The notes below the pieces were generated by a model, which was given only the letters and a program-made list of their open reading frames with translations, ran no database searches and was not told the DNA's origin. Positions 1 to 64,000 of a stretch of DNA of 64,000 bases are shown piece by piece. A program made the translations under genes and the position numbers. Source of the stretch: Gloeobacterales cyanobacterium (GTDB lineage Bacteria; Cyanobacteriota; Cyanobacteriia; Gloeobacterales; PMM-0068); the NCBI GenBank assembly GCA_038245785.1, contig JBBRSB010000002.1:224001-288000 (forward strand), in the 5' to 3' direction. Position 1 is the first letter of the stretch, and each line of letters starts with the position of its first letter.

Positions 1-1
1 C

Positions 2-142
2 AACCTGAGCGACTACTACCATTCGCGTGAGCGAATTATCGATATAGCCGATTACCTGAGCCGCAAGCTCGAATCCATCCGCCCCGAAGAGTCACGTAAC
101 GCAGCCATACTGCGCGACTTGGTTCGCAACGAGCACTCTTGA
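2..142 (+). CDS. 3' end of an upstream gene, probably the DUF1156 adenine methyltransferase of a restriction-like anti-phage operon (partial)
   Basis: The frame is open from the window edge (NLSDYYHSRERIIDIADYLSRKLESIRPEESRNAAILRDLVRNEHS*). Its TGA overlaps the next ATG (TGATG). Identity is inferred from the usual gene order before PLD-SNF2 proteins. Confidence 0.55.
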   Translation, partial: NLSDYYHSRERIIDIADYLSRKLESIRPEESRNAAILRDLVRNEHS

Positions 143-2853
143 TGGGACTACAACGGTTTTCATCACGCCGACAAAGGCTCGACACGACTTTTCTGGCACC
201 GAAGCTGCAGGGTGCCAAATCGTACCGCCGGATTGCTGGCTATTTTCGCTCATCCATCCTTGAGCTGGTTGGCGAAGAAATCGGCGATATTCCCGTAGTC
301 TGCATTGTCTGCAATAGCGAACTTGACCTAAGGGATATCCAGGCTGCCAAGGCTGCCCGTGAAGCCGCCCTCAAAGAAAAATGGAATGAAACGCCGATTC
401 AGGCTGAAGCGATTTTTCATCAGGACCGATACCAACGACTCTATGAGCTACTACGGAGTGGGCGGCTCAAAATCAAGGTAGTTCCCAAAGACAAAGTTTT
501 TCTGCACGGCAAGGCTGGTGTGATTGAGCTTGCTGACGGTACCAAAACCAGCTTTTTGGGGTCCGTCAACGAAAGCCGCTCGGCCTTTGCCACCAATTAC
601 GAAATCCTCTGGGAGGACAACTCGGCTGAGGCGGTGGCCTGGGTAGAGGAAGAGTTTGAAGCCCTCTGGAAGGATGGCCACGACCTGCCCGACGCCATCA
701 TTGAAGAGGTTGGGCGTATTGCCAGTCGGGTTGAGGTGCGTTTCCCTGAACTAAAAGATCGCGAAATCCCTGGAGCCGTGATGGTGGAATCACCGCTTTA
801 TCGACAGGGTGAGCAGCTTCAGCCCTGGCAACGGGCATTCGTGAGCACGTTTCTTGACCATCGTGAGCGCTATGGCAAGGCGCGTTTGCTAATTGCTGAT
901 GAGGTGGGTCTAGGCAAAACCCTATCAATGGCCACTAGTGCCTTGGTCTCGGCACTTTTGAACGATGGCAAGGTGCTGATTTTGTGTCCATCGACGCTGA
1001 CATTACAGTGGCAGGTAGAGCTCAAAGACCGATTGGGAATCCCCAGTGCGGTGTGGGTCTCTAACAAAAAGCACTGGCTTGACCCTGATGGGCATGTGAT
1101 TCCTACGCGTGGCCCTGAAGATGTGATTCGTTGCCCCTATCAGATCGCGATTGTTTCGACGGGTTTGATCATCCAGCCGACTAGAGAACGCGAGGTTTTA
1201 CTCACCGCCAAATATGGCACTTTGGTACTTGATGAAGCCCATAAAGCCAGACGTAAAGGTGGTTTTGGGGATGGTGCTAAATCACCTAACAATCTTTTGG
1301 AATTCATGCTCAAGGTTGCACTACGCTGCCGCCATTTGATCTTAGGGACGGCCACACCGATTCAGACAGATGTCGCAGAGCTTTGGGATTTGTTGTCTAT
1401 TTTGAATGAAGGCGCAGATTTTGTTTTGGGTGGGTATGCAAGTCCCTGGAAAAATGCCGATCAGGCGCTGCACTTAGTGACTGGCAAGCGAGGTCCGTCC
1501 GATGCGCGTGAGACATGGGAACTCCTGCGGAGTCCACTGGTTTGTTCGGATGGGTTTGATAACGGAAGGTTTGACATGCTGCGGAATGCCCTGAGCCTGG
1601 CACGCGGTGAATTTTTCAGTTCATTGCCTTATGGTGATCTGTCGCCCATCGAGCAATACCGGGTCGATGAGCTTATAGGTGACTGCGATTTCTTTCGTCG
1701 CAACAACCCGATTGCTCGTCATACCGTTCTTAGACGGCGGCGAGATCTTGAGGATAAGGGCTTGCTGGAAAGAGTAGCGGTGGACATCCATCCAAATCCT
1801 AATGGGCAGAACCATGCCTATGCGGGTATTGCCTTCATCGATGGCCTGGGCCTCCTGACCAACGCACCCTTTCAAAATGCGTACGAAGCGGCAGAGCGTT
1901 TTACCGAACTATTACAAAAACGAACTAAGGCAGCCGGGTTCATGAAAACTCTGCTTCTGCAGCGGATTTGCAGCAGTTTTGCTTCGGGTCGCTCAACGGC
2001 TCAGGCAATGCTCGACAAAAGGCTTTTGGAAGAAGAAGAGAATGCTCATCTCGTGTTAGAAGAACTTTCGAAACTTACACCAGCCGAGGCTGAGCAACTA
2101 GCGGCCATTACGTTTGAGCTCTCAAGGCCTGAGGCAACTGACCCCAAGCTGGATGCAGTGCTAACGTTTTTGTCTGAGGTCAAATCAGCGGGCAAAACGT
2201 GGCGTGAACATGGCTGTATTGTTTTTAGCCAATACTATGACACCGCTGATTGGGTGGCCTCAAAAATTGCCCAGCGTTTCCCTGAAGAGGTGGTAGCGGT
2301 ATATGCGGGAGTGGGAAAGAGTAAGCTTTATCGAGCCGAACGGGCCGTTGCCGTAGAACGCGAAGCAATTAAACAGTCTGTCAAAAAGAGAGACATTCGC
2401 CTGGTCGTTGCTACGGATGCAGCCTGCGAAGGGCTCAATCTACAGACCCTTGGCACGCTCATTAATGTAGATCTGCCCTGGAATCCATCGCGCCTTGAAC
2501 AGCGACTTGGGCGTATCAAACGCTTTGGACAGGCACGAAAGTCTGTGGACATGCTCAACCTCGTTTATCACGAGACCATGGACGAGAAAGTTTATCAAAA
2601 GCTTTCAGAGCGTATGAGAGACAAGTTCGATATTTTTGGGGGCATGCCGGATGTCATTGACGATGACTGGATTGACGACATTGAAAAATTCGAACGCCAG
2701 GCGGATAAGTACATCGAGATGCGTAAACAGCAGAAGGATGTATTCGCTGAGAGATATGGCTCTGACTTCGACGTGAATCGTGAACGGTGGGAACTCTGCA
2801 CCAAAGTTCTTTCGAGAAGCGATATTGATCATGTACTAGAACGACCTTGGTAA
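142..2853 (+). CDS. PLD-like nuclease + SNF2-family helicase fusion, anti-phage type
   Basis: N-terminal HxK motif (LHGKAGVI...GSVN), Walker A DEVGLGKT, DEAH, TATP and motif VI QRLGRIKR. Confidence 0.88.
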   Translation: MGLQRFSSRRQRLDTTFLAPKLQGAKSYRRIAGYFRSSILELVGEEIGDIPVVCIVCNSELDLRDIQAAKAAREAALKEKWNETPIQAEAIFHQDRYQRLYELLRSGRLKIKVVPKDKVFLHGKAGVIELADGTKTSFLGSVNESRSAFATNYEILWEDNSAEAVAWVEEEFEALWKDGHDLPDAIIEEVGRIASRVEVRFPELKDREIPGAVMVESPLYRQGEQLQPWQRAFVSTFLDHRERYGKARLLIADEVGLGKTLSMATSALVSALLNDGKVLILCPSTLTLQWQVELKDRLGIPSAVWVSNKKHWLDPDGHVIPTRGPEDVIRCPYQIAIVSTGLIIQPTREREVLLTAKYGTLVLDEAHKARRKGGFGDGAKSPNNLLEFMLKVALRCRHLILGTATPIQTDVAELWDLLSILNEGADFVLGGYASPWKNADQALHLVTGKRGPSDARETWELLRSPLVCSDGFDNGRFDMLRNALSLARGEFFSSLPYGDLSPIEQYRVDELIGDCDFFRRNNPIARHTVLRRRRDLEDKGLLERVAVDIHPNPNGQNHAYAGIAFIDGLGLLTNAPFQNAYEAAERFTELLQKRTKAAGFMKTLLLQRICSSFASGRSTAQAMLDKRLLEEEENAHLVLEELSKLTPAEAEQLAAITFELSRPEATDPKLDAVLTFLSEVKSAGKTWREHGCIVFSQYYDTADWVASKIAQRFPEEVVAVYAGVGKSKLYRAERAVAVEREAIKQSVKKRDIRLVVATDAACEGLNLQTLGTLINVDLPWNPSRLEQRLGRIKRFGQARKSVDMLNLVYHETMDEKVYQKLSERMRDKFDIFGGMPDVIDDDWIDDIEKFERQADKYIEMRKQQKDVFAERYGSDFDVNRERWELCTKVLSRSDIDHVLERPW

Positions 2854-3060
2854 GCTCATCAAAGATTTCGTACAAACCAGATCTGCAGAGTGTTGACAGC
2901 GGCTTAGCACATTAGCCTCAATACTTTCTAACAATAACCACCCATACTATCCACCTCTTTTTATCTCTTATCCTCTGTCTCTTCCCTCTTCCTAGCTTGA
3001 CACTCTCACCCAACTTTTATGTTATATTTTTATATAACAGAGACTTTAACGAGGTGCAAT

Positions 3061-3318
3061 ATGCATACAGCCAATCTCCGCAAGGTCGGTGGCTCGGTCA
3101 TGTTGGCTGTGCCGCCTGCGATCCTCGAACTGCTGCATCTACAGGCGGGGGCAACGGTTCGTATGGCTGTCGAAAGCGGCTGCCTGATGATTGAACCGCT
3201 ACCGCGCCCGCGCTACAGTCTAGATGAGCTTCTGGCCCAATGTGACGCATCGGCTGAACTAACTGAGGAAGATCGGGAATGGCTCGATGCTAAGCCAGTC
3301 GGCAACGAGCTTTTGTAA
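3061..3318 (+). CDS. AbrB/MazE/PemI-family antitoxin
   Basis: MHTANLRKVGGSVMLAVPP...YSLDELLAQCD...WLDAKPVGNELL. RBS GAGG upstream; TAATG overlap with the toxin. Confidence 0.9.
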   Translation: MHTANLRKVGGSVMLAVPPAILELLHLQAGATVRMAVESGCLMIEPLPRPRYSLDELLAQCDASAELTEEDREWLDAKPVGNELL

Positions 3319-3674
3319 TGGATCGCGGTGATATTTACCTGGTCTCTCTTGACCCGACTTCTGTCCATGAACAGCCCTTCGATAAGACTCAGGAGCCACA
3401 AGACACGCGGCCCGTTTTAGTCGTCTCACCAGCTGCCTTTAACCGTTTAACGAAAACTCCTGTAGTGCTACCGATCACCAGCAAGGGGAACTTTGCTCGC
3501 ACGGCAGGCTTTGCTGTGTCGCTGAAAGATGCCGGGACAAAAACAACGGGTGTTGTACGGTGTGATCAACCCCGCGCCCTCAATCTTGACTCGCTCCGTG
3601 CCCGCAAGCTTGAAAGTTTACCCGCATCGATCATGGATGAAGTGCTGGCGAAGCTGGCCCCCATTTTTGATTGA
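3318..3674 (+). CDS. PemK/MazF-family endoribonuclease toxin with an 8-aa insertion
   Basis: RGDIYLVSLDP...RPVLVVSP...PITS...CDQPRALN. An extra PFDKTQEP lies between HEQ and QDTRP. Confidence 0.9.
   Translation: MDRGDIYLVSLDPTSVHEQPFDKTQEPQDTRPVLVVSPAAFNRLTKTPVVLPITSKGNFARTAGFAVSLKDAGTKTTGVVRCDQPRALNLDSLRARKLESLPASIMDEVLAKLAPIFD
3375..3398 (+). repeat. 24-nt small dispersed repeat, inserted in frame in the mazF-type gene
   Basis: CCCTTCGATAAGACTCAGGAGCCA resembles the copies at 4605-4630 (minus strand) and 4726-4750. Confidence 0.7.
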
Positions 3675-3892
3675 ACGGTTGCTCTGTGATTGACAAAGCC
3701 ACGCTATGCGAATCAGCCTGTGGTCTGCATCTGTGGGGAATACTTGCTGATTGCATCCAACAGCTTCTGGGCCTCTCTTTGCGCTCGGCTTCAATATATA
3801 TGTGAACTATGGCTGGAAAGAATTATGGGAACGTGGTGATGAACCAAGAAGGAGAACATAGGATTAGAGCAGATGGTCAAAGGATAAATATC

Positions 3893-4120
3893 ATGAAAAT
3901 CGATACTGAAGGAAGGATTCCCCTTCCCTTCGAAATTCGAGAAAAGCTTGGTCTACAGCCCGGTACAGAGATCCAAATTGAGGTCATAGGGAATACGCTG
4001 CAAATCCGCAAACCCATAAGCCCCGGTCGAGGAGCGCAAGTAATCGCGGCAATGAAAGGTAAAGCAACAAACCGACTGACCACTGACGACATTATGCAAC
4101 TCACTCGTGCAGATCCATGA
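3893..4120 (+). CDS. AbrB/SpoVT-fold antitoxin (VapB-type)
   Basis: MKIDTEGRIPLPFEIREKLGLQPGTEI...TTDDIMQLTR; ATGA overlap with the PIN toxin. Confidence 0.85.
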   Translation: MKIDTEGRIPLPFEIREKLGLQPGTEIQIEVIGNTLQIRKPISPGRGAQVIAAMKGKATNRLTTDDIMQLTRADP

Positions 4121-4497
4121 CCCATATTCTGGTTGACAGCAACGTGGTCCTAGACATTCTGACCGAAGATCCCCAGTGGTTTACATGGTCAGCGCAAATG
4201 CTAGCCGATTACGCCGATCAGGGAGATTTGGTGATTAACCCTATCATTTATGCCGAAATTTCCATGGGATTCAATCAACCCGAAGAATTCTTTCGCCGAG
4301 ATCCTTTACCTTACGCCGCAGCTTTTCTCGCAGGACAGAGCTTTCTGCAATACCGTCGTCGCGGTGGTGAGCGGCGATCGCCTCTACCTGACTTTTACAT
4401 TGGCGCTCATGCTGCTGTTGCAGATATGCCCCTACTAACCCGCGATGTCAACCGTTACAAGACTTACTTTCCATCAGTGAAATTGATTGTGCCCTAG
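4117..4497 (+). CDS. VapC/PIN-domain toxin, probably with a short internal deletion
   Basis: ILVDSNV, YAE, PDFYIGAHA and LLTRD PIN motifs. Confidence 0.88.
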   Translation: MTHILVDSNVVLDILTEDPQWFTWSAQMLADYADQGDLVINPIIYAEISMGFNQPEEFFRRDPLPYAAAFLAGQSFLQYRRRGGERRSPLPDFYIGAHAAVADMPLLTRDVNRYKTYFPSVKLIVP

Positions 4498-4604
4498 GTC
4501 TCGGGGTAGGTCACTTGAAAATTTGTGACACTAAACAAACAAAACCAGGGAGTAAAGGACTACTCAAGATGTCAGAATCGGTCAAGGTTTCAGCAAGTTG
4601 CAGG

Positions 4605-4630
4605 GCGGTCCCAGAGCCTTGACGAAGGGC
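4605..4630 (-). repeat. 24-nt small dispersed repeat inside the Uma2 pseudogene
   Basis: Minus strand reads GCCCTTCGTCAAGGCTCTGGGACCGC, flanked by repeated GCCCT. Confidence 0.7.
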
Positions 4631-4725
4631 ATTATCTTTTTGGCGATAAACCTCAATCTGTTTTTTTCTCCAATCTGCGATCCATTACTCCGTGACGTTT
4701 TGCGCCGAATATAAATCTAGCTTTA

Positions 4726-4750
4726 GCCCTTCGAGAAGCCTCAGGGACCG
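4726..4750 (+). repeat. Small dispersed repeat at the Uma2 deletion junction
   Basis: GCCCTTCGAGAAGCCTCAGGGACCG, the same family as 3375 and 4605. Confidence 0.7.
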
Positions 4751-5015
4751 CCAATTGGGAACTATCTGACCACAAATCTAAGAGCGTATAAAGTTTGCCG
4801 CATACCTCTTGATGCCTCCAGTGTGGTGCTCTGGTCACGAATAGGTCTCCGTCAATTATTTCGTAACGGTTCCCGTTTTCCTGTAGGTCCAGCAAATTAG
4901 CACTTGTCCACTTTAAAATGGCCTTGGTCATAGACCCTTCTAAGCAGTCCTGTCATTCTACGTTCTGCTTCTATATAAGGCTCTGAGTCTCTACTATTCA
5001 GGGTTTCAAAAATTT

Positions 5016-5086
5016 AGGCGGCACCCAGATTCGAACTGGGGGTAAAGGATTTGCAGTCCTCTGCCTTACCACTTGGCCATGCCGCC
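5016..5086 (-). tRNA. trnC: tRNA-Cys (GCA)
   Basis: Reverse complement GGCGGCATGGCCAAGTGGTAAGGCAGAGGACTGCAAATCCTTTACCCCCAGTTCGAATCTGGGTGCCGCCT folds as a cloverleaf with a TTCGA T-loop. CCA is not encoded. Confidence 0.96.
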
Positions 5087-5187
5087 TTATCGACTCAAGC
5101 TTTGAGCCAAGCAATGGTAACACAGTCTACACGCTCTCCCATACGGGAATAAAGAGCGCTGTGTTTATTCTAAGTGGACAAACTTGA

Positions 5188-5448
5188 TTAAGCGCTAACC
5201 TGGGTTCCAGCAAACAGCATGACCACAGCAGCCGATACCAGACTCACCCAAGCGAACATCCCAAGGCCCATAGCGCTGAGGGGGAAACTAGCCAAGCCCA
5301 ACACGGCTCCAATACCAAATATCCAGGCTGCAGAGCGCTTAGCGGGAAATAACTCACAGGTAGGATGAAGCAGCTCACAACTGGGAGCTTCAGGGTCCAG
5401 CGAAGGACTAAACAATTCGGTGTAGGCGCGGTCGATAGGGCTATACAT
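5188..5448 (-). CDS. Small hypothetical protein with two C-terminal TM helices
   Basis: ATG start with GGAG upstream; hydrophobic C-terminal half. Confidence 0.55.
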   Translation of the reverse strand: MYSPIDRAYTELFSPSLDPEAPSCELLHPTCELFPAKRSAAWIFGIGAVLGLASFPLSAMGLGMFAWVSLVSAAVVMLFAGTQVSA

Positions 5449-5577
5449 ACTTTCTAATTTCTCCGCTGGTTACGTCTACAAAGGCCATTCAACAAATGGC
5501 GCATCCTACAAAGATAATGAAAAAATCATAAACTTCAATGTTTATTCCCACAATCGTGATGTTTGTTTACACATGCA

Positions 5578-8500
5578 CTATGAAACGGCTAGAGCCTGAG
5601 CAGATTCTGCCCGTATCTTCATTCCTAGAATCTTGGAGCGTCCATCGCTGGCCAAGGTGACGCCCAGCGTACGGTCAGACCGCTCAATCATTGGGCGGCG
5701 AAGAGAAACAACTAAGAATTGAGCAGACTTTGCTTCTGATTGGAGCATATTCGCCAAGAGTTCCACGTTCGCGCCATCGAGGAACATATCGACTTCATCA
5801 AAGGCATAGAAAGGAGAAGGACGATAGCGCTGGAGGGCAAAAATGAAACTCAGCGCTGTCAGAGATTTCTCCCCTCCCGACATCGATTCTAAGCGCCGTA
5901 CTTTTTTACCCTTTGGATGGGCCACTAGAGTTAATCCACCTTCAAAAGGACGCTCAGGATTATCTAGTTGCAAATGACCATCTCCATCGGAAAGCCTTTC
6001 AAAAATCATCTGGAAGTGCCCGTTTACAGCATCAAAAGCTTCCATAAAAGAAGTGAATTTGAGCGTGTCAAAGTTTTCAATGCGCAAGAGTAGTTCTGTC
6101 CGTTCTCGCTGCAAGGTATCCATCTTCTCGGTCAAGCCATCTAGACGCTCCGTAACACGGGCATATTCATCAATTGCCAACATATTCACTGGCTCTAGAG
6201 AGACCATCTTGCGTTGCTTTTTCTGACGCTGATTTTGGAGTTCTTCTAGGGTCAAGTCTTCAGGAATTTCTTCTTGTGCCGCTACCACTTCCTCTTCTGC
6301 AGACTGGAGTTGCGCTAACTGCTGCTGCTCCTGCTGGATTTTCTCTGCAAGTTGCTGCTGGTTCCATTCCTCCTGTTGACGTTGTTTCGTTAAGATCCGC
6401 AGTTGCTTCTCCTGCTCGTCTCGATGGAGTTTAATATCGCGCAGATGTTGTTCTAAAGCATTGGCCTGTTGTTGCAGTTCCTGGATTCGTTCTTGGATTT
6501 GCAGCTTTTGGCTCTGGAAATCCTGGGACTTCTGTGCATTCTGGGTTTCATCCAAGCTGATCTGAGCAACCCGTTCTTCTAAGTTCTGAATTTTCTCTTG
6601 GCACAGTTTCTGGTCAAGCTGTAACGCCTGGAGCTGTGCTTCTATATTCCGCGCTTGCGCATTGGAGCGCTCCAGTTCTAGCTCTAGCTCTTGAGCCTGC
6701 TGTTGAATCGCTTGCCAGGACTGATGAGTTGCATCCGCTTCCAAGGCTTTCAGTGCCTCTTGCAAGCGGCCAATTTCTGCACCCAGTGGAGTGAGCGTAT
6801 TTTCCTGCTCCTCTTGCGTGGCCCGCTGGCTGGTGAAGAGCACTTCTTGCTGCTGGAGCAAGGTAGCTAAAGTTTCCTGGCGTTTAGTAGAAGACTGAAC
6901 TTCTCGCTCTAGTTGGTCTTTTCTCCCTTCTAGCTGCATTTGCTCTCGTTGGGCCGCGTAGATATCCTGCTGCAGGCTTTCCACCTTCTCGTTATGCTGA
7001 CGCAACCGATTCTGCAGCGCTTGCACCACCGTATTGATATCTTCTAAGCGTTTGCTGAGCTGTTGCACTTCATCGGATTGTTCTACTTTGGCAAATCCCC
7101 GCAGAGATTGACGTTGGATGCTGCCCCCGGTCATCGCCCCAGATTTTTCGAGCAATTCTCCTTCCAGGGTGACAATGCGATAGCGGCCCAAGTGACGACG
7201 GGCGCGGGCAAGGTCATCAAAGACAAGGGTATCGCCAAAAATAAAGGCAAAAATATCAGCGAAATGGTCATCAAATTCCAGAAGATTGATAGCGTAATCG
7301 ACGAGTCCTTCTTCCCTCAGGGCAGGCAAATAGCGTGCGGGCTGCATCCGCTTGAGGGGAAGGAAGGTCGCTCGTCCTGCCCGTTGCTGCTTCAGCAGGG
7401 CAATTGCCTGGCTGGCAGACTCTTCATCGGTCACTACGCCATAGTTCAGACGGCTACCGGCTGCAATCGATAGGGCCAATTCATAGGCTTGCTCAACCCT
7501 GCCCAATTCTCGGACCGTCCCTAAAAAGCCCGTCAAATTGGCTTGGCGGATCACCTGCATCGCCCGGTCGCCATCTTGCTCTTGGCGGAGATTGAGTTGT
7601 GCTTCTAAGCGGTCGAGCTGGCGGCGCTTTTCCTGTTGTTCTTGCTCCAGGCGGCGGAGGGTCGTAGTTTCGGTGAGAGACGATTGCTTTTGCTCCGTCA
7701 GTTCTTTCTGGAGAAGCTCCAGTCGCTCCGTGACCTTGCTATGGCTTTGGCGAAGCTGTTTAAGGGCCTCACTTTGCTCAGTTAAGACCTTGGTTAAATG
7801 CTGCTTCTCTTGGCCATATTCTCCTAACTTTGCCGCACCTTGCTCAATCTGAGAGGCTAGTTGCGTATTCTGCTGCCAAAGAGGTTGATAAAGGGCTTGC
7901 TGCTCCTCCAAGATTTGACGGAGCTGGGTTTGTTCTTGGAGCCACTGGGCCGAAGAACTAGAGACTTCCTGTAGTCGCTGACGAGTTTGGTCTAAGCGCG
8001 TCTTATCTTTTTCGACCCTTTGCTGACAGGTAACCAACAGAGCGGACTGGTTTTGCATCTGCTCTTGGTAGCTAATCTGCTGAATATCTAATTCATCTCG
8101 GTCGGCAGCGAACTTGCGCAACAGTCTCTGGCGCTCCTGTTTTTGCTGCTCCAAACTTTGGAAAGATTGCTCCAACTGTTGTAATTGAGCTTTATGCTGC
8201 GCGAGTTGGGTTTGTAGCTGGAGATGTTCCTGTTCAGAGATCTCTTTAATGTGCTGATTGGCCTTTTCTAAGGTGGTCTCTTGCTCAGCAATCTGGACCT
8301 CAAGCTGCTTGAGCTCTTTAGCTTTCTGTTTGAGCTGAGCTTCATCTTGGGCAATTTGGGTAGTCAGGCGAACAATATGCATTACTCGTTCCCGGACCAT
8401 GAGGATGCCTTCCCAGCGGTCCAGCTGTTCAATATCAGAACGCAACAGCTTGTAGGCTTGGGCTTTTTTTTGCTCTTCGGCTAATCGGGTCTGAGCATCT

Positions 8501-9087
8501 TGGAGCTCTTGTTGGATGACTTTAAGCCGGTCTTCTTGGACTTCTACTTCATCCAATTCGCGACGGGCTGCTTCAATCTTGCGGTCAAAGGCCGCCACTC
8601 CAGCCATTTCATCAATGATTTCCCGACGTTCCCGGCTGTTCATCGAGATGATGCCGGTGACATCCCCTTGGAGAACGACGTTGTAGCCTTCCGGATAGAT
8701 TCGCCGCTGGGCCAAAGCTTCATGCAGCTCCGTAAGCGTACAGGGCTGGTCATCCATGTAGTAGGTACTGGCGTAGTTCTGACCATTGACTCGAAGTTTG
8801 CGCCGTACTTGCCACTCTCGCTCTGAGCCATCTTCCTCAGGAATTCCAAAGGTGGCGGTTACAATCGCTTCCCCACGGCTTGCCCCTTGATGGAGTAAAT
8901 CCGAAAGTTTTTCAGCCCGCATCCCCCTGGTGGTGGAAAGGCCCAGACAAAAGAGCAGTGAGTCAATAACGTTCGATTTACCTGAACCATTGGGTCCCGA
9001 AACTACCGTAAAGCCGTCATGGAGCGGGATCTTTACGTAGGAACCGAAAGACTTAAAGTGGTCAACTTCCAAACACTTAAGGTACAT
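5578..9087 (-). CDS. smc: Chromosome segregation protein SMC
   Basis: FKSF, GPNGSGKSN, long coiled coils, hinge (GRATFLPL, GAMTGG), MSGGEK and FDEVD. Start set at MYLKCL. Confidence 0.97.
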   Translation of the reverse strand: MYLKCLEVDHFKSFGSYVKIPLHDGFTVVSGPNGSGKSNVIDSLLFCLGLSTTRGMRAEKLSDLLHQGASRGEAIVTATFGIPEEDGSEREWQVRRKLRVNGQNYASTYYMDDQPCTLTELHEALAQRRIYPEGYNVVLQGDVTGIISMNSRERREIIDEMAGVAAFDRKIEAARRELDEVEVQEDRLKVIQQELQDAQTRLAEEQKKAQAYKLLRSDIEQLDRWEGILMVRERVMHIVRLTTQIAQDEAQLKQKAKELKQLEVQIAEQETTLEKANQHIKEISEQEHLQLQTQLAQHKAQLQQLEQSFQSLEQQKQERQRLLRKFAADRDELDIQQISYQEQMQNQSALLVTCQQRVEKDKTRLDQTRQRLQEVSSSSAQWLQEQTQLRQILEEQQALYQPLWQQNTQLASQIEQGAAKLGEYGQEKQHLTKVLTEQSEALKQLRQSHSKVTERLELLQKELTEQKQSSLTETTTLRRLEQEQQEKRRQLDRLEAQLNLRQEQDGDRAMQVIRQANLTGFLGTVRELGRVEQAYELALSIAAGSRLNYGVVTDEESASQAIALLKQQRAGRATFLPLKRMQPARYLPALREEGLVDYAINLLEFDDHFADIFAFIFGDTLVFDDLARARRHLGRYRIVTLEGELLEKSGAMTGGSIQRQSLRGFAKVEQSDEVQQLSKRLEDINTVVQALQNRLRQHNEKVESLQQDIYAAQREQMQLEGRKDQLEREVQSSTKRQETLATLLQQQEVLFTSQRATQEEQENTLTPLGAEIGRLQEALKALEADATHQSWQAIQQQAQELELELERSNAQARNIEAQLQALQLDQKLCQEKIQNLEERVAQISLDETQNAQKSQDFQSQKLQIQERIQELQQQANALEQHLRDIKLHRDEQEKQLRILTKQRQQEEWNQQQLAEKIQQEQQQLAQLQSAEEEVVAAQEEIPEDLTLEELQNQRQKKQRKMVSLEPVNMLAIDEYARVTERLDGLTEKMDTLQRERTELLLRIENFDTLKFTSFMEAFDAVNGHFQMIFERLSDGDGHLQLDNPERPFEGGLTLVAHPKGKKVRRLESMSGGEKSLTALSFIFALQRYRPSPFYAFDEVDMFLDGANVELLANMLQSEAKSAQFLVVSLRRPMIERSDRTLGVTLASDGRSKILGMKIRAESAQALAVS

Positions 9088-9242
9088 AGACCAGCCCAGG
9101 CTATTCGCATATGGACAGATATACTCTGTCTCTTGCAGAATTCTACCTATAGCGTCTCCATAGAGCAAGACCAACTAGGGGTAGAGTTCAATTTCAGTTG
9201 TAAATTTGTATTTAGACAGTGACGGAATAATAAAATGATCCG

Positions 9243-10121
9243 CTAGACATAATCCTTGCGTTGGGATTCTAAAAATGTTGTTACCGCTTGATTAAACGCG
9301 ATCGGTTCCACCAGAAAGCACCAATGATTACCAGGAACCAGGACAATCTGCAGGTCTTTTAGATAGGTTCGATAGGGTTTGAGTTGCCATGCAGTGCGGT
9401 TCAGTCCCCGTTCTGGCTGAACAAACAATGTTGGAATCGCGATCGCGGTTGTTAACCCGGCAACCTCCATTACATCAACAAAGATCTCATCTCTGGCTTG
9501 CGCCACAAACTTACTTCCCCATGTACCATCTGGTTTCTGTTCAATACCCGCCTCAAACACTGCCTGCTGCAAGTCACTCCAGCCGTTATATTGTTTCAGT
9601 TGCTGCGCCTGATGCTCAGCCTGTTCATGGGTCTCAAAGGGCCCCAACAGTTTGAGAAACGGTAGCATGCGATACAACAAGGGAAAGGTTGGTTTCAACC
9701 AGCGGGGAATTTGGTTGATAAAAAAGGGATCGACCAACACCAGACTCCGAATAGCCTGGGGGTGCTGTTTTGCCCAAACGGCTGCTACTTTAGCCGACCA
9801 AGAATGAGCAACTACATGGGCAGAAGAGAAGCCCAGATGCGCCATCAATGCTTCCAGATCGGCAATAATATCAGCACAGCGATAGCCATTCAAAGGTTTA
9901 CTGCTGTTGCCATGTCCCCGCAAATCAGGGGCAATGATATGGTAACGGTCTTGCAGACTTTCTCCCAGCCCTACCCAGACCATACTGTGATCCGCCATAC
10001 CATGCAGTAAGAGCAATGGCTCCTGTCCCCGGTTCCACTCTAAGTAAGACAGTTGTAGGTTTGGCGACTTCAACATTTTCTGATGCGCCTTGATTCTAGT
10101 TAATAGTTCCTCTCCCTTCAT
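9243..10121 (-). CDS. Alpha/beta fold hydrolase (start uncertain)
   Basis: LLHG, DLRGHG, nucleophile elbow AHSWS and GNHW. Confidence 0.88.
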   Translation of the reverse strand: MKGEELLTRIKAHQKMLKSPNLQLSYLEWNRGQEPLLLLHGMADHSMVWVGLGESLQDRYHIIAPDLRGHGNSSKPLNGYRCADIIADLEALMAHLGFSSAHVVAHSWSAKVAAVWAKQHPQAIRSLVLVDPFFINQIPRWLKPTFPLLYRMLPFLKLLGPFETHEQAEHQAQQLKQYNGWSDLQQAVFEAGIEQKPDGTWGSKFVAQARDEIFVDVMEVAGLTTAIAIPTLFVQPERGLNRTAWQLKPYRTYLKDLQIVLVPGNHWCFLVEPIAFNQAVTTFLESQRKDYV

Positions 10122-10303
10122 ACGTATAGACCGATTTGAACACGACTCTTCAATCAAATCATCAACTTCATAAAGAATGCTGCAAAACCTAACATTAGCA
10201 AGAGATGCAGCACACCTCAACCACCGTTGTACCTGCGAGCGACAGCCCGTCCACTCCTGTACTTAAGGGCAAACATCCTAGGGCGTTCTACAATTAATTC
10301 TGT

Positions 10304-10981
10304 TTAGCACCAAGATTGTTCATCGGGGGGATTGTGTAGCAATTCTCGAATATTGGCTTCGATCACCCGATACCCTACGTTGCCGTTGAGCCGTTGTCGT
10401 CCCTCATTAAAAATTAGGGTAGGGCTGACAGACACCGTATGCTCTTTGACTAACTCAAAATCCTTGGAGAGCTGAACATAAGCCTCGCCACTATCGATCT
10501 GATCTTGGATGGCGGCGATCGGGAATCCTAACTTCTCCGCAATTTCAAATTGCACCTTGCGATCGGAAACGTTTGCCAGTTGGGTAAAGAATGCCTCCCG
10601 AAATGCCCAGGTTGCTTTTTCAAAAACCTTCTCTGCTGGTTGAACGATTCCCTTCATTTCCAGTAGTTGAATCGCATGCAGAAACACATGACAGGATGTG
10701 GAGGAGGGTGGCGTAACGTTAGTCCAAATATCAGGATGAACAGTGATGTGATTGAACTTTTTCGCGACCTCCTGAACATGGTCGCTATATCCTTTTAAGC
10801 CACCGCGATCGCGCCATCGATTCTCCAGCTTTTCACGGGCATTCCCAAAAACGGGGACAAAGTGTTGATCGATCGCAATCTTGTCTTGAAAGGTTGATTT
10901 CAACTTATCCAAACGGATTTGAGCAATATAAGCCCAAATGCAGAGAACATCGGAAAAGTAAAAGATACGAATGGGTTCCAT
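10304..10981 (-). CDS. DsbA/FrnE-like thioredoxin-fold protein
   Basis: FSDVLCIWAY, cis-Pro loop VSPT and GRQRLNGNVGY. Confidence 0.82.
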   Translation of the reverse strand: MEPIRIFYFSDVLCIWAYIAQIRLDKLKSTFQDKIAIDQHFVPVFGNAREKLENRWRDRGGLKGYSDHVQEVAKKFNHITVHPDIWTNVTPPSSTSCHVFLHAIQLLEMKGIVQPAEKVFEKATWAFREAFFTQLANVSDRKVQFEIAEKLGFPIAAIQDQIDSGEAYVQLSKDFELVKEHTVSVSPTLIFNEGRQRLNGNVGYRVIEANIRELLHNPPDEQSWC

Positions 10982-11069
10982 GATTATTCCAGTAGCGGCA
11001 TAAGACCTACCCCAAGGATAAATAACAGTCTGGGAAAGGAAACTCATGGACTCCAAATTCAGGACTGGA

Positions 11070-11097
11070 CAATATATAACTGTATAGTTGTATATTG
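11070..11097. promoter_or_regulatory. AT-rich inverted repeat, candidate ArsR/BigR/SqrR-type operator
   Basis: CAATATATAACT-GTAT-AGTTGTATATTG (11 of 12 positions pair) in the divergent dsbA / DUF2892-sqr intergenic region. Confidence 0.55.
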
Positions 11098-11214
11098 GAG
11101 AAGACCGAGAGGTCTCTCCTGAAAACAGGAGAGTTCATCCCGCTCGCACGGCCCTCACAAGTTCTTCAATATTGAGTCTTAGCGTGGAATTTAGTACACA
11201 AGGAGTTCACTCTG

Positions 11215-11409
11215 ATGAACATCAATCGTTACTTGCGGTTATTTGCTGGTCTATTCATTTTGATCAGTCTGACCTTGGGATACTTGGTCCATCCAGGATG
11301 GTACTTATTTACGGCCTTTGTCGGGCTTAATTTGCTGCAATCAGCGTTTACGAATTGGTGCCCTCTAATGGCTCTGCTCAAAGCTTTAAAAGTTCCTGAG
11401 ACTGCATAA
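11215..11409 (+). CDS. DUF2892/YgaP-like small membrane protein
   Basis: MNINRYLRLFAG...FVGLNLLQSAFTNWCP; RBS AGGAG. Confidence 0.88.
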   Translation: MNINRYLRLFAGLFILISLTLGYLVHPGWYLFTAFVGLNLLQSAFTNWCPLMALLKALKVPETA

Positions 11410-11460
11410 GGCCAATGAGCTCAGTTGTGTTTATGTTTTCCGTATTTAGGAATATGCAAT

Positions 11461-12750
11461 ATGGCCAATATCGTTGTCATCGGTGCTGGGTTAGGAGGGT
11501 TACCTGCCGCCTATGAATTGCACAAACTACTGGGCAAAGACCATAACATTACCGTAGTTTCTAAGGCCCCCAAATTTGTCTTTACGCCTTCGTTGCCCTG
11601 GGTTGCCTTAGGCCTTTCTCCTCTGGATAAAATCCAGTTTGACTTAGCCCCCGTGCTTCAGAAACAGGGAATTACCTTTATTTCCCAGGCAGCCTCGTAT
11701 ATTGCTTTGGTAGACCAAACAGTCGTCACTAAGGATAGTCAGGTTCTACCCTATGACCACTTAGTAATTGCCACCGGACCAGCTCTCAATTTTGCAGCAG
11801 TGCCTGGATTGGGCCCAGAAGAGGGCTTCACCCATTCTATTTGCACAGGTCCCCATGCCCTAGAGTCTGCTAAAGCCTGGGAGGCCTTTTTACAAGATCC
11901 CGGTCCTATTGTCATCGGAGCAGCACCAGGTGCCAGTTGTTTTGGTCCTGCCTATGAGTTTGCCTTCTTGGTAGACCATGAACTCAAGAAGCGGAAACTC
12001 CGTAAGAAAGTTGAGATCACGTTCGTCACCCCAGAGCCCTACATCGGTCATATGGGCATTGGTGGCATGGCCAATTCCCGCAGGCTGATGGAAGATGCCT
12101 TTAGTGAACGGGGGATTAAGTGGCTGTCCAATGTCGCGATTCAAGAAGTCACGCCCACAGAAATAAAGATGGCAGGTGGACAGGCTTTGCCCTACAAATA
12201 CGCGATGGTTATGCCTTCTTTTCTCGGTCCTGAGGTGGTTCGCCATTCTGCCGACATCGGAAATGCTAAAGGGTTTGTGCCCGTTGACAAAGTCTGGCAG
12301 CATCCCCAATATCCCAATATTCACTCCGTCGGCGTGATCACAGCCCTGGCACCTGTGGAAGAAACGCCCATCCCCGTAGGAACACCTAAAACCGGACAGA
12401 TGAATGAATCTATGGCCCTTGCCGTTGCCCACAATATTGCCGTGGATTTGGGAGTCCTTAAAGGAAAGAAAGTGACGCCGACGTTGTCTGCGATTTGCTT
12501 CGCGGATATGGGAGACCAAGGAATTGCTTTTCTGGCAGACCCGGTGATTCCCCCCAGAAATAAATCCTATGCTGCGAAAGGTCATTGGGTTCATTGGGTC
12601 AAAGTAGCTTTTGAGCACTACTTCTTGCAGAAGATGAAGGCAGGAATTGCCTTGCCGTTCTATGAAGAACTCAGCCTGAAAGTGCTGGGAATGGAAATGA
12701 CAGAAGCGTTACCAGAGGAGAAGACTGAACTTCAGGAAGTAAAGCCGTGA
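11461..12750 (+). CDS. sqr: Sulfide:quinone oxidoreductase (type I-like)
   Basis: GAGLGG FAD motif, catalytic Cys motifs GASCFGPAYE and AICFADMG, plus PKTG. Confidence 0.88.
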   Translation: MANIVVIGAGLGGLPAAYELHKLLGKDHNITVVSKAPKFVFTPSLPWVALGLSPLDKIQFDLAPVLQKQGITFISQAASYIALVDQTVVTKDSQVLPYDHLVIATGPALNFAAVPGLGPEEGFTHSICTGPHALESAKAWEAFLQDPGPIVIGAAPGASCFGPAYEFAFLVDHELKKRKLRKKVEITFVTPEPYIGHMGIGGMANSRRLMEDAFSERGIKWLSNVAIQEVTPTEIKMAGGQALPYKYAMVMPSFLGPEVVRHSADIGNAKGFVPVDKVWQHPQYPNIHSVGVITALAPVEETPIPVGTPKTGQMNESMALAVAHNIAVDLGVLKGKKVTPTLSAICFADMGDQGIAFLADPVIPPRNKSYAAKGHWVHWVKVAFEHYFLQKMKAGIALPFYEELSLKVLGMEMTEALPEEKTELQEVKP

Positions 12751-12797
12751 AGTTGAGCGTTTTCATGAGTTAGTAAGCAAACAAAGAGGGGAGCGCT

Positions 12798-14075
12798 ATG
12801 TCTGAAGTTACTTCAGAATCACCAACTAGAGAGCAATTCCGGTTACGGTTCCCACCCCATAAAGTTTGGTGGTCTGTCGCTGGAATTGCTCTGGCATTGA
12901 CAGGAGGAGTCTGGACGGCACAACATTTCAGTCAAAGCCCCACGGAGCAGAAAACGACCCTAAGAACACCGATTATTCCTTTGGCTGTAGATACTTTGAC
13001 GGTGCGACTGAAGAAAATCCCGGACAGGCAGGAATTATCAGGAACGATTCAGGCCGTTGACAGTGCTGTTCTATCCACCCGCGTCATGGGACGTATCAAA
13101 ACCCTGGCTTTACAAGAAGGCGACCGGGTCAAAAAAGGACAGGTTGTTGCCCAGATTGATGTCGCTGATATAACCGCCCAGAGTGCACAGGCGCTGGCCG
13201 GAGTTGGGCAAGCCCAGGCGGGGCTTGCCCAGACAAAAGCTACTTTGAACCAGTTGAAGTCTCAACAGGTAGAGGCAAGGGCTTCCTTAAATCTGGCCAA
13301 AATTAACCAGTCACGGACCGCCCAATTGCATAGCGAAGGAGCTATTTCTCAATCGCAACTGGATCAGGCGAACACGGCTTTGGATGTCGCCCAGGCGAAA
13401 GTAGCCCAAGTAGAATCGGCCCTCCGTCAGGGAGAGGCTGCGATTACTCAATCCCAGGCGGCCATTGCTCAGGCTAAGGCTGGATTGGGCGCCACTTCTG
13501 CAAACATTAGTTATGGTGTCATTCGAGCGCCCTTTGATGGAGTCGTGATTCAAAAACTGGCCTACACAGGAGAAATGACTACGCCTGGCGCTCCTTTACT
13601 GAAGCTAGAAAATACAGACCACTTGCGCTTAGAAATTGCTGTCCCCGAGGCGGATCTGCGCTTTCTCCGCATTGGCCAGGCAGTGGTTGTCAAAATTGAT
13701 GCTTTAGGAGAAGAAGAAACCGCAAACGTGAGGCAGATTGTTCCTACGGCTGACCCTAATTCTCGGAGTTTTATCGTCAAAGTTCCACTTAAAAATTCTG
13801 GCCATCTGATTTCTGGCATGTTCGGAAGGATAGAACTTCCCCGTGGTGTTAGAGAAGGGATCATGATTCCAGTCAATACTCTGGTAAGACGAGGGCAGCT
13901 AGAAGGAGTTTATGTTGTTGACGCCAATAATCTGGCGGAGTTGCGTTGGGTTAAAACAGGACGTGTCCAGGATGGTCAGATAGAAATTGTTTCTGGTTTG
14001 ACGAATGGTGACCGCATCATTAGCAGTCATCTTCAGCAGCTCAGTGATGGGCAATCCATAACTTCTAGAGACTAA
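12798..14075 (+). CDS. RND efflux periplasmic adaptor (MFP)
   Basis: N-terminal TM, lipoyl motifs ([16 protein letters not shown]), coiled hairpin and GMFG. Confidence 0.92.
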
Positions 14076-14079
14076 ATCT

Positions 14080-17000
14080 ATGCATCAGCATCCAGAAAAA
14101 AAGCTTGGTATTGCAGGCACTATTGCCAGGTATTTTATTGATTCTAAGCTAACTCCTTTACTTATTTTGGTGTCCTTACTCTTGGGGATAGGAGCGACGG
14201 TCATTTTGCCCCGAGAGGAAGAACCGCAAATCAGCGTACCAATGGCTGATGTCTCCGTTAATATGCCTGGAGCTTCGGCAAAAGAAGTAGAGCAACGGGT
14301 TACATACCCGATGGAAAAACTAATCAAAGAGTTGCCGGGGGTGGAATATGTATACTCGACCTCGCGTCCTGGTTCCGCTCTAGTCATCGTTCGGTTTTAC
14401 GTAGGACAGAAAACAGAAGATGCCATCGTCAGACTCTATAACAAGCTTTATTCGAACTTCGATAAGATTCCTGCGGGAGCTTCCCAACCCCTGATAAAAT
14501 CCAGGTCCATTGATGATGTGCCTGTGCTTGCGCTAACCCTTTGGAGCGAACGGGCCAATGGCTCTGAATTGCGCCAGATAGCTGCTCAACTAGATGAACA
14601 AATTAAACAAGTTAAGGATGTTTCTGAAACCACAATCCTCGGTGGCCAGAAACGGCAAATCCAAATTGAACTTGACCCCATTCGGCTCAATGCTTTTGGG
14701 CTTTCTCCCCTTCAGATTTCTCAGACCTTACAAGACCAAAATGTGGAATTAAAAAGTGGGTCTTTTAATCAACAGAATCAATCTTTTCTGGTAAGCACCC
14801 AAAGTTTTTTACGTTCGCCTGAAGATTTGAAGACCTTAGTAGTTGCTGTATCCCGTAATCGTCCTGTGTATCTAGGAGATGTTGCAAACATTCGAGACGG
14901 TTCTGAAGAGCCTTCTAGCTATGTATTCTATGGTCGTGGAAGTCCTGAGCATAATGCTAAAGCTGAGGCTGAAACAGATGCGGTCACCGTTGCTATCGCC
15001 AAACGCCAGGGAGCCAATGCTATTGAAGTGGCCCAAAAAGTACTGGACAAAATGGATGCAATCAAGGCTCGCTATCTGCCCAGAGATGTACATTTGACTG
15101 TCACCCGAAACTACGGAGAAACCGCTGCCGCGCGTTCTAATGAACTCCTGATACACATGCTGATTGCCGTTGCTTCGGTCACCGCCTTGATGTGGTTTGC
15201 TCTGGGTAAAAGAGAATCAGCCGTGGTGGCGGTTGCCATTCCTGTGACCTTGTCGTTAACCCTAGCCAGTTTTATATTTTATGGATTCACCTTAAATCGA
15301 GTAACCTTTTTTGCCCTGATTTTCTCGATTGGGATTTTGGTAGATGACGCGATTGTGGTGGTCGAAAATATAGTTCGTCATCTGCACATGACAGAGAACA
15401 AAAATCGGTCTATACATCAGGTAGTGCTTGAAGCGGTAGATGAAGTGGGAAACCCGACAATTCTGGCAACCCTTGCGGTGATCGCCGCTATCCTCCCCAT
15501 GGCTTTTGTGGGTGGATTGATGGGACCTTATATGCGTCCGATTCCACTGGGCGCATCGGCAGCCATGATTTTCTCGGCCTTAGTTGCTTTCATGATTGTT
15601 CCCTGGGCTGCAGTTCGTATTCTCAAGAGAGACTCTGCGGATCACAGCACTGCTCATGGCCAAGAGGATTTCCTAAGCCGCCTATACCGTCGATTCATGA
15701 CTCCGCTGATCGAACATAGCCTATGGCGCAACCTGTTCTTAGGGGGAACTTTGCTCTTACTCGTGGCAGCTGTTGGTCTCGCTGGTGTGAAACTGGTGAC
15801 CTTGAAGATGTTGCCTTTCGACAACAAGAGTGAACTACAGGTGCTGATCGACATGCCTGAGGGAACCACGCTGGAGCAAACGGCACGGGTGACAAAAGCG
15901 ATGGGTCAATATCTAACCACCGTCCCTGAAGTAACCGATTACCAGAGCTATGTCGGTACCGCCTCTCCGTATAACTTCAATGGCCTGGTCCGCCATTACT
16001 TCTTGAGGTCTGGTCCTCAGGTGGCCGATATTCAAGTCAATTTTCTTCCGAAAGATGAGCGGGACCGTCAAAGTCACACCATTGCTAAAGCGATCCGGCC
16101 CGAGATTCAGAAAATTGCCAGTCGCTATGGAGCCACGATTCAAGTGGCAGAAATCCCTCCCGGTCCCCCCGTGCTGCAAACCCTGGTGACAGAAGTCTAT
16201 GGTCCCGAGTATCAAGGACAAATTGACTTAGCCCGTCAAATCCGCCAGTTGTATCGCCAATCCCCTGGTGTTGTAGATGTGGACTGGTACATGGAGGATC
16301 CCCAAACCGAGTATCGCTTTGTAATCGACCGTCAAAAAGCAGCGCTTAACGGCATCAGTCCTGCCCAGATATCAGAAGCTTTGCAGTCTGCCCTTTCTGG
16401 TCGCAATACAGGCCTTCTCCATGATGAAAATGCCCGTGAGGACATAGCCTTGAATCTCCGTTTCACCCAGGCCAATCGGACCCGTTTAGAAGATTTGCAG
16501 GCCTTGAAACTAGCGGGAACCAACGGCAATTTAGTACCCCTCAGTGCGCTTGTGCACGTCGAAAAAACGACGGCAGACCACAGTATCTACCACAAGAATT
16601 TACAGCCTGTGGTTTATGTTATCGGCGATGTCTCGGGGAAAGTAGATAGCCCGCTGTATTCCATTCTTGACTTGGGACCGAAGATTACCGAGCTTTCTAA
16701 ACAAACGGGCTATTCGATCACTTCATACTTTACAGACCAACCCATGAATACGGAGAACTATGCTATCAAATGGGATGGAGAGTGGCAGGTAACCTATGAA
16801 GTCTTCCGAGATTTAGGCATTGCTTTTGCGGTGGTTTTGGTTCTTATCTATGCCCTTATCGTTGGCTGGTTCCAATCTTTTATCACTCCCCTCGTGATCA
16901 TGGCTGCTATTCCTTTTTCCTTGGTGGGAATTATGCCAGCCCACGCGTTGATGGGGGCCTTCTTTACAGCCACTTCCATGATTGGATTCATCGCGGGGGC

Positions 17001-17364
17001 AGGAATCGTAGTCCGCAATTCAATTATCCTGGTTGATTTTATTGAGCTGCGCCTGAAAGAAGGAATGCCCCTGAAAGAAGCAGTGATTGATGCCGGGGCT
17101 GTGCGCTTCCGTCCCATGCTTTTGACAGCAGCAGCCGTCATAGCGGGCTCCGCGATTATTCTGACCGATCCTATTTTCCAGGGTTTAGCTATTTCACTGA
17201 TGGCAGGAGAAGTGGCCTCCTTACTTCTATCTCGCTCAGCCGTCCCTATTTTGTACTACATGGCATGGCGCAAGAAATGGGAGGCTCCAAAAACGCCCGA
17301 TCTACGGATCGAAACGATGGAGATACCTGTGAGCAAGGCTGAAAGGGGCGATTGGAGTATTTGA
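14080..17364 (+). CDS. RND efflux permease (AcrB/CusA superfamily)
   Basis: [33 protein letters not shown] and RFRPMLLT. Confidence 0.95.
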
Positions 17365-17407
17365 GGACTAAAGTCCATGAAGAGCTAAGAGAACTTAAAG
17401 GCAAGAC

Positions 17408-17914
17408 CTAAGACAATTTGTTTGAGAGGCTCTTTTGGATCGTGCTTGCCAGGGTTTCGGGAGTGCTCTCTGCTTCAACACCAATAATCAGGGCTTCGTC
17501 GCTGTCAGGTTCTTCCAGGATCTCAAGCTGACTGCGCAACATAGAGGACTTCATAAAATGGTCTTTTCGCTGTTCCAGTCGTTGTTGAAGTAGTTCGGGA
17601 GACACTTTCAGGTAGACGAAGCGTACCTGTGCAGGATCTACTTGGAGCTGCCGTCGATAGGCTTTCTTCAAGGCAGAGCAAGCAAGGATGGCATTTTCAC
17701 TATGTTTAAGTCGTGCAGTTATTTCAGTACGCAAGATTTCCAGCCAGGGAGCACGGTCAGCATCCGTGAGCGGCTCCCCACGAGACATCTTTGCGACATT
17801 GGCAGGAGGGTGGTAATCGTCTGCATCAAAAAACGTCCAGCCTGTCAGAGCACTTAGAGCCTGACCGACCGTTGTCTTACCACTCCCTGAAACACCAAGC
17901 AGAATAATAATCAC
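17408..17914 (-). CDS. gntK: Gluconokinase
   Basis: GVSGSGKT, DADDYHP, LTDADR, ACSALK and HFM. Confidence 0.92.
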   Translation of the reverse strand: MIIILLGVSGSGKTTVGQALSALTGWTFFDADDYHPPANVAKMSRGEPLTDADRAPWLEILRTEITARLKHSENAILACSALKKAYRRQLQVDPAQVRFVYLKVSPELLQQRLEQRKDHFMKSSMLRSQLEILEEPDSDEALIIGVEAESTPETLASTIQKSLSNKLS

Positions 17915-18106
17915 AAATGCCTATACTGACTTAAACAAAAGAATAGCCGATTGAACCGAAAGATTGTTCATTGCTAATCAATTTTCAACCGCTATATTCT
18001 AGTACGGTAGGCAAGTTAAACCTTTCCCCAGGATTTTAATATTTACCTAGAGATAGTTTCCTAAATGAGGGAACTCTAAACTACGAATCCATCTAAGCTA
18101 CCTATT

Positions 18107-19162
18107 ATGAATAAAATCAGGTTTTCCCAAATTACTGATATTTTAACGATTACCCTGGCTGTTGCTTTAGCCTATACTCAACCTGTATCTAACTGGCTAA
18201 ATAAACAAGCTAGTGCTGATAGTGCAATCCTTGCAGAAAATATTTTATTCAATCGAGCGAAGCAAGAGCACACTAACTTTTTTGATATGCTACAAGCCAC
18301 GCACAGCAAGCAAGCCATCGGTTATTTTCAGCAAGGTATCCGCAAAAAGGAGGCCGGAGACGATCAAGGAGCCGTGCAGGACCTCAACGAAGCTATCCGA
18401 CTCAATCCTCAATACGCAGAGGCCTATAGCAAGCGTTGTGGAATGTTGGCTGATATGGAGAACTATCCAAAAGCTTTAGCAGATTGCAATATGGCAATCC
18501 AACTCAATCCCCAACTCGTCACGGCATACTTCAATCGAGGCCTGACCTACAACGGTATGGGCAAGCAAACAGCAGCCTTTAGAGACTACAGCGAAGCGAT
18601 CCATCTAAATGCCAACTATGGCTATGCCTGGATTAATCGAGGAAACCTCCGTCAAGCCCTAGGAGATTTCAAAGGAGCGATTGGGGACTATAACCAGGCC
18701 ATCCACCTTTATGCGGACCAGACTTGCTTGAGATGTGGCTATACCGAACGCGGAAAGGCCTATGCTCAGCTCAAAGAATACAAAAAAGCGATTCCAGACT
18801 ACACCCAAGTGCTTAAGCTCGCTCCTAACGACGCCTTCCTCTATCTCAAACGAGGGGAAGCCCACCATACCCTAAAAGACTATTCACAGGCACTTGAAGA
18901 CTACACCCAAGTCCTCAGGCTAGAGCCTGCCTCCGGTCGAGCCTACTATGCACGAGCACAGGTATGGACTGAGCAACAAGACTATCAGAGAGCCGAAGAG
19001 GATTACAGCCACGCTCTCCAGCACAGCTACGAACCCTCTATCACCTATAGGAGCAGGGCGCGGGTTCGCGTGTATCTGGGGGATAAGCCAAGCAAGGTGC
19101 AAAGAGCAACCAGCAAAAAGCTGCTGCCCACACAACCACCCTCAGAGCAGCCTGAAAACTAA
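18107..19162 (+). CDS. Tetratricopeptide repeat protein with a frameshifted last repeat
   Basis: Repeated AY.NRG / A..DY..A TPR units and an N-terminal signal/TM segment. Confidence 0.88.
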   Translation: MNKIRFSQITDILTITLAVALAYTQPVSNWLNKQASADSAILAENILFNRAKQEHTNFFDMLQATHSKQAIGYFQQGIRKKEAGDDQGAVQDLNEAIRLNPQYAEAYSKRCGMLADMENYPKALADCNMAIQLNPQLVTAYFNRGLTYNGMGKQTAAFRDYSEAIHLNANYGYAWINRGNLRQALGDFKGAIGDYNQAIHLYADQTCLRCGYTERGKAYAQLKEYKKAIPDYTQVLKLAPNDAFLYLKRGEAHHTLKDYSQALEDYTQVLRLEPASGRAYYARAQVWTEQQDYQRAEEDYSHALQHSYEPSITYRSRARVRVYLGDKPSKVQRATSKKLLPTQPPSEQPEN

Positions 19163-19186
19163 AAAGCCGCCCTAAGAGCGGCTTTA
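19161..19186. terminator. Bidirectional intrinsic terminator
   Basis: AAAAAGCCGC-CCTAAGA-GCGGCTTT between the convergent TPR gene and tRNA-Gly. Confidence 0.7.
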
Positions 19187-19189
19187 AAA

Positions 19190-19264
19190 TGGAGCGGGTG
19201 ATGGGATTCGAACCCACGACATTCACCTTGGCAAGGTGACGCTCTACCACTGAGCTACACCCGC
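19190..19264 (-). tRNA. trnG: tRNA-Gly (GCC)
   Basis: Reverse complement GCGGGTGTAGCTCAGTGGTAGAGCGTCACCTTGCCAAGGTGAATGTCGTGGGTTCGAATCCCATCACCCGCTCCA; CCA is encoded. Confidence 0.97.
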
Positions 19265-19462
19265 GTGAATAAACATGATTCCATTATCGCGCCAGTCTGT
19301 CAACAGAAATTTGCCCTAGGCAAGCACCCTATCCTTAGCTAGGATGAACCGAGGCTCTAAACAAGTCACGATCTCGAACAATCAGGGAGCGAGGCAGAAG
19401 AGACATTATCATAGAGAATAGACGGCTTACTATTGTTTCTGTGCAGCGAGGGTACACACTTT

Positions 19463-22081
19463 ATGCAACCTACCAATCCTAACCAATTTACAGAAAAAGC
19501 CTGGGACGCAATTGTTAGCACTACCGAAGTCGCAAAAAAAGCAAAACAGCAAAACCTTGAAACAGAGCACTTATTAAAATCGCTGCTAGAGCAAGAAGGA
19601 CTTGCCACTAGTATTTTCACAAAAGCGGGAATAGATGTTAAGAAGCTCCGCGACCGCACCGAAGACTTCATCAATCGCCAACCCAAACTATCGAAGGTAG
19701 ATGGTTCTGTATATCTTGGCAAAAGCCTGGATAGCCTCCTAGACCGAGCAGATGACCTACGTAAAAAATGGGGTGATGACTATATTTCGATTGAGCATTT
19801 AGTCCTGGCCTATGTGAAAGATGACCGCATGGGGAAAGTGCTCAAGCAAGAATTAAAATTAGATGAATCCAAGCTGGAATCAGTGATTAAGCAAATTCGT
19901 GGGAATCAAAAAGTGACGGACCAGTCTCCAGAAGGAAAGTACGAATCTTTAGAGAAGTATGGGCGAGATCTGACGCAACTCGCTCGACAAGGGAAATTAG
20001 ATCCGGTCATTGGTCGAGATGATGAGATTCGTCGCACTATTCAAATCCTTTCTCGCCGTACGAAAAATAACCCTGTTTTGATTGGAGAGCCAGGGGTTGG
20101 TAAAACGGCGATAGCCGAAGGGTTAGCCCAGCGCATCATTGATGGGGATGTGCCCGAATCCCTGCGAGACCGGACTTTAATCACCTTGGATATGGGAGCG
20201 CTGATTGCCGGTGCGAAATACCGGGGTGAATTTGAAGAGCGGCTGAAAGCGGTCCTCAAAGAAGTCATAGAATCTGAAGGCCAGATTATTCTCTTTATTG
20301 ATGAAATCCATACGGTCGTCGGGGCCGGAGCTACCCAAGGAGCAATGGATGCAGGCAACTTACTGAAGCCGATGTTAGCTCGGGGTGAATTGCGCTGTAT
20401 TGGCGCAACCACGCTTGATGAGTATCGCAAGTACATCGAAAAGGATGCCGCTCTAGAGCGTAGATTCCAGCAGATTTATGTAGACCAGCCCTCGGTAGAA
20501 GACACGATTTCGATTCTACGGGGTCTCAAAGAACGCTATGCTGTTCATCATGGTGTCCGTATTGCCGATGGCGCTTTGGTGGCAGCAGCGGTACTTTCCA
20601 ATCGATACATCAGTGACCGTTTCTTGCCCGATAAAGCGATTGACTTGGTAGATGAAGCAGCTGCCAAACTGAAAATGGAGATTACCTCGAAACCCGAGGA
20701 GCTTGATGAAATAGACCGCAAAGTGCTTCAACTGGAAATGGAGCGTCTTTCTTTAGAAAAAGAGAGTGACCTTGGTTCAAAAGAGCGGCTCGGCAGATTA
20801 GAAAAAGAACTGGCAGACCTCAAAGAGGACCAATCTAGCCTTAACGCTCGTTGGCAAACGGAAAAACAGGCGATTGAGCAAATTCGCGGTATCCGTGAAG
20901 AAATCGAACAGGTAAATATCGAAATCAGCCAAGCTGAGCGGGATTATGACTTGAGTAAGGCCGCAGAGCTAAAGTATGGCAAGTACAACGAGCTTCAACG
21001 GTCTCTTAAAGAAGCAGAAAACCAGCTATCTGAAGTCCAAACTACGGGACGTTCCTTGCTACGAGAGGAAGTTAGTGAGGAGGACATTGCAGAAATCATT
21101 GGCAAATGGACTGGCATCCCCGTAAGCAAATTAGTGGAATCAGAACGGGATAAGCTCCTACACCTGGAAGATGAACTGCATAGACGAGTGGTTGGTCAAG
21201 ACGAAGCGGTTACGGCAGTAGCCGAGGCTATCCAACGCTCACGGGCAGGGCTCTCAGACCCGAATCGTCCGATTGCCAGCTTTATTTTTCTTGGCCCAAC
21301 AGGTGTAGGCAAAACAGAACTCGCCAAAGCGCTAGCTGCCTATCTTTTTGACACGGAAGAGGCTCTGGTCCGCATCGACATGTCGGAATACATGGAAAAA
21401 CATTCGGTATCTCGGCTGGTCGGTGCCCCTCCAGGCTATGTGGGCTATGAAGAAGGAGGTCAACTTTCAGAGGCTATTCGTCGTCGGCCCTATGCGGTGA
21501 TTCTCTTTGATGAGATTGAAAAAGCCCATGCTGATGTATTCAATATCCTCTTACAAGTGCTGGATGATGGTCGAATAACGGATTCTCAGGGGCGGAAGAT
21601 CGATTTCAAAAATACGGTCATCATCATGACCAGCAATATTGGCTCTCAATTTATTCTGGATGTGGCCGGAGATGATTCTCGGTACGAAGAGATGCGCCTA
21701 CGGGTGACAGAGGCCTTGCGCGGTCATTTCCGTCCTGAATTTCTCAACCGAGTTGATGAGATGATCATCTTCCATAGCCTCCTCAGAGAACAACTCCGAG
21801 ATATTGTCAAACTCCAGGCTCTTCGTTTGGAGAAGCGTTTGGAAGAGCGGAAGATGACACTCAAGCTCTCCGATGCTGCCTTGGATTTCATCGTCGAAGT
21901 GGGCTACGATCCTGTGTACGGCGCCCGTCCGCTTAAGCGTGCTATCCAAAAAGAACTGGAGACCCCTATTGCCAAACGGATTTTGCAGGGTACCTTCCAG
22001 GATGGGAATACCATATTCGTTGATATCGAAAATGAACGGCTCTCTTTTAAGCAACTACCAGCACAAGTGTTGACGGTCTAA
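19463..22081 (+). CDS. clpB: ATP-dependent chaperone ClpB
   Basis: [14 protein letters not shown] start, two AAA+ modules ([16 protein letters not shown]), coiled-coil M domain and YGARPL. Confidence 0.97.
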
Positions 22082-22151
22082 GCTAAACGAATGCCGGATT
22101 TCCACTTGCCTATGTTAATATGCTGGCAACGAAAATTTGCCTGTGCGCCCC

Positions 22152-22649
22152 ATGGCTAAGGTCCTCGTCCTCAACGCATCATACGAACCCCTGAACATCA
22201 CGTCTTGGCGCCGCGCGACTGTTCTTGTCATCAAGGGAAAAGCAGAACAGATAGAACACAACGGGAAAATGCTTTCCCCCGGTTTCCCTCTGCCGACCGT
22301 TATTCGTCTACGGGGCTATGTCCAAGTCCCCTATAAAGAAATTCCTCTGACCCGCCGCAATGTGCTGCATCGAGATGGACATGCTTGTCAATACTGCGGT
22401 TTTAAGGATGACCTGACCATCGACCATGTAATGCCAAAGTCCCGCCGAGGCCAAGATATTTGGGAAAACGTGGTAGCCGCCTGTGTTCGTTGCAATATCC
22501 GCAAAGGGAATCGCACACCCCAGGAAGCAGCAATGACCCTCCGCCGCATTCCCAGCCGACCTCATAGTCCCCTCAACTTCGAAATTTCAAAACACCTTCG
22601 AGGGGGAATTCATGATGAGTGGCGCAAGTATGTAATTGGACTGTCGTAA
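22152..22649 (+). CDS. HNH endonuclease (McrA-like)
   Basis: VLVLNASYEPL, CQYCG, TIDHV and ACVRCN..KG. Confidence 0.92.
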   Translation: MAKVLVLNASYEPLNITSWRRATVLVIKGKAEQIEHNGKMLSPGFPLPTVIRLRGYVQVPYKEIPLTRRNVLHRDGHACQYCGFKDDLTIDHVMPKSRRGQDIWENVVAACVRCNIRKGNRTPQEAAMTLRRIPSRPHSPLNFEISKHLRGGIHDEWRKYVIGLS

Positions 22650-22665
22650 GGCAGTCTTATTTTTT
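22614..22665 (+). repeat. ~52-bp direct repeat, copy 1 (3' end of the HNH gene)
   Basis: GATGAGTGGCGCAAGTATGTAATTGGACTGTCGTAAGGCAGTCTTATTTTTT matches 25491-25542 with 3 mismatches. Confidence 0.9.
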
Positions 22666-22721
22666 AGTTTCTATATCACTCAACGGAATGAAGACTATAT
22701 TCCGAGCTAGTGGAGCATAGA

Positions 22722-23132
22722 ATGCCAAAACTCATAGTTGACATCGCTGTTTACACGTTTGATATAGACTACAACCAGCATGTAAGCAACATAGTGTTCG
22801 TGCGGTGGATGGAATTGTGCCGCAATAGGTTATTTGAGGTACTGGGATTATCCCAAGAGCTTTTAGCGGCACAGAACTGCCTCCCTGTAGTAGCCGAAAC
22901 ACAAATTGTTTATAAGCAACCTGTTTTCTTTGGTCAATCCATCAAAGTTGAAATGTGGCTCTCTGAATTAGCAAAAGCCTCTTGCTGGATGGCCTTTCAC
23001 TTTTTCAATAATGACGGAGCTCTCGTTGCCACAGGACGGCAAAGGGGTGTTTTTATCAACACAACCACAAACCGCCCTACTCGTCCCAGTCCTGAGCTTC
23101 GCCAGAAGTTTGAGGTTTACCTAGCTCCATAA
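22722..23132 (+). CDS. Acyl-CoA thioesterase (4HBT/YbgC hot-dog fold)
   Basis: DIDYNQHVSN..FVRWME..R motif. Confidence 0.88.
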   Translation: MPKLIVDIAVYTFDIDYNQHVSNIVFVRWMELCRNRLFEVLGLSQELLAAQNCLPVVAETQIVYKQPVFFGQSIKVEMWLSELAKASCWMAFHFFNNDGALVATGRQRGVFINTTTNRPTRPSPELRQKFEVYLAP

Positions 23133-23335
23133 TCAAGCACTATTTTTGCTGACAAAAATAGCAAAATTTGACAGTCCATTTGATCCTGGCGATTTTTTGA
23201 TGGCAAGACCTGAAGATCCAGATCTTTGGATAAGATATCATCCTATGGTAATTGGAAAAGAATCTATGTATAAGGCTTTTTTGGGGTGTTACTAATTTAA
23301 TCTGTTTCAAATTTTCTATCTTTTATTTGAGGTAT

Positions 23336-24109
23336 TCAAGTTGGACTCCCTGGAATAGCTAAAGAGCGATCACCTGGAGAGTCTACAAATTTTGCTCCTC
23401 GCTTCTTCAGATCAATTTTCATATCCTCATCAACCCCTGGATTAAATCCAAATTGAGCTTCATCCAGTTTAGTACCACTGAGAATAGCATCGCTGAAGTC
23501 GGCCTCTCTAAGGTCGGCACCGCTGAGATAGGCACCACTGAGGTCGGCACCGCTCAGGTTGGCACCGTTGAGGATGGCACCGTTGAGGTAAGCACCACTA
23601 AGGTCGGCACTGTTGAGGATGGTACCGCTCAGGTTGGCACCTCTAAGATAGGCACCTCTAAGGTTGATGCCGCTCAAGTCGGTTTCTCTAAGATCGGCAC
23701 CGTTGATGATGACCTCGCTAAGGTCGGCCTCTCTAAGGTCGACACCGCTCAGGATGGTCATTGTGAGCTTGACATCATTGAGGTCGGGACTCTTGAAAAT
23801 GACCCTAATGAGTTTGGCCCCGTTAAGGTTAACACCCCTAGAGCTGACACTGAGTAACTTGGCATCGCTTAGATCATTTAGAAGGACATTGCTAATGGAA
23901 TCTTTACTTAAATCAGCTGCAGAAAAGTCAATTTCACCAGAATCAGACCAATTTTCTAACCATGGGCCTTCAACGTCTTCAACATATAAGTTGACACGTT
24001 CTAAACCATGAGTAAGCTTATCGTTACGATATTTGCGAGCAGCACGAAGCAAATCTGTAGCACTGGCTTCTTTTTGGCTTTGATTAAGAATAGCGTCTTC
24101 AAGACTCAT
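23336..24109 (-). CDS. Pentapeptide repeat protein with an unknown N-terminal domain
   Basis: A(D/N)LxG repeats in the C-terminal half; the N-terminal ~60 aa are non-repetitive. Confidence 0.88.
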   Translation of the reverse strand: MSLEDAILNQSQKEASATDLLRAARKYRNDKLTHGLERVNLYVEDVEGPWLENWSDSGEIDFSAADLSKDSISNVLLNDLSDAKLLSVSSRGVNLNGAKLIRVIFKSPDLNDVKLTMTILSGVDLREADLSEVIINGADLRETDLSGINLRGAYLRGANLSGTILNSADLSGAYLNGAILNGANLSGADLSGAYLSGADLREADFSDAILSGTKLDEAQFGFNPGVDEDMKIDLKKRGAKFVDSPGDRSLAIPGSPT

Positions 24110-24155
24110 GATTTTCTGTGAGTGAGTGGCACAAATGTCGTATGGGCTGAAATGA

Positions 24156-24851
24156 TTATCTGGTCGAGTTAACTACAATATAGCAACCTTCAGATAAAGA
24201 GTTGCTTTGCAAGAGCAAGGAGGAGACTGACTTACTCATAGGATGCCTCGGATCGTAACTCAATAACACACCCCGAACGATACCCCAAGATATAAGTGTC
24301 TTTTCCCAGTCGGTTTGTTTCCTTGCTAGCAAACTTGGAGCGTTGGTTGTTAGTTGTAGTGACAGAGCCTTGTTTTGAGATCCACTGAGGAGGAGATCGG
24401 TCGCCATTGCTAGGTCAAGAATGTAGTTGAAAAAACTTGTCCCGTCCTGACTGTGAATTTCTTCGATGGACTGGTCCACAAGGGCTTGGTCGCTTTTTGG
24501 GAACTGTTCTGACATGAGTTTCTTCGTCCAAGTAGTCATCTTGGGATCTTTTTGCCCGAACCATGCTGGGTATAGTATTTCGTACCAGTATTGTTCCGTA
24601 GGGGTAGCCTCTTGCAAAAATTCTCTTCTCTGTTTAGGGTCTTTAATCAAAAGCCATATTTTGGCGTCCAGTATGAGTTCGTTTAGAATGTCTATAACCA
24701 GAGGCTTTTTAGTGAGCAGGCCTGTCTTTTTATCATTTATCCATCGCGAAAACCATCGGAGTCTCATGGCTAGCTGTGGTTCGAGTCGAGTTGCAGTTGC
24801 TATCACGCTTTCAAGTTCAAGCTTGATTTGTCCTGCAGGTATTTTTGGCAT
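24156..24851 (-). CDS. Hypothetical protein, possible restriction-endonuclease-like fold
   Basis: 231-aa ORF with a D-LAMATD-LLL...LSLQLTT pattern. Confidence 0.7.
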   Translation of the reverse strand: MPKIPAGQIKLELESVIATATRLEPQLAMRLRWFSRWINDKKTGLLTKKPLVIDILNELILDAKIWLLIKDPKQRREFLQEATPTEQYWYEILYPAWFGQKDPKMTTWTKKLMSEQFPKSDQALVDQSIEEIHSQDGTSFFNYILDLAMATDLLLSGSQNKALSLQLTTNAPSLLARKQTDWEKTLISWGIVRGVLLSYDPRHPMSKSVSSLLLQSNSLSEGCYIVVNSTR

Positions 24852-25125
24852 GTTTAAGAACTGGTGGCTGACGCGTCAATGCTGATTAGTCTACCCCAAA
24901 GTGATAAAGAACTGTTACTAGAGGTCAAGCCTCATACTGAAAGGCAAAGGTGACCGCTATCTAAGCGCATCATTAGAACCATTGCACACAGTTGGCTAAT
25001 GTATATCGTTACATCCTGAATTATTTTATTGCGACTTCGAGTGCATAGGCCCAAGATCTTCTGTCCATTGCGGCGCAGTGTCAGTCTGCTCTAGACCTAA
25101 GGGAATTATACAACCCATAATTCCT

Positions 25126-25356
25126 ATGAGCTATCACGATATTATTACCATTGAGCCGGACAAGCGTGGCGGTAAACCATGTATTCGACGAATGCGAATC
25201 ACTGTGTACGATGTTCTGGGCTGGCTAGCGGTTGGTATGTCCCATGCTGAAATTTTAGAAGACTTTCCTGAATTAACCGAAGAAGACATTAGGGCTTGTT
25301 TAGAATTTGCTGCTGACCGTGAACATCGTTTAGTTGCTTTCGTAGGCGCTGATTGA
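25126..25356 (+). CDS. DUF433 antitoxin
   Basis: ITIEPDKRGGKPCIRRMRITVYDVL...ILEDFPELTEEDIRACL. Confidence 0.92.
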   Translation: MSYHDIITIEPDKRGGKPCIRRMRITVYDVLGWLAVGMSHAEILEDFPELTEEDIRACLEFAADREHRLVAFVGAD

Positions 25357-25526
25357 AGCTGCTTTTCGACCAAAATTTGAGTAGCAAGCTCATAACTCGC
25401 TTAGCGGATTTTTTCCCTAATTTCAGTCTGGTTCAGTTTCATGGGCTGTCAGAGAAGACTAATACGGAGATATGGACATTTTCCAAGACGGATGAGTGGC
25501 GCAAGTATGTGATTGGACTGGCGTAA
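25353..25526 (+). pseudogene. Truncated DUF5615 PIN-like toxin fused in frame to a copy of the HNH C-terminus
   Basis: TTG start overlapping the DUF433 stop. MKLLFDQNLSSKL...EIWTFSKT then switches to DEWRKYVIGLA*. Confidence 0.8.
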
Positions 25527-25542
25527 GGCGGTCTTATTTTTT
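25491..25542 (+). repeat. ~52-bp direct repeat, copy 2
   Basis: GATGAGTGGCGCAAGTATGTGATTGGACTGGCGTAAGGCGGTCTTATTTTTT. Confidence 0.9.
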
Positions 25543-25569
25543 TGGTAATTTACAGTTATCGAGCGCACT

Positions 25570-26409
25570 TTAAAAAAGCTGTGTATTTTTGGTTCTGATT
25601 CGTCCATAGAGTTCTTCCATCGTCTCGACAAATGAACTTTCCTTATCCCAAAAGGGCGGAAAATCGCCTTGCTTTTTCACTAGAATTGCTGGAACGCTGG
25701 CTTGTGGAGCTGCTTCAATGGTCTGAGGCAGGCGTTTTGCCCCATGCCAAAAGTCCTTCAAACTTCCAACGGCAACCGCTGTTTGTACTGTGGGTTTTGT
25801 GAAATAACTCAGGTCGGGTTCAGGTGCAGATTTTGTTAGCGTCAATTCTGCCGATAATGCCTGACCTAAGGGTGACTTAGCGAGTTCCTTTTGGAGTGCC
25901 TCTCTCGATAATCCCCTTAGCTCAAATAGCAAAAATGGATCTTGGTCTAACTGGGCGGCGAGGAGATAGTAAACCCCTGCGATGTGCTTACAGGGATTAC
26001 TCCAGTCGGGACAAGAACACTCGGTTTTGAAGTCGTCTTCGTGATGGGGGAGTAGGTGTACATCGAGCTTGGCAAAGGCATTATCGATGTTATCGGGGAT
26101 TTCATTAAGCATCAGTCGAGAAATGAGGCTGGCTTTGGAGGCAACGTAGGCAATTGCCGCTGACCAATTCGCGGCACTAATCGATTTAAATTCGATGGTG
26201 GTAGTGTAAAGCGGTTCTGTATAGACCCCAAAGTAGGGGTTCACAGATCCACGCACTTGGGCCGAAATCACTCCATCTTTAATCTCAAAGCTTTTGACTT
26301 TTCCGCCACGGGCATAGGAGCGGCCACGACTTAAACGACCTGAATCCATTATTTTTTCTAGGGCGGCAATGAAGCGCTGCCCCCACCAAGTCCGACTAAA
26401 TTGAGCCAT
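25570..26409 (-). CDS. SWIM zinc-finger protein
   Basis: RLSRGRSYA, CSCPD..NPCKH and DPFLLFELRG. Confidence 0.92.
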   Translation of the reverse strand: MAQFSRTWWGQRFIAALEKIMDSGRLSRGRSYARGGKVKSFEIKDGVISAQVRGSVNPYFGVYTEPLYTTTIEFKSISAANWSAAIAYVASKASLISRLMLNEIPDNIDNAFAKLDVHLLPHHEDDFKTECSCPDWSNPCKHIAGVYYLLAAQLDQDPFLLFELRGLSREALQKELAKSPLGQALSAELTLTKSAPEPDLSYFTKPTVQTAVAVGSLKDFWHGAKRLPQTIEAAPQASVPAILVKKQGDFPPFWDKESSFVETMEELYGRIRTKNTQLF

Positions 26410-26414
26410 AATTT

Positions 26415-29400
26415 TTACTCCAAAATTGCGCTCTTATTCAAAGTAATAAGCTGCTTAAAGGAATCGTTATCCAAATTGGATAACCACGACTCATCCGAAC
26501 CCACGATCGCTCCCGCTAGTTTTTTCTTGTCTTCAATCATTTCGTCAATCCGCTCTTCGAGGGTGCCGATTGCCACAAACTTATGGACAAACACATTCTT
26601 CTTCTGACCAATGCGGAAAGCCCGGTCTGTCGCCTGATTTTCTACTGCGGGGTTCCACCAGCGGTCAAAGTGGAACACATGATTAGCTTTCGTGAGGGTA
26701 ATACCGACGCCGCCCGCCTTGAGGGACAGAATGAACACCGATGGCTCGGTCTCAGGGTCTTGAAACTCGGTAATCATCTGTTCGCGTTTATTGCGGTTGG
26801 TACCACCGTGAAGATAGTAGGTGTTGTAGTGACAAGTCTGGCGTAGGTACTTTTCAAGGGCATCCCCAAGCTCGGTGAATTGGGTGAAGATCAGCAGGCT
26901 CTCCCCTTCTGCCATCACTTCCGCCACCATTTCGCTAAGGCGACTGAGTTTGTGCGAGCGCTCTGGCGAAAAGTCACTCTCGTCCTGCAAAAACTGTCGG
27001 GGGTGGTTGCAAATTTGCTTCAGCTTCAGCAGCGTAGCCAGAATCAGACCCTTACGCTGAATGCCTTCAGCCTCATCCAGTTCACCCGTAATATCCTTGA
27101 CGACTGCCTCGTAGAGGGAGGCTTGCTCTTTGGTGAGGTTACAGTAGAGCTTTTGCTCCACTTTATCGGGCAAGTCTTTGATGATCGATTGATCGGTCTT
27201 GACCCGTCTTAGAATGAACGGCTCCACCAGCTTTTTGAGGGTCGCCGAGCGCACAGGGTCGTTGTTTTTCTGGATCGGTACTTCAAAGCTTTTGCGGAAA
27301 TGGGCTTCTTTGCCTAAATAGCCCGGATTGAGAAAGTTGAAAATGGACCACAGATCTAACAGACGGTTTTCCACAGGGGTTCCCGTTAGGGCAAGGCGAT
27401 GAGGGGCAGACAGCTTTAGGATCGCTTTTGTCTGCTCTGCCTTGGGATTTTTGATATTTTGTGCTTCGTCTAAGACCAAGCGGTGCCAATCCACGCTCTC
27501 GATAAGCTTGAGGTCCTTGCGAATCAGCGTGAAGGAGGTGATGACCACGTGGTTCTGCTGGGCCATGGCTTGAAATTCCGTGGTGTCTTTAGCGCGTTCG
27601 GTGCCGTGGTGGACGATGGAGCACAGGTGAGGCGCAAATTTTTCGATTTCCTTGCGCCAGTTCCCTACAACAGAGGTGGGCGCAATCAGTAAGGTTGGCT
27701 TCAGGGGCATGGCTGCCTGTTTGGCTTGCTCCTGTTCTTGCACGAGTCGTGCAATAACTTGGACGGTTTTGCCTAAACCCATATCATCCGCCAGACAGCC
27801 ATTGAGTCCCAGTTGCTCCAGATAGGAGAGCCAGGAAAGGCCCCGCTTTTGGTATTCCCGCAGAGTGCCTTGCAGGTGCACGGGGTCTGAGATCGCCTCC
27901 AATCGGCTCTTGTCATGCAGCTTATCCAGCATTTCTGCTAAAGTTTGACCGCGATCAAACTCCACCTCAAGATCTTCGTTGCCCTCCGCCGTCAGCCGCA
28001 TAAAATCGATCAGACTGATCTCTGGGTTTTCTTGCTGATGCTTTTTCCAGAACTCCAGCATTTGCTGCATTTTGTCTTGGTCCAGGTGCATCCACTGTCC
28101 CCGAAACTTCACCAGCGGGGATTTAGCTTTCACCAGTTCCAGCCACTCCTTTTCAGAAACCTGTTCACCCCCAATCGAGAGGTCGTACTGATACTGAACC
28201 AGGTTGTCGTAGCTAAAGTAGCTTTTGGATTTATCTTGAGCGCGGGAAAGAGATTTGCCCTTTGCCCGTAGCCGCACCTTGGCGCGTTGATGACCCTTCG
28301 GCGTCCACCAAGCCGGAATAATCACCTTATATCCAGCGCTTTCTAAGACCCAGGCGGAGTCTTGCAGAAACTCGAAGGCTTCCGCTAAGTCCATGGCAAT
28401 GCTCACGGGCTGATCGGTCTCTAAGCCCTGCCAGAGTTTGGGATAGATTCTTGCGGCGTAGCCTAGATTCAACAGCAGATTTTGTTCAAAGCGCTCACCC
28501 AGTTGCTTTTGTAGTTCTTTCTGGCGCGTAGCCTTTGATGACCAATACTCCGTTAGAGGAACACGCAGGGACGGATCTTGTTTAGGTGCAGCAAGAAACT
28601 GAAGTTCCCAAGGGGCTTCTGGTTGACCCGGCTCCTGAAGCTGAAAACACAGGTAGAACGGGATTGCGGTTTGGATATGACTAATGCGATCACGCCAAGT
28701 CCGCCACTGCTGATACAGCTCCAGTCTCGAATTTTTGCCCAAGGATGAGTCATTGGCTGATAGGCAATGATGCAAAAGAGTATCATCAATCTTTTGCTCA
28801 AACCCAGCAGTAGAGGGGGTATGCGTCGCAATTTCAGTGAGTAAGCATTCCGAAAAATGCCGCAGCAGCAGTTCGCGATCATAAAATTCTGGTGTCTCGT
28901 GGGGTTCTGCAAAGCCCGCAACACAGGCCAGGGGCATATAGTCTACATAACGTTTCAGGTCAGTTTCATATTGATCACTGGTGATTTCCCATCCAGGATA
29001 AACCTCAAAATTCGGCTCATTTTTTGGCTGAGATTTTTTACTCTTAGCCGAAACGGTTTGTTTTGGGTGAACAACTTCTCGATACTTCAGCGCCGGAATG
29101 TACTGGTCTTTCAGAATAACTTGCTTAAAGGTTTGGGTGTAGTGATACCAAAACAGGAGGTCAGCGCCAAGCTGCACCTCCGCCAAATTGTTCATGGCGA
29201 TGAAATGCAACTCATTCAGCAGCTTGATAACATTCGTTACCAGCTCATAATCGGATCCAATCATGTGGATGGGTGTTTTTGCCGCATAGCAGTCCACCTG
29301 CCAATATTTCAGTTCAAATGCTTCTGGAAGGTCCTGCTCTATATATCGCGCCAGTTCTAGGGAAGGGAGAGGACGATCGCCATGACTCGGCAGCAGAAAA

Positions 29401-29633
29401 TATTGTGGTGAAATCCGCTCAGCGATAGGATGCAATCTCAGCTCTGACTTAATCCCTAGCTCCTGCATCAAAAACGTTTCAAGGTCGTTCTTGAAGAGTT
29501 GGCACGGATGAATATGCTGGGTGGTTTTGCTTTTCTTCGTCACCTCATTCGTTTCTACCCAAAGGTAAAATGCACCCCTTTGGATAAATCCATCTTCTAC
29601 TTGGGGAATCCAGGTACCGTGAAGGATTTTCAT
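26415..29633 (-). CDS. SNF2-family helicase with a SNF2-associated N-terminal region
   Basis: LREYQ, DDMGLGKT, DEAQ, TGTPVEN and QATDRAFRIGQ. Confidence 0.95.
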   Translation of the reverse strand: MKILHGTWIPQVEDGFIQRGAFYLWVETNEVTKKSKTTQHIHPCQLFKNDLETFLMQELGIKSELRLHPIAERISPQYFLLPSHGDRPLPSLELARYIEQDLPEAFELKYWQVDCYAAKTPIHMIGSDYELVTNVIKLLNELHFIAMNNLAEVQLGADLLFWYHYTQTFKQVILKDQYIPALKYREVVHPKQTVSAKSKKSQPKNEPNFEVYPGWEITSDQYETDLKRYVDYMPLACVAGFAEPHETPEFYDRELLLRHFSECLLTEIATHTPSTAGFEQKIDDTLLHHCLSANDSSLGKNSRLELYQQWRTWRDRISHIQTAIPFYLCFQLQEPGQPEAPWELQFLAAPKQDPSLRVPLTEYWSSKATRQKELQKQLGERFEQNLLLNLGYAARIYPKLWQGLETDQPVSIAMDLAEAFEFLQDSAWVLESAGYKVIIPAWWTPKGHQRAKVRLRAKGKSLSRAQDKSKSYFSYDNLVQYQYDLSIGGEQVSEKEWLELVKAKSPLVKFRGQWMHLDQDKMQQMLEFWKKHQQENPEISLIDFMRLTAEGNEDLEVEFDRGQTLAEMLDKLHDKSRLEAISDPVHLQGTLREYQKRGLSWLSYLEQLGLNGCLADDMGLGKTVQVIARLVQEQEQAKQAAMPLKPTLLIAPTSVVGNWRKEIEKFAPHLCSIVHHGTERAKDTTEFQAMAQQNHVVITSFTLIRKDLKLIESVDWHRLVLDEAQNIKNPKAEQTKAILKLSAPHRLALTGTPVENRLLDLWSIFNFLNPGYLGKEAHFRKSFEVPIQKNNDPVRSATLKKLVEPFILRRVKTDQSIIKDLPDKVEQKLYCNLTKEQASLYEAVVKDITGELDEAEGIQRKGLILATLLKLKQICNHPRQFLQDESDFSPERSHKLSRLSEMVAEVMAEGESLLIFTQFTELGDALEKYLRQTCHYNTYYLHGGTNRNKREQMITEFQDPETEPSVFILSLKAGGVGITLTKANHVFHFDRWWNPAVENQATDRAFRIGQKKNVFVHKFVAIGTLEERIDEMIEDKKKLAGAIVGSDESWLSNLDNDSFKQLITLNKSAILE

Positions 29634-29761
29634 ATGCCTAGTCTAGAAGAACGTTTTTGATTCGTCGACGACTTCTGCCAGGCATTTGAACCTTGTTAGC
29701 ACCGACAATTACTTACAGGATGGTCTGAAACAGACGCGAAGCAGCTTGGGGTAGTTCATAA

Positions 29762-30274
29762 CTAAGACTTATTTCGTACAAGGCCCAAATCATAGTCTCT
29801 AAGGAGCGTCCGTACTCCAGTAGCGAAAGCGCCTGCGGAGGTATCGGTAGCAGGCAAAGCGTGGATAGAAACATCCAAGGACTCCCCATTGTAGGGCTTT
29901 TCTAGTTGACTAAAGTAGGGACCAATATCGCGTACCGTATTCGGCACTGGGCTAAAACGAGCTTTGACGGAGACTAAAACCCAGCGGTTCTGCAAACGTT
30001 CGATGCGCAGGACCCGCTCAATCAGGACTGGTTTCATCTCTTTGCGTTCCCAGAATCGCTCAAAGGTGAGTAGCCGGACATCTGATCCCTCTACTTTAGG
30101 GGTACTGGTGCGCAAAAGTCGGCTGGATGTGGGCACAGAACCATAAGCTCGATTGACATAATCAGGAAGGGCCGTTTGTAACGTATTCGCCAAGTCATCG
30201 AGTGGACTGGCTTGGACCTGCTGTGCGAAAAAGCTGAGTAATCCTACAGAAACTAGGAATTTAGGAAGGTGCAT
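29762..30274 (-). CDS. Secreted cyanobacterial hypothetical protein
   Basis: Signal peptide (VQA|S) and LPDYVNR / A.GVRTLLRD motifs typical of a cyanobacterial family. Confidence 0.65.
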   Translation of the reverse strand: MHLPKFLVSVGLLSFFAQQVQASPLDDLANTLQTALPDYVNRAYGSVPTSSRLLRTSTPKVEGSDVRLLTFERFWERKEMKPVLIERVLRIERLQNRWVLVSVKARFSPVPNTVRDIGPYFSQLEKPYNGESLDVSIHALPATDTSAGAFATGVRTLLRDYDLGLVRNKS

Positions 30275-31013
30275 GATCCTTACCTGAAATTTCTGGGCCT
30301 GCAATTTCTGCCAAAATTTTCAAGGCCATCTGTCGTGGCTGAGGATGTTGGGTAATCGGCCTACCTATTACCAGGTAATCAGCACCCTGCTCAATCGCTT
30401 CACCGGGCGTGAGGGTGCGCCGTTGGTCATCGGCATTGCTTCCGCTTGGACGAATTCCAGGAGTAACAATCAAAAAATCAGGTCCACAGGCCTGCCGGAC
30501 CAATTCAATTTCTTGAGGCGAACAAACAATCCCTGCTACTCCGCTCCGTCGGGCAAGTTCAGCCATTCGTACAACGTAGTCCGGTACGTCCAAATAAACA
30601 CTTAGCTCAGTGGACAAGGCCGATTGATCGATGCTTGTCAGTAGACTAACCGCCAGCAGCTTGGGACTAGGTTTGCCCGTCTTTTCCGAAAAACTTTGGA
30701 CAGCGGACACGGCAGCTTGCATCATCGCTTGTCCTCCACTGCTATGAATAGTCAAGAGGTCTACGCCCAAGTTGCAGACTTCCAGGCAAGCCTTGGCTAC
30801 AGTATTGGGAATATCGTGCAGCTTGAGGTCAAGAAAAACCCGTCCTCCTTGCTTTTTGACCTGAGCTACTCCTGCTGGACCGCTATGGATAAAAAGCTCT
30901 AAACCAATTTTCCAGAAATTGACTTCGGGGCTCAAGGACTGGATTACCGTTTCTGCAGCGGACATCTCTGAGAAATCTAAGGGAACAATGAGCTTTGTTT
31001 GTTCTGTACTCAA
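30261..31013 (-). CDS. pyrF: Orotidine-5'-phosphate decarboxylase
   Basis: FLDLKLHDIPNT, VTPGIRP, DDQ.R and VIGRPI. Confidence 0.97.
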   Translation of the reverse strand: MSTEQTKLIVPLDFSEMSAAETVIQSLSPEVNFWKIGLELFIHSGPAGVAQVKKQGGRVFLDLKLHDIPNTVAKACLEVCNLGVDLLTIHSSGGQAMMQAAVSAVQSFSEKTGKPSPKLLAVSLLTSIDQSALSTELSVYLDVPDYVVRMAELARRSGVAGIVCSPQEIELVRQACGPDFLIVTPGIRPSGSNADDQRRTLTPGEAIEQGADYLVIGRPITQHPQPRQMALKILAEIAGPEISGKDHAPS

Positions 31014-31203
31014 GACTACCTACCTGCTTTTGTGGAAATGAAGCTGATTTACTCTACTTTTTACGACTAAGTTCCTGTTTCCTCCAACATTCCGCCCAAC
31101 TTCATGCACAGAATAGTTTTTTCAAATAGAATTTCACATTTTCTTTAGAATTGAGTATACTTACATTAATCAAGTTAACAAAACTGCTTCAATATAGAAG
31201 TAT

Positions 31204-31764
31204 ATGTTTACAAGGTTTCGTTTCATCTCTGCCAGAAGTTCAAACCAAATTCAGGTAAAGCCTATGGGCTTAGCACAACGTGGGCAGGAGTATGTCTTAA
31301 TTCCCCTTATTAGTACCTACGTTTCCCCGCAGGAAACTCAGCATAACGATGTGGATTGGGGCCACGTGACTTATTTATTAGATGTGTATACTCCTTCTGT
31401 CGAAAGAGAATTCACTATTGGCCTGGGGGGTCTCCAAGGACTACATGTAACGCTTCCTCAGGGAATCCCTGATGATGCTATTCGTTGGGACATGGTTCGG
31501 GCCTTTGACCAGAATGGGAAATCCATAGATATCGAGTCTGTCAGGAGCAAAGATCAGGTGTTGACCGTGGAGCTTACGGAACCTCTTGCTCCAAGCGCCT
31601 ACCTGCGCCTCGAATGTAAGTATATGCCCACACCTGAGCCTTCCCGTAGAACTAACGTAGCAACATTCCCCCTTGTGAATTGCCGCTGGGGACGTTTTGA
31701 AACTACAGCCATTCTTTTCTTTGAGTCCAAGGACCGATTGGGAAAACGTCGTCACAGCGCATAG
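31204..31764 (+). CDS. Hypothetical protein, possible DUF2808-like beta domain
   Basis: VTLP...DQNGKSI...LTVELTEPLAP pattern. Confidence 0.5.
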   Translation: MFTRFRFISARSSNQIQVKPMGLAQRGQEYVLIPLISTYVSPQETQHNDVDWGHVTYLLDVYTPSVEREFTIGLGGLQGLHVTLPQGIPDDAIRWDMVRAFDQNGKSIDIESVRSKDQVLTVELTEPLAPSAYLRLECKYMPTPEPSRRTNVATFPLVNCRWGRFETTAILFFESKDRLGKRRHSA

Positions 31765-31790
31765 TTTATTAGATTCTTTCGCCCTACACC

Positions 31791-32090
31791 TCAAAACAGG
31801 CCAAAGCGCTTTGGTTGCGGGTGAAATTTTGGGTACATCATCGCTGGAACAGGTTTATTCCCTTCCAGATGTTCTTGCACGAGGACGGGCACTTCGCTGT
31901 AGTGCACGCGCGAATACCAGATTTGTTCAGGCATAACCAAAACCATAGGTCCGGAACCGCATTGGCCCAGACAGCCTGTGCCAGAAACCGTCACCTCAGA
32001 AATATCATAGGTTTGCAGGGCAGCCAGCACTTGAGCAGATCCGTCCTTCAAGCAAGTACGATTTTGACAAACCAGTACAGTTTTTTCCAC
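31791..32090 (-). CDS. Thioredoxin-like [2Fe-2S] ferredoxin
   Basis: VCQNRTC...GCLGQCGSGP...WY. Confidence 0.9.
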   Translation of the reverse strand: MEKTVLVCQNRTCLKDGSAQVLAALQTYDISEVTVSGTGCLGQCGSGPMVLVMPEQIWYSRVHYSEVPVLVQEHLEGNKPVPAMMYPKFHPQPKRFGLF

Positions 32091-32295
32091 AGCTTAGACA
32101 TCACCCATATATGCCTATAGTATGAACTACCTCTAGGAGGCGGGCATATCGCGCAGGGGGAATTGCGCGAGATCGTTAAAAGCAGCGACCCGCAGGGTTT
32201 CCTCTCGTCATCATTCCTTTACATACTCTTGCGCTTTAGTCCACACATCCGCTTTCTAGATTCAGTACTATGGATATAGATTCTCTGATGAACCG

Positions 32296-32574
32296 ATGCG
32301 CACTTTCTTTCTTGCTTTTGTGCTTTTGGGGTTGAGTATCGTCCCTGCTACCGCAGCAGAAAAACTTCAGCCTACTACTGTATCCCGCTCTTTTGTCTGT
32401 CTAGGAGAGCAGGTCGCAGATGCTCAAGCAGCTCCAAACGTACGGACTGTGACCGCTTCTGCTGCCAATGAAGAAGATGCTAAATATAAAGCTCATTTGG
32501 AAGCGACAGAGGTATGTAAAAAAGAAGGACAGCTCTACCGCTGGTCTGGAGATTGGAAGCTTGCTGGCTCCTAA
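32296..32574 (+). CDS. Small secreted hypothetical protein
   Basis: Signal peptide (ATA|AE) and two Cys. Confidence 0.6.
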   Translation: MRTFFLAFVLLGLSIVPATAAEKLQPTTVSRSFVCLGEQVADAQAAPNVRTVTASAANEEDAKYKAHLEATEVCKKEGQLYRWSGDWKLAGS

Positions 32575-32754
32575 TACACGTGCGGAAAAATCACTTAAAA
32601 ATTAACGTTCGGCTCAGTAATCTAGAACAAGTAAACATACTGCAACAATCCGTAGCAGGAATGTAGGATTTATCTATAATTCTTAGTAAGGGAAAGTCCT
32701 GCTTTTTCCTTGCTGGTTGATTGTAGGATTCCTCATACTTCTAAAGGTTGTGTT

Positions 32755-33060
32755 ATGGCCGACTTCAAAAAATACCGCTTTACATGCACACTCTCCTATG
32801 GAGATATCTACGGTCAGATTATCGTTTGGTTGGGGGTAATTTTTGTAAGTTTGGCTGCTGCTCTAGCGGGTATGGGCTCCAACAACCCTATATTTGCTCT
32901 AGTCACCGTAGGGCTGGTTTGGGTAGTGTCTCTACCGTTCTTGCTTTTCGCCTTTGTAACTACGCTGTTTAATCACATTGAGATTGCCACCGTAGAGGAG
33001 CAAGAGGAAGTATCAACTTCTACGGCCGTATTTTCGAGAGTGCAACCTCAGGGTGAGTGA
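32755..33060 (+). CDS. Conserved cyanobacterial two-TM hypothetical protein
   Basis: KYRFTCTLSYGDIYGQIIVW...PFLLFAFVTTLFNHI. Confidence 0.8.
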   Translation: MADFKKYRFTCTLSYGDIYGQIIVWLGVIFVSLAAALAGMGSNNPIFALVTVGLVWVVSLPFLLFAFVTTLFNHIEIATVEEQEEVSTSTAVFSRVQPQGE

Positions 33061-33149
33061 GTCGTCTCAATCTAAGCCGATCTGTTTTACTTAGGGGCGA
33101 GTCATCGGCGATGATACGCTAGTGTGAAAATTTTAGGAAATAGCGTTTC

Positions 33150-33626
33150 ATGGCAGAACTGGAACAGGCTCCGAGCGTTGTGGATGAGCCCGTCGCTTGC
33201 GACTGGCTTTTGCAAATCTTAATTAGTGTTACCAATAGTACAGGCATCCCTTGTCCTGTAACCCTCAATGTGGGCGGCCTTCTGGTGTCTGGAGAATTGG
33301 TGGGCGGTCTTCAATATTTTGAAGAATTTGCTCAGAAGATAGGTTCTGCTGTAAAAGAATCAGAACGGGAAGAAATAGAAACCATGTTCCGAGAAATGGG
33401 ACAAAGCTTTTATCCTAAAGAAAAAGCTCCAGATGCCCAACCACCACCTAATCCCCATTTTGTTCATTTAAAGAATGTAAAAATCTTCAACCCAGAAGGG
33501 CTTCCTTTTCCTTCTAACGACGGATCTTTCTGGCGTGGTCGCGTAGAAGCTGTCGATGGGTTTATGTTAGGTTCTCTGACACCCAAAATTGGCAGTATGG
33601 ATGCTGTAGAGCTTGTAGAAGACTAG
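33150..33626 (+). CDS. GvpU-like protein
   Basis: DWLLQ..., VTLNVGGLLVSGEL, FVHLKN and WRGRVEAVDGFMLG. Confidence 0.75.
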   Translation: MAELEQAPSVVDEPVACDWLLQILISVTNSTGIPCPVTLNVGGLLVSGELVGGLQYFEEFAQKIGSAVKESEREEIETMFREMGQSFYPKEKAPDAQPPPNPHFVHLKNVKIFNPEGLPFPSNDGSFWRGRVEAVDGFMLGSLTPKIGSMDAVELVED

Positions 33627-33659
33627 TCCAGAAATCGAAACCAGCTGAATCAGAACTTT

Positions 33660-34835
33660 CTATCGCTCAGACCATAAGTGATCAAATTCCTGTCCAAACC
33701 TTTGGCTCATTGCTTTGTTGTTATGGACAATTAACAGATTCTCATCATTGCGGGTGTTAGCCCCGTTGGAGAAATTAAAAGAGCCAAAAGCTACGGTAGG
33801 AGTATCGCTATCTCGGTCAATCAGCATTACTTTGTGATGCATCATATAGAGATTAGTATCTTCCCGCATATCTGCTCCCAAAGAAGATAAACGCAAAAAA
33901 CTAGAATACGTAGAGTTCTGCTTTTTTTCAAAGATTCCACGGACAGCCACGCCTTGGGCCATATCCTGCTGTAGTATTTTTTCAAGAGCTTTGGCCGTGA
34001 AGCTAAAGGCCAAAATGTCTACCGAATATTTTGCTTCCGCTAAAGTATTTTCCAAAGCAGTAAGCGGTTGGTCTTCTGGACTAAAGTAGGTTTCAAGGAT
34101 AGTGCCATCTTTGAGTTGTATTTTGGGATAAGGCGTTTGGGGCACCTTCATCGGACCAAATTTACCAGACCAAAGTTGTTCAAATTCGATCTGATAGTTA
34201 TCGATAAGCTGAGCGATAGCTGGGTCTTTCTGGCTATCCCAAAAAATGAAATTGTTATTATTGCGCTGTGTACAGTTGCGGGTGAGGTTCATCGACCCCA
34301 TACCTAAGACTTCTCCATCAATAATCAAAAATTTGTCATGCATCAATCCTCTATTCTCTTCCCCATCATCTTCTACTGGAATTCCTTGTTGTTCTAGATT
34401 TTGCAACAGGGCTTTCTGACGATTGCTATGTTCTGTGACAATGCGTATCTGGACTCCTCTGTACTTAGCCTGGCTAATCGCTTCAGCGATGGTCTGATTA
34501 TTCAATTCATAAGCTGCTATATCTAGACTAACTTTTGCCTGATTAATATGTTGAGCAACAGTCTCTCCGATTGGATCTAAACTGTCATTTTGACTGGTTT
34601 TATTGGGGTCGGTGAATAATAAAGTATAGAGTTGATTATTGTTTGACTGAGTAGCTTGAGAACTATTAGTTTGAGTACATCCACTCAATAGCCCAGACAG
34701 GCCAATGGCTAAAAGTGCTCCCAGAACGAGACGGTGCTGAGGGAAATTAAAAAGCTGAAAAAAGGATAGCCAGATTTTCCCCTCGCGATCTTTAACTTGT
34801 TGATTTCTCACTCCTGCTTCTCTGGGAAGAACCAA
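33660..34835 (-). CDS. Phospholipase D-family (Nuc-like) probable lipoprotein (start uncertain)
   Basis: Two HKD motifs (MHDKFLIID, MHHKVMLID) and lipobox LSGC. Confidence 0.88.
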   Translation of the reverse strand: MVLPREAGVRNQQVKDREGKIWLSFFQLFNFPQHRLVLGALLAIGLSGLLSGCTQTNSSQATQSNNNQLYTLLFTDPNKTSQNDSLDPIGETVAQHINQAKVSLDIAAYELNNQTIAEAISQAKYRGVQIRIVTEHSNRQKALLQNLEQQGIPVEDDGEENRGLMHDKFLIIDGEVLGMGSMNLTRNCTQRNNNNFIFWDSQKDPAIAQLIDNYQIEFEQLWSGKFGPMKVPQTPYPKIQLKDGTILETYFSPEDQPLTALENTLAEAKYSVDILAFSFTAKALEKILQQDMAQGVAVRGIFEKKQNSTYSSFLRLSSLGADMREDTNLYMMHHKVMLIDRDSDTPTVAFGSFNFSNGANTRNDENLLIVHNNKAMSQRFGQEFDHLWSER

Positions 34836-34931
34836 GATCCAATGTTCCCTCCGCAGGGATTAATTTACCATTTCTGAGGTTTAGGAGCCTTCGCTGGTGC
34901 AGGTGCTGGCACGGGTACTATAGGGTCCAGA

Positions 34932-35765
34932 TTATTGGGGTTTCTGTCGAGATTGTTGCACTTGTTGGATCTGTTGTGCTGGTGGGGTCTGCGGTATTGG
35001 AGAAGCGGCTGTCTCCGCTTTTGAAAATTCTTTAAATGCTTCAGTATATTGTGCAGCTAGCTTCTGTCTTGTGACATCAGTAAAGGCGGTGGTACTCGTA
35101 AACTTGAAGCCATTAATGACTACTTCAGAGGTTTCTATAGGATACATAATGTCTTTGTTATTGTCGTTGTGGCCTAATCCCAAAGCATGACCGAGTTCAT
35201 GGGTGGCCACTAATTCGATTTCACTAGCACCTGCGGGTCCCACTTTGCGGTCTGTCTGGATACCAATAAATGGAATATAGCTGGTCGTGACTCGATTGAC
35301 GATTAATGTAATTTCAGATTTGCTAAATTGGCGAAATTTCCCTTCATCATTGCTGGACCTTAAGATAAAGGATCTTTCGAACCCAACTTGTTCTCCATTC
35401 TTATCGAGTTCCCAGCCAATCAAAACATTAGCATTGTTTTGGTCTTCAGTCTCTTGAAAAATAGGTTTGCCATTGAGACCTGTTGCATTCCAGGCTTCTA
35501 GCCCTTTGCGTATAGCTGCCTTATACTCTTCTTGTTTCTGCGCTTCTTTTTCCGGTAAGGGCTGGATAAATACTTTTAGCGGGAAAGCTTTTTCTGGCCA
35601 AGCTTTTGGCTGTTTGTAGTCCGTCCATTTAGTTTCTCTAGGAGCTTCTTGATAACTTTTGGGCGCTGCAAGCAGTGAGGACGAACTGAGTAAACTGGTT
35701 AAGATGATAGACAGAAGAACGGTCATCAGCGGCTTTTCCCTGTTCAAGTAAATCCGGTGAGTCAT
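34932..35765 (-). CDS. Matrixin (M10) metalloprotease, copy 1
   Basis: Signal peptide, HELGHALGLGH and Met-turn DIMYP. Confidence 0.9.
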   Translation of the reverse strand: MTHRIYLNREKPLMTVLLSIILTSLLSSSSLLAAPKSYQEAPRETKWTDYKQPKAWPEKAFPLKVFIQPLPEKEAQKQEEYKAAIRKGLEAWNATGLNGKPIFQETEDQNNANVLIGWELDKNGEQVGFERSFILRSSNDEGKFRQFSKSEITLIVNRVTTSYIPFIGIQTDRKVGPAGASEIELVATHELGHALGLGHNDNNKDIMYPIETSEVVINGFKFTSTTAFTDVTRQKLAAQYTEAFKEFSKAETAASPIPQTPPAQQIQQVQQSRQKPQ

Positions 35766-35844
35766 TAGTGCATCCTGTATTCATTCATAGGTTCTAAGTT
35801 TAGTATGGCTAGGTAGCAATTCCCTTAAAATCAATCATAGAAGA

Positions 35845-35925
35845 GATTTACGCGGATATGAAGGGAATTAAAACTGGCTAGATACGTCGCCTGATTCATG
35901 TATCTCGTTGTTCTCTAACTCGTTG
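35845..35925 (+). pseudogene. Degenerate copy of the hflX 5' end
   Basis: ATAGAAGAGATTTACGCGGATATGAAGGGAATTAAAACTGGC... aligns to 37701 onward and contains a stop. Confidence 0.7.
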
Positions 35926-36060
35926 ATCTACAACGATTTTTCCTAACAACTCAATATGATGAGTATAAAAGCTCGAGATGGCTCAGTTCGTTTAGCTTAA
36001 TTGATTGCTTTAAACATCAGGATTACAATATCCAAGCTTTCCTAAAAAGGCGTCACTCTA

Positions 36061-36978
36061 CTACTTTTGTCGCTTAGCAGCTTTCGTCGATATCGGTATT
36101 TGCATAGGTATGATCGGGACTAGCTTACTGGGTTTTGCTTGGGGCTTCTTTTGAGCCGCTGGGACTTGTTGGATCTGTGATGCTGATGGAGCCTGAGGTG
36201 CAGGAGAAGTAGCTGTCACGGCTCGCAAAGAATCTTGGAGGGCTTCATCATAGTGGGCGGCTAGCTTTTGTCTTGTGACATCCGTAAAAGTCGTAGTGTT
36301 TGTAAACTTGAAACCACTAATAACGACTTCAGAGGTTTCTGCGGGATACATAATATCTTTGCTGTTGTCGTTGTGACCCAATCCTAAAGTATGACCGAGT
36401 TCATGGGTGGCCACTATTTCGATTTCACCGGCGCCTGCGGACCCCACAGTACGGTCTGTCTGGAAACCAATAAAAGGAACGTAGTTGGTCGTGACACGAT
36501 TGACAATCAAAGTGATTTCAGACCTGTTAAACCTGCGAAACTTCTCATTGCTATTGATAGGTCTTATAGTGAAGGATCGTTCAAATCCAACTCGTTCTCC
36601 ATCTACATCTAGCGCCCAACCAATCAAAACATTAGCGTTGTTTTGGTCTTCAGTCTCTTGAAAGATAGGTTTACCATTGAGACCTGTTGCATTCCAGGCT
36701 TCCATTCCCTTGCGTATGGCTGCTTTGTATTCTTCTTGCTTTTGTGCTGCTTTTTCTGGTAAGGGTTGAATAAATACTTTTAAGGGAAAAGCTGTTTCTG
36801 GCCATGCTTTGGGTTCTTTATACTCCGTCCACTTAGTCTCTTTAGAACCTTCCTGATGACTTTTGGGGGCTGCAAGCAGTGAGGATGTACTGAGCAAACT
36901 GGTAAAGCCGATGGACAGAAGAGCAGTTATCAGCGGTTTTTTCCAGTCCAGGCTAATCCAGTGAATCATAGGTAGCAC
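36061..36978 (-). CDS. Matrixin (M10) metalloprotease, copy 2
   Basis: HELGHTLGLGH and DIMYP; highly similar to copy 1. Confidence 0.9.
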   Translation of the reverse strand: MLPMIHWISLDWKKPLITALLSIGFTSLLSTSSLLAAPKSHQEGSKETKWTEYKEPKAWPETAFPLKVFIQPLPEKAAQKQEEYKAAIRKGMEAWNATGLNGKPIFQETEDQNNANVLIGWALDVDGERVGFERSFTIRPINSNEKFRRFNRSEITLIVNRVTTNYVPFIGFQTDRTVGSAGAGEIEIVATHELGHTLGLGHNDNSKDIMYPAETSEVVISGFKFTNTTTFTDVTRQKLAAHYDEALQDSLRAVTATSPAPQAPSASQIQQVPAAQKKPQAKPSKLVPIIPMQIPISTKAAKRQK

Positions 36979-37039
36979 CCTGCATGCCTTTACGAGTTCT
37001 TAATCTATTATGACTATGTAGAGATTCCCTTGGAACAAG

Positions 37040-37212
37040 CCGTAGAAAAGCTTTACAGGCATACTATAAGGGAGTCAAAAATGACCAGTTGTATCTTCTA
37101 AGACATCTGTATTGCCACACCCTTCCTGGTGATATATGTACAGCTTCAGAAGTCCAGCGTCTTGCGGCGCTGAACACACAGCGCAAGGTGCCTCTCTGTG
37201 TTTATTCCAATC
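37040..37212 (+). pseudogene. Degenerate, frameshifted copy of the hflX 5' end
   Basis: GTAGAAAAGCTTTACAGG...CATCTGTATTGCC...CAGCGTCTTGCGGCGCTGA...AAGGTGCCTCTCTGTGTTTAT aligns to 37701-37870. Confidence 0.75.
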
Positions 37213-37337
37213 TGCAGCCTAGCCTGCGCTACGAGAAACTAAGAGTCTGAAAAAGAGGCTTGTCCGACTTTCTTCCTGCGACCGATTAATTTCTCTGGAA
37301 AGAACCAAGATCTAATGTTCCCTGGGCAGACGTCAAC

Positions 37338-37637
37338 TTACCATTTCTGGTGCTTAAAAGTTTTTACGGGAGGGGTCTGTGCCGATGCGTCCGGTTTTGC
37401 TTGAGACTCCTGTTGCGTCTGAGGTACTTGTTCAACTGGTGGCACTTGTTGAACTGGTTGAGTTGCTGGAGTTTGTTGTGCCTGTGGTAATTGTTGTACT
37501 TTTTGAGCCTCTTTATAGCCTTTGGATGCGGCAAATGAGGGGACCATACTGAGTGCACTGGTCAAGCTGATAGATAGCAGACTGCTCAACAGAAATGTTT
37601 TCCAATCCACGTTCCACCGACGAATCATAGGAAGCAC
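37338..37637 (-). CDS. Matrixin paralog lacking the protease domain (signal peptide + Q/P-rich tail)
   Basis: N-terminus MLPMIRRWNVDWK matches copy 2 (MLPMIHWISLDWK); no HExxH. Confidence 0.7.
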   Translation of the reverse strand: MLPMIRRWNVDWKTFLLSSLLSISLTSALSMVPSFAASKGYKEAQKVQQLPQAQQTPATQPVQQVPPVEQVPQTQQESQAKPDASAQTPPVKTFKHQKW

Positions 37638-37700
37638 CCTGTATTTTTTATTAGGTTCTTAGACTAGTATGGCTATGTAGAGGTTCCGTTAGAATAAGCC

Positions 37701-39419
37701 ATAGAAAAGATTTACGGGGATATTAAGGGAATTAAAAACGACCAGGTGCGCCGTCTGAGCCATCTGTATCGCCGCTCCCTTCCGGCTGATGTATTTACAA
37801 CTCCAGAATTTGCCCAGCGCCTTGCAGCGCTGAGTGCGGAGCTTAAGGTGCCTCTGTGCGTCTATGTTAATCGTCGGGGACAGATTGTTAAAGTGGCCGT
37901 GGGCACCCCTCACCAGACCCAATTTGCACCCCATGAGCTGCCTCGACAAGGGGCCGAACGACTCTCTGGCCTGCGCTGCCTTTCTACGCAGCTGCATACG
38001 GGCGAACCTCCAAAGTCAGCGCTAACTGCGCTTGCGATGCAACGTTTGGATGCGCTGGTCAGTCTGAGCGTCTCTTCGGAAGGACGTAAGCGTACCAGTG
38101 CGGCTCCTACAGGCTTTGTGCAGGAGGTATATCTGGCGCATTTGGTGGCAGACCCGATGCGCTGGTCCGTGGCTAGCGTGGACTCTCTGAACGAGTTGTC
38201 AGCCCAAGACCTAGAGACCTTTATTCGAGATTTAGAAACCGCTTTTGCCGCTCAAGATGCCCTAAGAGCAGTGGATAGGGACCTGGAGAGAGCACTGCTC
38301 GTCGGCGTATTCTCTCCCGAGATCCAAGAACAAGCCCTGCTGGATGAAATGGCGGAACTGGAAGAGTTGGTCCGAAGCGCTGGTGGGCAAGTCCTCGATA
38401 GTTTTTGGCAAAAAAGAGAACGGCCCCATCCGGCTACTTTTATTGGCGAAGGGAAAGTAACGGAGGTCGCCTTGGCGGCTCAGGAACAGGGGGCCAACCT
38501 GATTATTTTTGGCAAGGACCTCACCCCTTCCCAAGGCCGCAACTTAGAAAGCGCCATTGGCGTTCGGGTAGTAGACCGTACACAGTTAATTTTGGATATT
38601 TTTGCCCGTAGAGCTCGCTCTCACGAGGGTAAGCTCCAGGTCGAGTTGGCCCAGATGGAATATCTACTCCCCCGGCTATCCGGAAGTGGACTAGGATTAT
38701 CTCGTCTAGGTGGCGGTATTGGTACCCGTGGACCTGGAGAAACCAAGCTAGAAACTGACCGACGAGCTATTCGTGGGCGGATTGCCAAACTGGAACAGCA
38801 GGTTACGCGACTACAAGCACACCGCAGTCGTCTAAGACATCGTCGTCAAGGGAAAGACCTCCCCGTTTTCGCTTTGGTTGGTTATACCAACGCGGGGAAA
38901 TCAACTTTGCTTAATCGGCTAACAGAATCAGAAGTATACGTAGCGGACCAACTGTTTGCCACCCTAGATCCTACGACGCGTCGTCTGGACCTCAAGCAGG
39001 AAAGGAGGGTCACGACGGTACTGCTCACCGATACGGTAGGCTTTGTTCATGACTTGCCCAAGCCTCTAGTTAATGCCTTTCGCGCCACTCTAGAGGAAGT
39101 TACAGAGGCAGATTTCCTGCTGCATGTAGTAGATCTTTCCAATCCTTCTTGGCCACAGCATATCGAAGCGGTGGAATTGATTCTCTCCCAGATGCCTGTG
39201 GTCTGCGGCCCTACCCAATTAATCTTTAATAAGGTGGATTTGGTGGCCCCTCAAGAACTAAGTCTTGCTCTGGAAGCTTATCCCCAAGCTGTCTTTGTCT
39301 CTGCTGCGACAGGAACAGGCATTTCCAAACTACAGAAGGCCTTAATCAGCTGGGCACAGACAGAAACAGAATATGTCAGCGTTCCAGATACTCTCCTAGA
39401 AGCCGTTTTTCCTTCATAG
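37701..39419 (+). CDS. hflX: GTPase HflX (probable non-canonical ATA start)
   Basis: GYTNAGKS, DQLFATLDPT, DTVGF and NKVD. The conserved cyanobacterial N-terminus xEKIYGDIKGIK begins at ATA 37701, just after an in-frame TAA. Confidence 0.93.
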   Translation: MEKIYGDIKGIKNDQVRRLSHLYRRSLPADVFTTPEFAQRLAALSAELKVPLCVYVNRRGQIVKVAVGTPHQTQFAPHELPRQGAERLSGLRCLSTQLHTGEPPKSALTALAMQRLDALVSLSVSSEGRKRTSAAPTGFVQEVYLAHLVADPMRWSVASVDSLNELSAQDLETFIRDLETAFAAQDALRAVDRDLERALLVGVFSPEIQEQALLDEMAELEELVRSAGGQVLDSFWQKRERPHPATFIGEGKVTEVALAAQEQGANLIIFGKDLTPSQGRNLESAIGVRVVDRTQLILDIFARRARSHEGKLQVELAQMEYLLPRLSGSGLGLSRLGGGIGTRGPGETKLETDRRAIRGRIAKLEQQVTRLQAHRSRLRHRRQGKDLPVFALVGYTNAGKSTLLNRLTESEVYVADQLFATLDPTTRRLDLKQERRVTTVLLTDTVGFVHDLPKPLVNAFRATLEEVTEADFLLHVVDLSNPSWPQHIEAVELILSQMPVVCGPTQLIFNKVDLVAPQELSLALEAYPQAVFVSAATGTGISKLQKALISWAQTETEYVSVPDTLLEAVFPS

Positions 39420-39529
39420 TCAAAAGTTGCGCCTATAAAAACACCTAATTTGGAGCTTTCCAAACTAGGTGCCAGTGCATTAACTTTCTTAAGGGAATTA
39501 TTTTTGAGTTAGTTAGCGGCCGAAGCGGG

Positions 39530-39928
39530 CTAAGCAACTTCTTGAATGGCCTCAGCCTCTGATTTGCAAATGGTGAACTTGGCATCAATACCTGCTGCGA
39601 TTAGAGCTTCCTTAACTTCAGCGCACAGACCAAACAGGGTTAGTATTCTGCCAAAGGCATGACTCATCCGCAACGCCGTATTCAGAACGCGAACTCCATC
39701 ACTATCGATAGAGGTAACATTCGTAAAGTCAATAATCAGATTAATCTTCTTACGGGCAATGCTGCCTAATATCTTCTCTTCAATGATGCGGCTAGCCTTA
39801 TGCGTAATTGTACCTTTTAGTCTAATCACATCTCGAGGGGAGCTATAGGTATAATTGCCGTTTTTGAGAAAGTTCACTTGTCTGAACTGAAGAACTTTTG
39901 CTCTTGGTTTTTCAAATGACATCACCAT
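39530..39928 (-). CDS. STAS-domain anti-sigma factor antagonist
   Basis: LIIDFTNVTSIDSDGV motif. Confidence 0.82.
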   Translation of the reverse strand: MVMSFEKPRAKVLQFRQVNFLKNGNYTYSSPRDVIRLKGTITHKASRIIEEKILGSIARKKINLIIDFTNVTSIDSDGVRVLNTALRMSHAFGRILTLFGLCAEVKEALIAAGIDAKFTICKSEAEAIQEVA

Positions 39929-40144
39929 GGCGTTCCTTGCGGTGCTCTTACTTAAAGCTTACATCCTAACTATAAATTCAACGTTAAGATATCGCATCAG
40001 TGTGCACACGGGAAGTAAAACACTTGTCATCTCAGTGATATTAGCGGGTTGTAGGATGTTAGATTGGCCTTGGTTTTGGGTAGCGCTGCATGTTAACATG
40101 AATAAGCTCTTTTCCCATCCTGAATTAGGTTCAGCGTTTATCTT

Positions 40145-41242
40145 ATGCTCCGTGCTGGAATTGTCGGTTTACCCAACGTGGGCAAATCCACCCTATTTAA
40201 CGCCATCGCAGACAATGCGAAAGCTGAGGCGGCTAATTTCCCCTTCTGTACCATTGAACCGAATACGGGCTTGGTATCCGTCCCAGATGAGCGGATGGAG
40301 AAGCTTCAGAAGATTGTGAATACGAAAGTAGTAATTCCTACCCGTATTGAATTTGTGGACATTGCAGGTTTGGTCCGGGGAGCTTCCCAAGGAGAAGGAC
40401 TTGGCAACCAATTCCTTTCCCATATCAGGCAAGTGGATGCGATCGTCCACGTCGTGCGCTGCTTTGAAGACCCGAATATTACCCATGTGGAGGGTTCTAT
40501 CGATCCGGAGCGAGACATTAGCACCATCAATCTGGAATTAGCCCTGTCCGACCTTGCTCAGATAGAAAAGCGTCAGCAGAAAATTGCGAAACAAGCCCGC
40601 ACCGAAAAAGTCTATCAAGAAGAGCTGAAGGTTCTAGAACGCCTGACAGAAGCGTTAGACCAAGGGATTCCCGCTCGCCTGGTGACCCTTGCGCTAGAGG
40701 AGCAGGAGCTGATCGACAACAGCAATCTAGGATTGCTGACCAGTAAGCCTGTAATCTACGCCACCAATGTCAGTGAGACAGACTTAGCCACGGGCAATGC
40801 CTTTGTCCAGAAGGTCAAGGCTATCGCAGAGAAAGAGCATGCAGGCGTAGTCGTCATGTCTGCGCAGGTTGAATCAGAATTGGTTGAATTGCCTCCAGAG
40901 GATAGAACAGATTTCCTGGCCTCGCTCGGCGTTGAAGAAGGAGGTCTGCAGTCCCTGATCAGAGCCACCTACAGTCTGTTGGAATTGATTACCTACTTCA
41001 CGGCAGGAGAAAAAGAAGTACGGGCCTGGACTATACGCAGAGGGACTCTTGCTCCCCAAGCGGCAGGCGTCATTCACTCAGACTTTGAAAAAGGGTTTAT
41101 CCGCTCCGAAACCATTTCCTATGAAGACTTGGTCACGGCAGGCTCCTATGCTGCCGCCCGCGAAAAAGGAACCTATCGCTCTGAAGGCAAAGAATACCTG
41201 GTGAAAGACGGAGATGTCCTCCACTTCCGCTTCAACGTTTAG
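40145..41242 (+). CDS. ychF: Redox-regulated ATPase YchF
   Basis: GIVGLPNVGKST, FCTIEPN, DIAGLV and TGS domain ending FRFNV. Confidence 0.97.
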   Translation: MLRAGIVGLPNVGKSTLFNAIADNAKAEAANFPFCTIEPNTGLVSVPDERMEKLQKIVNTKVVIPTRIEFVDIAGLVRGASQGEGLGNQFLSHIRQVDAIVHVVRCFEDPNITHVEGSIDPERDISTINLELALSDLAQIEKRQQKIAKQARTEKVYQEELKVLERLTEALDQGIPARLVTLALEEQELIDNSNLGLLTSKPVIYATNVSETDLATGNAFVQKVKAIAEKEHAGVVVMSAQVESELVELPPEDRTDFLASLGVEEGGLQSLIRATYSLLELITYFTAGEKEVRAWTIRRGTLAPQAAGVIHSDFEKGFIRSETISYEDLVTAGSYAAAREKGTYRSEGKEYLVKDGDVLHFRFNV

Positions 41243-41246
41243 GCCA

Positions 41247-41320
41247 AAGACCCCCTATAGTCCCCCTTGCCACTAGGCGTAGCCTTCCCGGAGGGTGGGG
41301 GACGGCGATAGCCGGGGGTT
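41247..41320 (+). repeat. ~74-bp structured REP-like element, copy 1
   Basis: Near-identical to 57400-57474, with nested CCCCC/GGGGG stems. Confidence 0.9.
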
Positions 41321-41438
41321 AACTAAGCCCACCCACTTATGTTGCAGAAAATTAAGCTATTTGACGGAGAAAGGTGGGGGCCTAGTTCACTCGGTATAAT
41401 TAGGCGTGATTTATATTCTTTGAAGCACGAGGGGCACA

Positions 41439-41570
41439 ATGATAATAGGTAATCTACATGATGTGTTTGTTGCTGCGCTCATTGGCAATGGTGAAGTGGC
41501 TGTCGCTTTTGTAGTTGCTCTAATTGCTGGGGTTTTTGCGCTGATGCTAAGTACGACCTTGGCTAAGTAG
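41439..41570 (+). CDS. psaM: Photosystem I subunit XII (PsaM), Gloeobacter-type; absent from the ORF track
   Basis: MIIGNLHDVFVAALIGNGEVAVAFVVALIAGVFALMLSTTLAK*, with RBS GAGGGG. The core VAxAFVVALIAG..AL.LST.L.K matches Gloeobacter PsaM as I recall it. Confidence 0.85.
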   Translation: MIIGNLHDVFVAALIGNGEVAVAFVVALIAGVFALMLSTTLAK

Positions 41571-41824
41571 CTTATATCCACCTCGGCTCTACGGAGGATC
41601 TGAGTGGTGTCGGATGTTTTGCTTTATATCGATAGTCCCTACTCAGTGCTGAACATTGAGGAATTTTTGGACTGGGTAGAATGTCAAACCCAGGATTCCT
41701 TGCATGCCTTTAATGAGCTTTTGCCTTTGCTAGTTCTTCAGTTAGAAATCCGCGCTAACTTGCTGCCCAGAGGACTTGGCCTTAGGATGAAACCTGTACT
41801 CTGCCAACTCAAATCTCTCTGCGA

Positions 41825-42226
41825 ATGAATCCTATTCCTCCTACACCCGCGATCACGAAATCTTTTCAGGACCTGAAAACACTCTCTGGTGAGGAGTTTC
41901 GACAGGTCTTTGTCCAATTGGGATTGGTGATTTTGCTCTTAGGACTGTGTGTTTGGGCATTCTATAGCCTCTGGCATTTGACCCAGCTCAGTACGCTGCA
42001 GGCACAGCGTTCTAAAGCTCTGACGCAAGAGTTGACCGTAGCCAAGAAAAACTATGGGAAGGTGCAGGAACGTTTTACCTATGCCTTTGATCCCCGCCAG
42101 ATTGAGCCGATGCTCAAAAAATCCTATGGCTGGACGGACCCTGAAGATATTCAGATTCGCTTTGTGGGTGCTGACAAGTTAGCAGAAATAGCTCAGCTTG
42201 AAAAGCGCGCTATTACAGTTCGTTGA
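41825..42226 (+). CDS. Slr1601-like putative cell-division (FtsL/FtsB-like) protein
   Basis: TM followed by coiled coil and ERFTYAFDP; adjacent to psaM as in other cyanobacteria. Confidence 0.6.
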   Translation: MNPIPPTPAITKSFQDLKTLSGEEFRQVFVQLGLVILLLGLCVWAFYSLWHLTQLSTLQAQRSKALTQELTVAKKNYGKVQERFTYAFDPRQIEPMLKKSYGWTDPEDIQIRFVGADKLAEIAQLEKRAITVR

Positions 42227-42236
42227 ACAAGTCCGA

Positions 42237-42854
42237 ATGATCGCTTTTGTCTATGGGATGTTGGTCTCGGCCTCCACCCGTGAAAGCCAGCAATGGGTTG
42301 TGGTCGATGTGCAAGGCGTGGGTTATCAAGTTTGGACCCATAGTCGAGCTTTGGCCCTACTTCCAGCCGTCGGTAGCCCGCTTAAAATGCATACGGTTCT
42401 GGTTCCCCGCGAAGATAGCATGACCCTTTATGGTTTTCTGGAAGAGCAGGAGCGAGAACTATTTACCCTGCTGACTTCCGTTTCAGGGGTCGGTCCCCGG
42501 CTTGCCTTGGCTCTTTTGGATACTTTGGGTGCCATGGAACTCGTCCAGGCCGTAGTCCGAGAAAATTTTCGCGCCTTAGCCCTGACTCCAGGAGTAGGCA
42601 GTAAAACGGCCCAACGAATTACCTTAGAACTGAAGAGCAAAATGGAAAAGTTCCGTCAAGAAGCGGGGTTAGGCGTAGCCACAGGGGTTTCCATTCAGCC
42701 TCAAGTCTATGAGGAAGCCCAAATGGCGCTTTTAGCCCTTGGGTTTTCGCCGAAAGAAGTAGCACAGGCCCTTCAACAGGTCAGCGGTCAAAATCCAGGC
42801 TCTGCTGCAGAAGAATGGATTCGCTCGGCAATTGCCTGGTTGTCTAATCGTTAG
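42237..42854 (+). CDS. ruvA: Holliday junction branch migration protein RuvA
   Basis: DVQGVGY, RED...LYGF, VSGVGP and PGVG.KTA.RI..ELK. Confidence 0.96.
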   Translation: MIAFVYGMLVSASTRESQQWVVVDVQGVGYQVWTHSRALALLPAVGSPLKMHTVLVPREDSMTLYGFLEEQERELFTLLTSVSGVGPRLALALLDTLGAMELVQAVVRENFRALALTPGVGSKTAQRITLELKSKMEKFRQEAGLGVATGVSIQPQVYEEAQMALLALGFSPKEVAQALQQVSGQNPGSAAEEWIRSAIAWLSNR

Positions 42855-42865
42855 GAGCATAGAGG

Positions 42866-43780
42866 ATGACAGACCAAAGCAAACAAGATAATCGAGGCAA
42901 TTTTCTTACAGAGCAGCGTAATCCTCTGAGTATGGATCTAGATAAACTGTCTGCTTTAGAACTAGTTCAGCTTATGAGTCAGCAGGATTTAGAGGTGGTA
43001 CAAGCGGTCAGTGCCGCTCAGGAATCTATTGCTCAAGGGATCATTCTGATTGCTGAGGCGCTTGCTCAAGGGGGACGGCTGTTTTATGTGGGTGCAGGTA
43101 CCAGTGGTCGGTTAGGCGTCCTGGATGCCTCAGAGTGCCCTCCGACGTTTAGAACAGACCCCACGATGGTCCAGGGATTGATCGCAGGTGGTCCAGAAGC
43201 CTTAGTCCGCAGTATCGAAGGGGCAGAAGATAGTCCGAGTACCGGAGCTGCAGACCTCATAGAGCGAGGAATCGGGCCTAAGGATGTGGTGTTGGGCATT
43301 GCCGCTGGAGGCACAACTCCCTATATTCACGGGGCTCTGGGTGCAGGGCGCGCGCAGGGTGCAAAAACTATTTTTTTCTGCTGTGTATCTAAGGAGCAAG
43401 TACCCGATGATTATGATCTTTCCATCCGCGTCTTGGTCGGGCCTGAAATTTTAACAGGGTCGACTCGGCTGAAAGCGGGCACCGCTACTAAGATGGTCCT
43501 GAACATGCTCTCTACGGGAGCTATGGTTCGCCTGGGGAAGGTCTATGAAAATTTGATGGTGGATGTAGCGGTTACTAACCGCAAACTTGAAGCACGGGCT
43601 CTACGCATTCTTAGTACCTTGGCAAAAGTCTCACTATCTGAGGCACAAGACTTACTCAAAAAAGCAGATAATCAAGTGAAACTGGCTTTGGTGATGCACC
43701 ATAAGCAGCTAGATAAAGCCGAGGCCAAAGCGCTTCTGCAAGAACATCAAGGCCAGCTCAGCAAAATTTTGCGGTCCTAA
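42866..43780 (+). CDS. murQ: N-acetylmuramic acid 6-phosphate etherase
   Basis: TEQRNP, GAGTSGRLGVLDASECPPTF and GSTRLKAGTA. Confidence 0.97.
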   Translation: MTDQSKQDNRGNFLTEQRNPLSMDLDKLSALELVQLMSQQDLEVVQAVSAAQESIAQGIILIAEALAQGGRLFYVGAGTSGRLGVLDASECPPTFRTDPTMVQGLIAGGPEALVRSIEGAEDSPSTGAADLIERGIGPKDVVLGIAAGGTTPYIHGALGAGRAQGAKTIFFCCVSKEQVPDDYDLSIRVLVGPEILTGSTRLKAGTATKMVLNMLSTGAMVRLGKVYENLMVDVAVTNRKLEARALRILSTLAKVSLSEAQDLLKKADNQVKLALVMHHKQLDKAEAKALLQEHQGQLSKILRS

Positions 43781-43784
43781 TAAG

Positions 43785-44081
43785 ATGACAGAAATTCCTC
43801 TAGAGCAGAGATGCCGCATGGATCTGAGTCCCCGTCGTCCTAAAAAAATGAGTAATGAACGGTGGTTTGGCGAAGAATTAGATTTGCGTATTCTGAAATT
43901 AGAAGATGAACTAAAGCGTTTAAAACAAGATTCTGTGGATTGGGATTTTGATGAGCAAAAGAATAGTCTCTTTCGAATCTTAACCCAAGAAGAAGCGCAA
44001 CAAGTCGCGACGGGGCTAAGCAAGTTTCCCATTGATATTCATATCGAGGAACTTGATCCTTCCAGCCAAGAGATAATATAG
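43785..44081 (+). CDS. Hypothetical protein
   Basis: 98-aa ORF starting 4 nt after the murQ stop. Confidence 0.6.
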   Translation: MTEIPLEQRCRMDLSPRRPKKMSNERWFGEELDLRILKLEDELKRLKQDSVDWDFDEQKNSLFRILTQEEAQQVATGLSKFPIDIHIEELDPSSQEII

Positions 44082-44206
44082 ACTAAAGCTGAAAATACTG
44101 TTATTAACTATGAAGATGTATTAGAATTTCTACGGAGTCTAGTATTTAAAATAGACTTCATATGGATATCTACAATAACCACCTCTTCTCTTAGGACAAT
44201 AGTAAT

Positions 44207-44626
44207 ATGAATAATCTAGGTAGAGATAGTAAAGACATAGAAGCAATCTTGAAATTAAAAAAGCTTTTAGGAAGAAGTGCCCCTTCGAGCAAGTCTGCAC
44301 ATATGTGTTTAGATGAAATTAGCAAGGGGGCTAGCATTAATATTCACCCTGGATTAGCTAATTTTCTGCATATTCAGCGCATTTACAAAATGAGATTTGC
44401 CGCTACTCAAAATAAGCCTTCTTCCATCGTTGGCTTTGAGGAAACTTTGCGCAATTTCTCAACCTTCAAATCTCCTCAAATTAAAGTGAGTGGAGTGACG
44501 GGTGCCCAATGTGAGTTTGTCCTATTTACAGACCCGGACCTCACCCAGCTGATCGGTTGTTTAGCAGACCCTAGTCCATCCTTACAATCAGAGGCCATTT
44601 CCTTTGAGTCTATACATTTATCATAA
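44207..44626 (+). CDS. Hypothetical protein
   Basis: 139-aa ORF, AT-rich, with AGGA upstream. Confidence 0.55.
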   Translation: MNNLGRDSKDIEAILKLKKLLGRSAPSSKSAHMCLDEISKGASINIHPGLANFLHIQRIYKMRFAATQNKPSSIVGFEETLRNFSTFKSPQIKVSGVTGAQCEFVLFTDPDLTQLIGCLADPSPSLQSEAISFESIHLS

Positions 44627-44648
44627 TTAAGTTAAGTAGTCCTGAAAG

Positions 44649-45941
44649 CTATTCTTCTATAGCCTTATCTTGAATGATCCAGGTTTTCAAGATAGTTGCT
44701 TGTTCATTTGTTAGCGCTCCGTTACGATTGCCCCGTGAAAGATTGCTGGCATCGGTACTGGTAGACGAAGCTGCATTATTTTGCAAGCTGTCTGCGGAAC
44801 TCGCAAGTCCCGTAGAGCCCGTAGTTGTGGGAGGAGCTACCGTTCCAAAGGGATCGGCAGTGGGCGTTCCTGCCCCGCTCCCAATCACTTTATCTCCTCG
44901 TTGGCGGAGACCGGCCTTAGGAAGAATGCCTGGCCCTCCCGTCCCTCCACCACTAGAATGGAGAGCTAGCCACTTGGGATTAAGAAGCTCACCTCCTGTT
45001 CCTGGAGTGACATACTTCAAGACTTTCGCATAGGTATCCAATTCCGAGCGATTTCGTTGGCTACCATTGGGATTGTGACAACTGGTACAGGTGTTTGCCA
45101 GCATCGCTTGGATATCTTTCTTGTAGGTGTATTGAGGCTCTGTAGTGAACTTGACTTTAATCGGTTTTTTAAGGAGCTCCTCTTTAGGGCCAGCCACGGT
45201 GACAGTGTACTCAGTACTGTAATCTAAGTGAGACTGAGGCGTAAATTGATAGGTTGTATTCGTAAGGGATTCACTGCCTCCCTTGGGTGGAGGTGTAATT
45301 TGGACCCCTAAACTCTTAGCATCCGGCACCGCTAAGTCTTTAAAACTAAGTGCAATCGGGGTGTTGACTGGAACTCTCTTACTATCTGCTTTTGGAGTGC
45401 TGGAGAGAAGTTGGCTGCTCTGCGGTTCAGCCGTTGTCCCTGTTGGTTTAGCTTCTGGGGAAGTTGGCTTGCCTTCGGTCGTATTTTTATCTTTGGTAGG
45501 AGCTTGAGCTGGAATCGTGGTTTGGGATGAGTCTTGCAGTAAGCTTGCGGTTTCGGTAAACACTCGGCTATAGGGCAACAAAGAAGATGGTTGGCGGGAC
45601 CAATCGGCACGAGATATCCGTACATCCATCAAAGGAAATACACTGCTCCGACTTTTCACCCCGATTTGGATATAGCCTTCCCCTGCTCCTGAGGCAAAAA
45701 GTGGTAACAACAGAGAACGAGCGCTCTGTTCTCCTCGACGGACAAGTTGCGGAAATTTCTCTCCGGGTAGTGCTGTGATCGTCGTTCCTGTGCTGTTTAA
45801 GGGAGCTTGCGCTAGAACATTTTGAGCGAGGGTGGGCATCGGCTTTGTTAAGCCTTGGGACAATTCCCCTCCGGTCAAGAGAAACATGATTCCTAATACA
45901 CCTTTTGCCATAGGACGTAGGTTCATGATTCTATTGCGCAC
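44649..45941 (-). CDS. Secreted protein with an Ig-like (Big_5/SbsA-type) domain and a c-type cytochrome domain
   Basis: Signal-like N-terminus, VPVNTPI.LSF...FTP...L.YSTEYTV...FTT, then Y.KDI...CTSCH and LT.EQ..ILK.WI. Confidence 0.72.
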   Translation of the reverse strand: MRNRIMNLRPMAKGVLGIMFLLTGGELSQGLTKPMPTLAQNVLAQAPLNSTGTTITALPGEKFPQLVRRGEQSARSLLLPLFASGAGEGYIQIGVKSRSSVFPLMDVRISRADWSRQPSSLLPYSRVFTETASLLQDSSQTTIPAQAPTKDKNTTEGKPTSPEAKPTGTTAEPQSSQLLSSTPKADSKRVPVNTPIALSFKDLAVPDAKSLGVQITPPPKGGSESLTNTTYQFTPQSHLDYSTEYTVTVAGPKEELLKKPIKVKFTTEPQYTYKKDIQAMLANTCTSCHNPNGSQRNRSELDTYAKVLKYVTPGTGGELLNPKWLALHSSGGGTGGPGILPKAGLRQRGDKVIGSGAGTPTADPFGTVAPPTTTGSTGLASSADSLQNNAASSTSTDASNLSRGNRNGALTNEQATILKTWIIQDKAIEE

Positions 45942-46030
45942 TCCTCTATAGATAGGCTTGATTTCAGGCTACCCATTCAACCTGATGGCCTTATCATACG
46001 ATTTTGGAAGTTTAGACCATGATGTATCCA

Positions 46031-47095
46031 CTATTCAGGGGTAGCAGCGTCCTTTTTTCCATTTCCAGTCTCTCCAGCGTCCACCCAGCGCTGCCAGAGG
46101 GTGAGCAGAACCGACAAAATCACAGGCCCTAGAATGACACCTAGGGGGCCGAAAGCGAGCACTCCTCCCAAAACGCCGAATAGCACAACTAAAAAAGGGA
46201 TCCCTGCGCCCTGACTGATGAAGGCAGGTTTCAAGACGTTATCAATCGTGCTTACGACCAAAGTGCCCCAAAGAAGAAGTGCAATTCCTTGCCAGAGCTG
46301 GCCTGTGAAAAGTAGCCAAAGAGCCCAAGGCAACCACACGATCAACGTAGGAATCTGAATAATTGCCAGGAGAGTAGTGATCAAGCCCCAGATCACCGCC
46401 CCCTTTATACCCACCACCCCTAGTCCCAAACCAGCCAAAAATCCTTGGACTACAGCGGTCAGCGTCAAACCTAAAACAACTGCCCGTACGGTATTGGCCA
46501 AAGGGTCAAGCAAGGAAGCCAAGGCTTCTCCACCAAGGCGGTACAAGCTCCGCTGTAACTGGCTTACCCAAGTCTCACCATGACTATAGAAGAAAAAAGC
46601 AATAAAAACCGTCAGACCCAGCGTAATAAAAATTTGAGTAACTTGCTGCCCCACACTGGCAAGCAGCGTCAATATTCCACCAATCCGGCTACGCAAGCCA
46701 TCTTGGATCTGTGGTCCCAAGTCTTTCAGAGAAGCATGGAGTTGCGGACCGACAAAAGGCACTTGGAGAGAACTAGAAACCAGCGCATCTATCTGTTTAG
46801 AGAGCGTATCGAGGCTGAACGTTTCTGCTATATCCGTGACTTGCTGGGCCAGAAGAAGTCCGATAAACATCAAAGGGAGAAAGACCCCTAGGAAGACCAG
46901 AAGCGTCATCAGCAGTGCAGACCAGACTGGGCGTTTTCCCAGCAGGTCACGTAGTTTTTCATAGAGCGGCCAAGTGACCACCGCTACGATAATGGCCCAG
47001 CAAATAGCACTCAGAAAAGGAGCTAAAACCAACAGCGCCCCCCAGAGCAGGAGTACCGTCAATAACAAGGTGGGTAGTTGGTTTCTGTTGATCAC
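46031..47095 (-). CDS. AI-2E family transporter
   Basis: Multi-TM protein with IDNVLKP and GVLGGVLAFG.LG..LGP. Confidence 0.93.
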   Translation of the reverse strand: MINRNQLPTLLLTVLLLWGALLVLAPFLSAICWAIIVAVVTWPLYEKLRDLLGKRPVWSALLMTLLVFLGVFLPLMFIGLLLAQQVTDIAETFSLDTLSKQIDALVSSSLQVPFVGPQLHASLKDLGPQIQDGLRSRIGGILTLLASVGQQVTQIFITLGLTVFIAFFFYSHGETWVSQLQRSLYRLGGEALASLLDPLANTVRAVVLGLTLTAVVQGFLAGLGLGVVGIKGAVIWGLITTLLAIIQIPTLIVWLPWALWLLFTGQLWQGIALLLWGTLVVSTIDNVLKPAFISQGAGIPFLVVLFGVLGGVLAFGPLGVILGPVILSVLLTLWQRWVDAGETGNGKKDAATPE

Positions 47096-47273
47096 AATTT
47101 TCTTTGGACCTGTTTGTAAGAACTACAGAGCCTCATGCTCACTGCTAACTGCTAGCGTAGCTTTTGTTTTTCTCAGTGGGTAGAGAGTCTCCTCCTCTAG
47201 GTAGAGAGCCCCATAGGCAGGCAATGTTAACCTGCTGGTATACGGTCACGAATATTCCAAGGAAGTCAGAGAA

Positions 47274-47564
47274 ATGATAGAGGAATCATCGCGTGTAAGC
47301 TGGTTTGATCAAGATAGAGGCCCTACATATCTCTCTGAATACTTTCAGCGAATGGATTCTTGGCAGAGGGCTATGACAGATGGAAAGATTACTCCAGAAG
47401 AGATGCGGGACCAAGCCAGTCATGTGATTGCATTGCTTAAAGAAGTGGAGCCTATGGTAAGCGAGGCTGAACACAAGCTCATCACAGAAGCGCTTTATGA
47501 AATGGCGGTACTACAGGCGATGCAAGCTTCTGCTGTCACCAGTTCCCTTCAAAAAAGCGAGTAA
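47274..47564 (+). CDS. Hypothetical helical protein (domain X)
   Basis: Clear paralogy to the C-terminus of 48032..48760. Confidence 0.85.
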   Translation: MIEESSRVSWFDQDRGPTYLSEYFQRMDSWQRAMTDGKITPEEMRDQASHVIALLKEVEPMVSEAEHKLITEALYEMAVLQAMQASAVTSSLQKSE

Positions 47565-47576
47565 GGAATCACTACT

Positions 47577-48029
47577 ATGAAAGTCAAAGCGTATCAAATT
47601 CCAGATACTTCACCTCAATATTTGGCAACATCTATAGAGTCATGGTTTCGCACTGAAGGCTTCGAAACCCAAACTCTATCAGGTCCTGAAAATACCTTCA
47701 TTGTTCAAGGCAGAAAGGACAATCTAATCCGATTTTTCTTTGGGCTTTCAGCAGCACTCACGGTTACTGTTGGTACACAACCTGACGGTGCCTTAACTAT
47801 TGCTACTGGCTCTGGGAGTTGGATTGACAAATACTTAGCGGGCTTTGCGGGTGTTTTTCTGTTTGCGCCCTTTGCTTTTACAGCTGCTTACGGCGTATGG
47901 CAGCAGGATAACCTTGAAGAGAAGCTCTGGTTGTACATTGTCAAGCGTCTTCCTGGTGCTGTTGAAGTGGCAGTCCAGGTACCTGCTTCACCCTTCCAAC
48001 CTGTTAAATTAGCGCCCTCAGGAGAATAG
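47577..48029 (+). CDS. Hypothetical membrane protein (domain Y)
   Basis: Clear paralogy to the N-terminus of 48032..48760; RBS AAGGA. Confidence 0.85.
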   Translation: MKVKAYQIPDTSPQYLATSIESWFRTEGFETQTLSGPENTFIVQGRKDNLIRFFFGLSAALTVTVGTQPDGALTIATGSGSWIDKYLAGFAGVFLFAPFAFTAAYGVWQQDNLEEKLWLYIVKRLPGAVEVAVQVPASPFQPVKLAPSGE

Positions 48030-48031
48030 TC

Positions 48032-48760
48032 ATGCAAACACGTACCTATAATGCGCCAGGGCTGACAGACGAGGAACTTGCAGAGAAAATGCGGCTTTGG
48101 TTCGTAAGCCATGATTACGAAACTCAGCTGTTGCGCCTGCCGAATGAAAGCATCGTAGTCCAAGGTTACAGAGATGATATCTGGCGTGTAGCTTTCGGTC
48201 TCGCTGCTGCACTAACCATCCAGATCAAGTCTTTACCCGACCAGTCTCTCGAAGTTACTATTGGTGCAGGAGCCTGGGGAGACAAGCTTTTTGTGGCCGG
48301 TATTGGACTGTTGCTATTTTTACCTTTAATCTTGCCGGCGGCCTGGGGCACATGGGAGCAATATCATCTCGACAGAGAAGTCTGGGATTTCATTGAGTCA
48401 GCGCTATCTACGGGAGGCGTATCCACCGAGCAAGCAGCTCCTACTTCTTTAACTCCCGACGAACTACCGAAAGCCTGGTTTAATGAAGAGACTAATGAAA
48501 TTTATTCGGCTCAATTTTTCCAGCGCATGGAATCATGGCAAAGGGCTGTTGCTGATGGTCGGATTGACCCGGAAGAGATTCAAGCGCAAGGAGAACGGGT
48601 GTCTGGCTTACTAAAGCACATTGATTCAAGTGTCAGTGACGAAGTCCATGCGAAACTCTCGGAGACTTTTTCTGAATTTGCAGTACTACAGGGTATGCAA
48701 GCCTATGCTATCCAACAACATATTGGCGAGAATGCCCCAAGTTCAAGCACAGCAGCCTAG
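48032..48760 (+). CDS. Hypothetical Y-X fusion protein
   Basis: N-half is similar to the 47577 gene and C-half to the 47274 gene; RBS AGGAG. Confidence 0.87.
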   Translation: MQTRTYNAPGLTDEELAEKMRLWFVSHDYETQLLRLPNESIVVQGYRDDIWRVAFGLAAALTIQIKSLPDQSLEVTIGAGAWGDKLFVAGIGLLLFLPLILPAAWGTWEQYHLDREVWDFIESALSTGGVSTEQAAPTSLTPDELPKAWFNEETNEIYSAQFFQRMESWQRAVADGRIDPEEIQAQGERVSGLLKHIDSSVSDEVHAKLSETFSEFAVLQGMQAYAIQQHIGENAPSSSTAA

Positions 48761-48768
48761 GCTCCCTG

Positions 48769-48833
48769 TACCCCTCAGTCCCTGCGGGACAGCTCCCCTC
48801 CTAGGGGAGCTGTCCCGCAGGGACTGAGGGGTA
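48769..48833. repeat. Perfect 31-bp inverted repeat with a 3-nt loop (REP-like)
   Basis: TACCCCTCAGTCCCTGCGGGACAGCTCCCCT-CCT-AGGGGAGCTGTCCCGCAGGGACTGAGGGGTA between convergent genes. Confidence 0.92.
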
Positions 48834-50930
48834 TCAAGTTCCCGGCACAACCTTCACAGGCGCAGGCGACGGCGGGGGAGAAACATTAAAAGTCGGAGAA
48901 TTTTGAGGACTGGTGGCGGGTTGTTGTGATGTAGGGCTATTGGGAGCTGCAGGTTGTTGCGGAGTAGATGCAGGTTGCTGCAGCGCCGGAGAATTCGATT
49001 TATCGACTGGATCTAGGGTCGGCACAGAAGCTTGAGGAGCCCGGCTTAGATAGGGTGTGATATATACCAGCAGTTGATTATGGGTCTTTTCCTCTCTAGT
49101 ATCGCTGAAGAATTCTCCAACTAGCGGTAAATACCCCAACAGAGGCAAGCGCGTTTTTACTTCGTTAACATTCTCTTGGATTAATCCACCAATTTCTAAG
49201 GTTTGACCATCTTCTAGAATCAATTTATTAGTGACTTTTCTCCGGTTTACATCAGGAGCTACATCTACACTGTCTCTTCTTCCAGGGACGGAGGATTCAA
49301 TGCTGAGGGAAGCAAATACTTTGCCATCCCCACGAATAACAGGCTCAATCTCAATAACATTTCCAGCTCGAATGGTCTGGAATTGACTGCTGACAGATGA
49401 AGTGCCTCCTGTACTGATAGGCGTTGTGATACGCACATTGATATCTTGGCTAACATCGATCGAGGCTTTTTGACCACTCATGGTAGTCAGCTTCGTATCC
49501 GTTAGAACTCTCCCTTTATTCTCTGTAACCAAGCCTTGGACAATGCTCAATGCACGAGCTATGTTGTTCAAGGAAGAAAAGCCATTGGCCCCTGCCCCCG
49601 CGAGCGAGCTAGCTAGACTGATAGGATTTGCATCACCACCTTGAACTCCTGTTGCATTCGAGGCAGCAGCTTTTAGAATATTGAAGTCTCTATTACCATC
49701 ATCGTTTAACTGATAAGCCTTGACCGAAAAACTAACTTGCTGGATTGGAGTATCTACAGAACGCACAAAACTTTTTATACTCGTCTGGAAGTTTGAGGGA
49801 CCTGAGACGATCAGGGCATTACGGGCAGCATCCACCTTAATCCCTTGAGAACGGGTATCCGGAGGAAGAGAAGCCAATACATCTTTAGCATCACTATGGA
49901 CTAGCTTAAGCACTTGCACATCATCAAAATTGCGAGCGGTGGGAGAACCAGGAGTAGCATCTCCTACTCGATAGGTATCGCCATCCCGAATAAATCCAAA
50001 GTTAGTCCCGAGCAGTAATTGCTTGAGCGCATCCTCGAACGGTCTTGAAACCAAACGGGCCGTTACAGGTTCGGACAACTCACCGTTGATTACAATATCA
50101 ACCCCCACTTGATTCGCCATTTCCTGCAGCGTTACATTGAGCGGGGTGGAATTGGCAACAACAGAAACCAATCTGCGGGCGGGATCTCCTTGAAATTCTT
50201 TGGGGTTCAAAGACCGCAAGGGATTAGGGTTACTCCCGCCACCACCAGAAGCGTTAGGCTGCGGCGCCCCAGGCTGGCTAACTACAAAAATATCTCCTAC
50301 TTTTTCACTGCGGAGACCGGCGGCACTGGTCAAAGACTTTAGCGCTTCATCAAAAGTGGTGTTTTCTAGATTCAGCGTCACTTTCCCCTTTACTTCTTGA
50401 TTAGTGACAATACTGGTTTTAGAGACTCGACTCAGAAGCGTCAAAGCATCCCGCACATCCCCATCCCGCACCTTAAGGTTGACCCGAGGACCTGTTTTCG
50501 AGGGCTGGGAAGCAGGCTGTACGAATAAAGATGGGTTATCCAAAGACTTCGCAATCGGTTCTGCTGGCTTAATAGACTCCAGCACTAGCCCAGAATTCTG
50601 CTTATTTTGCTTAAAGATATAAGCCAAGCCATTGCCCGAAAAGTCCACGGTCATCTGTACCCCCTGAGCATTCTCAGCTAGGTTCACGCGGCCTACATTG
50701 GCCGTGTATTGGGGACTGAGAGAACCTATCTTGGCTCCAGGTAGGAGCACGACTACTTGTTTGGCATCTTGCTTCAGCACGCGATAGCCAAATGTTTCAT
50801 TGGCCGATAGTTCCAAGCCATTGTTGGTTGGATTCAATTGCGTCAGGGTGGGGGTCGCCAGGAGAGGAAGCTGAGTGGAAAGAAGTACTCCTAATACCGT
50901 CAGTGCAGAACTGAGCATTGTCTTGTTCAT
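48834..50930 (-). CDS. Secretin (GspD/PilQ family)
   Basis: Signal peptide, two STN/N0-like domains, N3 (D...NALIV.G) and secretin C-terminus (DGQTL.IGGLI, LPLLG.LP.VG.FF). Confidence 0.9.
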   Translation of the reverse strand: MNKTMLSSALTVLGVLLSTQLPLLATPTLTQLNPTNNGLELSANETFGYRVLKQDAKQVVVLLPGAKIGSLSPQYTANVGRVNLAENAQGVQMTVDFSGNGLAYIFKQNKQNSGLVLESIKPAEPIAKSLDNPSLFVQPASQPSKTGPRVNLKVRDGDVRDALTLLSRVSKTSIVTNQEVKGKVTLNLENTTFDEALKSLTSAAGLRSEKVGDIFVVSQPGAPQPNASGGGGSNPNPLRSLNPKEFQGDPARRLVSVVANSTPLNVTLQEMANQVGVDIVINGELSEPVTARLVSRPFEDALKQLLLGTNFGFIRDGDTYRVGDATPGSPTARNFDDVQVLKLVHSDAKDVLASLPPDTRSQGIKVDAARNALIVSGPSNFQTSIKSFVRSVDTPIQQVSFSVKAYQLNDDGNRDFNILKAAASNATGVQGGDANPISLASSLAGAGANGFSSLNNIARALSIVQGLVTENKGRVLTDTKLTTMSGQKASIDVSQDINVRITTPISTGGTSSVSSQFQTIRAGNVIEIEPVIRGDGKVFASLSIESSVPGRRDSVDVAPDVNRRKVTNKLILEDGQTLEIGGLIQENVNEVKTRLPLLGYLPLVGEFFSDTREEKTHNQLLVYITPYLSRAPQASVPTLDPVDKSNSPALQQPASTPQQPAAPNSPTSQQPATSPQNSPTFNVSPPPSPAPVKVVPGT

Positions 50931-52045
50931 GGGAGCTTGAGCACCTGTCGTTGTTTACCTTTGGTGAGGGTGACCGTTTCATCCGTGATGATAGCGACCG
51001 TCCATCCCTCTATGGCCGCGCCTACTTGCACTTCTGCCGTAAGGGGCTGATCTCCAACCCGCACAATGGCAAACTTTGTTTTTCCGTCTGTGGCCACTCC
51101 CTCTAAAGAAAGTACTGCTGGCAGCACTTTGGGCGGCGGCGGCAAAGGTTGAGGCTTTGGCGCTGCTACTGGTTTTGGCGCGACCACTGGCTTGGGTTTT
51201 GGCGCTTTAGGATAAGCGGGCGAAAAGGGATTTTGGGGACCACCCGCTGCAGTTCCGGTTTCGGAGCTAGAAGCAAGAGGAGACATATAGGATTCGCTGG
51301 GAGATTGAGGAGAGGTTGTCTCTGGCGCAGTTGTTCCCTTTTGATTGTTAGGACTCGCTGTACTTGGACTATCCGCAGGAGCAGCCTCTGGCACATACCC
51401 TGGCCCAGGCTTAGAGGAATCGCCTGAGGGTGCCCCAGGTGATACTCGAGACCGCATGGGCCGTACCGGGATAGGGGAGTTTGAGGTCGCAGGAGGGGTG
51501 GATGTTGCCGTAGTATTATTCTTCCCTGCTAGGGCACTCGGTTGCGCATCTAAATTTTTAGGAATGCTATTGGCTGTCCAGAGCACCCCTACACCCAGAA
51601 CAACGACCGCTGCCGCCGTAACATAGCCCCACGATGGGACATTTTGCCAAATATCAGAGGTAAGTTTTTTGGGCTGCAGTAAATTTTTCGAGGGACCCGG
51701 TGGGGAGGGCGTCTGGGGAACTGTTGGGGACCGATAAGCAGATTGATCGGCTATGTCCCGATACGTAGATGGGGCGGGTGTATCTCTGTCTTCCCAGGGC
51801 AAAGGCGCAGAGGAAGTGGTTCTCGAATTGGCTGCTCCTGCTCCCGCTTGCCACGGGAAAGCATCATCGGCACTAGGTAGCTGAGGACTGGAAGAGGGTT
51901 GTTCTGTCTCGCCTTCGGCTATCTCACCGCTCATGAAAACGTCTTCTCCATAAGAGATCGACGCATCAGCATCATCGCCTATAAAAGGCTCTTCCCACGG
52001 AGCGCGGGGGCGTTTTGGATCTTCTGTGGGAAACGGCTGGCTCAT
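50927..52045 (-). CDS. Bitopic Pro/Ser-rich protein with a C-terminal GspC/PilP-like beta domain
   Basis: Single TM, NPF.P, and C-terminal L.GV....FAIV...V.VG..I.GW.V..I....VTL. Confidence 0.65.
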   Translation of the reverse strand: MSQPFPTEDPKRPRAPWEEPFIGDDADASISYGEDVFMSGEIAEGETEQPSSSPQLPSADDAFPWQAGAGAANSRTTSSAPLPWEDRDTPAPSTYRDIADQSAYRSPTVPQTPSPPGPSKNLLQPKKLTSDIWQNVPSWGYVTAAAVVVLGVGVLWTANSIPKNLDAQPSALAGKNNTTATSTPPATSNSPIPVRPMRSRVSPGAPSGDSSKPGPGYVPEAAPADSPSTASPNNQKGTTAPETTSPQSPSESYMSPLASSSETGTAAGGPQNPFSPAYPKAPKPKPVVAPKPVAAPKPQPLPPPPKVLPAVLSLEGVATDGKTKFAIVRVGDQPLTAEVQVGAAIEGWTVAIITDETVTLTKGKQRQVLKLP

Positions 52046-52047
52046 AG

Positions 52048-53604
52048 TCAGATAGTCACTACCCTGAGAACTTCTTCAATAGAGGTTTTTCCTTCCATTA
52101 CTTTTTGTACTGCTGATTGGTTAAGAGAACGCTCACCCAAGTTTTGTTCCAGATGGTCCCGCATCTGTTGCTCACTCGCACGGTCACGAATCATCTGTCT
52201 CAGCGGTCCATCTACAGGCATCATTTCAAATATTCCTTCTCGACCGAGATAGCCCATATGATTGCACAGATCGCAACCCACAGGCTTTTGCCAACGGGTA
52301 GCAGAAGGGACCTTTTCTATGCCTAAACGGCGAATATCCAAGGGGTTAGGCTCATATTCCTGACAACAATGAGGACAGATCTTACGAACCAGACGCTGGG
52401 CCACAACCCCTAGCAAAGAGGCCGCCAGCAAATAGGGCTCAATTCCCATATCTAAGAGACGATTAACCGTACTGGGTGCATCGTTGGTATGTAGAGTACT
52501 CAAAACCAAGTGACCCGTGACCGCAGCTTGAAAGACCGTCTGGGCCGTCTCTAAGTCACGAATTTCTCCCACCATAATCACGTCTGGATCTTGACGCAGG
52601 ATGGACCGCAATCCAGAGGCAAACGTCAAACCAGCTTTTGGATTCACCTGGACTTGATTGACCGAAGAAAGTTGATACTCTATCGGGTCTTCAATAGTAA
52701 CGATGTTCTTAGTGGGCGTCAGGACATTCATCAATCCGGCATAGAGCGTACTGGTTTTTCCTGAACCTGTAGGCCCTGTGATCAATACCAAGCCCTGGCT
52801 ATAGCCCAACCATGAGCGAAACCGTTTGAGTTGCTCAAAGGAAAAACCGACTTCTTCAATCTGAAAGGATTGAGTTTTGGGCAAAAGACGGATAACTGCT
52901 TTTTCCCCATGGAGACAAGGCAAGGTACTCACCCGCAGGTCTACTTCCACCTGTCCAAAACGCTCTGTAGAGCGGCCATCCTGAGGTGTCCGCTGATTCG
53001 CAATATCGAGTTCTGCCAAAACTTTTACGCGCGCCAGGACCACTTTGCTTAAATTGGGCGACATCAAAGCTACTTCTTTGAGCAAGCCATCTATACGAAA
53101 ACGCACCAGCAATCCCTGGGGCATCGGTTCAAAGTGAATATCAGAAGCTCGACACTCGAGAGCATCCAGAATAAGTTGGCGGACCTGTTCAGAGATCTGA
53201 CGTTCATCCAACTCTGCACCAACGGTAGTCATCACTTTGGATGGCTTGTTCGATGGCTCAGGGGAGCGCATAGAAGAAAATGGAGGAGCAGAGAGAGAGG
53301 CAGCAGAATCTGCTACTCCTTTCAGATGCTCATAGCAACATTCCTGCCAGAGTGCGTAGTCCTCCATATCCAGGAGGGTCCACTCTATCGGAGGATTCTT
53401 TAGTTTTTGGCTCAAGTTCGCCTGTACAAAAGCGTCTACTGGTTCAAAGTGCCCCAAATATAAGGTCGGAGCAACATAACTCAGCGGAACAATGTCCCTC
53501 AAAGCCTCCCCAAGAATATTGCGCAGAGAGAGGATTAGTCGGTCATCTAGTGCATAGTCACGAAGAAATGCACGCGTAGATTGTAGGGGAGAGGGAGGAG
53601 TCAT
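52048..53604 (-). CDS. GspE/PilB-family assembly ATPase
   Basis: ASDIHFEP, PQDGR, GPTGSGKT, TIEDPIEY, LRQDPD..MVGEIRD and two CxxC pairs. Confidence 0.95.
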   Translation of the reverse strand: MTPPSPLQSTRAFLRDYALDDRLILSLRNILGEALRDIVPLSYVAPTLYLGHFEPVDAFVQANLSQKLKNPPIEWTLLDMEDYALWQECCYEHLKGVADSAASLSAPPFSSMRSPEPSNKPSKVMTTVGAELDERQISEQVRQLILDALECRASDIHFEPMPQGLLVRFRIDGLLKEVALMSPNLSKVVLARVKVLAELDIANQRTPQDGRSTERFGQVEVDLRVSTLPCLHGEKAVIRLLPKTQSFQIEEVGFSFEQLKRFRSWLGYSQGLVLITGPTGSGKTSTLYAGLMNVLTPTKNIVTIEDPIEYQLSSVNQVQVNPKAGLTFASGLRSILRQDPDVIMVGEIRDLETAQTVFQAAVTGHLVLSTLHTNDAPSTVNRLLDMGIEPYLLAASLLGVVAQRLVRKICPHCCQEYEPNPLDIRRLGIEKVPSATRWQKPVGCDLCNHMGYLGREGIFEMMPVDGPLRQMIRDRASEQQMRDHLEQNLGERSLNQSAVQKVMEGKTSIEEVLRVVTI

Positions 53605-53857
53605 AGATCAAAAACTTTATTGTTTACTTTGTATAGTTCCTTGACATCTGTCTAGGTTAACAGGCCTTTTTCAAGGGTCCAGGTAATTTGCGTCACTTGT
53701 GACGGACAAATATAACGCATTTAGCCCCTGATCGTCGTCGGTAATGATGCCCTATGGTTAGGTAGAAATTAAGTGGAAATATAGATCGGGTAGGGTCAGA
53801 GCTTTCGTCTTAAACTTACAACAGGTGCAGCAGGTCTTCAATTAATTAATCTGAATT

Positions 53858-54385
53858 ATGAACACTCCCAAGCGCCCCGCTCAAGGGTTTGCCCTCTTAG
53901 AAGTCATTGTTTCAGTGGTGGTGGGAACGCTTGTTTTAGCTTTCCTGGTACGCCCTTTGAGTGCTGCCTTGATCAACCGTCTGCAGAGTGACCAGATCGC
54001 ACAAGCAACTGAATTGGCCCAAGAGCAGGTGGAACTGGTACAGCACACTTGGCGAGACAATCCCAGCCTTTTGCCATCCTATGGAAGCGATGAGACAACC
54101 CCTTTCAGGGCCATTGCTACAGACGCCCGCCTCGGAATCTTGAGTGATCCAAACTTAGTGCCTATGGACCATCCTGATATTCAGAGCGTTGGTATTGACC
54201 AAAATCAAGATGGGAAAGCTGATTTTATCCTGCAATGCTTCGCGGGCAAGTCGCCCAATCTCACGGAAGTAGGTTCTCAAACCCAACGTTCGGTAGTTCG
54301 TATCTACAAAGCACCCCTCAAACCAGAAGATTCACCTAAACCTCTGGCCCTAATCGTGAATGATATTTACGTGGGTAAGTCATGA
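53858..54385 (+). CDS. Type IV prepilin-like protein
   Basis: Class III signal QG|FALLE. Confidence 0.85.
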   Translation: MNTPKRPAQGFALLEVIVSVVVGTLVLAFLVRPLSAALINRLQSDQIAQATELAQEQVELVQHTWRDNPSLLPSYGSDETTPFRAIATDARLGILSDPNLVPMDHPDIQSVGIDQNQDGKADFILQCFAGKSPNLTEVGSQTQRSVVRIYKAPLKPEDSPKPLALIVNDIYVGKS

Positions 54386-54939
54386 AGCTTTGGGACTATG
54401 GCTATAAAAAGCGTCTCAACGCAGGATTCACGCTGGTTGAAGTCCTGATTACTATTAGTGTGATGGGTATTCTTGCCAGTGTCGCCATTCCCAATATCGT
54501 AGGCTTACTGGAGCGCCAGCAGCTACAGCAAGGCATTGGGCAAGTAGAATCGCTACTTCATCAGGCTCGTCAGTATGCACTCAGTCAAGGAGTGACTACT
54601 TCCGTTCAGTTTGATGAACAGAACAACACGATCACGGCTTGTGAAAGCACGCTTGAATCTCAGTGCAATGGGCGAACTATCCAGACGCTACAGCTAGGTT
54701 CAATAGAACTCATCAAGAGTGCTTTGCAAGGCCCAAAGGGTGAACCTGACCGCAGTCTAGCCTTTGACTTTAGAGGATATCTGCTTACCCCCGAAGATGT
54801 CCTACAGCCGATTACGCTCAGACATTCCCGAAATCTGAATCTCACTCGTAGCATTTACCTCGTTTCGATTTTAGGAACAACCTGGGATGCTCCAGCCGCC
54901 GCCATTCCTGAGAATGAGAGCGTGCCCAATGCCTCATAG
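54382..54939 (+). CDS. GspH/FimT-like pseudopilin
   Basis: AG|FTLVE, L..AR..A and FD.RG. Confidence 0.88.
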   Translation: MKLWDYGYKKRLNAGFTLVEVLITISVMGILASVAIPNIVGLLERQQLQQGIGQVESLLHQARQYALSQGVTTSVQFDEQNNTITACESTLESQCNGRTIQTLQLGSIELIKSALQGPKGEPDRSLAFDFRGYLLTPEDVLQPITLRHSRNLNLTRSIYLVSILGTTWDAPAAAIPENESVPNAS

Positions 54940-55636
54940 AATATTCAAGCTCAGAAAAAATCGTGGGGTAACAGGAGTAAGCCTTGTAGAACTTTTGGTG
55001 GCGGTGGTTATCTCTGGCATTATTATCTCCGCCATGATTGGAGCCTTTGTCACCACAGCAGGTAAGAGTGTCAAAGAAAGACGCCTAGCTGAAATTCAAG
55101 AAGAAAATCATCTAGCCTTAGATTTGATGAGCACTGAAATCCAAGAGGCTGCTTGGATTTCCAAAGACAGTGGGAAACTCTTAGAACTACCCAATGGCAA
55201 AGTAGTCTTTAGCCTATTACTACCTTCTGCCCAAGGTTATTCGTTAGTCGTGTATGCCCTATCGGCACCGACCGAAGAATTGTCCCCCGTACTCCAATCT
55301 TATCTTGCCAAATTGCAGTCACCGATAGCCCTTTATCGTTGGCAGTCAGTGCCTTTAGATCTTGATCCGAAAGACCCTATCTTTCCCCAAAAAGTTGCTC
55401 CTGACCTCAAACAACCCCAACTCGTAACAGCCTTTTTGCGCTCATCACCAGCGTTAGGAGGTGAACCAGCGCTCCGCTTTCTAGAAGAGCAAAAAGATGG
55501 AACTATTGCCGGAGGAGAACTCATCCTTAGAGGAGATAATCCAAGCCAACCCTGTGCAGACATAGGCGCAGATATAAACTGTGCCAATTTAGAAATAGCG
55601 ACCAGAGCATACAGTAGAAATATTCAGCCACCATAA
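54929..55636 (+). CDS. PilW/GspJ-like prepilin
   Basis: TG|VSLVELLV and AL..M..EI.EA. Confidence 0.82.
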   Translation: MPHRIFKLRKNRGVTGVSLVELLVAVVISGIIISAMIGAFVTTAGKSVKERRLAEIQEENHLALDLMSTEIQEAAWISKDSGKLLELPNGKVVFSLLLPSAQGYSLVVYALSAPTEELSPVLQSYLAKLQSPIALYRWQSVPLDLDPKDPIFPQKVAPDLKQPQLVTAFLRSSPALGGEPALRFLEEQKDGTIAGGELILRGDNPSQPCADIGADINCANLEIATRAYSRNIQPP

Positions 55637-56246
55637 GCAAAACGACGAACAAGTATTTTCCAAGCTAACGTATTTATTGCAACACTTTACAAATCATTAA
55701 ATAAATACAGGATTGCAAGGCATTCCCTTACTCAAAGAATGCCCCAAACAAGCATCTAGTCTTAGTTTAGACAACTGGTTAGATGCTTAAAAGGCTTGGC
55801 TTCACAGATTTTTTGCAACAAAGCAATTCATTTCCGTACCTTGTCCGTATGATTTAGTAAAGCGTTTTGCCTGTAACCATATCTTGAGAAGAGTTTGATG
55901 AAAGCGCAAGTAAATCCTATTAATCGAGTCAATGCTCGAAGAGGTTTGCGTATCTCTTCGAGGAGTTAGAGTATTAATATACTTAATTTTCCAGGCTAAG
56001 CACTTAAGGGTATTTGCGATTACTTATTGCTTTAAAGTAAAGCTCCATACAAAAGGCATGAAAGGGCTTATTTGCGTGTATTTAAAGATACAAGCAAATG
56101 TTGATTTTGAATGATAGCCTTCTGTGCAACTCCACATAAGAAGACCTTCGAGAGAGATCAAGTTTTAATCTGTAGACGCAACTGCACGTTATCGAAACTT
56201 CTTGGTGGATAAATCAGCTAACTCCGACTAACAGGACTTTATTCAC

Positions 56247-57380
56247 ATGAATTTTCCACTTTTTATGAGGGGCTCTGTTGTAGCTGCGTTTCTCCTCGCA
56301 GCTACGCTGCCCGCTGCCCATGCGCAGCAGGCAGCCGTTGAGCCAGCGGCTGCCGAGGCTGCTGTTGACGAAGGGGCTCCTGACAATGGAGCAAACGCTG
56401 CCGTAACGCCCGGTGAACCAGTCCCATCTATTCCTAATAATGCCAAGTTTGACCCACGGGTTTTAGACAATCAGCTTATTGCGCCTACGGCACCGAATTG
56501 GAGTGTGCCTAGCCGCAATTTTGATCCGAGGCGCTTCATCTTGCCTCCTCCTCCTAAGAATCAGTCTGCACAAACCAAGCGTGAAATCCGCGAGCTGAAC
56601 GCTCTAGCCGCAACCCGTAATGACCCGAATGTGATTGCGAACATCAACCGCTGGAATGATGATCCACCTCCGCAGTACTTCAATTTGTATTTTGATTACC
56701 TAACTCAAACGACGGCCGGATTTACGCCTCCATTAGCAGCGCGCTGCTATGCCATGTTGAACCAGGGCCTTTATGAAGGGCTGATCGCTGCTTGGTATAA
56801 CAAATTCACCTACTTGCGTCCTCGCCCAGACCAAGTCACTAATTTTACCTTCACCCCGGACCCAGCCATGTTCACCAATGGGGCAGGGGGACGAACGGAT
56901 TCAACAGGTAAAGTCACTTCTCCTCCTCACCCTGCTTATCCCTCCGGCCATTCCACTTCTGCTGGCGTATTCATGGCCATCGGTCCATCATGCTTCACCA
57001 ATGAGCCCGTAGAAAATTTTGTGGCCCTTGGGCGGGAATCTTCTCTAAGTCGTCGACAAGGTGGGGTGCACTACTACTCTGACTCTGTCGCTGGAGAAGC
57101 TTTGGGTTATGCCGTAGGCAGTGCCCTTGTCAATGACTTTAGCCGAGATGGTTCTCCACGTGGCGGTGGGACAGCGCAAACGACCTACACCCGTATTGGT
57201 GGGGTGGCAGGTGGTGCTATTCAAGCTGCCCTTAACCCTCGTCCTACGGTCACTGTTACTACAGGACCTCAGCTAGGGGCTGACGGCAAGATCTTCCTTG
57301 CACCGATCAAGCCATTCCCAGCTCCACCTCCCGTCAAACTTCCTCCAGATCCGATCATTGTTATTCCTCGTGCACGATAA
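56247..57380 (+). CDS. Secreted vanadium haloperoxidase / PAP2 acid-phosphatase superfamily protein
   Basis: Signal peptide (AHA|Q), KFTYLRPRP, HPAYPSGHS and SRRQGGVHY..D. Confidence 0.87.
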   Translation: MNFPLFMRGSVVAAFLLAATLPAAHAQQAAVEPAAAEAAVDEGAPDNGANAAVTPGEPVPSIPNNAKFDPRVLDNQLIAPTAPNWSVPSRNFDPRRFILPPPPKNQSAQTKREIRELNALAATRNDPNVIANINRWNDDPPPQYFNLYFDYLTQTTAGFTPPLAARCYAMLNQGLYEGLIAAWYNKFTYLRPRPDQVTNFTFTPDPAMFTNGAGGRTDSTGKVTSPPHPAYPSGHSTSAGVFMAIGPSCFTNEPVENFVALGRESSLSRRQGGVHYYSDSVAGEALGYAVGSALVNDFSRDGSPRGGGTAQTTYTRIGGVAGGAIQAALNPRPTVTVTTGPQLGADGKIFLAPIKPFPAPPPVKLPPDPIIVIPRAR

Positions 57381-57399
57381 ATAGCTGGGTGAAATTAAG

Positions 57400-57474
57400 A
57401 AGACCCCCTATAGTCCCCCCTTGCCACTAGGCATAGCCTTCCCGGAGGGTGGGGGACGGCGATAGCCGGGGGTT
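57400..57474 (+). repeat. ~75-bp structured REP-like element, copy 2
   Basis: Differs from 41247-41320 by one extra C and one G>A change. Confidence 0.9.
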
Positions 57475-57500
57475 CCATGTCTGATCTATTAACAAAAGCG

Positions 57501-57542
57501 ATGGGCCGTGCTTCTCAACTTGGAAGCACAGCCCATTTTTTT
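57501..57542 (+). terminator. Intrinsic terminator
   Basis: ATGGGCCGTGCTTC...GAAGCACAGCCCAT followed by a T-run. Confidence 0.72.
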
Positions 57543-57565
57543 AAGAGTTGACCTAGAGATAACGT

Positions 57566-58429
57566 TTAGGAAATTTTCAGAAGACTCTGCTGGTGCCTCC
57601 ATACCTGTGGTGTAAAGCCATAGATCCGATGAAATTGCCGAATGAAATGCCCCGTATCGAGATATCCCACCGCCTCAGCAATTCGACGAATAGATTGGTT
57701 GGTGCTTAGCAGCAAGAACTGTGCTTCAGTCAGTCGATATTCAATAATCCAGTTCAGGATAGTTTTTCCTGTCTCTCGTCGTACTAAGTCCGTTAGATAC
57801 GCAGGAGAGCGCCCCACGGCTTTGGCTACATCGCAGAGGCTAATCTGACGAGCATAGTTGAATTTGATGTAATGAAACACTCTTTGGAGCAAAGGCAGGG
57901 GTAAAGAGGGTGCCTTTTTTAACTGAGGAGCAATTAATCGAGTAGTATCAATCAAGAGTAGCAACAGCAGGGCGTGGATAGCTTCTCCAAAGCCTAAAAA
58001 CTGCCCATGAAATTCATCATATAGATGTTGAATATTGGCGAGTAATTGTGGATATTGTTCTTGAGCAATATGGAAATGTCTAGTATTTGGCTCTGTGGGC
58101 TGTAAAAATTCCCACAGCATTTCTTCTACAGGCGTGGACAAACTATCTAGATTCTTTACCTTAAAATTGATAGTCCAGCTCTTTGTATTGACTAAGCCAC
58201 TCGAATCATGAATCTCCCCAGGTGCCATGATAAAGAGATCGCCAGGCATTGCTTGAACTCTCTTCCCACCTAGGTATTGCCATCCTTCTCCTTCCTCGAT
58301 GAAGCGCAGTTCATAGTAGGGATGGATATGCGCCTGTACAGGCTGTTCCCCAGAAGAAAGCACTTGAATTGGCAGGAAGACGGGAGACCGCACATCAGCT
58401 ACAGACTGGGACACTAACATATCAGGCAT
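57566..58429 (-). CDS. AraC-family transcriptional regulator (cupin + HTH)
   Basis: HIHPYYE, PGEIH, SPAYL..L.RRETG and IAEAVGY.D..HF.RQF. Confidence 0.93.
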   Translation of the reverse strand: MPDMLVSQSVADVRSPVFLPIQVLSSGEQPVQAHIHPYYELRFIEEGEGWQYLGGKRVQAMPGDLFIMAPGEIHDSSGLVNTKSWTINFKVKNLDSLSTPVEEMLWEFLQPTEPNTRHFHIAQEQYPQLLANIQHLYDEFHGQFLGFGEAIHALLLLLLIDTTRLIAPQLKKAPSLPLPLLQRVFHYIKFNYARQISLCDVAKAVGRSPAYLTDLVRRETGKTILNWIIEYRLTEAQFLLLSTNQSIRRIAEAVGYLDTGHFIRQFHRIYGFTPQVWRHQQSLLKIS

Positions 58430-58687
58430 CTCCTAAAGGAATGGTTTGCAGAAAAACTACATAGGACTTAAGAAAGTCCCCGAATTCTCTGTAGGCACTT
58501 ATGTTTTAAATCATCAACCAAGCAAAGTCAGGGTGGAAAAGTTATAAGAAGGTTATTGAAGGTAAGGTCCTGCTAACTTTCTCTGCATTCGTATTTCTCT
58601 GGCATGCCGCTACTTTCCCCGGAAGAAGTTTTGGCGTGGGGGATGGGGATACCTCTACGATGGATAGCGTAACGTTATAGACCGATC

Positions 58688-60196
58688 ATGACCCGCGACC
58701 TGCGTTCTTTCCTGCAGCTTCTTGAGAGCAAAGGCCAACTGCGCCGCATTGATGCCCTCGTCGATGGGGAACTAGAAATCACTGAAATCACAGAACGGAT
58801 GCTTCGCTGTGGAGGTCCGGCCTTGCTCTTTGAGCGGGTAAAAGGTTCTCCGTTTCCGATTGCGGTCAACGTGATGGGGACAGTACAGCGGGTCGTCTTA
58901 GCGATGGGCATGGACTCCCAGCAAGAACTAGAAGATTTAGGGACGAAGTTAGGCAAACTCCAGAAACCCAAACCGCCCAAAGGCATTCAGGAAGCACTCG
59001 ATTTTGCATCGGTGCTCTTTGATGTGGTGAAAGCAAAACCAGGACGGGTGCTCTTTAATGCTCCTTGTCAAGAAGTGGTTCTAACCAAGGACCAAGTAGA
59101 TCTGAATTTGATTCCGATGATGCGCCCTTGGCCTAAAGATGCGGGACGGAATCTGACCCTAGGCTTAGTCATGACCAAAGACCCTGAAGACGGCACGCCC
59201 AATGTAGGCATTTATCGCCTACAGCAGCAATCTAAAAACACGATGACCGTCCACTGGCTATCGGTGCGCGGGGGAGCCAGACATCTACGCAAAGCAGCGC
59301 AGATGGGGAAGAAGCTGGATATTGCCATTGCCGTTGGCGTAGACCCCCTCTTGATCATGGCGGCGGCCACACCCATTCCCGTGGAGCTTTCCGAGTGGCT
59401 TTTCGCCGGACTCTATGCGGGAGAAGGAGTCAAGTTGACTCAGTGCAAAGGGTCGGACCTCTTAGTTCCTGCTTATGCTGAGTTCGTTCTTGAAGGGACG
59501 ATTACCCCTGGAGAAATGGCGGTCGATGGTCCTTTTGGAGACCACATGGGTTATTACGGCCTAGAGGAAGAATCACCTCTGGTCCGCTTCCACACGATCA
59601 CCCATCGGAAAAATCCGATTTACATGACCACCTATTCTGGTCGGCCTCCAAAAGAAGAAGCGATGATGGCGATTGCGCTGAATCGGATCTATACGCCTCT
59701 GTTGCGCCAGCAGGTACCGGAGATTAAAGATTTCTTCTTGCCGATGGATGCCTTGAGCTACAAAATGGCGGTCATTTCTATTGACAAAGCTTATCCAGGT
59801 CAAGCCCGCAGAGCGGCGATGGCTTTTTGGACCGCCTTAGTTCAGTTCACCTATACCAAGTTTGTAGTCGTAGTCGATAAAGACATCAATATCCGCGATC
59901 CAGCCCAGGTTTTGTGGGCGATTAGTTCGAAAGTAGACCCCGAACGAGATGTGTTTATCATTGCCGATACGCCCTTTGATTCGTTAGATTTTGCCTGCCC
60001 GAAGATTGGCATCGGTTCTCGTATGGGTATTGATGCCACCACCAAAATTCCTCCAGAAACGGACCATCCTTGGGGTGAACCTTTAGCGATGGATGAAGAT
60101 GTAAAAAATCTGGTTTCTCGACGCTGGGCAGAATATGGTTTGAACGATATCAAACTGGATGAGGTTGATGCACGAGCGTGGGGATATTTTGGTTAG
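58688..60196 (+). CDS. ubiD: UbiD-family prFMN decarboxylase (plastoquinone pathway)
   Basis: PNVGIYRLQ, EGTITPGE, DGPFGDHMGYY and MGIDATTK. Confidence 0.94.
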   Translation: MTRDLRSFLQLLESKGQLRRIDALVDGELEITEITERMLRCGGPALLFERVKGSPFPIAVNVMGTVQRVVLAMGMDSQQELEDLGTKLGKLQKPKPPKGIQEALDFASVLFDVVKAKPGRVLFNAPCQEVVLTKDQVDLNLIPMMRPWPKDAGRNLTLGLVMTKDPEDGTPNVGIYRLQQQSKNTMTVHWLSVRGGARHLRKAAQMGKKLDIAIAVGVDPLLIMAAATPIPVELSEWLFAGLYAGEGVKLTQCKGSDLLVPAYAEFVLEGTITPGEMAVDGPFGDHMGYYGLEEESPLVRFHTITHRKNPIYMTTYSGRPPKEEAMMAIALNRIYTPLLRQQVPEIKDFFLPMDALSYKMAVISIDKAYPGQARRAAMAFWTALVQFTYTKFVVVVDKDINIRDPAQVLWAISSKVDPERDVFIIADTPFDSLDFACPKIGIGSRMGIDATTKIPPETDHPWGEPLAMDEDVKNLVSRRWAEYGLNDIKLDEVDARAWGYFG

Positions 60197-60216
60197 CCAG
60201 GTTTTGCCCATAAGGT

Positions 60217-60351
60217 TCATTTTTTCTTGTTTTTGGAGCGTTGAGACATTGCCTTCCTCTCTTCGGCTATCAATTCAGCGGTCCTTGCCTGGATTCTTTC
60301 CTGCCGCTCTTTTGGCAGTCGGTTCATCATCTCCTCCAATGTTTTGCCCAT
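60217..60351 (-). pseudogene. N-terminal fragment of an XRE/HigA-like antitoxin lacking its HTH
   Basis: MGKTLEEMMNRLPKERQERIQARTAELIAEE...* with RBS AAGGAG. It resembles the N-terminus of XRE antitoxins and stops before the HTH. Confidence 0.55.
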
Positions 60352-60362
60352 TTTTATCTCCT

Positions 60363-61706
60363 TCAGGGATGAGTATTCTTACTCAAGCGACGATAAACTT
60401 CTGCCAAAGCATCAGCATCTCCTACATTGCCGGGGAAAAGAACGACAGGCAGTAAGGGAAAACGAGGATGCACTTTAGGGGTGCAGACGACGGAACAGCC
60501 AGCTAAGACTTGACCTAGGAGTCGGGCTGCATCCAGAGCTAGTCCCTTACTCAGCACATCATTAGAAGTGATACCGCCCTTGCTGATTAAAAAGCCAATA
60601 TCCGTAGGCAAGCCACGCACCACATCCATCAACAGTCCTGACACCGCTTCTCCAAAATCTAGACGAGTCTGGGTATCGGGGAACGTTAATTCCTGTCGGC
60701 TGGTGAACACTACGGGCGTTTTCCCCTGGGCATGGGCTTCATAGACCTCTTGCAGTGTTTCATCCAGAACGGCTTCGCGCTCCTCTGGATCGAACAAGCG
60801 AGCCACCTTTACTTCTACAGGCACCGTTCCCGGTTCTTTCAGGAGTTGTTCGAGCTGCTCTGTGGTCTTTTTGACATGGGAACCAACCACTACCGCTCCT
60901 GGCTTACTGCCCCGCACATAGTTCGCCATATCCTCGGCCTGAATTGGCTGCGGAGGCAAAGCCGCTAAAGCAGTCAATAAACTGGCGGCACTACGAAATA
61001 GAAAACGCTTGCATCCGGTTCCGTCTTCGCGATGGGCAGCAGCCTGAAGTAGATCCTGAGCAAAACGATTCAGATCTTCCTGCCGTTCGGCATCAACAAC
61101 GGCGCATTGATTGTCTTTCAGTTTGAGCAAACGGTCTAAACTGCCTGCGCGAATATCAGATAGGAGAAATCGTTCTACCGCACTGTCCGGAATCCTGCCT
61201 TTGGTTTTCTCTTCCACATAGTCGGGTAGATAGCTGTGGCTATAGCCAAAAACTGAGTCATGAGCAAATTCTGTCTCATGAACAGGGGTATCCACCCCAT
61301 CCACCAGCAAATAGTGAACACTGTCTCGTGTAGTGCGTCCCCCTTCAAAAAAGGCTGGCACCAGAAAATGGGCATCAAAAGGCCCTAATTCTTCGGCTAT
61401 CACATCCGTCTCCACCGGGTAGTGACCGCGTAGGGTAGAGTCTGAACGACTAACCACCAGAAAATCCTGAATTCCTTCTTGCTCAATCGCTATTTTCAGG
61501 TTGTGACAGACTTCCCGTGTGATAGCAGCAGCCTCGTCTGGAGAAACTGCCCTTGTATTGGTCAACACAAACATAATCGGGGAATCATCGGCCAGACCTA
61601 GTCTCAGCGTATCCACATCCCAGCGGGTTAATAACAGACAGCTATGAACGGTCTGAGAACCTGTTGGATCATCATCAAGTACGAGAATTTTCGGTCGTAG
61701 GTACAT
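60363..61706 (-). CDS. Four-carbon acid sugar kinase family protein (DUF1537)
   Basis: LDDDPTG, SRSDSTLRGH, KGGITS and FPGNVG. Confidence 0.93.
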   Translation of the reverse strand: MYLRPKILVLDDDPTGSQTVHSCLLLTRWDVDTLRLGLADDSPIMFVLTNTRAVSPDEAAAITREVCHNLKIAIEQEGIQDFLVVSRSDSTLRGHYPVETDVIAEELGPFDAHFLVPAFFEGGRTTRDSVHYLLVDGVDTPVHETEFAHDSVFGYSHSYLPDYVEEKTKGRIPDSAVERFLLSDIRAGSLDRLLKLKDNQCAVVDAERQEDLNRFAQDLLQAAAHREDGTGCKRFLFRSAASLLTALAALPPQPIQAEDMANYVRGSKPGAVVVGSHVKKTTEQLEQLLKEPGTVPVEVKVARLFDPEEREAVLDETLQEVYEAHAQGKTPVVFTSRQELTFPDTQTRLDFGEAVSGLLMDVVRGLPTDIGFLISKGGITSNDVLSKGLALDAARLLGQVLAGCSVVCTPKVHPRFPLLPVVLFPGNVGDADALAEVYRRLSKNTHP

Positions 61707-62026
61707 AGCAAAACGCTCAGTTCTAGGATTTTAGGCAGCTTATATGCGTTTATCATAGTTCTCATTGGCTAAAGAACTGGCTCCAAACTACCAACTTCTC
61801 CGCTCATTTTTTGAATGTATCGAATCAGACACAGGATTGTGTGTCCTAGAGGATAGCGTTTAATAAACGCGAATGAATATCACAGGGCGCTTACCTGCAG
61901 CCAAGCGATATATTTTTCCCAATATTGAAACCCCAGCAACATATTCCGAAAGCGAGACGCATAAACCAAATCAAGCATATTTGTTGCGCAAATCGCCTTG
62001 AACCTTTAACAGGAGTTAGTTAAGCA

Positions 62027-63427
62027 ATGAGAAATTTCAACAGTAGCAAGTCAATAATTTCTACTTTTTTATTCATTTCCATAGCTTTACTGGCAAGCTT
62101 ATTGCTACTTAAAAATGTAAATAAAACCAATTTTCATCCAGACGAACCCGGATGGATTGCATCAGGATATTACTACTCCAATTTACTATTAAACAGTAAT
62201 TTTGAATGGCAACAATGGGCGAAATGTCCCGATGTTCCAGGAGCTTTTCAATGTGGATTTTACAATAGTAACTACAATCCACATTTAGGACAATGGATTA
62301 TCGGAATTCCCTTGAAAACTTTTGCAGTAAAAGGCGAACGAGAATTCTTTGATTTTTATAATTTTGACAAATCTTTAGAAGAAAACAAAAAAGAGGGAAA
62401 TCTTCCACCACAGCCTGTTTTATCGCGTGCTAGAAGCATATCTGTAGTAATTGGAACTTTATGTTGCTTACTAATTTTTGCTATTGGTTATTATTCCAAT
62501 AATTTATGGATGGGAAGCATAGCAGCAATGCTCTTAATCTTTAATAAGCTATTCGTTACCTTAAGTACACAGGCGATGACAGATATTTCATATAACTTCT
62601 TTCTCCTTTGTGCTTATCTAGTCAGTATATTCTTACTGCGCCAATCTAAACTCCGTCATATCGTATTGATCAGTTTTCTCTATGGTGGTCTTATTGGATT
62701 AGCTTCTTCCGTGAAAATCATAGGAGTACTAGTTGGAGGACTATACTTCTTTTTGGTGATACTCTATAAAAAATTCGTCGGCGACCTGAAAGTGAAAGAT
62801 ACTGTAAAATGCCTGGCTGCTTTTTCTTTCTCGTCTCTATTCATAATCTATCTTATCAATCCTTACTTTTGGCCTTCCTTCAAAGAGATAAACATTGGAG
62901 AGACTATCCAGGAAGTAGCAAACTACTCCAAGGAAAAGGGAGGAAGAGAGATGCAGAAGGACAATTTTAGGAGTGAATATCCGCAACTTTCAAATTTTTC
63001 TCATGTATTAGAGTTTCCTCTTATGTTTGTCAGGATAAAACAAATAGGAGAGGAACAGGTGCAAGGAATTAAATCTGCCCAATGGGGAGAAAATCGCCTC
63101 GATACATTTAAGGAGACTTTTTTCAGAGAAAGTTCTAGTTTTCCCAAAGAATCCTATGTCTTAGTTCTAGGAATTGTCTTATTGGGGGGGAAACTAATAA
63201 ACTCTATTTATAGAAAAGAACTTTCTGAGAGTGTTCTCCCTCTCTTTTATTTCGGCGCAAATTTTATGTTTATTCTGTTGTTTATGACAGTTAATTTTGA
63301 TAGATATTATTTGCCGACGGTTATTGCCAGCAAATTCGTGGTCGCCGCAGGAATATATGAAGCAAGCCGACTGATTTGGGTTGCCCTGCGTAGATCCACA
63401 AAATTAATTTCTGCGCAGAGACAATAA
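62027..63427 (+). CDS. GT-C fold (PMT/ArnT-like) membrane glycosyltransferase
   Basis: TM followed by DE (HPDEP), NPHLG, multiple TMs and RYYLP; AT-rich. Confidence 0.72.
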   Translation: MRNFNSSKSIISTFLFISIALLASLLLLKNVNKTNFHPDEPGWIASGYYYSNLLLNSNFEWQQWAKCPDVPGAFQCGFYNSNYNPHLGQWIIGIPLKTFAVKGEREFFDFYNFDKSLEENKKEGNLPPQPVLSRARSISVVIGTLCCLLIFAIGYYSNNLWMGSIAAMLLIFNKLFVTLSTQAMTDISYNFFLLCAYLVSIFLLRQSKLRHIVLISFLYGGLIGLASSVKIIGVLVGGLYFFLVILYKKFVGDLKVKDTVKCLAAFSFSSLFIIYLINPYFWPSFKEINIGETIQEVANYSKEKGGREMQKDNFRSEYPQLSNFSHVLEFPLMFVRIKQIGEEQVQGIKSAQWGENRLDTFKETFFRESSSFPKESYVLVLGIVLLGGKLINSIYRKELSESVLPLFYFGANFMFILLFMTVNFDRYYLPTVIASKFVVAAGIYEASRLIWVALRRSTKLISAQRQ

Positions 63428-63578
63428 GTCTACAAGGGACCACTTCTGCATGATGGGCGAACATTCTCTCTCCCCTGCTTAAGTTCATCGGACGCAGATA
63501 ACTTTGCTTCTCACGGTCCATGTTGGGACATTTCGGTAAAGCCTTTATCCCAAGGCTCTATGATATCGTCGTGCCGAT

Positions 63579-63911
63579 TCACGCTAATCGTAAACCATTA
63601 GTTACTGTTTTATCCGGTATAGCTAGCACCACTGAACCATCTTGCTGCACAAAACCAGTTACTAAACACTCAGACATGAAAGAACCAATTTGTTTAGGTG
63701 GGAAATTGGTAATGGCAATAACTTGTTTACCGACAAGCTCAGACCATGCATAAAGAGCTGTTATTTGGGCAGAAGATTTTTTGATACCAAACTCACCAAA
63801 ATCTATGTTGAGCTTGTAAGCAGGTTTTCTTGCCTCTGGAAATTCCTGTGCTTCTATGATAGTTCCAACTCGAATTTCAACCGCCTCAAAGTCCTGCCGC
63901 GAGATCTGCAT
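63579..63911 (-). CDS. csaA: tRNA-binding / export chaperone CsaA
   Basis: IRVGTI...FPEARKPAY...SSAQIT...NFPPKQIG.FMSECLVTG. Confidence 0.93.
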   Translation of the reverse strand: MQISRQDFEAVEIRVGTIIEAQEFPEARKPAYKLNIDFGEFGIKKSSAQITALYAWSELVGKQVIAITNFPPKQIGSFMSECLVTGFVQQDGSVVLAIPDKTVTNGLRLA

Positions 63912-64000
63912 AGTTTTCTCAATCAACTACTACTAAGTATTGAATTTTAGACTGTAATGACCCCTTCCAGGACAGAAACGGTAGCTCCACAGTGGCAAGC

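Follow-up and report, generated by a model that had tools for sequence, protein, structure and literature searches.

We have identified in a cyanobacterium of the order Gloeobacterales a real, old and selected three-gene unit that is assembled from two unnamed, widespread partner domains, which we call X and Y. The genes lie in a window of 64,000 nucleotides (positions 224,001 to 288,000 of contig JBBRSB010000002.1, assembly GCA_038245785.1) and encode a free X, a free Y and a protein, YX, in which a second copy of each domain (Y′ and X′) is fused. From the predicted folds, the domain partners and the gene linkage described below, the X and Y families probably assemble into a platform at the membrane's inner face.

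The trio and its conservation in the Gloeobacterales

The first-pass annotation described three tightly packed, co-directional genes preceded by sites resembling ribosome-binding sites, and this description is borne out by the open reading frames (Table 1), by intergenic gaps of 12 nt (X/Y) and 2 nt (Y/YX), and by the motifs AAGGA, AAGGA and AGGAG upstream of the ATG codons of X, Y and YX, respectively. It had also matched the first gene to the C-terminal half of the third, and the second gene to the N-terminal half. Alignment confirmed both relationships, with 45% identity (36/80, E 4e-25) between X and residues 148–227 of YX and 35% identity (49/139, E 3e-27) between residues 1–138 of Y and 1–139 of YX, and the motifs that it quoted are invariant or near-invariant columns. 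A tblastn search of the whole assembly with the three proteins revealed no further copies, and close homologs were found in Gloeobacter, Anthocerotibacter and Cyanaurora.

Table 1. Positions of the three genes and the downstream hairpin in the window
Feature	Coordinates	Strand	Description
Gene X	47274..47564	+	ORF, 96 aa
Gene Y	47577..48029	+	ORF, 150 aa
Gene YX	48032..48760	+	242 aa; Y′ (1–127), variable linker (128–146), X′ (147–230)
32-bp hairpin	48768..48834	.	lies after YX and before the convergent secretin gene; folding energy −75 kcal/mol (z −11)

All 14 Gloeobacterales genomes gave matches, and X, Y and YX occur in the same order in 13 of them, separated by −4 to 16 nt; the remaining assembly (G309) is split into 530 contigs, and in it X and the tail of YX are located at the ends of contigs and no Y was seen. 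The flanks of the trio vary by family (here an AI-2E transporter and a secretin; in another family, DUF218 and glyoxalase genes), and X, Y and YX therefore stay together as one unit. A second X+YX locus that lacks a free Y is present in four genomes of one family, and all seven genomes of another family carry a solo X paralog. This solo X (Gsr1549-type) is located directly after a coaBC-type gene in the five loci that we read (L046–L050); an unnamed coiled-coil gene was observed after X in four of the five, with a Ser/Thr kinase gene further on. Kinase genes occur near some copies (L042, L045, L046–49) and are not a conserved neighbour of the trio. Identical NCBI records identify Glr4061 and Glr4062 of Gloeobacter violaceus as orthologs of Y and YX, and Gsr1549 as the solo X; all are annotated as hypothetical.

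Might the trio be a redundant relic of an ancient duplication, one copy of which is decaying? We computed dN/dS for the four domains in seven close genome pairs, and obtained 27 of the 28 values. The three highest (0.22, 0.29 and 0.54, the last resting on a dS of 0.04) all belong to X′ in a single genus, which, together with the four second loci that lack a free Y, is what a decaying copy might leave. However, 24 of the 27 values are below 0.2, indicating purifying selection on all four domains; all frames are intact in 13 genomes; and free Y is the most conserved part, with a mean identity among 13 orthologs of 75.5%, compared with 61.5% for X, 66% for Y′, 68% for X′ and 30% for the linker. 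Furthermore, free Y and fused Y′ form separate groups (SH-aLRT 95–99, joined at 91–92) in quick, short trees that are indicative only, and because these supported groups span the order, the split between Y and Y′ is older than the sampled order. The relic explanation is thus highly improbable, and is already largely refuted by the selection analysis. Two findings that the first-pass annotation would have counted against its own proposal, relaxed selection on one copy and the absence of the trio or its fusion from other genomes, were not made: every copy remains under selection, X′ being the least constrained domain, and the trio is present in 13 of 14 genomes.

The hairpin downstream of YX is not specific to the operon. 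It is formed by the ends, now joined, of a dispersed DUF559-type mobile repeat, with 67 related sites (after merging) in the assembly, many of them arranged as paired inverted ends 110–400 nt apart around decayed sequence; one such pair (G000:C59:8564-9044, L074) encloses a DUF559 ORF (E 4e-26). These repeats are a family of small mobile elements together with their collapsed footprints. The copy downstream of YX may act as a terminator, and a promoter and terminator scan of the locus gave results at chance level. In small shares of two RNA runs, one 236-nt and one 129-nt contig piece covered X of an orthologous locus, and no pieces covered its Y or YX. Elsewhere in the window, a 430-aa protein encoded on the minus strand (44649–45941) has an Ig-like (Big_5) domain and a single motif resembling a CxxCH haem-binding site, and is conserved in a genome of the same genus. 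The region at 48834–55636 is an ordinary type II/IV pilus cluster on the minus strand, comprising a secretin (by Pfam), a Pro-rich accessory gene and a pilus/secretion ATPase-like gene (both by eye), and points away from plus-strand ORFs that, by eye, resemble pilins.

Two widespread families and their linkage

The first-pass annotation could name no family for either domain, and our searches of Pfam, NCBIfam, PADLOC and PDB sequences agree, returning nothing over the cut-off for the X or the Y domain. PDB sequence matches obtained with relatives were discounted, being due to the zinc ribbons of fused members, and the ESM Atlas gave only unnamed clusters (at 0.91–0.92). A profile of 17 fusions matched 1,077 protein clusters (50% identity) at E ≤ 0.001, and 359 at 1e-10, the X and Y families being taken together. 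Among the best 150 of the 1,077 clusters, Y is present in 140 and X alone in 10. The partners found in the 140 Y representatives are CxxC zinc ribbons (65), TIR_2 (13), SHOCT (8) and GYF_2 (3), and more rarely protein kinase (2), HhH (2), FHA (1), CHAT (1) and TPR (1). In P0086, a kinase is N-terminal and SHOCT C-terminal to Y, and in P0100 Y again lies C-terminal to a Ser/Thr kinase. Judged from these architectures, Y is probably a promiscuous anchor for signalling domains. The TIR_2-linker-Y proteins (P0042, P0104, P0107, P0126, P0133, P0135, P0140, P0142, P0147, P0153, P0156, P0157 and P0173, the last of which also carries HAAS) are candidates for membrane-anchored TIR signalling or defence.

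Both domains are combined in nine of the best 150 representatives: two are of the Gloeobacterales type, four are other Y-X fusions (one from a named member of the Chloroflexia), and three have the order X-Y. The proteins are P0027–30 for fused Y-X and P0032, P0034, P0118 and P0266 for fused X-Y, the fourth X-Y having come from a separate search; a search for longer X fusions gave two, both already known. Because an AU test did not reject the placement of every fusion's Y domain in a single group (p 0.43), the opposite domain orders are the sole argument for independent fusion.

How closely does X accompany Y outside the cyanobacteria? We surveyed 20 genome loci retrieved with an alignment of the Anaerolineae-type X, 10 of them non-cyanobacterial, as well as metagenome loci; both sets are partly redundant and biased by the query. 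Y adjoins X in nine of the 10 non-cyanobacterial genome loci (eight X-then-Y, one Y-then-X), mostly as a Y with a double zinc ribbon (DZR), and is adjacent or fused to X in 39 of 45 metagenome loci. Among the six without Y, three have less than 200 nt downstream, one is cut off upstream (L188, with no Y downstream), and the other two have enough sequence but lack Y; overall, three informative loci (L062, L167 and L195) contain X with no Y next to it. X was found in none of 300 other Chloroflexota genomes, yet in 3/3 genomes of one order, and Y in 47 of the 300. Two Y genes lie within 2 kb of each other in 13 of these 47 genomes, and the tandem loci that we read typically pair a short Y with a downstream Y-(zinc ribbon)-Pro-rich-FHA gene, with FHA confirmed in 6/6 scanned. 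More distant Y genes are located upstream of FhaA/FHA genes (three loci scanned). Therefore, X is nearly always accompanied by Y, Y does not depend on X, and the layout of a free Y followed by a Y fusion recurs with other cargo. The ancestral unit looks like an X-Y pair.

Several further features were observed at these loci. A PadR-family regulator gene in the opposite orientation lies near tandem Y/Y-FHA genes in L081, L084–L088, L092 and L093 (confirmed by Pfam in L081 only). In Anaerolineae-type loci (L053–L060, L155–L189), the genes downstream of X and Y-DZR often include one for a two-helix membrane protein that bears a double zinc ribbon, and in 12 loci one for a multi-pass membrane protein of approximately 667 aa, which has no Pfam hit and only a weak match to a PrsW fragment. 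X, Y-DZR and two membrane genes are a possible four-gene form of the system. The first-pass annotation had suggested that homolog neighbourhoods be surveyed for SPFH, Psp, Ter or defence genes; in the neighbourhoods read and the subset of neighbours scanned, none of these recurs.

Within the phylum, the trio was not found outside the Gloeobacterales in the 300 other Cyanobacteriota genomes searched. In the same set, the X profile gave nothing beyond one weak motif match, in G271 (E 1.1e-4, 35 columns), which has no Y nearby and was not counted as X. The Y profile matched in 14 of the 300, one match being a fragment, and all 13 full-length Y proteins are encoded by lone genes and carry C-terminal SHOCT repeats over the Pfam cut-off.

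Predicted folds of Y and X

In a model built from an alignment of 99 sequences (pLDDT 81.5, about 50 over residues 81–100), Y has five strands and two flanking helices (E2-7, H13-26, E30-35, E41-47, E59-67, E73-79, H102-123). It is thus predicted to consist of a KA1/TBP-like alpha/beta domain (1–127), with an apolar segment at 86–109, and a C-terminal tail; the tail is conserved only in free Y of the Gloeobacterales. The best fold matches (Z 8.5–9.2, rmsd 2.5–3.8) are KA1 and KA1-like domains, and four of the top 11 matches are chains titled KA1 (Z 7.9–9.0). The Chk1 KA1 domain (Z 9.0, rmsd 3.0, 92 aligned residues) shares with the Y model the order beta-alpha-beta-beta-beta-beta-alpha, and METTL16 VCR (Z 9.2), SOS2 (9.0), SAD-B (8.6) and MARK3 (8.5) also matched. 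The METTL16 VCR, SOS2 and AMPK C-terminal domains are KA1-like. A Z of 9.2 is middling, since unmatched models typically reach 7–8, and a Foldseek search with the Y model gave no match at E < 0.001. In contrast to the KA1 domains, with which it shares 6–12% identity, Y is bacterial, carries 24 additional apolar residues ahead of the last helix and is here not fused to a kinase; Pfam KA1 matched neither Y, YX nor the 150 relatives, and PDB sequences gave no match to the Y domain. We therefore predict a KA1-like fold for Y at the level of the fold only, and a shared fold shows no function. KA1 domains bind acidic phospholipids, and the net positive charge of Y residues 47–58 in 79 of 99 members is a hint only of binding of this type.

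The most characteristic feature of Y is the Gly-rich, apolar insert of 24 residues at 86–109, which is flanked by W82-D84-K85 and G106-Q110, carries no more than one charge in 95 of the 99 members and contains Pro98 in 94%; the best 19-residue hydropathy of Y is at least 1.6 in 81 of 99. The hydrophobic hairpin proposed for Y in the first-pass annotation therefore holds as an apolar, Pro-kinked segment conserved across the 99 members, and Y has no hydrophobic N-terminus. In the model, the segment lies between the last strand and the last helix of one compact domain, which suggests that both of its ends are on the same side of the membrane, and the occurrence of kinase or TIR domains before Y and SHOCT or FHA domains after it suggests that both ends are cytoplasmic. 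The segment is therefore most simply modelled as a re-entrant membrane hairpin.

Could the apolar segment instead serve a lipid or another hydrophobic ligand? It might close a pocket like that of START/helix-grip proteins or sort lipids such as hopanoids in the single photosynthetic membrane, and helix-grip/START and BamC-type folds are indeed found among the weaker matches of Y (Z 6.3–7.9). In addition, genes resembling squalene-hopene cyclase and squalene synthase (identified by eye) lie near the trio in two to four loci, including L067. However, these neighbours reflect family-specific synteny, the partners of Y elsewhere are signalling domains, and the model falls short of the full helix-grip strand count. 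We regard this explanation as quite unlikely.

X is predicted to be an acidic, soluble three-helix protein, with a WF motif, a helix at 18–33, an ADG-x-I-x-x-EE loop and helices at 41–61 and 64–95; the model (115 sequences, pLDDT 81.5, pTM 0.63) is an open three-helix unit. Seven columns are highly conserved (W10 100%, D36 98%, G37 98%, E43 97%, Q47 99%, H67 92%, E76 100%), and the net charge is negative in 110 of 115 aligned members. Its fold matches are generic hairpins only (best Z 6.2), and Foldseek returned a single row (E 7.3). An EF-hand reading of the loop was rejected (Pfam E 0.24, with the first ligand positions missing).

Two known families come close to X. First, TerB (PF05099) shares with X the ADG..E loop, as a motif only, and the first-pass annotation had been reminded of TerB by DG.I..EE. 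In hhalign, X matched TerB with a probability of 38% (E 3.4e-4), over 16 columns only, with a score of 26, the highest of 60 column shuffles being 17.4, and the TerB HMM at E < 1 detected 13 of 19 X-containing proteins as opposed to 2 of 131 others, the SHOCT HMM being less enriched (three X hits). Second, in SHOCT (PF09851), the unit helix-G-x-I-x-x-E-helix aligns in register with X 26–50; the hhalign probability is 43% (E 2.4e-4, 25 columns, from 11 of the 12 loci after removal of a near-duplicate), the score of 20.8 exceeds the highest of 60 shuffles (14.1), and the SHOCT HMM matched 12 of 115 X members at E < 0.01 (Z=1). SHOCT also resembles X′ in position, being C-terminal to Y in the 13/13 other cyanobacterial Y proteins and in 8 of the 140 representatives. 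Nevertheless, SHOCT is a two-helix unit of approximately 30 aa, whereas X has approximately 85 aa, a WF motif, two long helices and a gene of its own, and Pfam SHOCT (cut-off 27 bits) was found neither in X, YX or the genome nor among the 25 families listed for 115 X members. TerB, for its part, is a duplicated helical domain of approximately 118 aa, as opposed to an X core of approximately 85 aa with one motif, and true TerB genes are located elsewhere in 14/14 Gloeobacterales genomes. The TerB likeness thus stands as a weak profile signal, and SHOCT fits about as well; the top 50 fold matches of the X monomer model contain no TerB chain, which does not in itself exclude the fold. To judge from these profile comparisons, the sequence letters favour TerB and the position in the protein favours SHOCT, and X is in neither family by score.

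This likeness raises the possibility of a metal- or ion-stress sensor of the TerB type, in which X and X′, each a half-TerB, would pair into an acidic site (D36, E43, H67, E76) held at the membrane by Y and Y′. Such a site would fit the conservation of A35-D36-G37 and E43 (92–98%), the hhalign score above shuffles and the weak enrichment of the TerB HMM, and one X member has been automatically named ‘tellurite resistance protein’. However, the match spans the 16 columns mentioned above, Pfam TerB was found in 3 of 115 X members (best E 0.0097, below the cut-off of 24.4 bits), no ter genes recur nearby, and the helices of X at 41–61 and 64–95 are longer than TerB repeats. We consider such a sensor unlikely.

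A putative sub-membrane scaffold

What, then, might the trio do? Our preferred reading, which we hold tentatively and with somewhat less than even confidence, is a sub-membrane scaffold of Y and Y′ with X and X′ as its adaptor, serving signalling or envelope upkeep; its folds are predicted, and its insertion, oligomerisation, binding and role are inferred. Y and Y′, KA1-fold proteins that have no signal peptide, would dip into the cytoplasmic leaflet by the re-entrant hairpin of 24 residues and would co-assemble into a monotopic hetero-oligomer. X would be a dedicated helical partner of Y/Y′, the YX fusion would fix one X′ at the membrane assembly, and free X, like the solo X paralog found in one family, could exchange or pair with X′, or bind Y. 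X would thereby take the slot that SHOCT, zinc-ribbon or FHA tails occupy on Y elsewhere, and the platform would most likely serve membrane-proximal signalling or envelope upkeep. We favour the scaffold because the trio is conserved while its flanks change, X and Y are linked and fused, the apolar segment lies within a compact domain, and the arrangement ‘free Y, then Y fusion’ is recurrent. This reading is further supported by the lone Y genes with SHOCT repeats of other cyanobacteria (13/13) and by the proposal, in the accessible text of PMC11237479, that SHOCT-like domains are inner-leaflet anchors for other domains. Against it stand the middling KA1 match, the weak match of X to SHOCT and the fact that most Y genes occur without X; in the accessible part of another study, a SHOCT peptide did not oligomerise a reporter (PMC3581485).

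We also considered that the trio might be an anti-phage or conflict system, in which the Y oligomer would be a membrane-disrupting or signalling assembly restrained or triggered by X. TIR_2 in 13 of 140 Y representatives and CHAT in one are in keeping with this idea, and a Gly-rich apolar hairpin could suit a pore former. However, the trio is near-universal, vertical and single-copy, is under purifying selection and has housekeeping flanks, unlike patchy defence loci. Moreover, PADLOC 2.0 recognised none of the three trio proteins and none of 99 relatives, X has no relative in viral contigs, and Y has no viral fold match at E < 0.001. A defence role is quite improbable in our judgement, and less likely than the scaffold.

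SPFH proteins are hairpin-anchored membrane proteins. The SPFH/band-7 and Psp scaffolds, as far as they are covered in the accessible text of PMC11237479, follow a logic similar to that of the proposed scaffold, with a hairpin-anchored oligomer and zinc-ribbon and SHOCT partners, but the trio matches neither SPFH nor PspA in sequence or fold, and Band-7, PspA, PspC and Toastrack were absent from the trio and the recurring neighbours scanned. By analogy, the trio most plausibly works like sub-membrane scaffolds of the SHOCT/SPFH type, yet it lies outside every family tested. Full-text literature searches, whose coverage excluded supplements and most subscription journals, gave no description of the operon or of either domain, and the terms sought do not occur in PMC8195603 or PMC7159879; supplements to domain surveys could list Y or X under another name.

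A far-reaching possibility, which we regard as a long shot, is that Y proteins represent unrecognised prokaryotic, self-assembling, monotopic organisers of KA1 fold that tether TIR, kinase, FHA, caspase-like and SHOCT domains to the inner leaflet, and that X-Y-YX is the Gloeobacterales-wide organiser of the single photosynthetic membrane, lost or replaced when thylakoids arose. The accessible text of PMC13326532, which treats genes gained rather than genes lost, regards the organisation of one membrane for photosynthesis as an open question. The retention of the trio by thylakoid-less cyanobacteria bears on this organisation, and because orthologs exist in a cultured species (Glr4061 and Glr4062), its role is testable. 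More broadly, our analysis provides a first functional handle for two unnamed families, namely a probable membrane anchor common to TIR, kinase, FHA and SHOCT proteins and its small partner, and a KA1-like domain that follows Ser/Thr kinases in bacteria would have implications for how the eukaryotic KA1 domain arose.
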